This document shows, piece after piece, positions 1 to 64,000 of a DNA stretch of 64,000 nucleotides. How positions within the stretch are numbered: position 1 is the stretch's first letter; each line of letters begins with the position of its first letter. Source of the stretch: Lytechinus pictus (Eukaryota); contig NC_087250.1 in the NCBI RefSeq assembly GCF_037042905.1, positions 14,882,001-14,946,000 on the forward strand, read 5' to 3'. The notes under the pieces are model-generated. The model saw nothing but the letters and a program-made list of their open reading frames with translations, was not told where the DNA came from and searched no databases. A program made the position numbers and the translations under genes.

Positions 1-318
1 AAAAGGGTTGTGAACATGCTCCTGATCGTCCTATTAACCTTCTTCATCTGCTGGGGTCCTAATCAGATCTTCTATCTGTTGCTCAACCTTGGTCTAGTAC
101 CCACATCTTATCTCTATGGTCCGTTGCATCGATTTCTTGTTGTTTTAGCTTTCTTCAACTCTTGTCTCAATCCGGTTATCTACACGGCCCGTTATCCACG
201 GTTCCGTGAAGCTCTTAAAGATTTGTTCTCAAGCTCTTCTATCAAGTCACAAGTCCCAATCTTTGGGCAGAAAATGGAAACTTCTACAGTGCCTACCATT
301 GCCAGTAATGTTGCTTGA
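1..318 (+). CDS. C-terminal part (TM6-TM7-helix 8) of a rhodopsin-like class A GPCR; 5' part outside the window
   Basis: Frame open from base 1: KRVVNMLLIVLLTFFICWGP (TM6 CWxP), LAFFNSCLNPVIY (TM7 NPxxY), helix-8-like PRFREAL; stop TGA at 316-318. Confidence 0.9.
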   Translation, partial: KRVVNMLLIVLLTFFICWGPNQIFYLLLNLGLVPTSYLYGPLHRFLVVLAFFNSCLNPVIYTARYPRFREALKDLFSSSSIKSQVPIFGQKMETSTVPTIASNVA

Positions 319-751
319 CTCCATAAAAGGGGGGATGCGGGAGCGCTATCGGGACTGTCATCTCCTATATAGACTAAAACTAAAAACTACAAGTTGCACA
401 TCTGATTACGAAAAGAACGTTCAGATTCCCTACAAGCGTTGTCTTGATAGAGTGTATACTCTTGAGTTACAAGGTACATGCATGGTAGCTTATTGGGGAT
501 GTGGAAGTGAAGAACTTTAAATGATACCAACATAGAATTAAATTTAAGAGTTATTGGACTTTCTGCCATTCAGACAAGATGTTCCATGCATGATTCGGAA
601 ACGTGGGGAATTGATAATCAATTCTGTTTGGTATGTTTCATCAAGGGGTGATCTTTGTCGGGAGTTAAATAACTAACAGCACTTTCATTTTAAGTATTCT
701 AAAACACAGTAATGGATTGCATGGTGCATAATCGTCGCCGATTTATCCTAT

Positions 752-1062
752 GACCCGTATTCTGATAGCAGGTTTAACTTAAACTCAGGTTTAGAGTTGT
801 GGTTTAAGTATGGATAGCCAATTATTACATAAATCACTAACAGTAGAGATATCATACTTCAGCTCATTTGGCTCTCAAATCATTCATAATTGTCTAGGAA
901 GTGTAAATATATGATTGCATTGACCATCGATGAATCGGGAAAGAGCACAGTAAACATAAGAAACATACAACTCCATAAAAATTTTGATACTTATGGCTTC
1001 CCATACTTAAACCACAACTTTAAACCTGAGTTTAAGTTAAACCCGACTTCAGAATACGGGCC
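752..1062. mobile_element. MITE, PIF/Harbinger-like
   Basis: About 60-bp terminal inverted repeats (gacccgtattctga...aagtatgg / ccatactt...tcagaatacgggcc); 3-bp TAT on both flanks. Confidence 0.8.
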
Positions 1063-2060
1063 TATGTCTTCAAATACGGCATAACGGCGTCGTGTCCAAA
1101 TGTCACCCTTTCCCATTTTATAGAGAATCATTCTATCTGTTAAAAAAATTCCTTCAATTTCTCTTATGACTTTAAGCTGAAATCTTACTAGTAATTGCTG
1201 ACAGGAAATTCAACGTCCCTGCATGCAGCAACCCCCCCCCTCGCCTTCCATTTTAAACGATGGTGTGTGATTCTTTGCTTGATTACTGGTACAATGAATG
1301 CTCTTTTTTTTTTCTCCCTGACGTCGTGTTCATCTACATTGGTGTGGTTGGTGTAAATCATCTGAGTATTGTGCTTTATAGGGTTTATGTATTATTTTTC
1401 ATTGTGAAGTGAATATAGGTCACTATTCCTTATTGAAAAGTTCTTCGATCATATTGCCTTAAAATCGAAAAAGAGCACAGAGGCTTACAAAGAAATATTA
1501 ATAGGATATTGTTTTGTTATTTCTAAATGAGGTTGGGTGAGTAGCATTATATTTTTTCAATAGATTCCACTGAGGAGAAACTGTCACTGTTTTTAGATGG
1601 AAAATGTTATTTTTGTCGATAATCTTGTTGTTTTTCTTATCATTTTCGTGTTGCCGTCTTAATAGGGCGATTCCATGCTAGAAAAATCAGCCTTTCTACT
1701 GGGTAGACATGTAAAAAAAATGACAATCAACAAAAATGTCGTGCCCATGGATGAATTGGAGGTGAAAATGTTGCGTGCCGTATACATTTCTGAGTCCCAT
1801 ACGACACGCATTAATTATCACCTTTAATTCACCCATAATCAACATACTTTTTGTTGGTTATCAGTTTTTCACATGACTACCCACTATAAATTCATTCACA
1901 AAAAATGATTTTTTTTTTTACTGCTCAAGCATTCAGCTAAGAGACTAGAAATTGTTGTCAAAATGTCCCGTACGACACGTGAAGAATCACCCTAAACATG
2001 CTAAATATAGTAGTATGCCTGCTGAGACAATAAATTAGGCCTTTACACCCCCATCTGTAA

Positions 2061-2173
2061 CAGGGCCGTGGGCATTGGCGGCGGAAGGGACCACAAACAA
2101 ATTTTGACAAGCAAAAAAAAAAAAAAAGGTTATCAACCAAACATTTTAGGGGGGACGCAGAAAAAAATATACA

Positions 2174-2207
<34 letters not shown>

Positions 2208-2552
2208 TAATCAACAAAAAAATAAGGGAGGGGGTTCGTCCCCCCGCTTCCGCCGCCTATGGCCGTGGGAACGATTTTTTGACTGGGGGTGCTGATCTCA
2301 ATTCGACAAAGCGAAAGAAGAAAACAAAGTTTTACTCCAAAATGAAGATAATTTTCGTCCCGAGAAATTTGACAAGCAAGCACAAAAAACAAGGCTTCTG
2401 AAAAAAAAAGATGTTGGTCATCTTGGTTACATTTCTTAATTTTGTCATACCGTTCAGAATTCACGGGGGTGCTGCCTATGGAAAATAAACAAGCATCACC
2501 CCCAAGGAAAACTTTGGGGGGTGCTTCAGCACTCCCGCTTCACAGGGCCATG
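2061..2552. mobile_element. hAT-like non-autonomous element carrying a nested MITE (2073-2261)
   Basis: Outer 8-bp TSD atctgtaa (2053-2060 / 2553-2560). Inner element has TIR cattggcggcggaag / cttccgccgcctatg and 8-bp TSD gccgtggg (2065-2072 / 2262-2269). Confidence 0.8.
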
Positions 2553-3289
2553 ATCTGTAATAGATTTCTAATCACTCAAATCATGGACCTACCACAAGTT
2601 AAGTTAAATTTAGAAAGAAATTGATTCTTTTAATTACTACGAGCGCGAAGCGCGAGCAGAAATTTTTAATGTGCGTTCTGGCCTGGTCGAAAAGGGACCT
2701 GTTAAGGAAGTTTTGCAGTTAGCCATTAAGACGATACAAATTTCAACGATTAAATAATGCGAGCGCGAAGCGCGAGCTGAACATTTTTGATATTCCAACC
2801 TAAAAAATCAGATTTCAAACCCCCAACGGGACACTCGATTCATGTTTTGTCACTCATGAAAAATGATGGGTAGTTTTTTGTATCTTCCTACATTAATAAT
2901 GCGAGCGCAAAGCGCGAGCAGAAATTTTTTGATATTCTGATCTGAAACTGGATAATTTTAGCACGTTTTTAATAAGATCAAGATGCGTATCTCAATAAAC
3001 ATGCGTGCACGTGTTTTAGAGTTAGACAGAATCTGGGCATTCTGAATACATTTCATTTTTCATCATGAAACTCAATAATGCGAGCGCGGATCGCGAGCTG
3101 GAAATAATATTTGAAATTCCGATATGAAATGGGTCAATTTAAGCAATATTTAAAGCACTGTGTATATAGGGGAATTGTGAAGTGGATGTGGAAAGCACTT
3201 TATAAATGGTGCGAGCGCGAGCTGATTTTTTATTATTATTTCAAACTAGGATCGAGACATTTTAGGCCTAAGGACATTTTGTCATTATA

Positions 3290-6040
3290 TATTTCATTTC
3301 ATTTCGTTTATTTCCATTTTCAACAATTACAGTTTATTTTGTACATTTTAACATATAAATAACAAAACATATTTCAAGTATTCCTGTACAAAAATTATAT
3401 TCAAGATTATTACATATCAGGTTGGAAATGGAGGAGGCTGCTAAAAAGCGGAGCTTGTAGAGTGCAGCCTCCTAATAAATATTCTTGTAGTTGCATAACA
3501 TATAAAAATCAAAATAACAACTAGAGCATGAACCAGTTAAATTAAAAGCAAATAGGGTAAATTAAAATAGAAAAGGAAATAAGAAAAAGAGAGATTAAAG
3601 GTCTCCAGAATCCAGCCCCAGCACTCACAGACGGACCTCGTTGATCAACAGGAAAACGAAAGAGATGTAAAAGCGTACGTGACATGATAATCATGTTTGA
3701 TTAAAAAAAAAATACAAGAGTTTGAGTGATGAAGAGTTAAATTCAATGGTTATCTTGGAGAAATTTTTTGAACTTATATTTGAAAGAATTAAGGCTTGGT
3801 GATTCTTTGATGTTTTTATTAATAGTTCCCCAGAGTCTAGGGCCTTCAAAAGTAAAAATAGATTTTGCAAGGATGGTCCGGGGTAGTGGTAAATGGAATT
3901 CATCTGATTGACGTGTGGGATATTTGTGAAGAGTTTTGTTTTTGTTAAATGAAGAATTAAATATGAATGGTAACCAGTAGCGTACCGTGAACCGCAGGAG
4001 ACAAAGCATTGGGGGGGCAGTGCATTGTCTGTGAACAATGCTTTGCCCCCCCAATGCTTTGTCTCCTCCGAGTCACGGTACGCTACTGATGGTAACATAT
4101 TATTGTTTAACTGATACATAAATTGACCTAAGTTATATTGGTACAGTGTTTTTATTTTTAGAATGTTGTTGTTAAAAAACAACTCATCTGTGTGAGATCT
4201 CCAGGACAAGTTGAAAATAACACGCAATGCCTAATTCTTTTGTAAAAGTAATATTCTATCAAGGTAGGTTGAGTGTGTATTTCCCCAAACAATTGCTCCA
4301 TAATTTAAATATGGTAAAATTAATGTTGAATAAAGCATTTTTAGGGAGGAAGTTGGAAGAAAAAATTTGACTTTGTTAATAACACCAATATTGCGTGAAA
4401 TTGTACGACATATAAAGTCAATGTGTGTTTTCCAAGATAATTTGTTGTCTATTATGAGACCTTAAAATTTTGTTGTAGTAACAACTTCAATGTCTTTATT
4501 GTCCAATTTGATATTAGATGGCAATTGTTCTAAAGAATTGCTAAAAAGCATGCATTTCGTTTTTTGTACATTAATTGACAATTTGTTAGCCCTAATCCAT
4601 TGTACCAATTTATCCAGTTCAGTGTTCAGTACATTTATTAAAATATCGGGGTTAGGATGATAGTATAGTACGTTTGAATCATCTGCAAAAAGGACATAAG
4701 ATAATATTTCAGAGGAGTTCTGGATGTCATTTATATAGATTATGAATAAAAGAGGGCCCAGGAGGCTGCCTTGGGGAACACCCCAGTTAACATTTTGTAG
4801 AGAAGAATTTTGTTCATTTATGCTTACGAATTGTTTACGATTTACGAGGTAGTTTCTGAACCACTCCAAGGCCTTCCCACGAACTCCGTAATTTTCAAGT
4901 TTGTAGAGCAGTATTTCATGATTTATAGTGTCAAAGGCCTTGGAGAGGTCCAGAAAAACACCTATTGTATGTTCAAAGTTGTCAATAGCTTTTGTGATTT
5001 TGTCAATAAATGAGAGAGTGGCATGAGATGTACTATGTTTTTGGCGAAATCCAAATTGAAAATCAGAGATTATATTATATTTATTCAAAAATTTTAATAA
5101 TCTTGTGTAGATCACCCTTTCCATAACTTTAGACAAAGTAGGTAATAAAGCTATCGGTCTATAGTTACATACATTAATCTTTTCTCCTTTTTTGTGCACT
5201 GGTATTATCTTTGATATTTTCATATTGTCAGGCACGACGCCATTACTTAAAGAAAGGTTGAATATGTATACTAATGGATCAACAATATATTCTATAACAT
5301 TCTTTAATAAAATATTGCCAATACCATCGTGACCACAGCTTTTTTTTGTTTTTTAAGTTGTTCACTATATCTATTATTTCATGTCTATGTACTGGTACTA
5401 AAAATATAGAATTAGGGTTTGGTTGGTGAATGAAATCTGTAAATTTTTGTTGTGTTAATGGTATATTGTCTGCAAGACTTTTGCCAATTTGTGTAAAGTA
5501 TTGATTAAATATATCAGCTATACGGAAAGAATCATGAATTTCAACATTATTGTGCTTTATTGTTTTTATGCGTGCTTTTGTGCTTTGTTTATTTATGGCA
5601 GTGTTTATTGTTTTCCATGTTTTATTGATGTCGTGTTTGAAACGAATTAATTGATTTGTGAAATATTTTCGTTTTTCACTCCGCAATAATTTAGTGAGGG
5701 TATTTTTATATGTAGTATATTTACGATGTGACTTTTCTGAGCGATTAATTTTATCGGCATAGTATAAGTTATTTTTGCGATTTATTGATCGTAATATTGA
5801 TTTCGATATCCAAGGAAGTCTTGGACTCTTTTTATAATTATTACATTTACTGACCAATGGTACATGTCTATCTAAATGTGAAGTTAAAATTTTCATAAAT
5901 ATATTATATGCTGTATTTGTATCTTGAGAACTGAATGCCTCAGACCAATCCGCGTCTTCAAGACCATCTTTTAAGCTCTGTAAATTATTTGGTGTTAGTC
6001 GTCGGAATTTATGTTGCGGGGTATCTTTTATCTTATAAAA
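3290..6040 (-). mobile_element. 5'-truncated, frameshifted non-LTR retrotransposon (CR1/L2-group-like RT ORF2)
   Basis: ORF2 fragments 5279-5896, 4462-5235 (NYRPIALL, QFGFR, FLDLSKAFDT, GVPQGSLLGPLLF, FADD) and 3691-4227; frameshift at poly-T near 5340; 3' UTR hairpin near 3430-3475; AATAAA plus (GAAAT)n tail near 3290-3315. Confidence 0.9.
3975..4088. mobile_element. 114-bp palindromic hAT-like MITE inserted in the LINE ORF2
   Basis: TIR cagtagcgtaccgtga / tcacggtacgctactg; nearly the whole element is self-complementary; 8-bp TSD atggtaac (3967-3974 / 4089-4096). Confidence 0.9.
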
Positions 6041-6349
6041 ATGATGCCTATCTTCTATTCGTCTTCCTAAAACTTGTCGATATTTTTTTCTGAAAAAGGG
6101 ACAATTTAGTTATGAATTCATAAAAATATTTATTTCATATTTATTAAACTAATAAGCCTAATGAGTGCGTGAAATTTGTTGACAGTGCATGAGGCCTGAA
6201 AAACTGGATATTTTATATTTTTGTAATCATGAACAGCATTCATGAGTTGATACATTTATAGCAAATAATGCGAGCGCAAATCGCGATCCGAAATTTTTAA
6301 ATGGGGGGGGGGGGGAATTCAAGTAGTTTTGTTATAGAATATATAGGTA

Positions 6350-7417
6350 CAGTGGGTCACGGCATTGGGGGGGGGGCACCACCACAAATTTGGTGTCACT
6401 TAGGGAGCGCGCTCAGTTGCCAAGTATGCTGACCTAATAGAGAAATTTAAAGGACATGCAATGCCATTAAACGAATAAGTATCTCACTGATTAAATAATG
6501 CGAGCGCGAAGCGCGAGCTGAAAATTTTTGATATTCAGACCTAAAAGGGACATTATAAGCAAATTTTTTTGTAATCGTGATACGTACCTCTCTCGCTAAA
6601 CAAACAATGCGAGCGCGAAGAGCGAGCTAAAATTTTTGTATATATTGACCCCAAACAGGGACATTTTAAGGACTATATTTTAGATATAAATATCTCAGCA
6701 TAGTCATCTAATGATAGTGGCATCCTTTGCTGATTTTGTTAGAATTACATCTAAACATATGAAGCACTTTTTGTAGTCATTGTAATCATGATCATCATAC
6801 GCATCTCACTAATCAAATACTGCGAGCGCGAAGCGCGAGCTGAAAATTTATGAAATTCAGAACTGAAGAGGGGCACTCTAAGGCTTGTTTGTAGGAATTC
6901 ACTAAGTCCTTACGTATTTCACTAACCAAATGATGCGAGCGCGAAGCGCGAGCTAAAAATTTTTGAAAAATTGACATTTTAAAGGACTGATTTTAGGAAT
7001 TCATGAAGAGCAGACATCTCACCAATCAACTAATGCGAACGTTAGCACGGACAGGAAATGTTTTATATTAAGACCTTAAAATTGGGCAATCACTTTAAGT
7101 AGTCATGAAAAAGAAGCAAATGTCACTACATAAAACAATAATAACTCGAATGGCGAGGAAATTTATTTGGTGTATATTGATTTGGAAACGGGAGGTTTTA
7201 GTACAACAGGATTATACATCTCGTTTAAACAGTCTATGCGAGCACCAGGAACAATGAAGACATAGGCCCTGAGCAAACTGTATCATAAATTCATGAAAAA
7301 AAATGCTTCTTATGTAACATAATTATGATATGATATAACATTACAATAAACAATAATTTCTTCTTTCCCCATTACGTTTCTCTTCCTTTCTCCCTCTTTT
7401 TCTCCTTTTCCCCGTTT

Positions 7418-7448
<31 letters not shown>

Positions 7449-7485
7449 CACGTGCCCCCCATGCCCCCTGGTAGTTACGCCACTG
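6350..7485. mobile_element. hAT-like non-autonomous element with internal GCGAGCGCGAAGCGCGAGC repeats
   Basis: Ends cagtgg... and ...gttacgccactg; 8-bp TSD tataggta (6342-6349 / 7486-7493). Confidence 0.8.
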
Positions 7486-7631
7486 TATAGGTATACAGAA
7501 CTCACCGATCAAAATGCGAGCGCACAGCGCTAGCTCATAGGCCTTCATTTTTGACAATCGAGACACCTGAAAAGGTATATTTTGAGAACCTTATATGAAA
7601 TACACAAAGATAATAGGTAGGCCTACAACAT

Positions 7632-8126
7632 TTTAAAGTTTCGCTTAATTTCACAAACCAGTTATATTCACATCCTTGTCGGTATGCAAATGAGGAGACT
7701 GATGACATCACTCACTCACTACTTCTTTTTGTATTTTAGTATATTAAATATGAAATATTCCATTTTCTCCGTTGTCGTGTGAAACAACGATTAATTCCTC
7801 CCTGAACATGAGCAATTAGCATTGTTTAATACTAAATGGTTCAATCAAGTTGGTCCATATTGTAAAATCTGTAAAAAATGATATATTGTATAATTCTAAT
7901 AATAAAAAACAAAGGAATTAGTGAGTGAGTGACATCATCGACTGTCTCATTTGCATGTCACTGAGTTGTGCATATCACTGTTTTGTGAAAAATAAGCAAA
8001 ATTTTAAAATGTCATAATTTTCTTATTTTACATCCGATTTTGATGAAATTTTCAGCATAATGCTTGTTTGATTTTTATCTATTTATTCAAATCAACATTT
8101 TTTTGGGGGGTGGACTTGTCCTTTAA
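7632..8126. mobile_element. Partial Kolobok/T2-like MITE (same family as 53335-54686)
   Basis: Ends ggggtggacttgtcctttaa; internal sequence matches 54206-54690. Confidence 0.65.
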
Positions 8127-8774
8127 GAAATGAATGCGAGCGCGAAGCGCTAGCTGAAAACTTTTTTAATGATGAAATGAAAAGGACATTTTCAATTGTT
8201 AAATTAGAATAAAAAATATTTTCAGCTTGTGCTTCTCGTTCGCATAAAAAAAACTGTGAAGTCGGGATGCGTATATAACTAAACAGTGATGCGAGCGCGA
8301 AGCGCGAGCTCAATTTTTTATATACTGACTTAAGAAGGACTCTTTTAAGGTATAATTCCTATTCTAAAAGTTTTTCCTTTTTCTCTTCGTCTTTTTTTTC
8401 TTTTTCTTTACCTTTTTTGCGCCACCATGGGGGGGGGGGGCAAAAACTTTGCCCCCTGGATCGGCCTATGTATATTGACTTGAAAAACACTAACATTTTA
8501 AGGACTTATGTACGTGTGATCGATGGAGAGGATACACACCTCACTAATCAAATATTGCGAGCGCGTAGCGCCAGCTAAATTTGATATCAACCCCTTTTCT
8601 GACCCTGAACAGGATGCCTATCTCGCCAAACAAACTTCAAACTCGAGCACATTGATTTTTGTCTATTATCGTAAAAACGGGATATTTTAAATCAGCCGCA
8701 TTAATTTAACCTTTTTGGGCAGGAAATAAATTTCACTATAAACAGGCAATACGAGCAATGTTGCAAAGTTCAAG

Positions 8775-11700
8775 GTCAATTTGGCGCCCTCGGTTGAACA
8801 TGAATTTGGCGCCATGTGAAATATCACTTTGTCGCCTTATGGTCAAACATCAAATTAGCGCTCCCCCAGTTCGAACATCAATTTGGCGCCCCTATATAGT
8901 TCGAACATTCAATCGGCGCCCCCCGATGTCGAACATAAATTTTGCGCCCCTACGTCGAATATCAATTCGGCGCAACCCCCCTACGTCGAACATCTATTTG
9001 GCCTCCCCAGTTCAAACATCAATTTGGCGCCCCATAGTTCGAATGTCATTTTGGCGCTGCCTAGTTCGAATAGCAATTTGGCGCCCCCTAGTTCGAACAT
9101 CAATTTGGCGCCCCTATATAGTTCGAACATTCAATCGGCGCCCCCCGATGTCGAACATAAATTTTGCGCCCCTACGTCGAACATCAATTCGGCGCAACCC
9201 CCCTACGTCGAACATCTATTTGGCCTCCCTAGTTCGAACATCAATTTGGCGCCCCCAGTTGGAACATCAAATTGGCGCCCCTAGTTCGAACATCAATTCG
9301 GCGCCCCCCCCCTAGTTCGAGTATCAATTCGGCGCCCCTAAATGTAGGTCGATCATCAATTCGCCCCCCCCCCCGTTCGAACATCAATTCGACCCCCAGT
9401 TCGAACATCATTTTGGCATCCCTTCGAACTCAAATTGGCTTCCCTAGTTCGAATATCATTTCGCCCCCCTAGCTCAAGTATCAATTTGGCGCCCCCCTAG
9501 CTCGAACATCGATTCCCCCCCCCCCTAGTTCGAGTATCAATTTGGCGCCCCCAGTTCGAACATCATTTGAACATCCCTTCGAACATCATTTTGGCGCCCT
9601 CCTAGATCGAATATCAATTCGGCGCCCCTACATTGTTTGTTTGTTTATTTATTATCCGATTATTAAAAAAAACATGAAATATAAATTACATAAATACATA
9701 ACATAAATGGCATTAATAGAAATAAACAAAATGAATTGCAAATGAATAGATAGAATAAAATAATCGAAAGGATTGCCCATTTCAGAGTTATTGACATAAA
9801 TCACTCTGGTCTTCCATGGGGTCCATAAAAAAATACATTAAAATAGTTTACATTGCAATACAAGGAAAATTTGATATTGAAAAAAAAAGAAAAAAAAAGA
9901 AAAGTGCGAAAGAAAAAAAAAAATATATGTATAAAACATATAATTGAATGTATCAATTAACAACCCCCACCAACAATACATATTATCAAACCAAAACCTA
10001 CTTTATCACCCCCCCCCCCCCCTCTGTGTGAGCAGCAATAGAGATGCTAACATATGTGGTTTATAAATCAACCAAGTATTCATCTATTAGTCTATTGAAT
10101 TCCTTAAGTGTGCCAGATTGGCGAATTCTTATCGGTAATTCATTGTATAACACAGTTGCACGATACATAAAAGTTCGTTTGCAATTGTTGGTTCGCGGTT
10201 TAGGAAGAGCCAACAGGCCTGACGTTCTGAAGTTATATTTGTTTTCCTTAATAACAAAGTTCTCCTTCATATACCCAGGAGCCAAATCATGCATTATTTT
10301 ATACATAAATGATAACACGTGTCTCTTTCTTCGCTTACATAGTTGTTCCCAGTCCAGCAGACTATGAAGTTCAGAAATAGATTTATGTTCATATGGGTTT
10401 ATGCCTAAAATTATTCTAGATGCTCTGTTTTGGAGTTTTTGAAGTTGTTCTAACAAAGTCATACTGGTGGATTGCCAGACTACATCAGCATAGTCAAAAT
10501 GAGGTAAAACAACAGTGTTGTATATTATATTCAAGTTTGAAGTACTCATAAAGTGTCTAAGTCTACATAAGAAATTTATCATTTTTCCTATCTTCTTACA
10601 CATGTTATCTACCTGCAGATTCCATTTCAATTCTGAGTCAACAAGAACACCGAGATATTTGAAACTTTTAACCTGAGTTAAGCGAACACCATTTAAGTTT
10701 AAATCTATACAACCATTCTTAGTAAGCATTTTTTTCGAGCCTATCAACATACAAACAGTTTTGTCACAATTTATTCTTAACTTGTTTTTCTTCATCCACG
10801 ATTCCAGTACTTTCAATTCCTTATTCATTGTTGTTTGTAAAACTTGTGGTTCTTCATGTGAAAAATATACCACAGAATCGTCTGCATATAAATGTACAGA
10901 ACATTTGTTGAAACATTTGGGCAAATCGTTTATAAATATAAGGAACAACAGTGGACCTAATAAGGACCCTTGTGGAACACCGAATTTGAGAGGCTGTTCC
11001 TCTGACATTGCATCATTTACTGATGTGATAATTGTTCTACCTGATAAGTAACTTATAAACCAGTTGTTTCGGTCCTTACATTCACTTAATTTCTCAGAAT
11101 AATACTTCTTTTTATTTTTCCTAATCTCTAATGTGACTTTATTTCTTAAGCGTCTATATTCATTCCAGTAAACATCCTGTTTTTTGTGCCTTGCCTTATT
11201 TTTCATTTTATCACGAGATTTTATAAGTTCAAATATTGAATCATTAAGCCAAGGGGAATGTTTCTTTCTCACACGCTTGGTTTTCATAGGCATGTGTTTG
11301 TTGACAACCTCTAACAGAAGCTCCTCCCATTTGTTAACTGCTATATCAATGTTATCACAACCTTCAACATCATTCCAATTTTTAGCTCTTAGATCTGCTG
11401 TGAATAAATCCATATCAATTCCATTAGATTGTCTAAATGTAACATATTTTGGACTCGATTGGACACTTTTACAAGATTTCCATGATAAATAGCTCATTGA
11501 GTGATCACTTAAACCATTATCAATTACACCATGTAGGTCCAACATCAATTTGGCGCCCCATCGTTCGAGTATCAATTTGGCCCCCCTAGTTCCAACATCA
11601 ATTCTGAGCCCCCCTAGTTCGAGTATCAATTTGGCGCCCTCCTAGTTCGAACATCGATTCGGCCCCCTCCCCCCCTAGTTCGAATATCAATCTGGCGCCC

Positions 11701-12040
11701 CCAGTTCGAACATCATTTTAACATCCCTTCGAACATCATTTCGGCGCCCTCCTAGTTCGAATATCAATTCGCGCCCCTACATGTAGGTCCAACATCAGTT
11801 TGGCGCCCCTATTTCGAATATCATTTCGGCCCCCCCCCTAGCTCGAGTATCAATTTGGCGCCCCCTAGTTCCAACATCAATTTGGCGCCCCCTAGTTCCA
11901 ACATCAATTTGGCGCCCCTCCGTCGAATATCAATTCGCCCCCCCCCCCCCCGTTCGAACATCAATTCGGCCCCCAGTTCGAACATCATTTTGACATTCAT
12001 TCGAACATCATTTCGGCGCCCTTTTGGTTCGAACATCATT
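8775..12040. repeat. About 30-bp minisatellite (ttggcgcccctagttcgaacatcaat)n, split by a LINE insertion
   Basis: Units at 8775-9633 and 11530-12040; the overlapping ORFs are just the repeated unit translated. Confidence 0.9.
9634..11529 (-). mobile_element. 5'-truncated non-LTR retrotransposon (CR1/L2-group-like) with internal deletion
   Basis: ORF 10061-11529 has the endonuclease end (GLSDHSM), RT motifs GVPQGSLLGPLLF, YADD and KYLGV, and a C-terminal LALPKPRT..KRTFMYR region; (AAAC/AAAT)n tail at 9634-9653; inserted into the minisatellite unit cctacat|gtaggtcc with cat duplicated. Confidence 0.9.
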
Positions 12041-12870
12041 TTCTTTCCTCCTCTTCCTCTTTTTTTCTTCTCGTCCTTCCCCCTCTCCCTTCCCCCTCTT
12101 CCTCTCCCCTTTTCTTTTCCCCCTTTCTCTCTCTTTTTTCTTCTCTTCTTTCTTCCCTCTTCCTATTCTACTTTTTTTTCTCCTTTTCCCCTCTGTTCCC
12201 CCCCTCTTCCTCTTTTTTCTCCCCCTCCCCCTCCCTTTTCTTCTCCTTTTTTCTTCTTTTCTTTCCCCTCTTCTTTTTTCTTCTTTTCTTTCCCCTCCTT
12301 TTTTTTTCTTCTTTCCTCCCTCTCCTTTTTCTCCTTTTCTTTCCCCTCTTCCTCTTTTTTCTTCCCCCTCTCCCCCCTCCCTTTTCTTCTCTTCCTCTTT
12401 TTTCTCCTTTTCTATCCTCTTTTTCCTCTCTCTCTTTTTCTTCTCTTCCTTTCCCCTCCTCCCCTTTCTCTCTTTTTTCTCCTTTTCCTTTCCCTCTCCT
12501 TTTCCTTCTCTTTCTTTCCCCTTTTCCTCTCCCTTTTCCTTCCCTTCCTTCCCCCCCCTTCCCTAATTTTTCTTCTTTTCTTTCCCCCTTTCCTCTCTCT
12601 TTTTTCTCCTCTTCTTCCTTCCCCCTCTTCCTCTCTCTTTTCCCCTCTTCTTTTCCCCTTTCTCTCTCTTCTCTTCTTTCCTCCTTCTTCCTCTCTCTTT
12701 TTTTCTCCTTTTCCTTTCCCCCTCTCCCTCTCTCCTTTCTTCTTTTCTTTCCCCCTTTTCCTCTCTCTTTTGTCTTCCCTTCTTCCCCCTCTTCCTTTCT
12801 TCTTTTTCTTCTTTTCTTTCCCCTCTTCCCCTCTTTTTTCTCTTTCTTTCCCTCTCTTCTTTTTTTTTTG
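12041..12870. repeat. Polypyrimidine/polypurine low-complexity tract followed by a hAT-like end (ggatccgcgcctg, 12928)
   Basis: About 830 nt of almost only C/T on the + strand. Confidence 0.9.
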
Positions 12871-13619
12871 CCAAAGGGGGGGGGGGGGGGGGCAAGGCCC
12901 CCTCGGCCCCCCCATGGATCCGCGCCTGGTGGACATGATTATTCATGTTTTTTTTAGAAACCAAATGGTAAAAAGATGTTTACGAGATCGAAAAAAATAC
13001 TGCTCGTATATCCCATAGGCCTATGTTTGCATATATTGAATTTATCAATTAGTTTCAGTTTCCGCTGATTTCAACAGGATAGATGATTACTTAGGAATTG
13101 ATGTTGTATTAAACATAACCAATTAAAAAAATTCCCAGATGTTAAAGTCTTTATTATTATTACTTATCAAGTAAATACATGTTTTTAGAAGAATGGAAAA
13201 TGTAAATATGTATACTTACAATGTGCGCTGTAAAACCTCATTTATTTCACATCTCTAAAAACATACAAGATACAATACATCGAGATCAAATCAAAACAAT
13301 CAAAATGATTCCATAGTAATGTAGTAAATAATGAATATTGTGAATAGGATGTGAGGAGTAGCAAAAGGCCAAATAGGCCTATCTAGGCTACTCCCTGATT
13401 AACATTCATTACTGAAACATTTTGCAATCAACTTCTTAGATTGCAAGAAACGCGGATTTCAAAATCAACCAAATCAAAAAGCCATAGACTACTTAATAAG
13501 TGAGTTACGAATTGTTGATAATCATGTTGTCATAACATATTTTGTAAATGATCTTATACTTTGTATTCAATAAATAGGAAACTCAAGTAACTGCAGTTAT
13601 AGGCTTCTTGCTAGTGCTT

Positions 13620-13975
13620 GCTTGATTGTTAGTTATAAGTTGATTGATTAATTGATTGATTGATTGTTTAGTTGGTTGGTTGATGGCCTGATCGAATGGT
13701 TGATCGGTTGATTGATTGATTGGTTGACTGATTGATTGGTTGGTTGGTTAATTGGTTGGTTCATTGATTGATTGGTTGGTTGGTTGGCTGGTTGGTTGGT
13801 TAATTGATTGGTTGGTTCATTGATTGATTGATTGGTTGGTTGGTTGACTGTCTGGTTGATTGATTGATTGGTTGGTGGGTGGATTGATTGATTGATTGAT
13901 TTATTGGTTGGTTGATTGGTTGGTGGTTGGTTAGTTGGTTGGCTGGCTGGCTGGTTGGTTGGTTGATTGATTGAT
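13620..13975. repeat. (GATT/GGTT)n microsatellite
   Basis: Direct inspection. Confidence 0.9.
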
Positions 13976-14209
13976 ACAGGGGATGTTGTAGTACTTGGTA
14001 ATTCAAAGAGTATTATAGTAGGAACAAGATTGATAGATTAATTTTTAAATGAATAGTTTTACATCTAACCTAGATTATGATCCTCGATCACGACACATGT
14101 TGCTCTATTGTCATCATCGCCGGAGATTCATTGATAACCACATACAGGAAGGATACATGGAGGAAAGAAAAAGTAGTTAAAAGCTATATCCAGGCTGCAG
14201 CCCCCATGG

Positions 14210-14702
14210 CACTAGCGTACGTACGGGGGGGGGGGGGCAGGGGCGATGCAAAGGACGTATCACTGCCCCCTGACGAGCTTGAAAGACATTTTTTGCCCCC
14301 CCTGACGAGCTTTTTTTTTTTTTTTTTTTGCTTGTCAATTTTTTTGCTGGTACGAATTCCTTTATTTGTGATTGAAGACCTTTTTTTTTTGCTTGTCAAT
14401 TTTTTTGCTGGTACGAATTCCTTTATTTGTGATTGAAGACCTTTTTTTTTTTGCTTGTCAATTTTTTTGCTGGTACGAATTCCTTTATTTGTGATTGAAG
14501 ACCTTTTTTTTTTGCTTGTCAATTTTTTTGCTGGTACGAATTCCTTTATTTGTGATTGAAGACCTTTTTTTTTTTGCTTGTCAATTTTTTTGCTGGTACG
14601 AATTCCTTTATTTGTGATTGAAGACCTTTTTTTTTTTTGCTTGTCAAATTTTTTGGCGGACGGTTTTGCCCCCCCCTGTGGAAAATCCTAGGTACGCCAC
14701 TG
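14210..14702. mobile_element. hAT-like MITE with about five tandem 60-bp internal repeats
   Basis: Ends cactagcgtacgta / taggtacgccactg; repeated unit gcttgtcaatttttttgctggtacgaattcctttatttgtgattgaagacc; no clear TSD. Confidence 0.7.
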
Positions 14703-16629
14703 CGAGGCAATCATTACTCCGGGGCCTCAAAGGCGGCCCATACATATTAAAAGCCATCTAGGATTTTTTTTTTAATGCAATAAAAAGGACAACTTTCCTT
14801 TATTCGAAAATCCTAATTACGTCATTTTTTTTTCGAATTGCATGGCACCCCCCCCCCCATGGACAAAGTTATGTCGCCAAGGGGTTCAATTTTTTTTCAA
14901 CCTATCAATATTGATAACCCTCGAGGGGCGTTTTTTTTTCTTTGCGCTGAATAAAGCGCTCGTAATTGCTCTAAAACTTTGCAGGCCATCACTTCAAAAA
15001 TATTACTTTTATTAGGAAAGGATATAATCATCGATAAGCAGTGCCGTGATGAGCAAGTGAACAACCCCCCCCCAAAAAAAAAAAATGAAGGGGTACGTTA
15101 CTGGCGTGTATCGGGCAAAATTTATAAAAAGTTACGGGGGAGCAAAGCAAGCTAAAAAAAAAAAATCTGAATTTTTATTGCAAAAAAAAAATTTATTTTG
15201 ACATAATATGCAGAAATTACTAAAGTATTTCATTCTTATCTCTTTCCTTTAAGGTGAAAGTTTTTTTCCCTTGATCGTGAAGAGTTTGGGGGATGGTAAG
15301 CGCTGCCATGCAAGCCCCCCGTCTGTACGCCACTATCCATAAGCCAGTGTCACGATTCATTATATAGATGAAAACCCCAAGGGTGCGCCCCCTTTGATTG
15401 CTCCCCTCCTATATATTTTGTTTTTACATTTTGTTTATAATTAATGGTGACTCTCGGTTTTTTTTTGCTCCCTTAATATTGTTTAAATTGAAATAAACTT
15501 TGAAACCGACTAAATATTGTGGGCATGATGGAATAGGCTCACCAATATAAGCGAAAAGTTCTGAGAGGGCGAGATGGCGTATCGGACAAAGTGTATTAAA
15601 AAAAAATCATGAAAATCATTTTTGTACGCCACTGATATTTAGTGTCCACATCTAATGCCTATATTGAAGATTTACTTCATAGGAGTAACCCGTGTTACTC
15701 TTTGTTTCAGGCTTTCAATTTTCGTGACATGGACCTTTGCCACAGAGACGGAGATGACAAATCGAATGATGAACAAGCTGCATGCTGGCGCCGAAATCGG
15801 TCTCGTACTTGGTCGAATTTGTTTTGGACGATTATTACGCTTCTTCGTCAACAAGATAGAGTTGGTAAGAAATATTCTACCATTTTTTTTCAATAAAGTG
15901 AGATTGTCCTTGATATTGAATGTTTTAAACGTTTGCAACTCGTCCTATTCAAAGCTATATTGTGTTTCTCGTAAGTTATGGCAAAGTTATCATCATTATT
16001 TTGTTTCTTTTCGACTGTAGACCCCCAAATTAAATGAAATCTTGACCCGAGCCCGGCCGGGTTGCATACACTGTACAGCCTACAGGCTACAGCGCAGGTT
16101 TGAAGTGAACGCAAGTGAATTGTGTCTTTGTGAGTGTTGTGTGGATGTTTTTTCGGTCGTACTCCGACTCGTTGATACACACATGAACCTGCATATAACC
16201 ATAATTAAACTGCATGAACTATGTCTTTACGACTTGTCCTGTCTACTCTTATTAACCCTGGATGATTATTTATTATGGATACTATTGCCTTCATACTCAT
16301 ACTCAGTCATAGGGCTGATCTCCGAAAGCAGCGGAGGGAGAAAACCAGGAAGGAAGAAGGATAGTCATGATGATATTGATAGTGTTCCTGTTGCATGAAA
16401 GGGTCTTTCGTAGAACCGTTCTACGTAAGAACGAGATATCGCTCAACTGTTTCACAAAGCCGATTTGGGAGATAAAAGGAATGATCTTGGAAAGACACCT
16501 CCACTCTAGACCAAAAGCTTCGGTCTCTGTTATGTTGGTTGTTCAGCTGAACTCCGTTGGCTTCACTCACCAAATACAGAGACCGAAGTTCTAGCGCGAT
16601 CTGTACAGGGGACTCAATGGCCATATGTT

Positions 16630-16687
16630 TATGTACTTAAGATCGGATAAAACGGGGAAGTGAATTTGCGCGACACCCGAGGTAAGT
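16630..16687 (+). promoter_or_regulatory. SAP30BP: Candidate SAP30BP promoter / non-coding first exon
   Basis: ETS-like GGAAGTG near 16656 followed by a strong donor GAG|GTAAGT at 16681/16682; a downstream acceptor at 18706 lies 12 nt before the ATG. Confidence 0.5.
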
Positions 16688-17953
16688 CACTGTTTTTGTT
16701 CCTTTCAACTTGATTTTTCTCAGTTTTTTGGCAATTGATGCCAAGAGGGAATATTAATTTGCATTTTGGTCGCGTGAATTTTCAAAATTTTTACTCATTA
16801 AAGACAAAAATTGAAGAGCCCCGACGGGGGGATTTTGCATTGCAAGTCCCCTAATGGTGGCTGCACGCTAGCGAGCCGTCTGTGTATGAGGAGAAATTAA
16901 AAAAAAAAAAATGTTAAAAAACTCCTCGAAACAGACGGCTGCCAGCTGTCTACCTCCACTCCAGACATGTCCTACGTATGCGACCAGGCATGATGATATT
17001 CTTTGAGTCATTGACTTTGGTCTTTGGCTTTGCACACCGCCCACCACCGTTGGCATTGAAAGAAAATGCGTATACGGCAAGCAACATACTGACATATCAC
17101 CTTTAAACATTTTTGGGGGTCATTCGATTGCACTCTGATGCATTTTATCTGGGATGGCGGCAAGTTATTTTTATATGATGGGGGCTGTCATTAATTTCAC
17201 GGCAAAACGGATGTCATTTTAACATCTCCGGGGTAATAATCATTATTTGATCTCCATTTATTCAAATACCGGTATATACTATATCATGATTTTATGAAAA
17301 GAAGTCATTCCAAAATAAAAGGTTCAGGTGGCGATAAAGGCTAAATATTTTTCCGATACTATCGATATCAAACATGTCAAACGATGTCGCGGACTTGGAA
17401 TACTAAATTGCCTTCGTGAAACGGAAAGCGCTGATGTGTCGCCAATCTTCCTATCTCGGAAGAATGGTCCTAGGATGCTCCTACATATCGCTCATCTCGT
17501 CGTGCAACAGGCCCCTGAACTATGTCTATGCCTATGGTGCTTAAGATCTCGGCCTTTGACTGCGCTTAGGCCTACTGTACACACCGAAAATTGGCACGCA
17601 CATACACAAAGCAATTTGGGTCTGACATGCACTTGCGAAATGTTGTGTCATTTCGTAAGTGCATGCATACCCGGGCGTCGCGTATTAACTTTAGGACTTA
17701 AAAAGATGCAGGAGATTTGAAGGAAAAAAAGTCACAAACCATTGCAGCGAAAGCTTTACTCATCCCAAAAATATGGCGCGAAAAGTCAAGGGTTCCTAAT
17801 GGTGAAAAACTTAAACTTAAAAGGATGTGTGCGCATGGTTGAATTTGTTTGTGGTGGGGGGAATTTTTACACTCTTTTATTGTGCCAACTTTAGCAGTGC
17901 CTCACCTCTGCTGACAAAAATTAGTAAAAGAGATGGGGGGAGGGAGAGTGTAC

Positions 17954-18626
17954 CCCGGGGGGTCACTCTCCACATGGACTGCTACCCACCCGTGTCCGAC
18001 AACCTCAGAAATGCACCCTAAACGGCGTAATGACATTATGTAAATTTGCAACCCTAAACGGCGTAACCCATGAGAAAAGCCACCCTAAGTGGCGTGAACA
18101 GGGAAATCCCCTAATTTGATACCCTAAGTGGCGTAAACATCAAAAATTGATTAATGTGATACCTGTGCATGCTGCCTATAGTATAGAGCCAGGTGTAAGA
18201 GACTAGCTAGAACCATGGAGCTATTTACGGGAGTAACTCTCATCATGGACCTAATACATGTAGGTCCATGCTCTCATAAGTGCTGCGCTGGCCGCGCCGG
18301 CGTGTGGGACTGGGAGGATTGTTTTGTAAATCGCCTTTCATGGTGTTTATAGCTTAGGTCTGATCCCGGGTCTCCTCAAATTTGCCCAAATTTGCACCCC
18401 TAAATGGCGTAATTTTCATAACCAAATTAGCAACCCTAAACGGCGTGAAGAGAGAAAGAAAAGGCTACCCTTATCGGCGATTTACGAGCGAATGGTGCTG
18501 AAATGCAACCCTTTTTGCCAAAGAAGTCGACGCCGCCCGAGTGCCTGAAACGGGACCCTTTTCGACGCTTTTTCTGGACGCGGGTGCGTAGCAGGCCATG
18601 TGGAGAGTGACCCCCCCCCCCCCGGG
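17954..18626. mobile_element. TIR MITE (CCCGGG ends) with repeated accctaaacggcgt motifs
   Basis: About 45-bp TIR cccggggggtcactctccacatgg / ccatgtggagagtgaccccc..ccggg; 7-bp TSD agtgtac (17947-17953 / 18627-18633). Confidence 0.85.
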
Positions 18627-18717
18627 AGTGTACTATCTAAGGCCTATGGGGAGTTTTCGTGTTTGATTTTACATCAGATCCTAAAAAAGTTTAATTTTCT
18701 TTGCAGAGATTGTGACC

Positions 18718-18967
18718 ATGACGCAGGAAGGAGGAGGCATGCGAGGCTTGACGCATCTCGTCAGCTACACGTCAGATTCCGATGAGGAACGAGGAAAAGA
18801 CGAAGAAGAGGAGGAAGAGCTGAAGAAGGAGCAGGGGGATGATGAAGTGATGGCCAGCATACCAGAAGAAGAAGAAGTGGTGGATGGAAAGGATGATACC
18901 ATGGTGGAAACCATCCAGGATGAGGATGATGAGATGGAGATGGGGACACCCTTGCAGGAAAGCCCAA
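18718..18967 (+). CDS. SAP30BP: SAP30BP coding exon 1 (acidic N-terminus)
   Basis: Acceptor ttgcag 18706, ATG 18718, LVSYTSDSDEE, donor GTGAGT 18968. Confidence 0.85.
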
Positions 18968-21900
18968 GTGAGTACAAGCAGAGGACATTTTGGACAGAGT
19001 TACTTTTCTTTGTTAAAGATGTTACGATTTCAAAATGAGTTTGAACAGAATCCAATAAAATGACCACCCAAGTGTTTTATGTATAAATAAGAAATATGTG
19101 CCAATTGACTCTGGAAAAAAATGGCTAATTGCCGAGAAATGAGCAACATAAGCACATAATTCCATAAAATGTCATGTATTTTTCAAGAAATATTAATACA
19201 TTGCCCGACATATGCCTTTTTGTGTTAGTTACCAGAATTATCGGTTTTCAGCTAAGATTTCATGATTTCACAAAGATGAGTTGATTTCAATGTACCAGAT
19301 CTAGATCTATGATAATATAGTGGTAATTAAACTGGATTTTAAAAGCTTATTCATGAATTGATTGTTTGCTACAATTATTTTCTTTTACCTTTTAAAGAGT
19401 CACAAAAATGAAGTTATCTGCAGGTACATGTTCCCATTCAAATTTGCTGAGTTTCAGTAGCAGTTGAGCTTTTAGTTTTGTTATTAAAGGACCCACTCAT
19501 CTGGTACTAGTTGTGTAAAAATCACAATTCTTTGTAAGACACCTTAAGATTTAAAGAAGAATGTTAGGGAAACTCTGCTGATCTTTCCATTTTCAGGTCC
19601 ATCTTCAAATGCCCCAAGCTTGGTGTCTTACGAGAGGTCAGAGACAAAGCCCAAGAAGATCAAGAAGACCGGTCTGGTGTCGTACGAGGGTGAAGAGGAG
19701 GACGGGAGGAGATCGAAGGAGGCCGGAGAAGAAGGAGAGGATCTGGACGGGTCATGGTTGGAGATGAAACTCTCTCCTGGGGATGACCTGGAAGACAGGG
19801 TTAAAGTTGACAAGGTCAAGGTGATTATTATGATATAATTTTATGGTAATTATTTATCTCCTGGGAAGTTTCGGGGCAGTGATGAATCTGTTACGGCTGG
19901 TACTAGTAGTAGTAGTAGTACCATTACTTGGAACATTTTGCTGGTTATATCCCCTGTAGTGTCCCGCAATTAAAAGAATCCCCTGCTAAATAATGGACTA
20001 TTCCGAACCCTGACGAAACAGCTTTGACATTTCATTGGTCAATTTACTAGGTGACCGTTAAATATTTCATTGAGCTCATATTCATTAGGAAGACGTGCCT
20101 CATGAATATATAATTCAGCTCAGATGTCAAGAGGCCCAATTCGCTTTGCGAATTAGCTATCCCTCACTTCGCTCGGGAAGCAGTCGCCAGGGTCTCAACA
20201 AGATGCTAATGAAGCAGATGCAGACCGATATGCTCTTTTACCCTTATTTTGTTTTTCAGCTTGTCGACAGTTCTTATCTGAGTGCCTCGATGTCACTGCC
20301 AGAATCGGCCTTATCACAAAACATCCGTCGACTGAGTGCAGATGAAGTCACGTTACCGCCTGAACCACCCGGCAGGTGCTCTAGACATCTTCAGGTGAGT
20401 GATGAGGATGGTGGAAGTGGTGGTGATGGTGATGGCGGCAGGACTGGATGGTGGTGATGATAATGGTGGTGGTGGTGATGATGATGGTGGTGGTGGTTAT
20501 GATGATGATGATGATGGTTGTGCTGGTGGTGGTGATGATGATGATGGTGGTGGTGGTGGTGTTGGTTATTGTTGTGAATTGGTTTTAACAGTGCTCTTGT
20601 TAAAAAAAAATGAATATATGTGCCAATCAAAAATTATATACGTGGTGATGATAATAGTGGTTATGATGACGATGATGATGGTGGTGGTGGTGATGGTGAT
20701 GAGATGGTGATGATGGTGGTGGTGGTTATGATGATGAAGGTTGTGCTGATGATGGTGATGATGGTGGTGGTGATGATGGTGATGGTGGTGATGGTTATTG
20801 TTGTGAATTGGTTTTTAACAGTACTCTTGTTAAAAAAATATGTGCCAATCAAAAATGATATTGGTGGTGATGATAATGGTGGATATGATGATAGTGATGA
20901 TGATGATGACTCTGATAAGGATGGTGGTGATGACGATGGTGGTACTGGTGGTGATGATGATGGTGGTTGTTATGGTGATGATTGTGATAATGATAATTAT
21001 GGTGGTGGGGATGAGGGAAAGACTCATGCATCAAATGTCGTGACTAATTTGATCAATATGCTTTCAAATGTCAGCAGTTTTCTTCTCTATCTTCATATTT
21101 CATAAAGCTGTGTGCGCTATGAACGCCTAGCTTAGCCGGGTAATATAGGAGCGCCTTGAGCACCTAACAAGGTGGATATGTGCGTAATATAAATACCCTA
21201 TATTATTATTATTTTACAGGAGAAAATCAACTCGTATTACAAGAAAAGCCTGAATCTGAACCAGATCATCCAAAGAAGAAAAGACTTCAGAAATCCAAGG
21301 TGAGTGATAATTTAGAAAATAGGATGGAGAGAGAGAGGGAGAGGAGAATATGCTTTTGATTTTTGAAAAATTAATGTAATGTAACAGAGACAAAAACAAA
21401 AGAATGAGACAGAAAACCAGCTTTACTAGTCTTACATTACATGCCATGCTTGTATCTTACGTTGTTTCAGACGTTTCATATGAAGTCTAAATAGACAAAA
21501 GCTCATTTACAAAACAAAGAACATTTCCTGCATCATCCTCATCTTTTGTTTTAATTACATACTTTTTTTTTTTTTAAATGTTATAAGCTACTGGAGATCC
21601 TTGCATCTGATTGGCTAAGAGGTAAATTAGTCTCTGAAAATTGCCAACAAAACTCTTTAGGTAATGTTTCCCTGGCATCTGGTTCATTGGCCTAGATTAG
21701 GGCCCCATCTTACAAAGATGTCCGATTGATGCGATTGATGTATATGGATATCTATCAATGTCATAATTTTCTCCTCATGATATTTGTACAATGTCCTTTG
21801 TAAACGATAAAAGCAAACTGAATTTTCAACAAAACTATGAATTTACTAATTAACATCAAATCTATAAAATATGGTGAAAAACTTGCTTTTTTTTTTTTTT

Positions 21901-24103
21901 ATAGATGATGACGTTGCTGGCTTTCCATAGTTGATCACAATTTTTTGTAAGACTGGCCATTTCATAAAGGCTTGTTATAATAACAAATGCGCAATCCTCT
22001 ATAACAAGTTCATTATCAGCCAATCAAATTGGATGATTTCAGTAGCTTTTAACTGATCTTTCAAACTTGTTACTAAAATAAGTTTTATGAAACAGGCCCC
22101 CTGTTTTAACATCATTCCTTTGTTTCATTGTTTCACTGCAGTATATATGAAAAGCTGATTGACTTTCTAGGTATAGATGAACTAGGTACCAACTACCCAA
22201 AGGATATGTACGACCCTTACTGTTGGAAAGAAAGCTCGTACTACGATGCTTTAGGTAAGTCGAGGCAACCTGCCCGTCCATAATACATGCATGCAAGCTG
22301 TGCCTTTTCAGAGATGCCAACCCTCCGATTTCATTGTAAGTCTCCTGATAATTTGGTCTCCTGACTTACTACCATTAACTTTACTCCTGCTGAAAATTGA
22401 AAAAAAGAAAGATAGGGAGGAAGAAAGAGAGAGGGGGAGAAAAAAAAATCTAAAAGTTTCTTCTCACCTGTGATTTATATGAAATGTGCTCTGTGGAACA
22501 GGGCTTATATTAACTTCTCATTTATAATCATTGTTACTGTCATGTATGTTTTTCTTATTCTAGCCAAAGCGCAAAGAGAAGAGATACAGAAGAAGAAAGA
22601 GAAAGACAAGAAAGAAAAGACAAAGGTGGAGTTTGTCACGGGGATGGTGAGGAAAACACAGATCCAGGCACCGCTGGTCACCAGCACCACCGGTGTAGCG
22701 GTACCATCAACATCAACAAGCAACCCGGGCACTGGCCATGGTAGGTTGAGATTTGATGCTGTCTTATTGTATTGATGTGGAAATTGTGTGGTTGATTTTG
22801 TCAATAGTTGGTGATGACTACCACAGAAGTACCATACCATCCATGTTGGCCACCAACCCAGGTACCACCCATGGTATGCACAGGTTCGATGCTGTCGCTC
22901 TCATGGTGGTGTTGTAATAATGAGGTGATAATTATATCAATAGTTGGGAATGACTACCACGGAAGTACCATCCATGTTGGCCACCAACCCAGGTACCACC
23001 CATGGTATGCGGAGGTTTGATGCTGTCGCTCTCATGGTGGTGTTGTGATAATGAGGTGATAATAATTGATTATGTCAATAGATGGTGATGACTACCACAG
23101 AAGTACCATACCATCCATGTTGGCCACCAACCCAGGTACCAACCGTGTTGTGCGGAGGTTCGATGCTATCGCTCTCATGGTGGTGGTGTTGTAATAAGGA
23201 GTAGTTAATAATTGATTACGTCAAAAGTTGGGGATGACTACCACGGAAGTAGCATACCATCCATGTTGGCCACCAGCCCAGGTACCATTCATGGTTACTT
23301 AGGTTCAATGTTTTGTCTAATGGTAGTGTGGTAATAATGAGGTGATAATAATTGATTGAGTTAATAATTGGTGATGATTACCACACCACAGAAATAACAT
23401 ACCATTCATGTTGGCCACCAACCGAGGTACCGCCCATGGTATGCTCAGGTTTGATGCTTTCTCTATCATGGTGGTATTGTAAATTGATATTGCCAATAGT
23501 TGGTGACAAGTACCGCAGGAGTACCATACCACCCATGTCGGCCATCAACCAAAGGACACGTACCGGCCATGGTAGGTTGTCGGTGCCATCTTGTGGTAGC
23601 ATTGTAATAATTGGGGGATTGAGATTGATTTTGTCAGTGGTAAGGTACAAGTATGGTGGTGTAGTAAAAACAGGGCGAGTGTGGTTGATCTTATCAATTT
23701 TTTCTTTGATCACTGATCAGAGGCCAATAACACAAAGCTTAGCAATCATTGTAGAACACTTTTCTACTGTTGATTGCATTGACTACATGTACAATTAATC
23801 ATGAAAATCATTGTACGATTAATCACTAAACTTTGTGTTCGGGACCCAGTACCATTGAACTATTTTGACACTTTTCCTTTGTGGTTTGTTTCAGAAGAAG
23901 AGAAAAAGAGAAAGAGCAAGTGGGATAACCCTGGGCAATCTCTTCCTGCGCCGGTACCTCTGATGCAACGACCCGTCGTCTACGTTGTCACCACCACCAT
24001 AACCACCTCAACGGCCGTCTCGACAACCACATCAGCGTCAGGATCAAAGACAACGGTCATCTCATCAATAGGGGCAATAAAGAAACAGAAAGTGGAGAAA
24101 TAG
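18718..24103 (+). CDS. SAP30BP: SAP30-binding protein (HCNGP), 7 coding exons, 395 aa
   Basis: join(18718-18967,19597-19820,20260-20394,21220-21299,22142-22254,22564-22740,23895-24103); all GT-AG, phases consistent (1188 nt). HCNGP motifs LPPEPPGRCSRHLQ, IIQRRKDFRNPSIYEKLIDFLGIDELGTNYPKDMYDP, SYYDALAKAQ, KVEFVTG, KRKSKWD. Confidence 0.93.
19597..19820 (+). CDS. SAP30BP: SAP30BP coding exon 2
   Basis: tttcag acceptor; GLVSYEGEEE; phase-0 donor GTGATT (alternative donor after 19814 possible). Confidence 0.8.
20260..20394 (+). CDS. SAP30BP: SAP30BP coding exon 3
   Basis: LVDSS...DEVTLPPEPPGRCSRHLQ; AG/GTGAGT boundaries. Confidence 0.92.
20395..21010. repeat. (GAT/GGT)n microsatellite with a duplicated internal block
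   Basis: Trinucleotide repeats; block ttgtgaattggtttt..tgtgccaatcaaaa present twice (near 20570 and 20800). Confidence 0.85.
21220..21299 (+). CDS. SAP30BP: SAP30BP coding exon 4
   Basis: EKINSYYKKSLNLNQIIQRRKDFRNP; AG/GTGAGT. Confidence 0.92.
22142..22254 (+). CDS. SAP30BP: SAP30BP coding exon 5
   Basis: IYEKLIDFLGIDELGTNYPKDMYDPYCWKESSYYDAL; AG/GTAAGT. Confidence 0.93.
22564..22740 (+). CDS. SAP30BP: SAP30BP coding exon 6
   Basis: AKAQREEIQKKKEKDKKEKTKVEFVTG; AG/GTAGGT. Confidence 0.9.
22741..23600. repeat. Degenerate 120-135-bp tandem repeat resembling the exon 6 / intron boundary
   Basis: About six units containing gactaccac..gaagtaccataccatccatgttggccaccaacccaggtaccacccatggta. Confidence 0.8.
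23895..24103 (+). CDS. SAP30BP: SAP30BP terminal coding exon
   Basis: EEEKKRKSKWD...TTVISSIGAIKKQKVEK*. Confidence 0.9.
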
Positions 24104-24725
24104 TAATAACTATTTCACGGATGACTTGAATATATTCATCATGTGGGGATTTAGCAGATACTATCTGATGGATGACTAGAAACAGATGGTGAAATAGCAA
24201 AGACTATCGCATGGATGGCTAGATCCAGGTGGTGAAATAGCAAAGACTATCATATGGATGACTAGAAAGTAACAGTTGATGGTGAAACAGCAAAGACTAT
24301 CACATGAGTGACAAGAAATATTTATCGTGTAGGGATTTTTAGCAAAGAATGTTTCATGGCGTGAGAGAAGCGGAAGGTTGAGAAATGACCATGAATATTT
24401 TCTCGGTTGAAAGAAAGAGGTGTTAAAATATCAAAAACTATCTCACAAATGATTGGAAAGGGTTCATCAAGTGGGGGTTTAGCAAAGAAAAAGTTCTTGG
24501 GGGACAGAAACATAAGGCTGCGGAATAGCAAAGATTATCTCATGGATGACAAGGAATAATAATCTTGTAGGGATTTAGCAAAGAATAATTCCCTGGGTGA
24601 AAGAAAATAGGTGGAGAAATGGCAAAGATTATCTCATGGAGGATCACAACTTTCCCTCATATTGATATCGTAGTGACTATTTCATGGGCGAGATAGAGAG
24701 GTGGCGAAATAGCTAAAAATATCTC
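24090..24725. repeat. Degenerate ~45-bp tandem repeat in the SAP30BP 3' UTR
   Basis: Recurrent gaaatagcaaagactatc..catggatgactaga; the first unit overlaps the stop codon. Confidence 0.65.
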
Positions 24726-25077
24726 ATTTAAAACTGGACGCTCTTCCTCCTTTTATTGAAAAACTGTGTCATGGTGGTCTAGGCATTGTGGGAGATAGGG
24801 ATGGAATGGAATTAATCTATCAGTGAATCATGTGTGAGATGAGAGATGAAGAAGGCAAGGGTAATATCTCCTTGTCAGTGTGACAGAAAAACTTGGTGCT
24901 ATTGCTAATGGTTCAGAAGGACACCAAGAAGAACCGTCAAGATGACAGATATGTTTCTTAAGTAGAAATTGGAAAACAATTTTTGTTTATATATACATGT
25001 ATCTAGATAGAGAGAGATGTGTCACCGAATGACTTTGTTGGGTGAATTGCCATTGTTCTAGACTGGCTTTGCCTATT

Positions 25078-25689
25078 TAAAGTTTGGCTCATGCTCCGGG
25101 CTGGAGATATTTATATCTAAATTAATAGAGTAAAATTCAGAGCAAAATGCTGAGAATTTCATCGAAATCGGATAACAAATAACAAAGTTATTGAATTTTA
25201 AAGATTTGCAATATTACGGTGAAACAGTTCTAGGCATGTCTTCATGAATATTCATTATGTGGGCTGATGATGTCACATCCCCACTTTCCTATTTCTTATT
25301 TCTTATGTTATTATATGAAATCATAAATGTTTCATTTTGTTCATGAATGTGTAAATGAGGTGTCTCCTCTATGATGAAATAAGTTTCAGCAATAATGCAC
25401 TTAATCAGTTGTCCATTCAGTTTTAGTTTTTGGTAGAAATATTTTGAATAAACCCAATTTCATATACTGGTACTATAATGAAATACAAAAGAACAAGTGG
25501 GGATATGAAATCGTCAGCCCATCTTATGAATATTCATGACGACATGCCTAGAACTCTTTCACCGGGATAATGCAAATCTTTAAATTAAATTGCTTCGTTA
25601 TCCGATTTTGATGAAATTTTCAGCATTTTGCTCTTTTTGAATTGTACTCTATTGAGATATAGTATCTTCAGCCCGGAGCATCCCTTTAA
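25078..25689. mobile_element. Kolobok/T2-like MITE
   Basis: Inverted ends atgctccgggctg.agata / tatcttcagcccggagcat with long subterminal inverted arms; TTAA flanks. Confidence 0.65.
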
Positions 25690-26994
25690 AGCTATTTAGT
25701 GGTTAGATGAACTGTTTATGAACAAAATTTTAATTTCATGCAATTCTCACTTCATGCAAAGTTATACTTGTAGATGAAGTAGACATTAGACTGTCCGGCA
25801 TAAGACTCGTTACATAAAAGTTACTGTTCAGTAACTTTGCCATCCCATGGTAACTACCATGGTAACGCTGATCAACAGCCAATCAAAATCAAGGATTCCA
25901 TGCAAGTTGCCATTGCATGGCAAAGAAACCATAATGGTAGCTTTTATGCAACGGGGCCCTGGTCTAAAATACTGGGTCCTGCTTCATAAAGACTTGTTAT
26001 AATAACAATTTCTATAACACATTTACTATCAGCCAATCAGCGTGAAGGATTTCAGTAGCTTTTAACTATTACTGCAAATTTGTTATTTCATTAGGTTTTA
26101 TGAAACAGGACTCCAGATCATCTTTTCCAAAAAATATAGTGGTGTGAGATGAAAGGTGGGTATTCGTTTCAAATTAAGAACTATTGTGTTGAAATTGGAC
26201 AAAATCTCTTTTTAAATTCCCTTTGGAAGGATGTTGCAAAGTTTAAAGCCTATGAGACTATTTTCTAATTCATAAATGCTCCTGTTCGGGATTGCAAGGC
26301 TGGTCAATAAAACTATCCTTCACAATACTCTCTATTCTACACCCAGTTTTCACAAAAGGGTTACTTATTAGAAGTCATCCATGAAAGCACGATTACCAAT
26401 TCCTATAAAGTCCATAGCTAACGGGCCACTGTATTATAATGAAGGTTTGTACATTTGTGTAAATATTCAACATAATAAAATTAACGACATTTTTCACATA
26501 GAATTTTGAATTGTGCATTATACTTGATGTTGTCATGATGGTTTGAATAGTACAACCATAGGACAATGACATAAAATATGTATGTCCACCCCCCTCCCCT
26601 GTATGTGGGACCTGCATGAAAATAAAGTAACTATGCTCTCAAATTATGATAACAATAAGAATGAAAAATGAACAAAAAAATAATATTGATAATAGTAATA
26701 ATACGGTAATGATAATAATAATGATCACAATATATGTCCCATGGAACTTGGATACTATTATCATTTATCATTACTTGAGCAGTTCATAGATTAAAGTAAG
26801 AATGGAGAAATAAGGGGGTCCAGTACAGAAAGGTTGATTATTTAATGGAATTGTCCTAAAGGAAATCCAAAGATATTGGGTGATTTCATGTACAGTGTTG
26901 ATGTGGTGTTCGTGTCTTAACACCTTCACCAGGCACACCACCATACTTGAATGAAGCTGGTGTTAGGATTGACCTTGGAAGTATGTTGGGATCT

Positions 26995-27258
26995 GGGCCC
27001 CGTCTTACAGAGAGTTGCGATTGATCCGATCGATCGCAACTATGGAAAGCCATCAACAACTATTGTGCATGTTTATTCAAAATATTTCAATTAGGCCTAT
27101 GTATATTCATGTATTTTTGTTTTCTTGAAAATTTGTTGCTTCTCTTTGTTTACAAAAGACATTGTGCAAATTTCCTGTAGAAAAAATTATGACACTGATG
27201 GATTTCCATAGAGTTACGATTGATTGGATCAATCGTAACCCTTTGTAAGACAGGGCCC
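26995..27258. mobile_element. Harbinger-like MITE (related, older copy at 21700-21958)
   Basis: TIR gggccccgtcttacagag.gtt.cgattgatcc / ggatcaatcgtaacc.tttgtaagacagggccc. Confidence 0.75.
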
Positions 27259-27918
27259 AGGTGTTTAACGCCATCTGCTGATGAACTGAGCGTTACAGCT
27301 GGTGTTGATGTGATGGGGCCTGGGATATTGTGATTTCAAGTTCAATGTTGGCGATTTCTAGCTCACAAATAAAGAATCATCATCATCATCATCAATCATC
27401 ATCACCACCACCACCACCATCATCTCCATCACTACTATCATCAGCACCATCATCACCACCATCCGCATCATCACCACCATCATTATTACCATCATCAATA
27501 TCATTTCCATCTCCAGAAACCTTTGACACAAAGCCTAGTGATTGAGATTTACAATTGTCTTGATAAATACTAGCAATCAATCATAACGATTATCAGATCA
27601 ATTGCTAGACTCTTTGTGCTGCGGCTCATTTCAATATCACACAAAAAACCAATAGCATGAAACAGAAAGGGAATTATGAAAAAATGTATTTATTTATCAC
27701 ATCCATTTGATAATTAGTTTGGCCATCTTTTTAATATCACCAGAATTTCTAGAATGAAATGAAGACCAGTAGGTCTTTTTTGAAAAAAATTATTTGGAAT
27801 TATGAGTCTTCTTTTAGAAGTTTCAAAATCCTATTTCTAGGGGAAAAATCCTAGTTACTGTCACATTCTCCTTATAAATCCTACTAAATAGGATAAAATC
27901 CTACCAATTGGCAGCTCC

Positions 27919-28527
27919 GGGGTTGTTTCACAAAGATTTAAGTATGACTAAAGTCGCACTTAAATGCCGATGCGTACATGATACGCAACGCGCGATCTTA
28001 TCGATAGATACGCAGTAGTGTGCGTTCTCATGACACGATCTGACCAATGCGGTCAAGCTTTTCATACCATACTCAACTTTGTATTTAAGTGCGACTCTAA
28101 GCCATACTTAAAGATAAATGCCAGTTGTGGTGACGATTTCAAAATGAGTTCGCACAGAATCCAATGAAATTACCACCAAAGTGTCTGTTTGTATAAATAA
28201 AAAACATGTGCCAAAGGATTCTGGAAGAAATTGTGTAATTGCTGAGAAATTAGCAAATAAGCACGGGATTCGGGTCAAGCGTCGGGCCGACATTCAAAGC
28301 AATAATAATACACTGTCCCACGTGCGCTTATCTGTGTTGGTGATCTTCAGTGTGAACATTTTTCAGCGTAGATTTCAAGATTTCACAAAGTTCAGTTTAT
28401 GTAACTGTACCAGATCTAGATCCTCGATGATATAGTGACAATTAAGCCTGGTTTTACTGACTTTCTCGGGAAATCAGTGTTTACTGCAACTACTTTCATT
28501 TATCTTTAAATCTTTGTGAAACACCCC
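27919..28527. mobile_element. Harbinger-like MITE with a nested TTAA Kolobok-like MITE (28112-28505)
   Basis: Outer TIR gggg.tgtttcacaaagatttaagtatg / catacttaa|..aatctttgtgaaacacccc. Inner agataaatg..agttg / caact..catttatct between TTAA duplications; family copies also near 19013-19394, 33639-33840 and 58503-58900. Confidence 0.75.
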
Positions 28528-29224
28528 CCAGGTGTTATATAAATCTTCTTATAGTCAGCTTCCTCAAAAGTTGAATAGATATCTCTGGTCCTAGAAGAGT
28601 TCTCTTGGAGAATAAACCAACCTTTGAGTGAGCTTTCTCGGGGTATTTAGTGATGCTTTGATCTATTAAAGAGAATGGTGGATACCTACATACAAAGGTA
28701 ATTGCCAATTCGTCTATTGCCAACTTGTCCACTGATCACATGATCTACCTTCATTTAGTCTAATATTATTCCATGCATTAACATTTCGTCTGTCAACCTT
28801 ATGGTCCAATAATCACTTCGTCTCATGACAGTTCATCTCTTAACTAGTTGATCTTGTACTCGTTTTCTTTTCATTCATTTCACCCAATTTACACTTAGTC
28901 AAGTTACACCAAATGACATATGGACTAAATGGGTATTGGACCAACTGGTTATTAGACGAAATGGTGAGTGGAAGAAATGGCAATTAGACCATGTGGATAG
29001 TGTACCAACTGTTGGTAGACCAAATGATAGTAGACAAGTTGGTAATTGGATGAATTGGCACAATTGAGTCTGAAGACTTGCCTTGACTTGGACTATATTA
29101 TTCAACGAATTGAAGGTTGACTTGTTAAAGCAGCTTTTGAAAATGGTAGTGACTGTTCGCCATCATTCACTTACATGATAGAGGTTCCCATAAGCAGCCA
29201 TGCTTGAGGACAACAACAATAATA

Positions 29225-29470
29225 ATAATGATTATTACGCTCATATAGCGCTTGATACAAAGCGCTGCATTCTATTACCCCGGCTTGAGCACGGCTACCC
29301 TGATCGGATGCTCGAGCAAGGAATTCCTTCCTGCTGGGTACCCACTTACTACACCGGGGTGGAGAGTGGCAAATGTAGATAAACGCCTTGCTAAAAGGGC
29401 GCGAGTGTTGCCATGGGATTTGAACCCCGGACCTTGTGGTTCAAAATTCAGATTATCCACTGAGCAACAA
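29225..29470 (-). mobile_element. tRNA-derived SINE (degenerate)
   Basis: B-box-like GGTTCAAATCCC, core ccactctccaccccggtgt..tgggtacc, AAGCGCTATATGA plus (ATT)n tail. Confidence 0.7.
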
Positions 29471-29711
29471 CACATCTGCATCCAATTGTTATGTCCTCCA
29501 ACATGGCAACTTGTGATGTCATGTAGGAACACTATTGCAACGTTCTGTACATCCACTTTGCTATTGCTATAGAGTTGATTCCACTGTCTCCACTTAAACT
29601 GAATTGGTATTTCCGTCATTACTGTCCTTGTCATGATCGTCGTCCTCCTCCTCATCACCACCACCTTCATCAATTTCAATGAATGATCCTAAATAGTCCA
29701 CTTTGCTCTTG

Positions 29712-30007
29712 CTATGAAGTCGATTCCACTGCCTCCATTTCAACTGAATTGGTATTTCCCTCATCACCATTCTCCCCCTGATCATCATCATCACCACCTT
29801 CATCAAGCAAAGTCCTTTTAGGGGCATCACCATTGTCTGCAGCGCCCTCTAGAGGACGTTTCTTGTTGAGTTTCCTGGCTCTCTTCCTGTGGCCCTTCTT
29901 TGACTGGTTATACTCTATCCGCTGCTGTTTCCTCTGGCGGTAGTCTGGCATGTTGTCATAGGGCACCTTGTGAAGACCTCGTAAGACACTCTGAACGTTG
30001 CAAGAAC
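29712..30007 (-). CDS. WDR4: WDR4 terminal coding exon
   Basis: LRGLHKVPYDNMPDYRQRKQQRIE...ESTS*; acceptor cag at 30010-30008. Confidence 0.85.
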
Positions 30008-33000
30008 CTGTGCATGTAGGAGTCGGAGAAGTTAACAAAAGTTGGTCCATTCTATAAACAGAGTAGGAGTTCATCAAGCAAGCAGGACAAAGGGTAAAAC
30101 CCAGACAGCTTAGATAATTTCTTATCAATGAAACTTGTGGGCAATGGCTTAAAAACATAGAGAGCTCATTGACAGTGCAGAATATTTGTAAACTGGAAGT
30201 TCTGAGTGCCTTGGGTCTCAATCCCAATCACTACCTCTTTTTCCCCTTTTCCCTATCTCCCTCCTTTCTTCCTTTTCCCCTTTAACTTTCACTCTCTCTC
30301 CTTCCCTCTACTCCATCATCCTCTCATCCTTGATATTAACCCTTATTAAACTGGGGGGGGGGGGGTTAATTTGACCCCCCCTCGACAAATTTTGTCACTT
30401 CGCCTTCGCGCCAATTTTTTTTTACCGCACAGCTCGCTGACTTTTTACTTTCAAGTCTTGCGCATCTTTTGAGACCAAATTTGCGATGCCCGGGTACGTG
30501 GTTCCGAAATTACGCAACACTTTGTAAGTGCATGTCGGACCCGAAATTGCTCAAAAACGTGATACCGTGTACAAAGTCAATGCAAATTGTGTTTTTCAAC
30601 CAAATTTCATAAATGTATGATTATTTTCACTTTTGTTGGTTTTAATGGATTTATTTTATGCTATTTATGATAGCAAAAGGTCCCTGACAAAGTTCATTGG
30701 AAAAAACAATAAAAAACAGAGGTTTGAAAAAACAAAGAAATACATAAGAATTTAAAAAACAATAAAATACATAAGAAATTAATCATATTTTTGCAATTTT
30801 TTTATAGATATTTGTTGGAAATGTAATAATTGATACTCCCACCATAAATTAGCATTCTTCTAGCTATATAAATTGAGTTAAAGGCAAAAACATACACAAA
30901 AACCCAAATTTAGGGCAAATTTCATACGCTTATTTCCATAATTAATTAATAACAAGTGGAATGCCTCTGGCCGTCTCACCTGCATCACGCGATTCAATAT
31001 AGCAGCAGTGCTGATTTTGAAAACTACTATAACTCGCACAAGATGTTCAGTGATACTTGGTTACTCTTATTTCCATGTTTTATGAACTAGACCAATACAC
31101 TTATAGAGATATGATGGCAATTCAACAAATACCCCCAACGTGGCCAAAGTTCTTTGACCTTACATGACCTTTGACCTTGATCATGTGACCTGAAACTCGC
31201 ACAGGATGTTCAGTGATACTTGATTACTATTATGTCCAAGTTTTATGAACTAGACCAACACACTTTCAAATTTATGGCTGTAATTCAACAAATACCCCAA
31301 TTTGGCCAAAGTTCATTGACCCTAAATGACCTTTGACCTTGATCATGTGACCTGAAACTTGCACAGGATGTTCAGTAATACTTGATTACTATTATGTCCA
31401 AGTTTCATGAATCAGATCCATAAACTTTCAAAGTTATGATGGTAATTCAACAGATACCCCCAATTCGGCCAAAGTTCATTGACCCTAAATGACCTTTGAC
31501 CTTGGTCATGTGATGTGAAACTCATGCAGGATGTTCAGTGATACTTGATTAACCTTATGTATAAGTTTCATGAACTAGGTCCATATATTTTCTAAGTTAT
31601 GATGACATTTCAAAAACTTAACCTTAGGTTAAGATTTTGATGTTGATTCCCCCAACATGGTCTAAGTTCATTGACCCTAAATGACCTTTGACCTTGGTCA
31701 TGTGACATGAAACTCAGGCAGGATGTTCAGTAATACTTGATTAACCTTATGGCCAAGTTTCATGAACTAGGTCCATATACTTTCTAAGTTATGCTGTCAT
31801 TTCAAAAACTTAACCTCAGGTTAAGATTTGGTGTTGACGCCGCCGTCGCCGCCGCCGCCGCCGTCGGAAAAGCGGCGCCTATAGTCTCACTCTGCTATGC
31901 AGGTGAGACAAAAACTATAAACAATTAATATTTTGAAAAATTTTCTATACAGTCTTGTAGTTTACATCCGGCTCTATGCGTGTGCAAATTTTCGCGGCGA
32001 TCGCGCAATCAGTGGCCAAGATCTGAGGGGGGGGGGGGGTCAAATTGACCCCCCCCAGTATATACTGGTCCGAAATAGCCCAGTTAAGATAGGGTTAATG
32101 TTGACTTCTCTCTGGTGTAGGTACTTACATTTTAAGAATTCCCAATCGTTCTTCGCCTTTTGAGCAAGAAGTGCTGCACTGTCCTCTTTTGAAACATTTT
32201 CTGAAACCTAAAGATCACAAGACATCAGTTAGCTAACAACAGCATCTGTCGTATCATTGTTTTCTCATCTCTTTTTGGTATGATGTACTACGATTTCCAA
32301 CTACAATACCATACAAAATGAAAATACATGGGGGGGGGGGTGATTACGTACAATGTAATGGGGCTACAATTTTGTGACACTCAGGTACCAAACAAAAAGG
32401 ATTAATGAACAATCGAATGAATGAATAAATACAATTTGTATTTTGAAATAATTAAATAGATCAACCAATTAAACAACTAATTCATGAATGAACAAAACTA
32501 AACCTACCTGTAGAACACCATCTTTATTTGGTTCTATCACACATACAAGGAGGGGTTCCTCAGGGTTAGGTACTAGGACCAGTAGTCTTCCATTTGGGTC
32601 AAAGGCTAATGACCATGGAGGATGCTTGCATTGGAGCCTTGTGACTTCTTGGAAGGTCCAATGTCCATCTTTCTCTGCTGTGACATGGTAAACCGGAACG
32701 GTGGAATGACTGAAAAGTGAAAAGTAATAATATTGATGATTATTACCTATACAAGGCATTCTAAAGATAAATAAAAGTCATATTTTGCTCGCTACTTTCA
32801 ATCCCAGACCAACGAGGTAAATGTTTCCAATGTTGCCCTCCCCAAGCTTTGCCCATAGGAATCTTGTACAAAACAGAGGGCAATGTTGGCCATATTTCTG
32901 CTAATGCACTTGCGCAGTAGGAGCCGGTTTTGACTCGGGCCAATATGATTCAGTTGCGGGCGACATATTTGATGTTCCCCTCAAGGCCAGTCAATATTAT

Positions 33001-34733
33001 GTAAATATATCACATTGTGTGCTATTTTCAAATTCACTAAGGTATATATGTAATACAGAGAAAACTGTCTACTGATGCCTTTTCAGGCAATCCTCATGTT
33101 AGTGGGTATTTAAATTTTTATTTCAAATTATGCCTTATTAGAAACGCAATTATTATGTCTAATTTGGAGTTTTTTTTATGATATCAATGAAAATGAAAGC
33201 CAAATAATATTTATTCCATAATATGACTTCAAAAGAAAGTAATGACAAATTGTTTAATTTCCTTTCAGAATATACCAAATAACAGAAACTGAGTGTAAAA
33301 CCAAACCCTTCATTAACCCTTTCATTTTTCATCTTCATTTTGAGATTTGCCATTACATAGAATAGAGAGCCACATAGGAAATGAATGGTATAAGAATAGT
33401 GTACTAACTCTAATAATGTCACCGCAACAAGATTGTGCTTTTTGAAGCAAGATATGCACGTCACGGTAACCTTGTTTTTAGCTCCACGCTCTTCTGATGA
33501 AGGTCTGGCCCAATCAAAAGAAGTCCTACATAGTTCTTTTCCTTTCTTGTAGTCCCACAGCATCATAGTTGAGTCCTGTTTAGAGTAAAGTGAACATACA
33601 CACTTCAAGATAAAGTGGTTTAAAGGGAACAGACACATTTAAAGATACATGAGAGTAGTTGCAGTATACACTGATTTTACAAGGAAATCTGTAAAACCAA
33701 GATATATTGTCACTATATCATTGTGGATCTGGTAGTTACATAAACTGAACTTTGTGAAATTATGGAATCTAAACTGAAAAACAACCACACTGTAGATCGC
33801 CAACACAGCTAAGTCAAAAAAAAATCGATGGATAAAGGGCAAGGGTAAACAAGTGGAATGCCTCTGGCCGTCTCACCTGCATCACGCGATTCAATATAGC
33901 AGCAGTGCTGATTTTGAAAACTACTATAACTCGCACAAGATGTTCAGTGATACTTGGTTATTCTTATTTCCACGTTTTATGAACTAGACCAATACACTTA
34001 TAGAGATATGATGGCAATTCAACAAATACCCCCAACGTGGCCAAAGTTCTTTGACCTTACATGACCTTTGACCTTGATCATGTGACCTGAAACTCGCACA
34101 GGATGTTCAGTGATACTTGATTACTATTATGTCCAAGTTTTATGAACTAGACCAACACACTTTCAAATTTATGGCTGTAATTCAACAAATACCCCAATTT
34201 GGCCAAAGTTCATTGACCCTAAATGACCTTTGACCTTGATCATGTGACCTGAAACTTGCACAGGATGTTCAGTAATACTTGATTACTATTATGTCCAAGT
34301 TTCATGAATCAGATCCATAAACTTTCAAAGTTATGATGGTAATTCAACAGATACCCCCAATTCGGCCAAAGTTCATTGACCCTAAATGACCTTTGACCTT
34401 GGTCATGTGACGTGAAACTCATGCAGGATGTTCAGTGATACTTGATTAACCTTATGTATAAGTTTCATGAACTAGGTCCATATATTTTCTAAGTTATGAT
34501 GACATTTCAAAAACTTAACCTTAGGTTAAGATTTTGATGTTGATTCCCCCAACATGGTCTAAGTTCATTGACCCTAAATGACCTTTGACCTTGGTCATGT
34601 GACATGAAACTCAGGCAGGATGTTCAGTAATACTTGATTAACCTTATGGCCAAGTTTCATGAACTAGGTCCATATACTTTCTAAGTAATGCTGTCATTTC
34701 AAAAACTTAACCTCAGGTTAAGATTTGGTGTTG

Positions 34734-34766
<33 letters not shown>

Positions 34767-37700
34767 TCGCCGTCGGAAAAGCGGCGCCTATAGTCTCACT
34801 CTGCTATGCAGGTGAGACAAAAAATTAAAATCCATATTTTACTGTTCAAAACAGAAATCAGAACGAAAAATCCTCCGGAAATCAATTTTGCCAAATTGAT
34901 CGTGGGCCCAGCAGCCACTGCGCAGCGCCAGATTGATGTTGCTCTATCCCTCAACTCTTTGAACGCCAAACAGGTTAGCAGCAACTCCCATGTTTTAACG
35001 TCTTTTGGTCTGATGCGGCCAGGGATTGAACCCCCGACCTCCCGGTTGAAAGACGGACGCTCTACCACGTAAATACACCTTTATAGGATAGGAGCTATTA
35101 CTAGGTGAGGTGAATGGGTACCCGATAGGAAGATATTCCTTGAATGCTTGAGCACCCTATCAAGGTAGCCGGGCTAAAGCCAGGGTAATAATAACATAAT
35201 CATGCTAAGCAGGGCCCGCTGAAAGAACAGTTTTCGGAACTGAAGTCGCTACCCTGGGTAAAATATGACGTTATTATTATAATCATTACTTATCAAGAGT
35301 TTACTCACCCCTGCACAGGAAATCAGTAGGTCTGATGACAGAATATATAGTCTGCTGAGGAATCTAAAAAGAAGGATAAAAACAATAACCAAATCAACAA
35401 CCCTCAAAGTGAATACTGGCAATGTGTGTGATTTAAAAAAACTTGCCCATATGTTGAGTGGCATTCACAAAATTGAAGGTGGTTTAATGAAATTACAACA
35501 TGGAAATTTCATTTTTTTTTTGAGAAGGTACGTTTTATTTAGCACACACATTTAGAACAATCTAAAAATTCCTGATACAGAATGAGGGTGTTGGTAAAAC
35601 GCGCTAGATATGGATTAATGCAGGTTTAGGCAAATTAATTTCACTAACCCTGCGTTAGTTCATGGCAGAAAAAATGGGCGCGTTGCATAAAAGTTACTAT
35701 TGTGGTGACTTTGCCACCCAATGGTAACTACCATGGTAACGATGATCAACAGCCAATCAGAATCAAAGATTCCATGCAAGTTACCATTGGATGACAAAGT
35801 TACCATAATGGTAACTTTTATGCAGCGGGACCCATGACAACCAAGCATCAATCTAGCATTCCACTCCATTTTAAACATTTGATTTACAAAATACTCATCA
35901 TCTGTTTTGTACACTTTGAATTTGTTTTAATAATATTGGATGATTTTTTTAATCTTTGTAGGTTTGCATGGTGGAGTTTATAACGTGGAGAAGGTTTATG
36001 GTTCACCATGTGTAATGTGAAGGGAAGGAAATACAGGCAGAAAGATTGAAATTGAAAGACGAGATAGGATGAAAAGAGGAAATTAGAAGTATTCTTTTCT
36101 TGAAAGTGAGTGAAGTCCTGAAAAGGACTGTAAACCAGATGAGATGAGCTGAATATGGCTTGAGTAGTGATGGTTTGAGTAGTAGCAGGATGAAGTGAAG
36201 AGAGGTTACTCGACGTTTCGGGCAGGGACTGTCCGTCTTCAGGAGAACCATCGCTACTCAAGCCATATTCAGCTCATCTCATCTGGTTTATCCTCTTTTC
36301 ATCCTATCTCGTCTTTCAATTTCAATCTTTCTGCCTGTATTTCTTTCCCTTCTTCATATTACACATGGTGAACCGTAAACCTTCTCAATGGCATATTTTT
36401 TTTGTATGATATGGGAAATAAATAAACAAAATTACTAAAATGGCAGCCCGGATGCAGGGTTCACATTCACTAAACTCAGGTTTAATTTATTTCAAACTCT
36501 GGTCTAAAGGTGTACTATGGAAAGCCAATTGTGGCACAAATCTCTAAAAGTACAAATTCAATTTATTGGGGCCATTCTTGGTCATGTATGTGACCGAAAT
36601 TATGACAAATCTTGACTTTAATTAGTTATAAATCTAAAAAGGTTTAGAGATTTAGGTGATATAACATTAAAATGTTTAGTCAGCTATTATTTGGAAATAT
36701 TTTTGCAGTCTCCAGCATAAAGGTTCAAGGTCAGAGGTCAAAAGAAGTGGGTCACGTGTGTGACTTCACACATACGCATGATTTTGAAAGTTTAATTCAA
36801 TTTGGAAATTCCTGTGAACTTTACAATGAAAATAAACTTTAAAAATCATAATTCGTTATGAATCTCTATAATTTTTATATTTATAACTAATTAAAGTCAA
36901 GATTTATCATAATTTCGGTCACACACATGACCAAGAATGGCCTATTAGCTCTTCTGTCAATTAGATCATCCATAACTCTGTAGACCAATTATGAGGACCC
37001 CTCGGTAGACCAGCAGCACCGTGATTGATGCTGCTGAGTAGGGCCATCCTCCCGTTTTCATTTGTCAATTTCACATGTGGGCTAAATTGTGGGCTATTCC
37101 ATAAATATTCAACCTTTTTGTTCGTCCGACCCCCCACATTTCTCAATTCTTACTTCACTTCATGATCTTACTCCTTTGAGAGCATTACAGACTGTCATAA
37201 GAACCAGAAATCAGAGACAGAAAATTTCACGAAGGTCCCACATACATGGGGTCGGACGTACATATTTTATGGAATAGCCCATGTATCATTTCATTTGTAT
37301 TGTTATTTGTTTTTAACAGAAATAAATTCAATTCAAAATTCAATAGTTAATTTACAGGATTGATAGACACTCACTCTGTGTGCCCTAAACAGTAATTGTG
37401 TATGTTGTACGCATTGGGAAGATGACTAACTCTTATCTTCTCATCTCTCTCAGCCGTCAAGATGAAGTTATCATCATGGGAGATTACCTGAATAATAAAA
37501 GAAATAAAAAAATGTTAGGAGATAGTGCTGGCAGTAGCGGATCCAGGATTTTCTAAGAGGGAGGGGGCACATTTTTCTGAAGAAAAGTTTTACAAGCACA
37601 AAAAAAAAAGGGTTCTTACCCAAAATTAAGGATATTTCCTCCATGCAAAAAATATTGATAAGCAAAAAAAAAAAAAAAGTCTTCATTTTCAAAAGGAGGG

Positions 37701-40700
37701 CACACTTGTTTTAACGGCATTTTTGCAGTATAAATTCAAATTGTACCTCTCAAAGGGGGGGGGGGGGGGAGGGCACGGACCGGCTTTATCCGCCAGTGAG
37801 TGCTGGTCGATAATTGAATTCAATCCTAGTCGATAATCGCCAGCAGAATACCGCCGAGTCTGAAAATTCATTAAATATGTTCACTACGAGACGTGAGAGC
37901 TGAGAGCAGGGAAGGGGGAAATGAAAGTAAGGATTTCATCAGTGTTTGTCCATGAAAAGAGGCCATTTGGGTACCAGCTTACAAAGCTTGAGTTGGTATA
38001 AAGCGACACAAAGCAGCATTTGCAGTCAATAATTAGTGATTAACTTTACAGAATCAACAAAATTTCAGTCAAAGTGTTACTGCGATATATCAACATAATC
38101 ATACAGTATTTTTTTTCAATATCGCATAATTTCAATATTGTCAAAATATCACCCAGCACTACTACTAGAGCCATGAATATAAGAGCACTGAGCAGGATTA
38201 AATTTTTTTTGCTTGAATTTATTGCCTCTTAACATTTTGAATCCTGGTACATGGGCATAGCCATGTTGTTCGGTGTGTCTACAACTTTAATTTACTCCAC
38301 TGCAGAACTGCCGCGGCATTCTTAAAGGCCACTGCACACCTTACGACTGCTAACGATCCGATTTTGGAACAAATCGCATTTTGCTCATTTTTTGAAAATG
38401 TGAATGAAAATATCATTTTATTTGAGGTTCAAATTAACTGAAAGATTACTAATATAGCAATTTTGAAAGACTGCAAGCCTTTATTTTGGATTTAAGGTCA
38501 AATTAATTTCAAATCTTAGCAAACGGAACGACTGCTATGACGTCATTACGACTAGATATTAAATTTGCTTTTATTCTCATAAAATAAGGATGATAGCATT
38601 GTCACAGATTTGAACATAGGTATTCGTACGATGATTTCAAACATTACATAGTAAGATATTCCATGTTGCAATATTAGCATCAAATTCTACTGCGTTTTAT
38701 TCCAAAATCAGATCATAGAGTTTAGACTAATGATAAGGTGTGCGGTCGCCTTAACAGTTGCAAACTCAACGAAATGGCTACTCTGATGCACAGGGATTTT
38801 ACCATCAGAAATATAGCATCATATGAAAGTAACAAAATATAGATCTTAATAAAGTGGTTGATATTCTTAGTCTTTGGTGACACTACATTTTTATTATTTT
38901 AGCGGTCGACCGGTTTGGTAAAAATTGCACTGATGATCACCCGCATCGGTCAGCCCCCGGTAGACTGACCACTTCAACTCAGCCCTAACTTTGGGCCTTT
39001 GGGAAAAGCACAGTTTAAATAATAATAATAATTATAATAACTTGTTTATCTTATATATATGTTTTGTATAAAATCATCAAAGAACGCATATATTTATATT
39101 TAGAAACAACACCAAAGAACATATATGTTAGAAAACAGAAAACTGAGGATTTGATCTCACCACATCCAACAGCATAGATACATGGCCAAGGATCAAGACC
39201 GACTCCTTGTTCTCATCGCTAATCTCAAATCGATACACATCACCTGCCTTGTCTGCAACATAGAGGGCGGTCTCACTATTATCAAATGTCACTGCCATGC
39301 AACGTTTTACCACCATCCTGTATGGAAAATTGGAAAAGATTACAATCTCTTTAAAAATTCTTGAAGTCGATCAAAATATCATATCTGTGTGTTGTTTTTT
39401 TTCTATATGAAATCTACATGCATTCCAAAACATGGAATTGCCTGTAGATTTCTAATATCTAATCATTAAATTTGTAAGATAAATGGTCAAAGCTTTTATT
39501 TACAGCAAACTAAAAAATTGCCAAGACATGGCGCTAGATACAATACAATATAAAATTTGGATTTTAAATGGCAGAAAACAAGATTCAATGGCTACGCCAC
39601 CTTTTTATGATTGACATGTTAGATGATTTTCAAGCATAATTCACATTATCAACCATTTAACAAAGCTATAGCCGGGGATTAATCCATAGGGCAATTCCAG
39701 ACCTGCCAACCTCTGGAAATGAAAAATTGTATTCTGTGATTTAAAAAAATGTATTCCCCCCAAAAAATGCGTGGCGCGCACGCTCATCGCGGCGCTCAAG
39801 CTAAAATGCTCACTGCTCTTGCAGATGAAAAAAAACAACATTGAAACATTTGTACCAGTATATCTCACCCTCGTTTTAACAAAATGATTGAAAAAAAAAC
39901 AAGTTACCTGAAATTACATTGATCCAATAACTATATTTGTGTTATATTTTTATTTTTTCTAAAAATCATATTTTAAAAAGTAAACAAGTGGAATGCCTCT
40001 GGCCGTCTCACCTGCATCACGCGATTCAATATAGCAGCAGTGCTGATTTTGAAAACTACTATAACTCGCACAAGATGTTCAGTGATACTTGGTTACTCTT
40101 ATTTCCACGTTTTATGAACTAGACCAATACACTTATAGAGATATGATGGCAATTCAACAAATACCCCCAACGTGGCCAATGTTCTTTGACCTTACATGAC
40201 CTTTGACCTTGATCATGTGACCTGAAACTCGCACAGGATGTTCAGTGATACTTGATTACTATTATGTCCAAGTTTTATGAACTAGACCAACACACTTTCA
40301 AATTTATGGCTGTAATTCAACAAATACCCCAATTTGGCCAAAGTTCATTGACCCTAAATGACCTTTGACCTTGATCATGTGACCTGAAACTTGCACAGGA
40401 TGTTCAGTAATACTTGATTACTATTATGTCCAAGTTTCATGAATCAGATCCATAAACTTTCAAAGTTATGATGGTAATTCAACAGATACCCCCAATTCGG
40501 CCAAAGTTCATTGACCCTAAATGACCTTTGACCTTGGTCATGTGACGTGAAACTCATGCAGGATGTTCAGTGATACTTGATTAACCTTATGTATAAGTTT
40601 CATGAACTAGGTCCATATATTTTCTAAGTTATGATGACATTTCAAAAACTTAACCTTAGGTTAAGATTTTGATGTTGATTCCCCCAACATGGTCTAAGTT

Positions 40701-43700
40701 CATTGACCCTAAATGACCTTTGACCTTGGTCATGTGACATGAAACTCAGGCAGGATGTTCAGTAATACTTGATTAACCTTATGGCCAAGTTTCATGAACT
40801 AGGTCCATATACTTTCTAAGTTATGCTGTCATTTCAAAAACTTAACCTCAGGTTAAGATTTGGTGTTGACGCCGCCGTCGCCGCCGCCGTCGCCGCCGCC
40901 GTCGCCGTCGGAAAAGCGGCGCCTATAGTCTCACTCTGCTATGCAGGTGAGACAAAAACTTACTGTCGTATTTTGGTTGCAAAAACGTACTAAATATGCC
41001 AAAAACATACTGGTTGGCAGCTCTGCAATTCCATAGAATATGTACGTCTGACCCTACGTATGTGAGACTTTTGTGAAATTTTCTTTCACTGATTTCTGGT
41101 TCTTTTGACAGTCTGTAATGCTCTCAAATGATCATGACTTGGTCAGATCATGAAGTGATGTAAAACTTGAGAAAAATGGGGATCGGACATACAAAAAGGT
41201 TGATCACTTTACGGAATTGCCCCCATACTGACCTTGTCCATACTCTATTCCAGCTAGGAGTTGTGGTCCACAGTGTCAATTCCTTCTCGTCTGTGCATGC
41301 TGCAAAGTACATCCCGCTCCCAGAGAAGGCTGCAGCTAGAACACGCCCAGTCGGAACATGGGGGTCTCTGTCAGGGAGAAATTTACTTGTCATAAATAGG
41401 GCCTATCTTTTCTACTTTTTACTTGGGCCAAATAAACTCAGATTGACATACCACAGGGAATAATTTTGCTTTACAAATTTGAATAGCATTATTGGTCATA
41501 AGGGAAAAGCTCTCAACTAAGTAATGTATATGTCAAGATATGCTATACAAAAGACTTTAAGCATAGCAGTCTTTCAAAAATGTGGAGCAAATTGCGATGC
41601 GATACCAGGAAAACTATTCCCTGTACCATATTCCTTTGTGCCTTCTTTTTGAGAAACACTAAAAAATATTTTTAGGGGTATATGTCATGCATCACGTATA
41701 CCCAAGTGAGGACTTTTTTTGCTTGTCAAATTTTTCATGTTAAAAAATACCCCCCCCCCTTGGGAAATCCTGGATCCGCTCCTGAGTTAGGATCATGATA
41801 AGTGCAATATTGACCCTAACAAATGGAATTTTTATGGTATTCCATAAAAATAATACTTGTGCGTTGTACTGTTCAATACGGTACCATATTGAACAGCAAG
41901 GTAGTAGAAGTCTGTGGGATATTCATCAGATTTCAGTCTTATTTTCAATAAAAATACGCTCTCATATTGCAGAGGTAAATGATGCAGACCAACCGACATA
42001 GAGGGCATTGTTGCTTTAACCCTAACTAGGTCGGGCTTTTTTTACTGTTCTGTGGCCGGGGGGGGGTTGATTCAACCCCCCCCCCCCCCGAGATCTCGGC
42101 CGCCGATCGCGGTAGTGTGCGATGTAATCTACAAATCTGTAAGGTAAAATTTTCCAAAATAATGAGATTTTATTTTATATGAATTAATTATGCTAATTTA
42201 TGCATAAATCATACTTTTTGCTCTAATTCACTAAATAAAGCTCCTAGAATGCTAATTTTTGGTAAAAATATTCTTTGTAGCATTCTTAACAATGGCAATT
42301 GAAAAAAACTTCGGTTTGGAAATCAATTTCTTATGTATTTTATTGTTTTATGAATTTCTTATGTATTTCTTTGTTTTTCTTTGTTTTTTTCACCAGATTT
42401 ATTGCACAACCTTTTTGAAGCATAATTATGCTAAAATCAATTGATTTCAGCTGTTTGAAGTGAAAATAATCATATCTTTATGAATAAGACGAGAAAACTC
42501 AATTTGCATTGACTTTGTACACAAAATCATGTTTTGGAACAATTTTTGGTCTGACATGCACTTACAAAATGTTGCATAAATTTTGGAACCGCGTACCCAG
42601 GCATCGTAAATTTGGTCTCAAAAGATGCGCGAGACTTAAAAGTATAAACTCTGCGAGTGGCGCGGTCAAAAAATTTCGCGCGGCGGAATGATCGCAGAAA
42701 ATGTTGAGGGGAGGGTTGATTCAACCCCCCCCCCGGCCATTTTAGGGTTAAGGAAGGTCCACTTTGCTCAGCTTTTGGGACCATTTTCTCTCACTAGCAA
42801 ATTGGTTTATTCAATGACAGAATTTAATCCTGTTTACTGAAGACTAAACAAATTTAAGACAATAATTCAGTGATGGTTTATTTTTAAAACGTGGTCCAAT
42901 ATTCCAATGTTTGTATATTTTTGTACTTCTATTGTTTGAATCTAGTATTGTCATAATCTGTTAGTTAACCTCTCTTTTGCTATCACTCCTTGAGTGTATT
43001 GTGTCGGTTCATGCTTTCATTGGCATGCGTACCAAGTTGTGCGCGTACTTCAATAGTATGCGCGTATCGAGTGGACCTTCCTAATAAAAGTAATAGCAAC
43101 ACTGCTGTGTGTTGCTGCCCTCTACGTTCGTTGATGTAGACCAAGATACGCCATGTTTTTGATGCATTGCTAAAACACTCTACATGTACTATACTTTTTA
43201 TTAATCCCATGAGCAACTGACAGAGGGGGGGGGGGGCAATTCCATGAAATAATAAATCTTTTCATACATTAGAGTGAACCCCAATCTCTTTCCATTCTTT
43301 ATTTCAATTCATGGGCTGCTCAACTATAATGAAACAATAATAATAATAATATCAATAAAATAATACTTATAATACTATCAACAAAAAAATTAGAATAATA
43401 ATACAAACAATAATAACAACAATAATAATAATGATAATAATATCAATAATATAATAATTACAATACTATCAACAAAAAAATGAAAATAATAATACAAACA
43501 ATAATAACAATAATAATAATAATATCAATAATATAATAATTATAATACTATCAACAACAAAATAAAAATAATAATAAAAACAATAACAATAATAATAATA
43601 ATATCAATAAAATAATAATTATAATACTATCAACAAAAAATAAAAATAATAATACAAACAATAACAATAATAATGATAATAACATCAATAAAATGATAAT

Positions 43701-45701
43701 GATAATAATAACACAAACATTAATAACAATATTAATAATGATAATAATACGACAGATACCTGGGCGGTCACTTTATTGATTTCTATACAAACTCATTTTG
43801 CAATCGATACAATGCATGACATTCATCTTTAAATTGGCAACTAAGACAATTAATAAATCTTGCTTACATTATTCCTCCAAGTGGTTTGTCCTCGGGTTTC
43901 TTCTGTTCTTTCTGCTTTTCATTTCCTTTGTCCTCTGACTCCTTGGCTTTCGCCTTCAAATTAAACACAACCTCCTCGCTTGGATCGCTAACAAAGACAA
44001 ACACAAGGTAAGTTATGATAATAAAACTAATAATATGCAACATTTATATAATAATAATATTCCGCATTTATATAGCGCTTAATACATCGGAACGACGTCT
44101 CTAAGCGCTTTACAGACATATTATTACCCCGGTCATCGGATCCTTGCATGCCCGCATACAATGTATGCACCGTCTCCACTCCCTGGGGAGCATTCCAACA
44201 AGAGTTCCAAGACTCAATTGCTAGGCATACTACATATAGGCTTTCACATCCTACCGGGTACCCATTTAACACCTGGGTGGAGAGTGGCAAATTGTGGATT
44301 AACGCCTTGCCAAAGGACGCTAGGCCATAGTGGGATTCGAACACACGACCCTCTGATTACAAGGCGAGAGTCAGAACCGCTACACCAAGACGCTTCCACA
44401 TAGCACATAATACAAATGTTTCTAAGTGCTGCATACTATTACCCCGGCTTCAGCACGGCTACCCTGATCGGGCGCATTGAGCATTCAAGGAATTCCCTCC
44501 TACTGAGTATTCATTTACTACACCTGGGTCGAGAGTGGCAAATGTAGATAAACGCCTTTCCAAAGGACGCTAGTGCTGTGGTGGGATTTGAACCCCAGAC
44601 CTTGTGGTTCAAAGTCATGATAATGAGATTGAATCCAATTGTGGAGGAAAATGTCTCTTTCATCCATTAGGCTTTGACAATACAGATACTCTTTGACCCT
44701 GTTGACGTGTAATGCAATACATAGTACAATTGATGCACATCGGCCTTTACCATCTAACAACCCCTTTTCATATGTACACCTCAGAAATTAACTGCAATAG
44801 GCTGCAAAATCGCTGTATGATCCTTTTGATCATTTGAATATAACAATATTATAATAATAACGCAGTTCTTGTATAGCGCATATCACATTATGTCATAATG
44901 TCCCTATGCGCTTCCTTCCAAAGGACTTGGATATTATTACCCTGGCTTTAGCCCCGCAGCCTTTTACAGCGCGGTGGCATTTCAAGGAATAAATTCCTGC
45001 CAGGTACCCATTCACCTCACCTGGGTTGAGTGCAGCACAATGTGGATGAATTTCTTGCTGAAGGAAATTACACCATGGCTGGGATACAAACCCACGACCC
45101 TCTGTTTCAAAGTCAGATGACTAATCCACTGAGCCAAAACGCTCCACAATGTAATATTGTAATTTAATGTAATAATAAAAAACGTTATCATTTTGTTTCA
45201 ATATCTTCCTTGGCGACGATGAATTGACATGTTGAATCAAAAGTCAATCCTATTTCACATTCTTGGCGCATAATAAAAAGACCAAATAAACAGTGGGGAA
45301 AAAACATCCTCAGCCCACTCAAAGAATCATGATTTACACTGCTAAATTATTTCAACAACATTACCATACGCCATTAAGGCCGGATTACACCGGAATCGAA
45401 TCCATCCGAATACACATATTTGGGTGGTTTTCGGGAGTATTCTGTTCTCCCTCCGCGAAAATTCAGGAAGGATTCAGGAACATTCGAATCCACCAAAACC
45501 ATCCAAATTAGGCTAGATTCGGCTAGAATCGGTCCGAATTTGTTCGGGAGAATTTGATTTTGGTGTAACCCTGGCTTTAGTGAAAATAACAAAATATTTT
45601 TCCCATTAAATGATTTTCACATCTTACCTGTAGGAGATCACCTTTACTTTAGAACCACTTGTAATAGCAACATGTTGATCGCTACAGACAATAGAAGCCA
45701 T
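29712..45701 (-). CDS. WDR4: tRNA (guanine-N7)-methyltransferase non-catalytic subunit WDR4/TRM82, 10 coding exons, 465 aa
   Basis: complement(join(29712-30007,32129-32207,32508-32709,33409-33575,35309-35363,37375-37487,39161-39317,41233-41367,43868-43987,45628-45701)); all GT-AG, phases consistent (1398 nt). Motifs [90 protein letters not shown]. Confidence 0.93.
30340..32094. mobile_element. piggyBac-like non-autonomous element (TTAA|CCC...GGG|TTAA) hosting a Helentron-type element
   Basis: TTAA at 30336-30339 and 32095-32098; related to 42020-42747 and 53452-54205. Confidence 0.8.
30951..31914 (-). mobile_element. Helentron-associated (HINE/DINE-1/Tsp-like) element, copy 1
   Basis: Subterminal inverted repeats gtctcacctgcat / atgcaggtgagac, terminal hairpin, (GCC)n microsatellite, about five central 130-180-bp tandem repeats, A/T-rich insertion site without TSD. 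Confidence 0.8.
32129..32207 (-). CDS. WDR4: WDR4 coding exon 9
   Basis: VSENVSKEDSAALLAQKAKNDWEFLK; AG/GTAAGT. Confidence 0.8.
32508..32709 (-). CDS. WDR4: WDR4 coding exon 8
   Basis: HSTVPVYHV...PWSLAFDPNGRLLVL...DGVLQ; AG/GTAGG. Confidence 0.88.
33409..33575 (-). CDS. WDR4: WDR4 coding exon 7
   Basis: [15 protein letters not shown]...LVAVTLL; AG/GTTAGT. Confidence 0.88.
33848..34823 (-). mobile_element. Helentron-associated element, copy 2
   Basis: Near-identical to 30951-31914. Confidence 0.8.
34830..35068 (-). mobile_element. tRNA-derived SINE
   Basis: Head GTGGTAGAGCGTCCGTCTTTCAACCGGGAGGTCGGGGGTTCAATCCC followed by non-tRNA body. Confidence 0.7.
35309..35363 (-). CDS. WDR4: WDR4 coding exon 6
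   Basis: [26 protein letters not shown]. Confidence 0.88.
35988..36386. mobile_element. Penelope-like element remnant (inverted pseudo-LTR arms)
   Basis: Arms 35988-36176 and 36246-36386 are reverse complements (one arm lacks about 40 nt) and flank a hammerhead motif. Confidence 0.65.
36204..36249 (-). ncRNA. Minimal type I hammerhead ribozyme motif
   Basis: Minus strand GGUUCUC CUGAAGA C GGACAG UCC CUGCCC GAAAC GUC GAGUAACC: CUGANGA and GAAA core, stem II with one mismatch, palindromic ACGU stem III, stem I GGUUCUC / GAG(U)AACC. Confidence 0.7.
37375..37487 (-). CDS. WDR4: WDR4 coding exon 5
   Basis: [45 protein letters not shown]. Confidence 0.93.
37532..37798. mobile_element. hAT-like MITE
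   Basis: Ends cagtagcggat / atccgccagtg; 8-bp TSD agtgctgg (37524-37531 / 37799-37806). Confidence 0.8.
38322..38754. mobile_element. TIR MITE (ggccactgcacacctta / taaggtgtgcggtcgcc)
   Basis: Imperfect terminal inverted repeats with TTAA/TAA-rich flanks. Confidence 0.6.
39161..39317 (-). CDS. WDR4: WDR4 coding exon 4
   Basis: [34 protein letters not shown]/GTGAG. Confidence 0.93.
39698..41025. mobile_element. TIR element hosting Helentron-type copy 3
   Basis: Ends cagacctgccaacc / ggttggcagctctg; caattc repeated on both flanks (39692-39697 / 41026-41031). Confidence 0.6.
39983..40958 (-). mobile_element. Helentron-associated element, copy 3
   Basis: Near-identical to 30951-31914 and 33848-34823. 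Confidence 0.8.
41233..41367 (-). CDS. WDR4: WDR4 coding exon 3
   Basis: [52 protein letters not shown]. Confidence 0.9.
42020..42747. mobile_element. piggyBac-like MITE
   Basis: TTAA|CCCTAA...TTAGGG|TTAA; reverse-complement copy at 53452-54205. Confidence 0.85.
43325..43750. repeat. (AAT/AAC)-rich minisatellite
   Basis: About 80-bp higher-order unit containing aatactatcaacaaaaaa. Confidence 0.85.
43868..43987 (-). CDS. WDR4: WDR4 coding exon 2
   Basis: DPSEEVVFNLKAKAKESEDKGNEKQKEQKKPEDKPLGGI; AG/GTAAGC; phase 2-2. Confidence 0.8.
44050..44398 (-). mobile_element. Full-length tRNA-derived SINE
   Basis: A box TGGTGTAGCGG, B box GTTCGAATCCC, tail AAGCGCTATATAAATG..(ATT)n; near-identical copy at 61695-62043. 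Confidence 0.85.
44400..45148 (-). mobile_element. Two further related tRNA-derived SINEs (about 44400-44620 and 44850-45148)
   Basis: tRNA-like heads, shared core (ctcaacccaggtgaggtgaatgggtacc) and tails. Confidence 0.7.
45628..45701 (-). CDS. WDR4: WDR4 first coding exon
   Basis: ATG at 45701, MASIVCSDQHVAITSGSKVKVISY, donor AG|GTAAG; exon acceptor at 45745-45746. Confidence 0.75.
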
Positions 45702-46580
45702 TCCTCTTGATCTTTGTAGTTATGTGTCCAGCTTTGGCAAAGACCTAAAGAAAACAAAATACACACACACAAAAAAAATCAAACATCAGGTATGAAACCA
45801 GTCTGAAAGTTTAGTAAAGCTTCAATAATGAGCAATGAGTATCAGGAAAATAGAAAAATACTTATCACGAAAGAATCTTATCCCTAAATTACCTAGGCTA
45901 TTTCAGACCAGGACATACGGTGTGGTCAATTTTACCTCCCCTTCAGATCTTGGTCCGGATTGCAGCAAAAATTTGTACGTGCGCAGAGCCAGGTGTAAAC
46001 TACGAGACTAGATTACTAAGTATATGAAGTTATGTTCCAAAAGGAGCTAAATCCACTTTGGTATTTTTCTGTAAATCAAGTTTTTTTTAAAATTAACTGC
46101 TTTCCCGTAGCCACTGCTGTTTAATTTTGATATGAATCATAGTACTATCATCTTATATTAATTTAATCATGATTTAAAAAATCTGGCATTCATCATTGAT
46201 TTTTAAAGAATTTTTGAAATTTTAGTTTTCATGGATTTAGCTCCTTTTAGAACAAAACCGTAGTAAAATGTCAATTTTTGCCAAATTAAACATGTTCGAA
46301 ACGCATAAATATGGCTAGCAGAATACATTTCACATCTTTTCTGATGCTTATTCACTGACAATTACAAAAAAAAAGAAGATATTTTGTCATCTTTTTTAAG
46401 GACGGCAACTTTTTCTATATTTAATTCCAAAAGCTAAATCCAAAAATATTTATAAAAATTGTAAAATTTTTTTGTTTTCAGCAAAATTTGCACCGATGGT
46501 GTAAACTTGTATCCACAACATTTACCTAAAGAAATTAAATGCATAACTTAATGTAAAATAGGAAAAATAACCAATTTTAA

Positions 46581-49500
46581 CCCTTTGCGTGCGGGCCCGC
46601 GAAACCGGATACCTCTCCCTGCGGCGGAGCTGTTTTTGTACATTGCTGGTATTTGGATCTGTGGCGGTGTTTTCCTAATCTATTGCTAATTGCGCCAAAC
46701 TGAAGTATTTTCAGGATTTTTAGTAAATGTAAAGATGAAAGATCAGACATTTTTCTTTATAGAATTAACGGTCTCGCTTCTCAAATCAACAGAATAGTTA
46801 AGGAATTTACGAGGAAAAAGTCGTGTTATTTTGTAAAATCTTCGCTTTTTCCCAAGTCAATAGGCACTGTGTACAAAAATGCGTAAGGGCAATCAGCACG
46901 CGCGGACAAGTCGGGTTCGATCGATACCGCTTTGTTGTCTGCTCTTTTTTCATTGCTCATGAATGGTCTCTTTACCCCCTTGCAGATCTTTGCAAAGTGT
47001 ATAATTACGACGATAATCCGATAATTTACTAGGTCATCCTGACGAAATACACTAATCTTTCTTTTATTCAGGGCGTTGGCTATTAGTCCCCTGCTCTTTT
47101 TTATAAGGAATTTGTTTGAGCGTCCGCCATGACTTTCTTTTGTTCATTTTTAAAAGAGCAGAGGATAAACGATGTTCTTAATTCCTTTATTTTCTGTTTG
47201 TTTCCTTTGAAATAGAAGACAAAAATAAGAGCAATATCGGATGAGAGAACGAGAGAAAGCGGGGGGGGGGGGGGGGGGGGGTCAAAAGTTTTCCAGGGGC
47301 CCGTTTTATATAAAATTTGTTTACAAGTTTTCAATAACACTTGAAAGCTATATCATTCTATTTGACTGGCGGATGGTAAATTTGTTTAAATTATTGCGCA
47401 TTTTTTAATATAACATGTGCATGTATAATGTATTTATAAAACGGTACCAATTAGGGATTTCCTCGTTTTCCCTTTCTCTGGTTTCTAACCTGTAACTGAA
47501 TGTATACCGCTTTCATTCCCTTATATCTATCGTCTTTCTATATCCCCTCCCTTCTACACCTTTTTTCTCTGAGTTCTTCTCATTTGAATTATATCTGTAT
47601 CGTCTTCTTTCTTCCCGATTTGGATTACGAGGTATATACCCGCCCCCATCCCCCTCAATCCTTTCTTTCTGATTTTTTTCTTCTCAGTACCTGTCATTTT
47701 ACATTACATCTAACATCCCCCCCCCCCTCTCTTCATCGGTAACGGTAACCTTCTAAAATTACTATTGTAAGTGTCATTTCACAAAAAATTCTATATCATC
47801 TTCCATTTTCTATATTGAAAACGTGGGTAGATATCTTTCACAAAAGACAATATGATGATGATCATCATCATCATCGTATAAAAATGCACGACTAAACTAT
47901 TTTTTTTGTGAACCTGGGGCTTAGGGTTATGGCAAGACAGAGGCCTTAATCTTTCACTAAAAGTAATTTTCTTTTTTAGATTTTTTTTATAAATTATATG
48001 TTTCATTTAATTCGATTTCCCCCGCAGATATTATAGTAATAAAATAATTTTGTTCCTGAAGTTTGCGCATCGGTATTCGATTTGTAATATAATGAAATTA
48101 TTTCAAAGAGTTAAACGAATAAAAGTGACTAAAATTGTAAGTCTGAAATCATACCTCCCAACTCTCTTCTTGTCACTTTCTACGTTTCTTTATCTTATTA
48201 TTCCCTCAAAAAGAGCAAAGCAATTACTGAAAGTAAAAGAAAGTATTTTTTCTTGAATAAATTATAGCATCCGCAATCATAAGTGTTGTTTTTTATTTGT
48301 TCTTTCGTTTTGTTCTATTGTCTCCTTGATTTCAGAACCGATAATAAATAACCGTCCTCACCTCTTTCAGCAAACATGTACAAAAAATCCGAAGTCTATA
48401 TAACTTTCTGATTTTTTTTTTCGGCCGGTCCACTCCCTCCCACATTCAGTCACGGAAACACTTTTTTTTCCTCTATGAATCTTTTCTACCACGCTATTCG
48501 CCAGTTTAAAAAATGAGAAAGAAATCGGCAAAAAGTACGAAAATCAATAAAATTTGGGTCGGTATCAACCTTTTTTTTTGGGGGGGGGGGGGGTGTAGGT
48601 TGCACATGAATAAAAGTTTGTAGGATTGAGAGGATTCTATTGGGTGACACGCCATACAAACGTGTTTTCTTTATAGGGGGTGCCTTAGCGTAATGTATCA
48701 TCCTGTATTATTCTATTTCCTCCATTTCGCGCGAGGAAACTTAGTTCATTATTGGTTTTATCATTTGAAGTAATTATTTTTCCGTCAACTTTTCAATGCA
48801 GAAGTTTTCATCTGGGTGAGATAAGGAAATAAGATGAAGAGGTTCTAAAACCTAACCTATTATAAATTTATTCTGTAAAATTACATGAATTAACAAATTG
48901 TATTTTTTTTTGCCGCTTCATCCCCGTCCCACAGCTCAACACTTGCACCATAAAAAAACATTGCAGTCCCTGTATAACATCTTTTTCCAAACATTTTGGT
49001 TTAGATGCTAACCATGGTAAGCGCCCAAAATGCGATTTTTTTTTTGGTCGTAACGGGGGAAAAAAGGGGCCAGGACGGTCTTTATTCTTATTTTTTCTAC
49101 AGCGTTACTCGCAATTAAAAACAGAAAATCGGAGAGAGGAGACAAACAAGAAATATTAGAGTGTAGGTCAGAACATTTTTCTTCGGGTGGGGGGGGGGGG
49201 GGCAAACAAGAACAATGATAAAAAGTCATCAGTTTGGCAAGGGTCTTAGGACCGAGTTGCAACAAACAAACATTGTGGGATTTTTTTTAAAGTAATCTAA
49301 CCAAAAAATAAAGTCATGTTGTAATTCGTTTAAGTAGATATTCATGGAATTTTAGCAAAAGCGCACTTGTCTGTTCCCCCTTTTATCTCTGTATCTCATT
49401 CTCTCTCGTCCTCCCTGACATTTGAACATATTTTTTCGATAATTATTAAATAATTATTCGTTCATCCTTATATGCATCATCACCCAGGGGAAGCGCCTTT

Positions 49501-50473
49501 TTGCAATATGAATCACTGACGGATGTCATAAGCACCTGTGTTGTCGGTAATGAGACATTTTTTTTGATACGGTATGTTGGTCGAAAAAAGATTCATAAAA
49601 GCTTTTTGTATTGCTAAGTACGAAAAGCGTTCAATGGGTCATCCTGCCGATAAACACTAATCTTCCTTTTGTTCGGGGCGTTGGCCATCTGTATCCTGCT
49701 CTTTTCGGAAGGAATTTGTTTGAGTGGCCGCCCAGACATTCTTTTGTTCGGGTAGTGCCGATATCATGAACTACATGGACGTTCCCCCTTTGAAAAGAGC
49801 AGAAGATGAATGGTGTGCTAAACTGCTTTCTTTTCTCCTTTTTTCAGAATAGTAGACAAAAATAATGAGAAGAAGAGGGATGATGGGGAGGGAAAAAGTT
49901 CAAAAAGTGCACTGAGATCAGCTCAAAGTACTAAGACATTACAAGCTTTTTGCTTTTCTGAAAATGCAATCGATCGATGAAACCAAGGAGATATCATTCT
50001 ATCTAGAATGATATCTTCTTGATTAAACAAATAAGACGAAAATGGTGAATAAACGCGTAGCTTATTACGTGACGATCTTGCAGAAAAGATGTTAGCGTAT
50101 GTATCTATCAGAACAACGATATGGATCAAATCACGTGATCAGAACAAATCACGTGATCAGGCCTTATGCGCGCGCGTACGTGCTCGTCACAAAATTTATC
50201 CTCCCCGTCCGACTCCAACGAAAAAATCGGGTAAAGTTGAAATGATTTCCTATTTTCGGGATTTTTCCCCACGTAGCTGTATATTTTTTTCAATCTGTTA
50301 TCGAAATAGGTTTATGAAGGAAATAGTGTCAGAGGTTTTAGTACATAACAATTACGAAAAAGCTGAAAAACTTCATTGAATTAAACCAAACATTTCTCGG
50401 CTTCTGTAGAAGCCCGTCGTAGCTAAGTGAACGACTCGCTGGGCTTCTGTGGAAGCCCGTCGCACTCAAAGGG
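46581..50473. mobile_element. 3.9-kb non-autonomous piggyBac-like element
   Basis: TTAA|CCCTTTGCGTGCG ... CGCACTCAAAGGG|TTAA; no transposase ORF; internal diverged direct repeat (near 47030-47250 vs 49640-49860). Confidence 0.75.
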
Positions 50474-52164
50474 TTAAATAACCGTATAGTGGATTTATAG
50501 CTCCTTTTGGAATAAAACTGTTTTGGATTCAACTCCTTTTGGAACAAAACTCAAATTTGCAATTAATCTTTACTAACCTTTCTAATTTTTGCTTTTCAAA
50601 TGCGATGTTGCATTTGATCCCAACATGATATAAGATATATATATTTGTATCAAAAATCAATTTTGGTCGAAAGTGGATTTAGGCTTTTTAGCTCCTTTTG
50701 GAATCAAGCTCTTCATATAGCAAAATTTTCAAAAAATGTATTGTTTATAGTTTTTCAAAATTAAATTAAGTGTATGAAATTTGCCCTATTTTTTTTGTGT
50801 GTAAGGTTTTGCATTTAACTCACTTTTTTATAGCTAGTAGGTCAAATGACATTACGTACGAGCCCATGCAATGGCTTAATTATATTGTATTTATTTCAAA
50901 ATATCTTTCGACCATTATATTATTCTTTATATAACAAATATATATTTAATACAGCATAATAAAGAAAAAAAAATGAAGGAAAGAAAGAAGAAAAATAAGA
51001 AAAGGAGGGAGAGAGGGAAATATAAAGAAGGAATGAAACAAAAAGTTAAAAAAAAATTAAGAAAATTGAAAAGGACACATAAATGGAAAGAAAGACTAAA
51101 AAAGGAGAGCGAAGCATTTATTTTTTCTTAATTATATCATATTTATTTCAAAATATCTTTCAACCATAATATAATTCTACATATAACATAAATATTTAAA
51201 TACAACATAATGAAAAAAGAAAATGAAGGAAAGAAAAAAATAAGAGGGAGATAAAGAAAAAAATAAGAGGGAGATAAAGAAAGAGGGAAGGAAACAAAAA
51301 GTAAAGAATTTTTAAGATTGAAATGAAAATATGAAATGGACAAATATTATGGAAAGACAAAAAAAGAAAGAAAGAAACAATGGAAGGAAAATAAAAAAGA
51401 AAGAACAAAGAAACAAGAAAGGAAATATCAGGAAACACAAGTGTTTAATTTGACATTGCGGCTCTTGAATTAAAATTTATGCAATTTTGATCGAACATTC
51501 TTCGAAGCATGGCAAGGGCAGTTGCCTACATAGACTTTACATATATATGAAACGCATTACGGCAGCAATTTTCATAAAGCGACTGACGTGCATCTAGCGT
51601 GCATCAGGCTGTCTTTCGCCGCACTACTACTAAAAAAGTGATTTTCAAGGGCTCGTGCGGAATATCGGTGCATTTTTTATCTGCAAAAATGGAAATTTAT
51701 TCTTCAAATTACAATTTACAGCTTTCCTGGATGGTTTTACAACATCTAACCTTGGTTAGTGGTTTAAGTAAGATGAATTCGTATCTATGGTAGATACAAA
51801 AATATTCCTTTTCTGTTAATTAAAAAAATAGAAAAATGATCAGTGCTAAAAAAACAATCATGTAAATTTAAAAATTGTATTTTATTGTTGTAGGCCTAGG
51901 CCCTAACTGTTAATTGTAAATTTTTAGTTTTTTACCAACAAATTTTTGCTCAATTTTTGCCCAAATTTTACTCTCCATTGGTCACCCGAGTATGGGCAAA
52001 AACGGAGTGAAAATTATTTTGCTATAATGGGCATTTGTGCTGGCTACTAAGTCCAAAATCCCGATTTTTGTGACTACTGCATTACTATCCAACTTTAATA
52101 ACGTGGGATTGAGCGGGTGGGACAAGTGCTAAGGATTATCTCTCACGAGACACGAGTCACTCAC

Positions 52165-52400
52165 GCCGGTGTCTGTTAATCTCAGCATTAGAAACTACAG
52201 GCAGCAGACAGCCTATCGTTACAGCTGTAATTAAAAAAATGTAATAGCATACTTATGATTCGATGAGTTATAAAATTAAAACACTAAATTACACCATTTC
52301 AAGCGGCGATTTCCATAAAATACAAAAAAAATTCCTGGATTCTTACCCCTCCACTCCACACGTCAGTGCTAGTATAGTGTCGCCGAAAAGGCAAAACGAA
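52165..52400 (-). other. WDR4: Candidate non-coding 5' exons of WDR4 (exon ending at 52347; 60-nt exon 52224-52165)
   Basis: Minus-strand donor GTAAG at 52346, acceptor ttttttaattacag at 52225, donor GTGAGTG at 52164. Confidence 0.4.
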
Positions 52401-52675
52401 AAAGAAAGGTTTCTTCATCCCGATCCCCGTCTTATCTCGCATCATCACCCCCCCCCCCCGCATCGTCGTTCAGTGTCATCATCATCACCATCATCATCAT
52501 CACTATCATCATCATCATCAATATCACTATCATCATCATCATCAGCATTCACCTCTCACTCTTTATCCCTTTTTAATCTCTCATTTCCCTACTCATCATC
52601 ATTCACCTAGCTCTCACTCTTTATCCCCTTTTTAATCTCTCATTTCCCTTCTCTTATTTCTTTCTCTTTCTGTGA

Positions 52676-52772
52676 AAGAGTTCCTTTTGCGGCAGTCAAC
52701 CCTAACCCTTGTATACAACATTTGAAGTTGAACCCATATTCAATGTGGGTTGCTGCCGCAAAAGGAACTCTT
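52676..52772. repeat. Short fold-back element
   Basis: 20-bp perfect inverted repeat aagagttccttttgcggcag / ctgccgcaaaaggaactctt. Confidence 0.75.
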
Positions 52773-53334
52773 CCCCCTTCATTTCCCCCCCCCCCCCATC
52801 TTCTCTCTCTCTCCCTTTCAGATCAGGGAATTTAGTCATAGCACAATAAATCTTACAAAACAAATTTACTTAGGACACAGCATGCCCAAATTATATTAAA
52901 AAATAATATTCACCATGCGTGAAGCCCGACTGATTCATTCTCCGCCAAGATGGTTATCTGGGAGGCGTTTCATTAAAGTTGTCCTTGGTTTTGATTGGCC
53001 GAGAGGCACTGGCCTCTTACCGTTGCTTTGGTAAATGTCTGAGACAGTCAAATTGTCAGTGCTGACAATTTTCATGAAACTGTCCTCTGGTTTGACAGAT
53101 TGATTATTCAAAGGGAGACATTTCATAAAAATTTGGGAAAAGGACAACTTTGCGCTCATATGAATATGAATAGCCAGTCCCCATATTGCTGGGCTTTGTT
53201 GTGCCACGTACGTACCCATGTCTGAACGAAAGGGGTATTACTATAATTCAGGCTTAAAATCACACGTAAATCAAGGTCATGAAGCCATTGCATTGCATTG
53301 TGAATTTTGTGCAATATTTCGTGAAAATAGTTAA

Positions 53335-54686
53335 AGGACAAGTCCATCCCAACAGAAAATTGATTTGAATATAAAGAGAAAAATCCAACAAGAATAACAC
53401 TGAAAATTTCATCAAAATCGGATGTAAATTAAGAAAGTTATGACATTTTAACCCTAAAATGGCCGGGGGGGGGTTGAATCAACCCCCCCCTCTACATTTT
53501 CTGCGATCATTTCGCCGCGCGAAATTTTTTGACCGCGCCACTCGCAGAGTTTATACTTTTAAGTCTCGCGCATCTTTTGAGACAAAATTTACGACGCCCG
53601 GGTACGCGGTTCCGAAATTACGCAACATTTTGTAAGTGCATGTCAGACCAAAAATTGTTCCAAAACGTGATTTTGTGTACAAAGTCAATGCAAATTGAGT
53701 TTTCTCATCTTATTCATAAAGATATGATTATGTTTACTTTAAACAGCTGAAAGCAATTGATTTTAGCATAATTATGCTTCAAAAAGGTTGTGCAATAAAT
53801 CTGGTGAAAAAAACAAAGAAAAACAAAAGGTTGAAAAACAAAGAAATACATAAGAAATTCATAAAACAATAAAATACATAAGAAATTGATTTCCAAACCG
53901 AAGTTTTTTTCAATTGCCATTGTTAAGAATGCTACAAAGAATATTTTTACCAAAAATTAGCATTCTAGGAGCTTTATTTAGTGAATTAGAGCAAAAAGTA
54001 TGATTTATGCATTAATTAGCATAATTAATTCATATAAAATAAAATCTCATTATTTTGGAAAATTTTACCATACAGCCTTGTAGATTACATCGCACACTAC
54101 CAGCGTGCAAATTTTTGCGGCGCTCGACGGCCGAGATCTCAGGGGGGGGTTGAATCAACCCCCCCCCAGCCACAGAACAGCAAAAAAAGCCCGGCCTAGT
54201 TAGGGTTAAAGTTTCGCTTAATTTCACAAAACAGATATATGCACATCCTGGTTGGTATGCAAATTAGGAGACTGATGACGTCATCCACTCACTATTTCTT
54301 TTGTATTTTATTATATAAAATATGAAATATTCTGATTTTCTCCTCATTGTCAAGTGAAACAGTGATTAATTCCTCCCTGAACATGTGGAATAAGCATTGT
54401 TTAATACTATATGATTCAGTCAAGTTGGTCCCTATGGTCAAATCTGTAAAAAAATGAAATATTGTATAATTCAAACAATAAAAAACAAAAGAAATAGTGA
54501 GTGATGGACATCATCGACTGAGTCATTTGCATCGTGCATATCACTGTTTTGTGAAAAATAAGCGAAACTTTAAAATGCCATAACTTTCTTATTTTACATC
54601 CGATTTTGATGAAATTTTCAGTGTTATGCTAGTTTGATTTTTCTCTATTTATTCAAATCAGCATTTTGCTGGGGTGGACTTGACCT
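53335..54686. mobile_element. Kolobok/T2-like MITE (TTAA|AGG...CCT|TTAA) with a nested piggyBac-like MITE (53452-54205)
   Basis: Outer TIR aggacaagtcca.ccc / ggggtggacttgacct; inner element between TTAA 53448-53451 and 54206-54209. Confidence 0.85.
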
Positions 54687-56419
54687 TTAATGCATGTGTA
54701 TTAGGTAAGCTGATGACCTGTATAAGATCCTCTTGATTTGTTTATATCTTTGAAACACATATTACTTGAGTCTGTTCATAAAAAATACCTCACACAGACC
54801 ATCTTCTCATCTCACTTTGATGGTTCTTATACACGGTTTATTTTCAATTTTTCCAATTACCAACTCGTCTACTATCATTTGGTCTACCGTCATTTCGTCC
54901 ACTCACCATTTTGTCTAATAACCAGTTGGTCCAATAGCCATTTAGTCCATATACCATTTCGTCTAATTGGACTAAGTGTTAATTGGGCGAAATGATTGAA
55001 AATAAAATGTATATTAGACAAACTGATGATTAGACGAATGGTTATATATTGGACCAAATGGTTGTTAGATGAAATGTTGATGGACGTAATGGCACTAGAC
55101 TAAATGAAGGTAGACCATATGGTGAGTGGACGAGATGGAATTAGACGAATCAGCAATTTACCCTTATACACAGGTTCAATGTAATGAACAAATGAAAACA
55201 AATGCTGTTGATAAGAAAAGTGGTTTATTTACAAATGCAATGTAAAGAATGTTGAGATGCTATTTTACATTGCCTCTGGTGCAGAAAAAAACCATACAAG
55301 TCAGATGTGTCAGATTTAGATAACATCAACAAAAACGAAACAAAAAAATATAAAAATAATAAAAAATGTTCATGCCAAAAGAAATTGATCCACCATTCCC
55401 CCCCACCCGGGGTTCCCTTTTAGCTTTCATTATACATCGGAGGAATTGAAATGTTGAAAATGTATATTTAAAGATATTCCTTTCACTTTATTTCACTCCA
55501 AGTGATATTTTATGCCAAATATTTTCTTTGTTGAATGAGAAGATCAAACTTATTTAGTTCCTTACATAAGTGACATTTGGAGATATATTTTTTTCATGCA
55601 ATGACCCCCTCAAAAAAAAAATTACCCTACATTGAAAAAAAGAAAAAATCATTTTTGTTTTAACATGACTGAAAGAATCAAGAAAAGGAGTTAGTACACC
55701 TGAAAATGACATTTTTTCTTTTTGCAAGGTCTCATACATTGTACAAAAAATTGCTTATGCTAGTATCAATAGCTTCAAGTCCAAACTGTTAAATCAAATA
55801 CCTTTGGCAAAGCATCAGATATTACATGGATAGTTGATTTTTCTAATGGCGCTATACCAGAAAGTTGAATAAGATTCTTTTGCAACTGAGGCATCAGACA
55901 TATAATCGATAGCAGATTATTTTATTTTCATCACTATCAGAATTTTGCATTAGAATATTTCTGCAAGGCATACATTATATGGATAGTTGATTATTCAAGC
56001 ACCAATAACCCTTTATCAGAAATGTTACACAAGATTATCACTTAATATATCCCAATAAACAAATAATTTTGTTGTTTCGGTGCAAGAACATCCTTACACT
56101 GTAACACCACACTTTGACGAATTGCAAATAGCAGCACGCATAAGCGCAAGGGCGTTTCTGCATCGATGCACAAAAATGTTTTGCCGAAGGCATTCTTGCA
56201 CCGACGCATTGCAAAAAACGCCTTTCGCAGCACGCACAAGGGCATTTGTGCACCGATGCACACATTTTTTTTGCTAAGGGCATTCTTGCACCAACACGAT
56301 TTTGATGTTGATTTCTATACAAACCATGTGATACCTACACTGAGCCGTGATTGGTGGCTGCGATCCTAACAGATGACCAATCAGAGAGCAGGTTTAGGGG
56401 AGCTGTTGAGAGATACGTG

Positions 56420-56449
56420 CCATGAGCAGGAGTGTGCAATGCATCATGG
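56420..56449 (-). promoter_or_regulatory. U1A/SNF-binding-like RNA hairpin (U1 stem-loop II mimic)
   Basis: Minus strand CCAUGA-U-GC [AUUGCACACUCCU] GC-UCAUGG; AUUGCAC at the 5' side of the loop, closed by a C-G pair. Confidence 0.5.
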
Positions 56450-57460
56450 GACACGCAAGGAAAAGCAGGTCAGCTTGATCAAGGTCACAGATCATGTGAC
56501 AAGAACACATATCAGGTGACTTGTGAATATCATGTGACCCAATTATGAATGAATGTCTAAAATATTGTCATAACCATGAATTCATTTGCACCAAGTATAA
56601 AAGATGTATCACATTATAAATCCTTGAATATGACATATCATGCATCTCTATAGGATGCTATCACACTACATTAGTTTTAAAGATGAAATCTATTTCTGGT
56701 TATAAATTTGATTAACCTTTTATGTCTTTGATATTAAATATAAATAAAGGGCTCTGGACCTTCAGTTTTATTTGTGAATGAAAATTTCATCACTTTTGTA
56801 GCACTTAATTATTCAATGGGGCTAAAGTAAGTTAATTGTTATTCCAAACAGTTTATAAAAAAAAGCATTCAACTTGACCTTTTAATATCACTGTTCCCAC
56901 TGATAATATTTGTAGCTAAATCCTATGGCTGCTGGTCTGCGTGAAGCCGGAAAACTGTGCGAGTGTGAACACTCCACATCCAACAAGATAAACATTAGGC
57001 ATCCAGTGGTTAATTTATAGAGCTTGCAGGAGCCAATGAGGATCATTGGTGCATGTGCACTGGGTTCAAACCACTGACCGGTAACCAATCAGAATTGATG
57101 TTTTATGATAACCAGGATATGTCCAATAGATGTAACATTTGGGATACAGAAATCAATGGCAGAACAAGCAAAAGCCAATCATGATCATCGGTCCATCATG
57201 GGCACCATGCTCAAACCACTGACCAGTAACCAATGAGAATTGTTTCATGTTTGAGATTGATTGCTAATCTTTTGTGTTACAGGCATTGGTCTCACTAGAT
57301 CACTATCTATTGTAGAACATGGGCAAGCGTTCTGTCAGGAATTTTCAATCAAGGGTCATAGTAATCCTGATCTAGTTTACAGTCAGGAAATATTTTAATA
57401 CATTTCGTAAATTCAAAGCAAACAAACATTGAATCTCGGACATAACTGGTCACTAATCTC

Positions 57461-57499
57461 TCCACAGGGGAGTGCAACATTTTGAGTACAATCCATGAA
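57461..57499 (-). promoter_or_regulatory. PIE-like double U1A box in the proximal 3' UTR
   Basis: UUCAUGG AUUGUAC UCAAAAU GUUGCACUCC CCUGUGGA; AUUAAA at 57399-57394. Confidence 0.5.
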
Positions 57500-57515
57500 C
57501 GAAAACCTAGAGGAA

Positions 57516-57675
57516 CTATTTTTTGGCGAATGCAATTTTTAGAGTGTTTGTCGGCGTGATTTTAAATCCTTGGAGGGCATCCTTTGCTGTTCCCGACTGT
57601 TGTTCGTTAGCGAATTCCACAAAGGCGATGTCGTGTCTCCCTGGGACGAGACGGACTTCCTTGTATCCATTGAAT
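57516..57675 (-). CDS. SNRPA: U1A/SNF terminal coding exon
   Basis: [52 protein letters not shown]. Confidence 0.95.
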
Positions 57676-60600
57676 CTGTAAAAAAAGAAAGACAAAATGT
57701 AGGGTGGTAAAAAAGGACAGCACACTATGTCATATGGCTGTTTTAATTGAATTGATTAATTGTCATGCACATAACAAAAGTTGCAAAAAAATCATCTTCT
57801 GGCTCACATTTCATAATACAAACAATCACATACAAAGAATGTAAATTAAAGAACATAACACTACACATTTTATATTTCTGCTGAGGGCCGTTGGCCCCAA
57901 GAGTGAAACTAAATTAAACATTTATTAAGTTAGACATGATGTTTTTACACTGACTGGTTACCCGTTTTGATTAGCTACGTAAAACTGAAATCCGATCATC
58001 ACAGAATCAAAATGGTCACTTTTATAGGACAACTCCACCCCACAGTGGAGACACAACATATGATCATTTTCACAAATACCGGTAAGTCTTTTTTCTACAG
58101 AAGTGCCCACTCAGGGTTCCCAGCTTTTCAAGAAAACAAAATTCCCTGATTTTTCCCTGACTGGAAAAAATTAAAATAATTTTTCCTAATGCGCTGGGAA
58201 CCCTGACACTAATGTTACAATTACACAGACAAAAATGACTCCAGACTGACAAAAGCTATGTTATTTAACCAATAAGACCCCCCCCCCTCCCCCCACAGGA
58301 AGAAGATTTCACTTCAATAGGGTGGGGCATTAGGAGAACATGCCCCTACCCATCTACATCTCTATATGGCACCACCTAGATAATTATGTCAAACATTTCA
58401 CTTTCTTGCTGACGACACAATACACGATCACTTTCACAAACAAGTCGTTTTTGTACAGAAACGGTCACACAGACGGAAATGACTCAAGGCTGACATAAGC
58501 TATTAAAGATAAATTCCAGTTTTGGTAACGATCTCAAAATGACTTTTTACAGAATCTAATAAAATGACCACCCAAGTGTCTGTTTGTATGAATAAAAAAT
58601 ATGTGCCAAAGCATTCTGGAAGAAATTGTGTAATTGCTGAGAAATAAGCAAAATAAGCGCGGATTCTGTCACTTCCGTCGGGTCTTTATTTCAGCAATAA
58701 CAATACACTGTCCCACGTGTGCCTATCTGTGTTGGCGATCTTCAGTGTGAACATTTTCAGCGTAGATTTCAAGATTTCACAAAGTTCAGTTTATGTAACT
58801 GTACCAGATCTAGATCCTCGATGATATACTGACATTTAAGCCTGGTTTTACAGACTTTCTCATGAAATCGGTGTTTACTGCAACTACTCGCATTTCTCTT
58901 TGAATTATAACAAAATACAGACTACCAGTCAGTTTGGAGTCTGTTTCGTTGGTGAGACTGCAGCATTAGATAGTGATGTTTTTTTTACTTACTGCTTGAA
59001 TAAAACCTCCAACATGAGCTCATTGGTTTCTTCCGGTAAATTCGTAAGGAAGAGGATGTTATTAGGCTCATCAGGAACAACTGTGAAATAAAACAAGAAT
59101 ACATGTTATAAAATGGTGTTGTGGAACCAGGGAATAATCTGAATAAGCTTTACTAATTTTGTTATTATTTTTCCTATTTACAATGCCTATACTTTGAAAA
59201 ATATTTTATCATCATGAGAATCAGCATCTGCTTTACTTTATTTTTTATTATTAAAGGAGAATGAAACCCTTGAAACCAGCTGAATCCATATAAAAGAGAA
59301 AAATCAAAGAAACATATTGTTGAAAGTTTGAGGAAGATTTAATGAAAAATAAGAAAGTTATGAGCATTTGAATATTGAGATCACTAATGCCATGTAGATC
59401 CTCCCATTGGCAATGCGACCAAGATCTGTGATGTCACACACGTACAACTCCCTCATTACTTTAGTACTTATTTCACTTATATTCTCACTTTTATAGAGTC
59501 TATCACAAGGTGAGGTGTTCTCTTTATGAGAGGACAAGTACAGAGGTTTCACAACATTATATCATTGATGAATCGTTTGTCATATGATTAGAATGAGCAA
59601 AAAGAGATGTTTTGGGGTATATATTCAGTGTCCAAAACTGGACAACTCTCCCCTTTTGGACACTGAAAATGTACCCCAAAACATCTCTTTTTGCTCATTC
59701 TAATCATATGACAAACGATTCATCAATGATATAATGTTGTGAAACCTCTGTACTTGTCCTCTCATAAAGAGAACACCTCACCTTGTGATAGACTCTATAA
59801 AAGTGAGAATATAAGTGAAATAAGTACTAAAGTAATGAGGGAGTTGTACGTACGTGTGTGACATCACAGATCTTGGTCGCATTGCCAATGGGAGGATCTA
59901 CATGGCATTAGTGATCTCAATTTTCAAATGCTCATAACTTTCTTATTATTCATTCAATCTTCCTCAAACTTTCAACAATATGTTTCTTTGATTTTTCTCT
60001 TTGATATGGATTCAGCTGGTTTCAAGGGTTTCATTCTCCTTTAATTTTCCTCAAGTCACTATTCATATAAAATACTTGTCCTTACTTGTTTTGTTGTCTC
60101 AAACACGCTATTTACATTACATGTTGTAATTGACTTTTCGTACCAAAAGTCAATTGAAAGTGTTGATCTCTGTTGGGATAAAAATCAATGAATGATTTGA
60201 ATTGAGACTAACCTGGTGCCGGTGCAGGTGGGGCTTGTATCGGCGGTTGCCCCAGCATGGGCATGTCACCCAGCAGGGGTGGAGGCTGGTTGACTGGGGG
60301 AGCTCCAGGCATGGGGATCTGTGACGGAGGGGGGATGATGACGTCTGCGTGTCTGTTCTGCCTGTTCTTCCTTCCCTTCACTGGCTCTGTTATGGAAATC
60401 AATACACGGTTGTGAAAAAAAAACATTGAAGGAGAATGAAACTCTTGGAGCAAGTTAGCTTTTGTGAAAGCAGAAAAATCAAAGAATAAGATCAACAAAA
60501 GTTTGAGTAAAATAGGACTAGCAATAGAAGAGTTATGAGCATTTGAATGTCGAGATCACTAATGCTATGGAGATCCTCCCATTGGCAATGCGACCAAGAT

Positions 60601-63319
60601 CTATGATGTCACAGATGAACAACTCTCCCCTTTTGGACACTGAAAATATACCCCAAAACATCTCTTTTTGCTCATTCTAATCATATGACAAAATGATTCA
60701 TCAATGATATAATGTTGTGAAACCTCTGTACTTGTCCTCTCATAAAGAGAACACCTCACCTTGTGATAGACTCTATAAAAGTGAGAATATAAGTGAAATA
60801 AGTACTAAAGTAATGAGGGAGTTGTACGTGTGTGACATCACAGATCTTGGTCGCATTGCCAATGGGAGGATCTACATGGCATTAGTGATCTCGACATTCA
60901 AATGCTCATAACTTTCTTATTATTCATTCAATCTTCCTCAAACTTTCAACAATATGTTTCTTTGATTTTTCTCTTTGATATGGATTCAGCTGGTTTCAAG
61001 GGTTTCATTCTCCTTTAACAAAACGGCATTGTATTATAAATTCAAAATTGTAAAAACATTTTCTACTTTTTAAAACTGAATTTTGAAACATTTATAAACA
61101 AACCTTTTTTGTGTGATCTTCCTTTCTTTTATTGACTCTTATTTGGTATCAATACAAGGTTGTTCTAATATTATGCAATCATACAATGAAATGCAAAAAT
61201 CTTGATAATTAGTTTTCTCTATAATATTTGTTTAGCGAAGCCAACGAAAGGCTATGATTCTTGGGTAGCATCAAGAATTAATTAAAGATAATTAAAGATA
61301 TAAGGGCACTTACCGGGCAAAAAATAATTTTTCTAAATTTTTTGGGGGGGCTATTTTTCACAACTTAATGCCTAATCCTGCCACATTGGATAAGCTTTAA
61401 TACTGCAATGAATGGAGATTTTCCATGGCTCTTTTTGAGCATTTTAGGGGCAACATCGCCCCGAGCCTCAGAGTAGTTTTTTCTTCCCGAGCACTTACCC
61501 TCAGCTTTCTTCTTTTCTATCCTCTTTTCTCTTGGGACATAAGTTCCCTGGATCTTGGCGATTGCATCCGACTTCGTCTTGGAGTATTGTATCCTCTGTA
61601 ATAAAAAAATAACAAAATGGATCAGTCTTTTCATTCTAGAAAATATGCATGGATGCTGGTGTAAGTGGACATGATGATAGATGTGATATAATATAATAAT
61701 AATATTCCTCATTTATATAGCGCTTAATACATCAGAACGACGTCTCTAAGCGCTTTACAGACATATTATTACCCCGGTCATCGGATCCTTGCATGCCCGC
61801 ATACAATGTATGCACCTTCTCCACTCCCTGGGGAGCATTCCAACAAGAGTTCCAAGACTCAATTGCTAGGCATACTACATATAGGCTTTCACATCCTACC
61901 GGGTACCCATTTAACACCTGGGTGGAGAGTGGCAAAGTGTGGATTAACGCCTTGCCAAAGGACGCTAGGCCATGGTGGGATTCGAACACACGACCCTCTG
62001 ATTACAAGGCGAGAGTCAGAACCGCTACACCACGACGCTTCCATCATCAAGAAATTTACCCACATTGTGCTGCACTCAACCCAGCTGAGATGAATAGGTA
62101 CCTGACTACCTGGTAGGAAAAAAATCCTCAAATGTGTGAGTGCCTGTAGGCAGCACGGCCAAAGCCAGAGTAACAATAACATTTTGGAATCCACAGTTGA
62201 GTATATACTGTACATTGTGCAATACAATGAATTATTATGATTATTTTCAACAAACAACTTTTAATCAATGCTCGTATCCACTCTGCACAGAGCTTGAGGC
62301 AGCAATCATCACATAGAGAGTATTATTTGGACCAATCTCCAAAAAGTACTAAACTTTATGTAACAAGGGCTTATATAGTCAATTCAAATTCTGTGAAAAA
62401 AACTTGACATTGTATTTCAAAATTGTTGAGGGTCATTCAAATAAGTTGAATAATAAATTTAGTGTTCCAACGGTCCCCTTGACACAAAAGTTAGTGATTG
62501 ACCATGGGGCTGAGTTAGTTCTACGATTGGTTGCATTCATTACAGAGTATGATCAACCATATAAATCATTTCTATAATCAATTATAAGCTTTTTGTTAAT
62601 AGGGACCTTAGCCTTTGTCTTGGGGTGCTTTGAAAGAAAATATTGACAGTCAATTGCAAATTTATATTGCAATTTTACATTTGATTGATCAAATTTAGCA
62701 GTAGGAAAATCAGATTAGAATCCTTGTAAGATGTTGGATAAGCACATCAGGGCATAAAAGTTACTATTACAGTAACTTTGCCATCCAATAATAACTACCA
62801 TGGTAACTCTGATCACCAACCAAACAAATCAAAATTAAGGATTCTAGACAAGTTACCATTGGATGGCAAAGAACACTTATGCAACGGGGTCCAGAGCCCC
62901 GTAACACAGAGATTAGTGGCTAATTTGAAAGATCAATATTGATCCTTGTCAGTCTACTGAGCAAAATGCACATGCAACAATGATCTTGATAGGTCATTTC
63001 ATTTAATAGCTATTAATCGCTAACCGTTGTGTTACAATCAATAGCAAATTTGCAATTAATTGCAAGACATGTTCGAATGTTGGACCCCACAGTAGATTTG
63101 CGATTGATTGTAAAATTCCTTGTATGTAAGGCCCCCCAAATCTTACCATGGGTTTATCGTAGAAAGGAAAGCCCTGCATGGACCGCAGTGCGCTGGTAGC
63201 CGACATGATGTCTTTGAAGATTACAAAAGCTTGACCTCGCATCTTGAGGGTCTTCAACGCTACGATGTCCAAGATCTGACCAAACTGGGAGAAGATGGCA
63301 TACAGCGACTTCTTGAGTT
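57516..63319 (-). CDS. SNRPA: U1A/U2B''/SNF family snRNP protein (SNF-type, two RRMs); first exon outside the window
   Basis: complement(join(57516-57675,58993-59080,60213-60386,61499-61595,63147-63319)); RRM1 [58 protein letters not shown]2 [40 protein letters not shown]. Confidence 0.95.
58993..59080 (-). CDS. SNRPA: U1A/SNF exon (start of RRM2)
   Basis: [37 protein letters not shown]. Confidence 0.93.
59255..60040. mobile_element. Fold-back (palindromic) Kolobok/T2-like MITE
   Basis: TTAA|AGGAGAATGAAACC...GGTTTCATTCTCCT|TTAA; about 385-bp arms nearly perfectly complementary around 59638-59653. Confidence 0.88.
60213..60386 (-). CDS. SNRPA: U1A/SNF Pro-rich linker exon (174 nt, phase 1-1)
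   Basis: [66 protein letters not shown]. Confidence 0.88.
60430..61014. mobile_element. Kolobok/T2-like MITE, same family as 59255-60040
   Basis: aggagaatgaaac / gtttcattctcct ends; right 390 bp nearly identical to the right arm of the fold-back copy. Confidence 0.85.
61499..61595 (-). CDS. SNRPA: U1A/SNF exon (end of RRM1, helix C)
   Basis: [40 protein letters not shown]. Confidence 0.93.
61695..62043 (-). mobile_element. Full-length tRNA-derived SINE
   Basis: Near-identical to 44050-44398. Confidence 0.85.
63147..63319 (-). CDS. SNRPA: U1A/SNF RRM1 core exon
   Basis: [64 protein letters not shown]. Confidence 0.95.
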
Positions 63320-64000
63320 CTGTGATGGTGAGAATGGAGACATATCGATGGCAATAGGTAAATTCAGATCACATAGTTCGTGCTGTATTATAAACTGCCA
63401 AACAGGGTTTTAGCTTGAGTTCATCTACTAGCAAGTCTTTCTTAGTAGGGATGTCAACCTGAAAATTCATATCTAATTCAGATGTTGAAGATGGCCAGTG
63501 AAAACAAAAGGCCTTTGCAATTGATTTAAAATAACACTAAGAATATGGTCAAATTCTGACCAGTGGTTGCCGAGATACAGCAATTCAAATTTCCAGAAAA
63601 GGGCAATTTTCTGGCGCCAATGCAGTTTCTCACCGGCCGATACCACTACCAGTATACCTCACCACCAATATATGTCATGACAAGTCTCTCACTCTTAAAA
63701 TCTAAGTCACATTACGAGGCGAGGTCAACATAATATACCCATCATTTTTCCACATATTGCGATCGGGAATGGCTGTATTTCGGCTTCGAGTTCCGTGTCG
63801 ACGTCATCGTTCGAATTCTCAGTCAGACATAGCTTCACTTGGATTCACCATGCGCCATAATGTTGATACGGGCTGAGGTTAGCGACCAAATCATTCAAAC
63901 GAACTACCGCTGGCATGGGAATCTTTTTTAGTTTTGGTCGCTAATTTTCAGTCCATATCAACATTACGGAGAGCTAGAGCGGCGAAGCAATGTCTGATTC

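What the first reader, a model, noticed from the sequence alone, without database searches (positions are those of the whole stretch)
56420..56449. U1 stem-loop II mimic hairpin about 1.1 kb downstream of the U1A/SNF stop, in sense orientation
Seen: the minus strand folds as CCAUGA(U)GC-[AUUGCACACUCCU]-GCUCAUGG, an 8-bp stem with one bulge and a C-G closing pair, with AUUGCAC exactly at the 5' start of a 13-nt loop ending in CUCCU. Known: U1A/SNF RRM1 needs AUUGCAC at the 5' side of a loop plus the C-G closing pair; U1 SLII has a 10-nt loop and U2 SLIV a 13-nt loop. A lone heptamer is expected by chance roughly once per 10-20 kb, but this stem context next to the cognate gene is much less likely. 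Inference: a second autoregulatory site present only in long-3'-UTR isoforms (minus-strand AATAAA at 56772-56767 upstream; 55926-55921 and 55229-55224 downstream), coupling SNF level to poly(A) site choice.
Basis: partly seen in the sequence, partly recalled or inferred. Interest (0 to 1): 0.75.

Follow-up and report, generated by a model that had tools for sequence, protein, structure and literature searches.

The report
SNF-binding hairpin in SNF's own mRNA
The sea urchin gene for the splicing protein SNF (U1A/U2B'') carries, in the 3' untranslated part of its main messenger RNA, a stable hairpin that copies the U1 RNA loop this protein binds, so the protein probably senses and limits its own production, though binding has not been tested.

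Summary
On the minus strand at 56449-56420 lies CCAUGAUGC[AUUGCACACUCCU]GCUCAUGG, with a C-G closing pair, 1,066 nt after the stop codon of a single-copy SNF-type U1A/U2B'' gene. The stem runs on for six more pairs (56457-56414).

It is not a repeat. The hairpin and its loop are unique in the 812-Mb genome. About 4 in 10,000 window positions carry a stem as good, which gives roughly 5e-5 to 2e-3 expected chance cases for this gene.

Stranded RNA-seq puts the hairpin inside the mature mRNA. Depth there is 92-100, against 90-134 on the last coding exon and 0 in the neighbouring intron. Coverage falls only near the AAUAAA at 55926.

So the hairpin sits in the main isoform, not only in rare long ones. 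The AAUAAA at 56772 is not a major end.

It is not a vertebrate-type PIE: there is one terminal loop, 494 nt upstream of the poly(A) signal, and no Rfam RF00460 match.

Best reading (about 0.5): a U1 stem-loop II mimic that lets free SNF bind its own mRNA for feedback. Binding, the direction of the effect and conservation in other urchins remain untested.

The parts
56414..56457 (-). Whole stem-loop: UGCGUG-(UC)-CCAUGA-(U)-GC[13-nt loop]GC-UCAUGG-CACGUA, 14 base pairs with two bulges
   Evidence: Folds (-15.4 kcal/mol free; -15.1 with the loop forced open)
56420..56449 (-). Core hairpin as reported: 8 Watson-Crick pairs, one bulged U, C-G closing pair
56428..56440 (-). Loop AUUGCACACUCCU. AUUGCAC (56440-56434) is at its 5' start, and CACUCC is also shared with the U1 loop
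   Evidence: own U1 loop AUUGCACUCC
57516..57675 (-). Last coding exon of the SNF (U1A/U2B'') gene, second half of RRM2, stop TAG at 57518-57516
   Evidence: RNA contigs break at 57675
63147..63320 (-). Exon encoding most of RRM1 (58 aa, with VALKT and RGQAFVIF)
   Evidence: Drosophila SNF 6e-30, human U1A 1.4e-28, U2B'' 2.5e-26. Single copy in the genome
55900..57515 (-). Main 3' UTR, about 1.6 kb (3' end approximate). A minor extension reaches about 55210
   Evidence: Depth profile and contigs
55921..55926 (-). AAUAAA, probable main poly(A) signal, 494 nt downstream of the hairpin
   Evidence: depth falls from 27-54 to 6-15 across it
56767..56772 (-). AAUAAA 318 nt upstream of the hairpin; not a major 3' end
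   Evidence: coverage recovers downstream and contigs bridge it
55224..55229 (-). Distal AAUAAA, probable end of the minor long form (another AAUAAA lies at 55492-55487)
   Evidence: X1 contigs reach 55211
57469..57492 (-). Proximal boxes AUUGUAC (57492-57486) and GUUGCACUCC (57478-57469), 23 nt after the stop; no supported structure
56443..56538 (-). Four direct copies of GUCMCMUGAU (starts 56538, 56520, 56500, 56452). The last copy forms the 5' arm of the hairpin
56129..56310 (-). Two units of a dispersed genomic repeat, about 110 nt 3' of the hairpin and not including it

Best explanation
The 44-nt stem-loop at 56457-56414 (minus strand) is a mimic of U1 snRNA stem-loop II. It sits in the constitutive 3' UTR of the sea urchin's only SNF (U1A/U2B'') gene.

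Shown here:
- The hairpin exists and is stable.
- It presents AUUGCAC at the 5' side of an open loop closed by C-G.
- It is unique in the genome.
- It is part of the mature, sense-strand mRNA at about the same level as the coding exon.

Inferred:
- SNF protein not yet built into U1 or U2 snRNPs binds the hairpin through RRM1.
- The mRNA thereby reports surplus SNF, and binding lowers SNF output (negative feedback).
- The step affected is most likely nuclear maturation, export or stability of the message. It is unlikely to be the vertebrate mechanism, because there is one site rather than two and it lies about 0.5 kb from the poly(A) signal rather than next to it.
For: Anatomy: the loop-plus-closing-pair rule is met. 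The genome's own U1 stem-loop II is C[AUUGCACUCC]G, and the 3' UTR loop also contains CACUCC. The stem has 14 pairs and is robust in 5 of 6 folding contexts.

Chance:
- 3.8e-4 of window positions have as good a C-G-closed 10-13-nt loop (48 of 127,894).
- By pair counting the rate is 2.7e-4 (34 of 127,840).
- With 8 heptamers per 128 kb, about 0.14 heptamers are expected in the 2.3-kb 3' region. That gives about 5e-5 chance hairpins there, or about 2e-4 for the whole pre-mRNA.
- It is the only such stem among 2,331 positions in the 3' UTR.
- None of 27 genomic sites with the same loop and closing pair within one mismatch has a stem at -8 kcal/mol or better.

Not a repeat.

Expression: two stranded RNA runs give depth 99.6 and 91.7 at the hairpin, on the gene's strand only. 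The last exon gives 90-134 and the intron 0. Spliced RNA contigs of the same species and of a second species run from the exon through the hairpin.

The gene: RRM1 matches Drosophila SNF and human U1A at 6e-30 and 1.4e-28 and is single-copy. It has the pre-duplication VALKT motif. Pre-duplication proteins bind stem-loop II with very high affinity (PMC4114683, passages).

Precedent: vertebrate U1A binds stem-loop II-like sites in its own 3' UTR (PMC5071671 and PMC6884704, passages).
Against: - No binding data exist.
- Conservation in other urchins could not be read. The second species' contig aligns across the UTR with 151 mismatches and 53 gap letters, but differences seen only in that species were mostly not listed.
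- The loop is 13 nt, not 10. The free RNA probably pairs A1 with U13, which hides the first heptamer base.
- One site cannot reproduce the two-protein PIE mechanism. It lies 494 nt from the nearest used poly(A) signal.
- The 5' arm is one of four GUCMCMUGAU copies. The local sequence may be shaped by another factor, and its CAUG cores raise the local odds of a stem.
- In human cells U1A sites in 3' UTRs more often raise than lower expression (PMC9136276, passages). The direction of the effect is therefore open.
Confidence: 0.5

Rival explanations
1. Chance hairpin. A fortuitous AUUGCAC lies in a fortuitous stem, with no effect on SNF expression, even if the protein can bind it weakly.
For: - One of the other 7 heptamers in the window (41808, minus strand) also sits in an 11-pair stem, though without a C-G closing pair.
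- The 3' UTR is rich in CAUG and CAUGAU, at 8.7 against 5.2 CAUG per kb, which favours local pairing.
- The loop length differs from U1.
- No conservation data are available.
Against: The expected number of such hairpins in this 3' UTR is about 5e-5. The test was specific to the one gene whose product reads this motif. None of 27 look-alike loops elsewhere in the genome has a comparable stem.
Confidence: 0.2
2. A real SNF-binding site whose effect is not negative feedback. Bound SNF would stabilise the message, aid 3'-end formation, or hold it in the nucleus or cytoplasm for storage, for example as a maternal mRNA.
For: U1A sites in human 3' UTRs more often raise expression, and U1A bound to the SV40 late upstream element aids polyadenylation (PMC9136276, passages). 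The site is single and far from the poly(A) signal, unlike the inhibitory PIE.
Against: Positive feedback on an abundant snRNP protein has no obvious use. Every described self-binding case for this family is inhibitory (PMC6884704 and PMC5071671, passages).
Confidence: 0.12
3. The hairpin is confined to long 3' UTR isoforms, and SNF binding couples the protein's level to the choice of poly(A) site.
For: Several poly(A) signals exist (56772, 55926, 55492, 55229). At least two 3' ends are used, near 55900 and near 55210. Depth at the hairpin is 60-85% of exon depth, so a minority of shorter ends cannot be excluded.
Against: Both detectable ends lie downstream of the hairpin. Coverage recovers after the 56772 signal, and contigs of two species bridge it. 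The hairpin is 318 nt from that signal, far beyond the range of known U1A effects on cleavage.
Confidence: 0.06
4. The region is kept for another reader, and the U1-like loop is a by-product. That reader could be an RNA-binding protein or a DNA-binding factor that recognises the four GUCMCMUGAU copies and the CCAAT/AUUGG-rich modules.
For: Four copies of a 10-mer lie within 96 nt, and the last is the 5' arm of the stem. CCAAT plus ATTGG occur at 7.4 per kb against 2.4 in the window. Repeated 46-nt and 20-nt modules contain ACCAATCAGA.
Against: This does not explain an exact AUUGCAC placed at the 5' edge of a C-G-closed loop, nor the 3' arm and outer helix. No antisense or separate transcript is seen: the opposite-strand depth is about 0.
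Confidence: 0.1

Closest known systems
Vertebrate U1A polyadenylation inhibition element (PIE; Rfam RF00460)
   Same: It is a U1 stem-loop II-like U1A site in the 3' UTR of the protein's own mRNA, in sense orientation, and offers a route to self-regulation (PMC5071671 and PMC6884704, passages).
   Different: The PIE is a 47-53-nt element with two boxes that binds two U1A molecules and lies just upstream of the poly(A) signal. Here there is one terminal hairpin loop, 494 nt upstream of the nearest used AAUAAA. The Rfam model does not match. The gene is a pre-duplication SNF type, not U1A proper.
U1 snRNA stem-loop II of the same genome
   Same: AUUGCAC at the 5' start of the loop, a C-G closing pair, and CACUCC in the loop.
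   Different: The loop is 13 nt rather than 10 (AUUGCAC-AC-UCC-U). The stem sequence is unrelated. There is no U1 model hit, so it is not a U1 pseudogene piece.
U2 snRNA stem-loop IV of the same genome
   Same: A longer loop bound by the same protein (11 nt flanked by U-U).
   Different: Stem-loop IV has AUUGCAG and a non-C-G closure, and needs U2A' for tight binding (PMC5992148, passages). The 3' UTR hairpin has the stem-loop II signature (C7 and a C-G closing pair).
U1A sites in other mRNAs (SMN 3' UTR, IgM secretory poly(A) site, iCLIP targets with UUGCAC)
   Same: Binding of the snRNP-free protein to 3' regions of mRNAs, with effects on 3'-end processing or mRNA level (PMC9977717 and PMC9136276, passages; the IgM case was seen only as a reference title in PMC3157836).
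   Different: Those are targets in other genes, in mammals, and mostly lie close to the poly(A) site or are unstructured.
U1A-gene intron hairpins in fungi
   Same: The gene for the protein carries a stem-loop II mimic in its own transcript.
   Different: Those lie over splice signals in introns and would act on splicing. They are unchecked AI notes on other genomes and were not tested here.

Membership tests
U1 stem-loop II-type binding site of U1A/SNF RRM1 | AUUGCAC as the first seven loop nucleotides | tested here: met
   loop AUUGCACACUCCU. The own U1 has AUUGCACUCC.
U1 stem-loop II-type binding site of U1A/SNF RRM1 | [quoted passage not shown] | tested here: met
   C56441 pairs with G56427.
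U1 stem-loop II-type binding site of U1A/SNF RRM1 | Ten-nucleotide loop (heptamer plus three spacer bases) | tested here: not met
   The loop is 13 nt, or 11 nt if A1 pairs with U13 as in the minimum-energy fold. From memory, the 3' loop bases act only as a spacer; that was not checked in a paper here.
U1 stem-loop II-type binding site of U1A/SNF RRM1 | Stable stem that presents the loop | tested here: met
   14 pairs and -15.4 kcal/mol. Pair probabilities are 0.72-1.0 in 5 of 6 contexts.
U1 stem-loop II-type binding site of U1A/SNF RRM1 | Bound by the protein | not testable with these tools
   No RNA-protein prediction or CLIP data were available.
Vertebrate U1A PIE (RF00460) | Two boxes (AUUGCAC and a variant) held in one structure that binds two U1A molecules | tested here: not met
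   The structure has a single box. The only near-match nearby (AUGGCAC, 56423-56417) lies within the 3' arm of the stem (56427-56414). No RF00460 match in 55000-58000 at E up to 10 or in the genome search (59 of 70,284 candidates scored).
Vertebrate U1A PIE (RF00460) | Located just upstream of the poly(A) signal (PMC5071671 and PMC6884704, passages) | tested here: not met
   It lies 494 nt upstream of the AAUAAA at 55926 and 318 nt downstream of the AAUAAA at 56772.
Vertebrate U1A PIE (RF00460) | Lies in the 3' UTR of the U1A-family gene's own mRNA | tested here: met
   same-strand RNA depth equals exon depth, the intron reads 0, and spliced contigs run through it.
Vertebrate U1A PIE (RF00460) | The protein's basic stretch after RRM1 inhibits poly(A) polymerase through the polymerase's C-terminus | not testable with these tools
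   A basic stretch ([12 protein letters not shown]) aligns with human U1A 103-114 but equally well with U2B''. The polymerase tail is reported as conserved in vertebrates and not in flies (PMC9136276, passage). The urchin polymerase was not examined.
Dispersed repeat or U1 pseudogene fragment | Many copies in the genome, or similarity to U1 beyond the loop | tested here: not met
   One genomic match each for the 301-nt stretch, for the 30-mer within 3 mismatches, and for the 15-mer exactly. Only 56129-56310 of the UTR is repeated. No U1 model hit, and the stems are unrelated.

The most novel reading that the evidence does not exclude
Self-recognition by the U1A/U2B''/SNF family is older than the vertebrate PIE. 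An echinoderm's single, pre-duplication SNF gene would already regulate itself through a U1 stem-loop II mimic in its constitutive 3' UTR. The architecture differs (one terminal hairpin about 0.5 kb from the poly(A) site), so the mechanism would be different and still unknown. Together with the fungal intron hairpins noted in this scan, this would make 'the gene carries its own snRNA loop' a recurrent solution in eukaryotes.
Probability: 0.4. Interest if true: 0.7.

Novelty: new variant of a known kind. Interest (0 to 1): 0.58.

Why it matters
U1A self-regulation through the PIE is a textbook case. In the passages read here it is described only for vertebrates or mammals, and the mechanism depends on a poly(A) polymerase tail reported as conserved in vertebrates.

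A working stem-loop II mimic in the mRNA of an echinoderm's undivided SNF gene would show three things:
- Sensing of snRNP-free protein by its own message predates the U1A/U2B'' duplication.
- The cis element can be rebuilt in a different form and place.
- A second mechanism, not based on the two-protein PIE, must exist.

Sea urchin embryos allow direct tests by mRNA injection and morpholinos.

Tried and rejected
- Cross-species conservation. The index of sequencing runs listed no holder on record as RNA ('no RNA holder listed'). Ten runs of a second species hold 0.20 of the sampled words of 56000-56760. I laid one of them. Its 1,845-nt contig aligns over 55980-57675, but only about 27 of its 151 mismatches were listed, so the state of the hairpin in that species could not be read.
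- Metagenome scan for a 24-mer of the hairpin: 0 matches.
- Earlier notes of this scan, searched by place, by relatives and by sequence: nothing for this genome or for look-alikes.
- Rfam scan of 55000-58000 at E up to 10: five weak, unrelated hits and no U1 or PIE. PIE model over the genome: none.
- Proximal 'first site' (AUUGUAC and GUUGCACUCC). The fold of 57530-57400 is no better than shuffles (z +0.61). The two boxes are 7 nt apart on one strand, so they cannot form a PIE-like pair of internal loops. Heptamers within one mismatch are mildly enriched in the 3' region (9 seen, 3.9 expected).
- U1 pseudogene origin: rejected.
- Upstream exon encoding the RNP2 part of RRM1: not found in the 820 nt beyond the window end.
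- Literature searches found no paper on a self-binding site in a non-vertebrate animal U1A/SNF mRNA. The library lacks most subscription journals. The 2007 paper on the U1 site beside the PIE (PMC2080603) is not held.

Full report
**What is there.** The stem has eight Watson-Crick pairs with one bulged U. The loop-closing pair is C-G, and AUUGCAC occupies the first seven loop positions.

Folding adds two points.
- In the free RNA the first loop A pairs with the last loop U, which leaves an 11-nt loop.
- After a 2-nt bulge the helix continues for six more pairs (UGCGUG/CACGUA). The full element is 56457-56414, with 14 pairs and -15.4 kcal/mol.

The stem pairs keep probabilities of 0.72-1.0 in five of six sequence contexts from 71 to 1,616 nt. 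One 501-nt context prefers another fold.

**The gene.** Exons on the minus strand encode a U1A/U2B''/SNF protein.
- The 58-residue RRM1 exon (63320-63147) matches Drosophila SNF at 6e-30, human U1A at 1.4e-28 and U2B'' at 2.5e-26.
- It is the only such gene found in the 812-Mb genome (1 match, 3 candidates scored).
- It carries VALKT in strand 2/loop 3. In passages of PMC4114683 this marks the pre-duplication proteins that bind both U1 stem-loop II and U2 stem-loop IV. The same paper places the U1A/U2B'' duplication in jawed vertebrates.

The last exon is 57675-57516, with stop TAG at 57518-57516. The hairpin starts 1,066 nt after the stop.

The genome's own U1 has C[AUUGCACUCC]G. Its U2 stem-loop IV is CCGG-U[AUUGCAGUACC]U-CCGG. 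The 3' UTR hairpin therefore has the stem-loop II signature (C at loop position 7 and a C-G closure) and also contains CACUCC, but in a 13-nt loop.

**Is it more than chance?** The heptamer alone is ordinary: 8 in the window on both strands, with 10.4 expected. The stem around it is not.
- In the real window 34 of 127,840 positions are framed by 8 or more Watson-Crick pairs with at most one bulge, a C-G closure and a 10-13-nt loop. With G-U pairs allowed the count is 164 of 127,840. With 9-15-nt loops as well it is 305 of 127,840.
- With the loop forced open and the closing pair enforced, 48 of 127,894 positions reach -15.1 kcal/mol or better.
- With about 0.14 heptamers expected in the 2.3-kb 3' region, the expected number of such hairpins there is about 5e-5. 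For the whole pre-mRNA it is about 2e-4. Allowing tenfold or more for looser definitions a reader might have accepted, it is 5e-4 to 2e-3.
- Inside the 3' UTR this is the only one of 2,331 positions with 7 or more Watson-Crick pairs of this kind.
- The 15-mer of loop plus closing pair is unique in the genome. Of 27 distinct genomic sites within one mismatch of it that I fetched (out of 36 listed), none has a flanking stem at -8 kcal/mol or better; their range is -6.8 to +4.6.

Two results count against this.
- One of the other seven heptamers in the window (41808, minus strand) sits in an 11-pair stem, though without a C-G closure.
- The 3' UTR is rich in CAUG (8.7 against 5.2 per kb), and the 5' arm is the fourth copy of a local 10-mer, GUCMCMUGAU. 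Local odds of a stem are therefore somewhat above the window average.

**Is it a repeat?** No.
- The 301 nt around it, and the 30-mer within three mismatches, each occur once in the genome.
- A search with the whole 1.6-kb UTR found dispersed copies only for 56129-56310, which starts 110 nt 3' of the hairpin (40 of 212 candidates scored).
- It is not a U1 fragment. The stems are unrelated, and no Rfam family, U1 included, matches at E up to 10.

**Is it in the mRNA?** Yes, and in the bulk of it. I laid two stranded, rRNA-depleted RNA runs of the same species on 54800-58400 (about 6% of each run read). Coverage was on one strand only, the same strand for the coding exon and the whole 3' region.

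| Stretch | Depth, run X19 | Depth, run X20 |
|---|---|---|
| Last-exon bins (57462-57703) | 133.7 and 90.3 | 125.4 and 117.3 |
| Intron (57704-58066) | 0 | 0 |
| Hairpin bin (56373-56493) | 99.6 | 91.7 |
| 56010-56130 | 27 | 54 |
| 55889-56009 | 6 | 15 |
| Down to about 55290 | 5-33 | 5-33 |

- Two dips (57220-57340 and 56615-56856) coincide with clusters of differences and indels between the reads and the reference. Coverage returns to full depth after each, so they are not transcript ends.
- RNA contigs of a third run of the same species break exactly at the exon border 57675 and tile the UTR down to 55211, except 56116-56211.
- In a run of a second species a single 1,845-nt contig runs from beyond 57675 to 55980, through the hairpin position. 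Contigs alone do not prove one molecule. With the zero intron depth, however, they fit a single 3' UTR.
- The main 3' end is therefore near the AAUAAA at 55926-55921, and a minor one lies near 55229-55224. The AAUAAA at 56772-56767 is not a major end. Depth at the hairpin is 60-85% of exon depth, so a minority of shorter ends is not excluded.

The core idea survives: a stem-loop II mimic, in sense, in the cognate gene's transcript, and not a repeat. The added idea does not: that the hairpin exists only in long isoforms and couples SNF level to poly(A) site choice. Both detectable ends lie downstream of the hairpin.

- It is present but shows no supported structure (z +0.61).
- Its two boxes, 7 nt apart on one strand, cannot form the PIE's paired internal loops.

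**Comparison with the known system.** In vertebrates a 47-53-nt element just upstream of the poly(A) signal binds two U1A molecules. Together they block poly(A) polymerase (passages of PMC5071671, PMC6884704 and PMC3157836). The polymerase tail involved is reported as conserved in vertebrates and not in flies (passage of PMC9136276).

The urchin element differs on each structural point.
- It has one terminal loop rather than two internal loops.
- It lies 494 nt from the nearest used AAUAAA.
- It does not match Rfam RF00460 in the 3' region or in the genome search.

The protein does carry a basic stretch after RRM1 that aligns with human U1A residues 103-114, but it aligns equally well with U2B''. 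So the element works like a stem-loop II site and is placed like an autoregulatory site, but it is not a member of the PIE family.

**Most likely mechanism.** Free SNF binds the hairpin through RRM1, and this lowers the yield of its own message. Because of the single site and its distance from the poly(A) site, I favour an effect on nuclear maturation, export or stability over polymerase inhibition. Only the anatomy, the uniqueness and the expression are shown. Binding, direction and step are inferred.

The main rivals are these.
- Chance (about 0.2).
- A real site with a stabilising or storage role (about 0.12). U1A sites in human 3' UTRs more often raise expression (passages of PMC9136276).
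- A region kept for another reader of the GUCMCMUGAU and CCAAU-rich modules (about 0.1).

**Novelty.** Five full-text searches found no paper describing a self-binding site in a non-vertebrate animal U1A/SNF mRNA. The library misses most subscription journals, so this is weak evidence of absence. Two unchecked notes of this scan report stem-loop II mimics in introns of fungal U1A genes. I did not test them. I rate this a new variant of a known kind.

**What remains open.** Conservation in other echinoids is the decisive missing computation, and I could not get it. Differences seen only in the second species were mostly not listed. A metagenome scan found nothing.

Noticed in passing
window 57469-57492 (minus strand): Beginning 23 nt after the stop codon lie AUUGUAC and GUUGCACUCC, 7 nt apart. 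The second matches 9 of 10 bases of the U1 loop. They have no supported fold and no PIE model match, but they may be weak single-stranded SNF sites.
   Followed up: partly
window 56443-56538 (minus strand): Four direct copies of GUCMCMUGAU lie within 96 nt, starting at 56538, 56520, 56500 and 56452. The last forms the 5' arm of the hairpin. What reads them is unknown (an E-box-like DNA site or an RNA motif).
   Followed up: partly
window 56366-56385, 57027-57097, 57169-57242: The 3' UTR holds repeated modules with ACCAATCAGA or ACCAATGAG (46-nt copies at 85% identity, and a 20-nt copy next to the hairpin). CCAAT plus ATTGG occur at 7.4 per kb against 2.4 in the window.
   Followed up: partly
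window 56129-56310: Two roughly 90-nt units of a dispersed repeat lie inside the 3' UTR. The genome has at least 212 candidate copies at about 80% identity, including clusters on contig C17.
   Followed up: partly
window 57138-57337: Some RNA reads and one contig replace 198 nt of the 3' UTR with 17 other letters, and reads over 57284-57330 differ at 15-17 places. This looks like a structural allele of the UTR that removes one CCAAT module.
   Followed up: no
window 54800-55162: A very highly covered repeat, transcribed on both strands, lies just beyond the distal end of the gene. It has many back-joined and strand-switching reads and looks like a tandem or satellite-like element.
   Followed up: no
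window 41781-41820 (minus strand): Another AUUGCAC sits in an 11-pair stem with a 12-nt loop but without a C-G closure, 15 kb downstream of the gene. It probably reflects an inverted repeat.
   Followed up: no
G000 contig C2:31961190-32010256 and C8:33237223-33284622: U1 genes form a tandem array with a 1.4-kb period, and U2 genes one with a period of about 1.04 kb.
   Followed up: no

What the first reader, a model, noticed from the sequence alone, without database searches (positions are those of the whole stretch)
57394..57499. PIE-like autoregulatory element in the 3' UTR of an invertebrate SNF/U1A gene
Seen: about 25 nt after the stop codon, the mRNA-sense strand reads UUCAUGG-AUUGUAC-UCAAAAU-GUUGCACUCC-CCUGUGGA. 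The two boxes (57492-57486, 57478-57472) match the U1A recognition heptamer AUUGYAC with 0 and 1 mismatch. The second continues as UCC, like the U1 stem-loop II loop (AUUGCACUCC). The flanks can pair (UUCAUGG/CUGUGGA, with G-U wobbles), and an AUUAAA hexamer lies about 70 nt downstream (57399-57394). Known: vertebrate U1A inhibits its own polyadenylation through a PIE made of AUUGUAC and AUUGCAC boxes upstream of an AUUAAA signal. Inference: this single SNF-type gene may use the same feedback loop, which would place the circuit before the vertebrate U1A/U2B'' split. Caveats: the inner PIE stem is not evident, and the spacing to the hexamer is longer than in human.
Basis: partly seen in the sequence, partly recalled or inferred. 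Interest (0 to 1): 0.8.

Follow-up and report, generated by a model that had tools for sequence, protein, structure and literature searches.

The report
Sea urchin U1A gene's self-binding hairpin
The two short motifs flagged just after this sea urchin splicing-protein gene look like a variable chance match, but further along the same mRNA tail sits a hairpin that copies the protein's own docking site, a kind of hairpin that recurs in the same gene of many invertebrates and hints at an old self-limiting loop.

Summary

As a PIE this site fails.
- The key A of box 2 is C (GUUGCCC) in another RNA-seq data set of the same species label and in a sister species.
- The hexamer reads AUUAGA in that data set.
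- Transcripts run through it for at least 1.4 kb.
- Rfam's U1A_PIE model does not match.

About 1.08 kb into the same 3' UTR (56414-56457) lies a much better candidate. It is a 14-bp hairpin with AUUGCAC at the 5' side of the loop, next to a C-G closing pair, like this genome's own U1 stem-loop II.

Hairpins of this kind recur in orthologues. In 72 non-redundant SNF/U1A loci from environmental contigs (copepod-, annelid-, bryozoan-, mollusc- and hydrozoan-like), 3' UTRs hold ATTGCAC 49 times on the sense strand and 2 on the antisense. It is the second most widespread 7-mer. The hairpins are islands of identity in otherwise unalignable UTRs.

The broader idea, self-binding that predates vertebrates, gains real support. 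Binding, mechanism and conservation of the urchin hairpin are untested.

The parts
57519..57675 (-). Last coding exon of the SNF/U1A gene (C-terminal RRM2). The stop codon TAG is at 57518-57516.
   Evidence: Translation and tblastn to echinoid proteins. The acceptor at 57675 is confirmed by 79 X19 reads and an X1 contig whose loose end is the previous exon.
58992..59081 (-). Coding exon ([30 protein letters not shown]).
   Evidence: tblastn, 100% to P0001/P0003.
60214..60387 (-). Coding exon (proline-rich linker).
   Evidence: tblastn, 98% to P0003.
61497..61595 (-). Coding exon (end of RRM1 and the basic stretch [10 protein letters not shown]). The 3' boundary is approximate.
   Evidence: tblastn; aligned to human U1A 103-119 through P0003.
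63147..63320 (-). Coding exon (core of RRM1, the RNA-binding domain). The first exon was not located.
   Evidence: tblastn, 100% to P0003.
56000..57515 (-). 3' UTR as far as it was examined. It is transcribed continuously on the minus strand and its true end was not determined.
   Evidence: Stranded RNA reads of X19 cover every bin down to 56000. Organism-B contig X12 record 12 spans 56123-57675 and runs on into upstream exons. No pile-up of molecule ends was reported.
57486..57492 (-).
   Evidence: Boxes of this type are at background in orthologous UTRs (6 sense against 6 antisense).
57469..57478 (-). It reads GUUGCCCUUC in X19, and GUUGCCC in organism B.
   Evidence: Variants 57473 T>G (116/117 X19 reads; X5 and X12 contigs) and 57470 G>A (117/117 X19 reads).
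57394..57399 (-). AUUAAA hexamer. It is not the main poly(A) signal and reads AUUAGA in X19.
   Evidence: 57395 T>C in 81 of 81 X19 reads. Depth recovers to 124-142 at 56885-57061, and contigs run through.
56414..56457 (-). Hairpin B, a mimic of U1 stem-loop II. It has a 14-bp stem with two bulges, a C-G closing pair (56441/56427) and a 13-nt loop AUUGCAC-ACUCCU. The box is at 56440-56434.
   Evidence: Sequence. Unconstrained MFE -20.2 kcal/mol, z -1.81, 7 of 200 shuffles as good; that fold also pairs the first A of the box with the last loop U. Constrained hairpin -15.1 kcal/mol, best of 25 boxes in the window; 2 of 3000 random flanks reach it. It is the only one of 87 boxes in 264 kb of this genome with a C-G-closed hairpin at <=-5. 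Single copy.
56767..56772 (-). AAUAAA, a candidate internal poly(A) signal. Others are AUUAAA at 56886-56881 and AAUAAA at 55926-55921 and 55492-55487. Use of any of them is not shown.
   Evidence: Motif scan. A depth trough of 5.7-27 at 56590-56825 lies between about 140 and about 100 and is unexplained.

Best explanation
The twin boxes at 57469-57492 are most likely a chance, allele-specific resemblance and not a polyadenylation inhibition element.

The gene's real candidate self-binding site is hairpin B (56414-56457), about 1.08 kb into a 3' UTR of at least 1.4 kb. It presents AUUGCAC at the 5' side of a loop closed by a C-G pair. That is the way this genome's own U1 snRNA stem-loop II presents its loop (AUUGCACUCC closed by C-G).

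Hairpin B belongs to a class found here: GC-AUUGCAC-N3-7-GC hairpins that recur in the sense 3' UTR of SNF/U1A mRNAs of many non-vertebrate animals and are kept while the surrounding UTR diverges.

Inferred mechanism: SNF protein not held in snRNPs binds the hairpin through RRM1 and lowers the output of its own mRNA, giving negative feedback.

Shown here: the hairpin, its rarity, its presence in transcribed RNA, and the recurrence and local conservation of the class.

Inferred only: binding by SNF, the sign of the effect, and the step affected (3' processing or polyadenylation, export, stability or translation). The vertebrate way, two U1A molecules blocking poly(A) polymerase next to the poly(A) signal, does not fit a single hairpin that lies hundreds of bases from any canonical hexamer.
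For: Against the flagged site.
- Box 2 reads GUUGCCC in 116/117 X19 reads and in organism-B contigs X5 and X12.
- The hexamer reads AUUAGA in 81/81 X19 reads.
- Coverage and contigs run through the hexamer.
- No RF00460 hit, and an ordinary fold with z -0.25.

For hairpin B.
- Sequence and fold.
- Constrained energy -15.1 kcal/mol, reached by 2 of 3000 random flanks.
- Only 1 of 87 boxes in 264 kb of the genome has a C-G-closed hairpin at <=-5, and it is hairpin B itself.
- X19 depth there is about 100, all on the mRNA's strand.
- The genome's own U1 loop is AUUGCACUCC closed by C-G.
- RRM1 is nearly identical to human U1A RRM1.

For the class, in 72 non-redundant loci.
- 59 boxes in sense 3' UTRs against a mean of 9.9 and a maximum of 18 in 200 shuffles.
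- 25 strict hairpins against a mean of 0.12 and a maximum of 2.
- Controls: antisense 9 boxes and 0 hairpins, CDS sense 5 and 1, CDS antisense 6 and 0, upstream 6 and 0.
- ATTGCAC occurs 49 times sense against 2 antisense. It ranks 4th of 12,878 7-mers by count and 2nd by number of loci (33 of 72).
- 37 of 38 stems close with C-G, and 21 of 38 loops are 10 nt.
- The hairpins are islands of identity with variable spacer letters.
- Hosts by similarity: copepod-, annelid-, bryozoan-, crab- and mollusc-like and hydrozoan-like (L029 is 80% identical to a Hydra U1A).
Against: - Conservation of hairpin B in the sister species could not be read, because the variant table showed 40 of 238 rows.
- The covariance model built from 21 ten-nucleotide-loop hairpins scores hairpin B at only 10.0 bits: E 4.2 and rank 11 of 22 in the whole window, E 0.11 and rank 2 in the UTR alone.
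- Its 13-nt loop is the rarer form (5 of 38).
- The unconstrained fold pairs the first A of the box with the last loop U, so the box-free loop is the constrained form only.
- It is a single site. It lies about 330 nt after AAUAAA at 56772 and about 500 nt before AAUAAA at 55926.
- The depth trough at 56590-56825 leaves open that many mRNAs end before the hairpin.
- 37 of 72 loci have no box in the UTR sequence available. Among them are all the mite-like loci with 72-84% best-hit identity and several beetle-like loci.
- Taxa of the environmental contigs rest on similarity only.
- Nothing here measures binding or regulation.
Confidence: 0.55

Rival explanations
1. The AUUGUAC and GUUGCAC boxes at 57472-57492 form a PIE-like element that binds two SNF molecules and inhibits polyadenylation at the AUUAAA about 70 nt downstream.
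For: The boxes, the UCC tail and the hexamer are present in the window allele. The pair is rarer than chance in the window, 1 against 0.12 expected. GUUGCACUCC matches 9 of 10 letters of the genome's own U1 loop. Organism B keeps AUUAAA.
Against: Box 2 reads GUUGCCC in X19 (116/117 reads) and in organism B. The hexamer reads AUUAGA in X19 (81/81 reads). There is no net loss of coverage after the hexamer and no pile-up of ends. No RF00460 match. The fold is ordinary and pairs the boxes with each other. Neither box has the C-G closing pair seen in 37 of 38 class members. AUUGUAC is not enriched in orthologous UTRs.
Confidence: 0.06
2. Neither site works. Hairpin B is a chance hairpin, or the relic of an inverted repeat, and this urchin gene has no 3' UTR feedback even though other lineages do.
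For: Real genomes hold more hairpins than random models predict: another AUUGCAC-loop hairpin of -10.4 kcal/mol lies at 41793-41816 outside the gene. The covariance model match is weak. Half of the orthologous loci lack any box. Conservation in the sister species is unseen.
Against: The joint chance of a sense-strand box in a 1.6-kb UTR (about 0.26, from 87 boxes per 528 kb of strand) times a C-G-closed hairpin of this strength is small: 0 of 86 other boxes and 2 of 3000 random flanks. The architecture (GC-box-spacer-GC plus an outer stem with a bulge) parallels the hydrozoan-like hairpins. The region is single copy, not a repeat.
Confidence: 0.25
3. Hairpin B and the class are functional but are not feedback sensors. 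For example, they could bind another protein, or recruit newly made SNF for snRNP assembly or mRNA localisation.
For: No regulatory read-out exists. Distances from the last box to the poly(A) tail in the 5 box-bearing contigs that end in poly(A) vary from 55 to 252 nt, unlike the fixed position of the PIE (PMC6884704, passages).
Against: The conserved letters are exactly the heptamer and C-G pair of the cognate U1 loop, while the spacer letters vary. The element sits in the mRNA of the very protein that reads that loop, as in the vertebrate precedent.
Confidence: 0.08
4. Both sites count in the window's haplotype. A recent A allele at 57473 created a second, weak SNF site that adds to hairpin B.
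For: The window and X1 allele gives a 9-of-10 match to the U1 loop.
Against: There is no closing pair or stem. The allele is absent from X19 and from organism B. I recall, without a call to support it, that unstructured boxes bind U1A far more weakly.
Confidence: 0.06

Closest known systems
Vertebrate U1A polyadenylation inhibition element (PIE; Rfam RF00460 U1A_PIE)
   Same: It is a binding site for the gene's own protein, copied from the U1 stem-loop II loop and placed in the sense 3' UTR of the U1A/SNF mRNA. Several invertebrate-like loci carry two sites 24-35 nt apart (L007, L013, L025, L040, L053), which recalls the PIE's two boxes.
   Different: The PIE is a single conserved structure of about 47-53 nt just upstream of the poly(A) signal, at a conserved distance, and binds two U1A molecules (PMC5071671, PMC6884704, PMC3157836; passages). 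Here the sites are ordinary hairpin loops, one to four per UTR, at variable distance from the 3' end. RF00460 matches neither the urchin UTR nor any of 20 hairpin-bearing loci at E<=1. [quoted passage not shown]
U1 snRNA stem-loop II, the cognate SNF/U1A site
   Same: AUUGCAC at the 5' side of the loop directly after a C-G closing pair, followed by spacer letters. The genome's own U1 reads CC-AUUGCACUCC-GG. Most class members have the same 10-nt loop size (21 of 38).
   Different: Hairpin B has a 13-nt loop and an unrelated, bulged stem. It lies in an mRNA, not an snRNA. There is no RF00003 hit in the UTR.
PIE-like U1A sites in other mRNAs (SMN2, as reviewed)
   Same: U1A-type boxes in a 3' UTR are used to lower mRNA output (PMC9977717, passages).
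   Different: Those act on other genes in mammals. The case here is self-targeting in non-vertebrates.
U1 stem-loop II mimics in introns of fungal U1A genes
   Same: A copy of the protein's docking hairpin inside its own gene, outside vertebrates.
   Different: Those are reported over splice signals in introns, suggesting splicing-level control. They were not examined here. The urchin gene's one intronic AUUGCAC (62223-62217) has no C-G-closed hairpin.

Membership tests
Vertebrate U1A PIE (RF00460), tested on the flagged site 57469-57492 | Two U1A heptamer boxes (AUUGCAC / AUUGUAC type) kept across related species | tested here: not met
   The window allele has AUUGUAC plus GUUGCAC (one mismatch). 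Box 2 reads GUUGCCC in 116/117 X19 reads and in organism-B contigs X5 and X12.
Vertebrate U1A PIE (RF00460), tested on the flagged site 57469-57492 | Conserved secondary structure presenting the boxes (match to the family's covariance model) | tested here: not met
   No RF00460 hit at E<=10 in 57200-57700 and none in the whole genome. The MFE has z -0.25 and pairs the boxes with each other.
Vertebrate U1A PIE (RF00460), tested on the flagged site 57469-57492 | Sits just upstream of the poly(A) signal that is actually used, at a conserved distance | tested here: not met
   Coverage recovers to 124-142 downstream, contigs run through to 56123, and no ends pile up. The hexamer reads AUUAGA in 81/81 X19 reads.
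Vertebrate U1A PIE (RF00460), tested on the flagged site 57469-57492 | Two protein molecules bind and inhibit poly(A) polymerase through the motif at U1A 103-119 | not testable with these tools
   Alignment of an echinoid orthologue (P0003) to human U1A shows a basic stretch, [10 protein letters not shown], opposite ERDRKREKRK. The need for residues 103-119 comes from PMC5071671 (passage).
U1 stem-loop II type SNF/U1A binding hairpin, tested on hairpin B 56414-56457 | AUUGCAC at the 5' side of the loop | tested here: met
   Box at 56440-56434, at the start of the loop.
U1 stem-loop II type SNF/U1A binding hairpin, tested on hairpin B 56414-56457 | C-G loop-closing pair next to the heptamer, with spacer letters 3' of it | tested here: met
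   C56441-G56427, with the 6-nt spacer ACUCCU. The genome's own U1 has a C-G pair and the spacer UCC.
U1 stem-loop II type SNF/U1A binding hairpin, tested on hairpin B 56414-56457 | Stable stem beyond chance | tested here: met
   -15.1 kcal/mol when constrained, reached by 2 of 3000 random flanks. It is the only one of 87 boxes in 264 kb with a C-G-closed hairpin. Local z is -1.81.
U1 stem-loop II type SNF/U1A binding hairpin, tested on hairpin B 56414-56457 | Bound by the SNF/U1A RRM1 | not testable with these tools
   Only an inference, from the near-identity of RRM1 to human U1A.
3' UTR stem-loop II mimics of SNF/U1A mRNAs (class defined here from L007-L086) | Lies on the sense strand of the transcribed 3' UTR of a SNF/U1A orthologue | tested here: met
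   Stranded reads at a depth of about 100 over 56354-56471, and contigs joined to the coding exon.
3' UTR stem-loop II mimics of SNF/U1A mRNAs (class defined here from L007-L086) | Match to a covariance model built from other members (R1, 21 hairpins with 10-nt loops) | tested here: inconclusive
   10.0 bits. E 4.2 and rank 11 of 22 in the window; E 0.11 and rank 2 in the UTR. The model has only 26 positions and penalises the 13-nt loop and the bulge.
3' UTR stem-loop II mimics of SNF/U1A mRNAs (class defined here from L007-L086) | Kept in related species while the flanks diverge | not tested
   Seen for two other groups.

The most novel reading that the evidence does not exclude
Self-binding of SNF/U1A to U1 stem-loop II mimic hairpins in its own 3' UTR is an ancestral animal feedback loop. 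It is present in cnidarian-like, arthropod-like, lophotrochozoan-like and echinoid mRNAs. On this reading the vertebrate PIE is a late, compacted two-box derivative that became coupled to poly(A) polymerase, and GCAUUGCAC is the signature motif of these UTRs.
Probability: 0.5. Interest if true: 0.78.

Novelty: new variant of a known kind. Interest (0 to 1): 0.64.

Why it matters
U1A autoregulation through the PIE is a textbook case of an RNA-binding protein limiting itself. In the texts I could read it is described only for vertebrates (passages of PMC5071671, PMC6884704 and PMC3157836).

If hairpin-type self-sites are general in invertebrate SNF mRNAs, three things follow.
- The circuit is much older than the U1A/U2B'' duplication.
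- It does not depend on the vertebrate poly(A) polymerase tail.
- The step it acts on in invertebrates becomes an open question that can be tested directly.

It also gives a simple predictive motif, GC-AUUGCAC-N3-7-GC in the sense 3' UTR, for annotating such sites.

Six searches of the held library found no description of this outside vertebrates. Older subscription papers on Drosophila SNF, and three Gunderson/Mattaj-laboratory papers that I asked for by id, are not held. Prior mention there cannot be excluded.

Tried and rejected
- Run index: no RNA holder was listed. Raw RNA runs were added by species label and one was laid.
- Rfam scans of the whole UTR gave only chance-level hits far under the gathering scores, with no U1A_PIE and no U1. 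RF00460 also found nothing in 20 hairpin-bearing loci at E<=1.
- The covariance model R1 was too weak to discriminate. Its top window hit, 55225-55249 (-), is a CAUUGCA loop that lacks the seventh box letter.
- The first MAFFT alignment of 35 hairpins put its gaps at the ends and misaligned the longer loops (A2). It was dropped in favour of the 21 ten-nucleotide-loop rows (A3).
- The pair counts on A3 (89.5% of cells paired, 0 of 500 shuffles as high) are biased, because rows were chosen for having at least 3 pairs. I do not use them as evidence.
- An intronic sense AUUGCAC at 62223-62217 has no C-G-closed hairpin.
- miRNA reading: the listing shows AUUGCAC mostly in papers on the miR-25/92/367 family. 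I recall that it is their seed. A target site would be the complement, and that is not enriched (2 antisense), so I rejected this reading.
- Earlier notes of this scan, near the place and for look-alike stretches: nothing.
The null rests on 264 kb.
- Papers PMC2080603, PMC413783 and PMC153202 are not held.
- Organism B's letters at hairpin B and at box 1 could not be read, because 198 rows were not shown.
Full report
WHAT IS THERE. The window carries, on the minus strand, a two-RRM SNF/U1A gene of an echinoid. Its last exon (57675-57519, stop TAG 57518-57516) is 96, 94 and 92% identical to the orthologues of three sea urchins. Four further exons were placed by tblastn. The gene's 3' end is single copy in the 812-Mb genome.

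IS THE FLAGGED SITE MORE THAN CHANCE? One ATTGYAC box means nothing: there are 20 in the window against 21.2 expected. A pair within 30 nt, allowing R at the first letter of the second box, occurs once against 0.12 expected per window. That would be notable so close to the stop of this particular gene. The fold of the first 137 nt of the UTR is ordinary, however (-24.6 against -23.75 kcal/mol, z -0.25), and it pairs the two boxes with each other. Rfam's U1A_PIE model (RF00460, 74 positions, gathering score 50 bits) gives no hit at E<=10 on 57200-57700, none on 55300-57250, and none in the whole genome.

WHAT THE READS SAY. The run index listed runs of the same species label (organism A) and of a relative (organism B). 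I laid one raw, stranded, rRNA-depleted RNA run of organism A (X19), one contig set of organism A (X1) and two of organism B (X5, X12) on 56000-57750.
- X19 reads lie almost only in the orientation expected for a minus-strand RNA.
- 79 X19 reads and an X1 contig cross the acceptor at 57675 into the previous exon.
- Depth is 141 in the exon and 113, 79, 42 and 33 across 57474-57239. That stretch holds a 198-nt indel allele and many differences.
- Depth then rises again to 95-142 at 57120-56885, falls to 5.7-27 at 56825-56590, returns to 75-102 at 56530-56295, and declines to 20 at 56000.
- No pile-up of molecule ends was reported.
- A spliced contig of organism B (X12 record 12, 1675 nt) covers 56123-57675 in one piece.

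The 3' UTR is therefore at least 1.4 kb long, and the AUUAAA at 57399 is not where the mRNA ends.

The flagged letters also vary.
- Plus-strand 57473 T>G (116 of 117 X19 reads, and both organism-B contigs) makes box 2 GUUGCCC.
- 57470 G>A (117 of 117 reads) makes the UCC tail UUC.
- 57480 T>A (116 of 116 reads) changes the spacer.
- 57395 T>C (81 of 81 reads) makes the hexamer AUUAGA.

Since organism B shares the C, the A looks derived. Box 1 showed no listed change, but only 40 of 238 variant rows were printed, so I cannot say it is kept.

A BETTER SITE IN THE SAME UTR. One search also listed a sense-strand AUUGCAC at 56440-56434. Read in context, it opens the loop of a hairpin spanning 56457-56414. 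The stem has 6, 6 and 2 base pairs with two bulges. A C-G pair lies directly before the box, and the loop is AUUGCAC-ACUCCU. The unconstrained minimum-energy fold finds the same stem, though it also pairs the first A of the box with the last loop U (-20.2 kcal/mol, z -1.81, 7 of 200 shuffles as good).

With the box forced open and the pair next to it forced closed, the hairpin is worth -15.1 kcal/mol. That is the best of 25 boxes in the window, and 2 of 3000 boxes set in random flanks of UTR composition reach it. In 264 kb of this genome (20 stretches of 10 kb plus the window) there are 87 ATTGYAC boxes on both strands. Hairpin B is the only one with a C-G-closed hairpin at <=-5 kcal/mol. The stretch is single copy. 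The genome's own U1 snRNA (42 scored matches) presents its stem-loop II loop as CC-AUUGCACUCC-GG, so the UTR hairpin copies the cognate site's logic. The RRM1 of the echinoid protein is almost identical to that of human U1A.

THE SAME DEVICE IN OTHER ANIMALS. I could not fetch other echinoid genomes. Instead I scanned the metagenome and metatranscriptome contigs with an alignment of 16 SNF/U1A proteins (A1). Of 229 confirmed stretches, 80 loci were returned. Most are cDNA-like contigs with a whole reading frame and 60-1000+ nt after the stop. One locus (L086) was dropped because only RRM1 matched. Seven near-duplicates were removed, leaving 72 loci and 38,533 nt of 3' UTR, capped at 1000 nt each.

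Counts for ATTGCAC, ATTGTAC and ATTGCAG boxes:
- Sense strand: 59 boxes, against a mean of 9.9 and a maximum of 18 in 200 dinucleotide shuffles.
- Strict hairpins (C-G pair next to the box, spacer of 3-8 nt, at least 4 pairs): 25, against a mean of 0.12 and a maximum of 2.
- Loci with a box: 35 of 72, against 9.0 expected.
- Loci with a strict hairpin: 18 of 72, against 0.12 expected.
- Controls in the same loci: UTR antisense 9 boxes and 0 hairpins; CDS sense 5 and 1; CDS antisense 6 and 0; up to 1 kb upstream 6 and 0.

The signal is specific to AUUGCAC: 49 sense against 2 antisense, while ATTGTAC is 6 against 6 and the 21 single-mismatch variants average 3.0 each. Without any prior, ATTGCAC ranks 4th of 12,878 7-mers by count and 2nd by number of loci (33 of 72). 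It comes behind only its own overlap CATTGCA (35 loci) and ahead of AAATAAA (27 loci). Of the 59 boxes, 41 follow GC. Of the 38 stems, 37 close with C-G. Loops are 10 nt in 21 cases, 11 in 7, 12 in 4, 13 in 5 and 14 in 1.

SELECTION. In seven copepod- or annelid-like loci, the only invariant columns of a 178-column alignment are UGUGC-AUUGCAC-nnn-GCACAA plus one A five columns downstream. The three spacer letters vary, and the flanks do not align. In five hydrozoan-like loci the same holds for CUUG..GC-AUUGCAC-...-GCUCA.G. That stem, an outer helix, a small bulge and then GC/GC, has the same layout as the urchin hairpin.

TAXA. By blastx against named proteins, the hairpin-bearing loci are closest to a copepod (64-88%), a bryozoan (85%), a crab (81%), annelids (73-76%), molluscs and beetles. 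L029 is 80% identical to a Hydra U1A. These are assignments by similarity, not identifications.

LIMITS OF THE CLASS. It is not universal. 37 of 72 loci show no box in the sequence available, among them all the mite-like loci with 72-84% best-hit identity, and 13 of the 16 loci under 60% identity. None of 20 hairpin-bearing loci matches RF00460 at E<=1, so these are not PIEs by the family model.

ARRANGEMENT. Six of the 72 loci carry two or three boxes 24-37 nt apart (L007, L013, L024, L025, L040, L053; in L024 only one of the two boxes has a stem by my criteria), and L014 has a pair 16 nt apart. Eight contigs end in poly(A), and five of them have boxes. In those five the last box lies 55-252 nt from the end. 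The urchin has one strong site.

HOW IT PROBABLY WORKS. In vertebrates two U1A molecules bind the PIE just upstream of the poly(A) signal. [quoted passage not shown] The echinoid protein keeps a basic stretch opposite that motif, [10 protein letters not shown] against ERDRKREKRK, which does not settle anything.

A single hairpin about 330 nt after one AAUAAA (56772) and about 500 nt before the next (55926) does not fit the vertebrate geometry. I therefore commit only to this: free SNF binds hairpin B and lowers the output of its own mRNA. The step is open. It could be use of the distal 3' end, nuclear retention, decay or translation. Binding and effect are inferred, not shown.

WEAK POINTS.
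- I could not read organism B's letters at hairpin B.
- A covariance model from 21 ten-nucleotide-loop hairpins (A3, R1) gives hairpin B only 10.0 bits: E 4.2 and rank 11 of 22 in the window, E 0.11 and rank 2 in the UTR.
- The pair statistics on A3 are biased by how the rows were chosen.
- The depth trough at 56590-56825 could be AT-rich bias, or use of the AUUAAA/AAUAAA at 56886/56772. In the second case only a long isoform would carry the hairpin.

NOVELTY. Six searches of the held library found the PIE described for vertebrates and mammals only, and nothing on invertebrate SNF 3' UTR sites. Three key papers and most older subscription papers are not held. Two unchecked AI notes of this scan report stem-loop II mimics in introns of fungal U1A genes, which would fit a wider habit of U1A genes carrying their own docking hairpin. 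I did not test them.

VERDICT. The PIE reading of that site is not supported.

Noticed in passing
window 57138-57337: A 198-nt insertion/deletion allele inside the 3' UTR. An X1 contig and 11 X19 reads join 57138 to 57337 with 17 other letters in between, and the ends are not intron-like. The stretch holds near-repeats of a 'ggttac.ggtcagtggtttga' segment (57230-57260 and 57060-57090).
   Followed up: partly
window 56060-56300: Roughly 60-nt repeats ('ggtgcaagaatgcc...tgtgcatcg(g/a)tgca') in the distal UTR. Contig depth is several times the neighbours' (up to 1060 in X12), and contigs of all runs break here. This looks like a dispersed repeat family.
   Followed up: no
window 56590-56825: RNA depth falls to 5.7-27 between regions of about 140 and about 100 on the same strand. 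The stretch is very AT-rich and holds AAUAAA (56772), just downstream of AUUAAA (56886). It could be library bias or alternative polyadenylation; this is undecided.
   Followed up: partly
window 59350-61020: Introns of the SNF gene hold several copies, in both orientations, of one repeated element. The same open frames, for example '[19 protein letters not shown]' and '[41 protein letters not shown]', appear on both strands at 59251-59561, 59730-60044, 60492-60804 and 60708-61018.
   Followed up: no
window 41793-41816 (-): Another hairpin with AUUGCAC in its loop (9-bp stem, U-A next to the box, -10.4 kcal/mol), far outside the SNF gene. It shows that such loops can arise from inverted repeats.
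   Followed up: partly
window 42401-42407 (+) and 53790-53796 (-): Two AUUGCAC boxes lie in identical 44-nt contexts on opposite strands 11 kb apart. They are probably two copies of one element in inverted orientation.
   Followed up: no
G000:C2:31961190-32010256 and G000:C8:33237223-33284622: U1 snRNA genes stand in a tandem array with a period of about 1405 bp (35 of the 42 scored hits). U2 snRNA genes stand in an array with a period of about 1037 bp (45 of the 48 scored hits).
   Followed up: no
L040:2176-2228; L025:769-863; L053:1397-1451; L013:844-899; L007:961-1013: Tandem stem-loop II mimics 24-35 nt apart in single 3' UTRs. In L040 they lie 55-80 nt from the poly(A) tail, the most PIE-like geometry seen.
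   Followed up: partly
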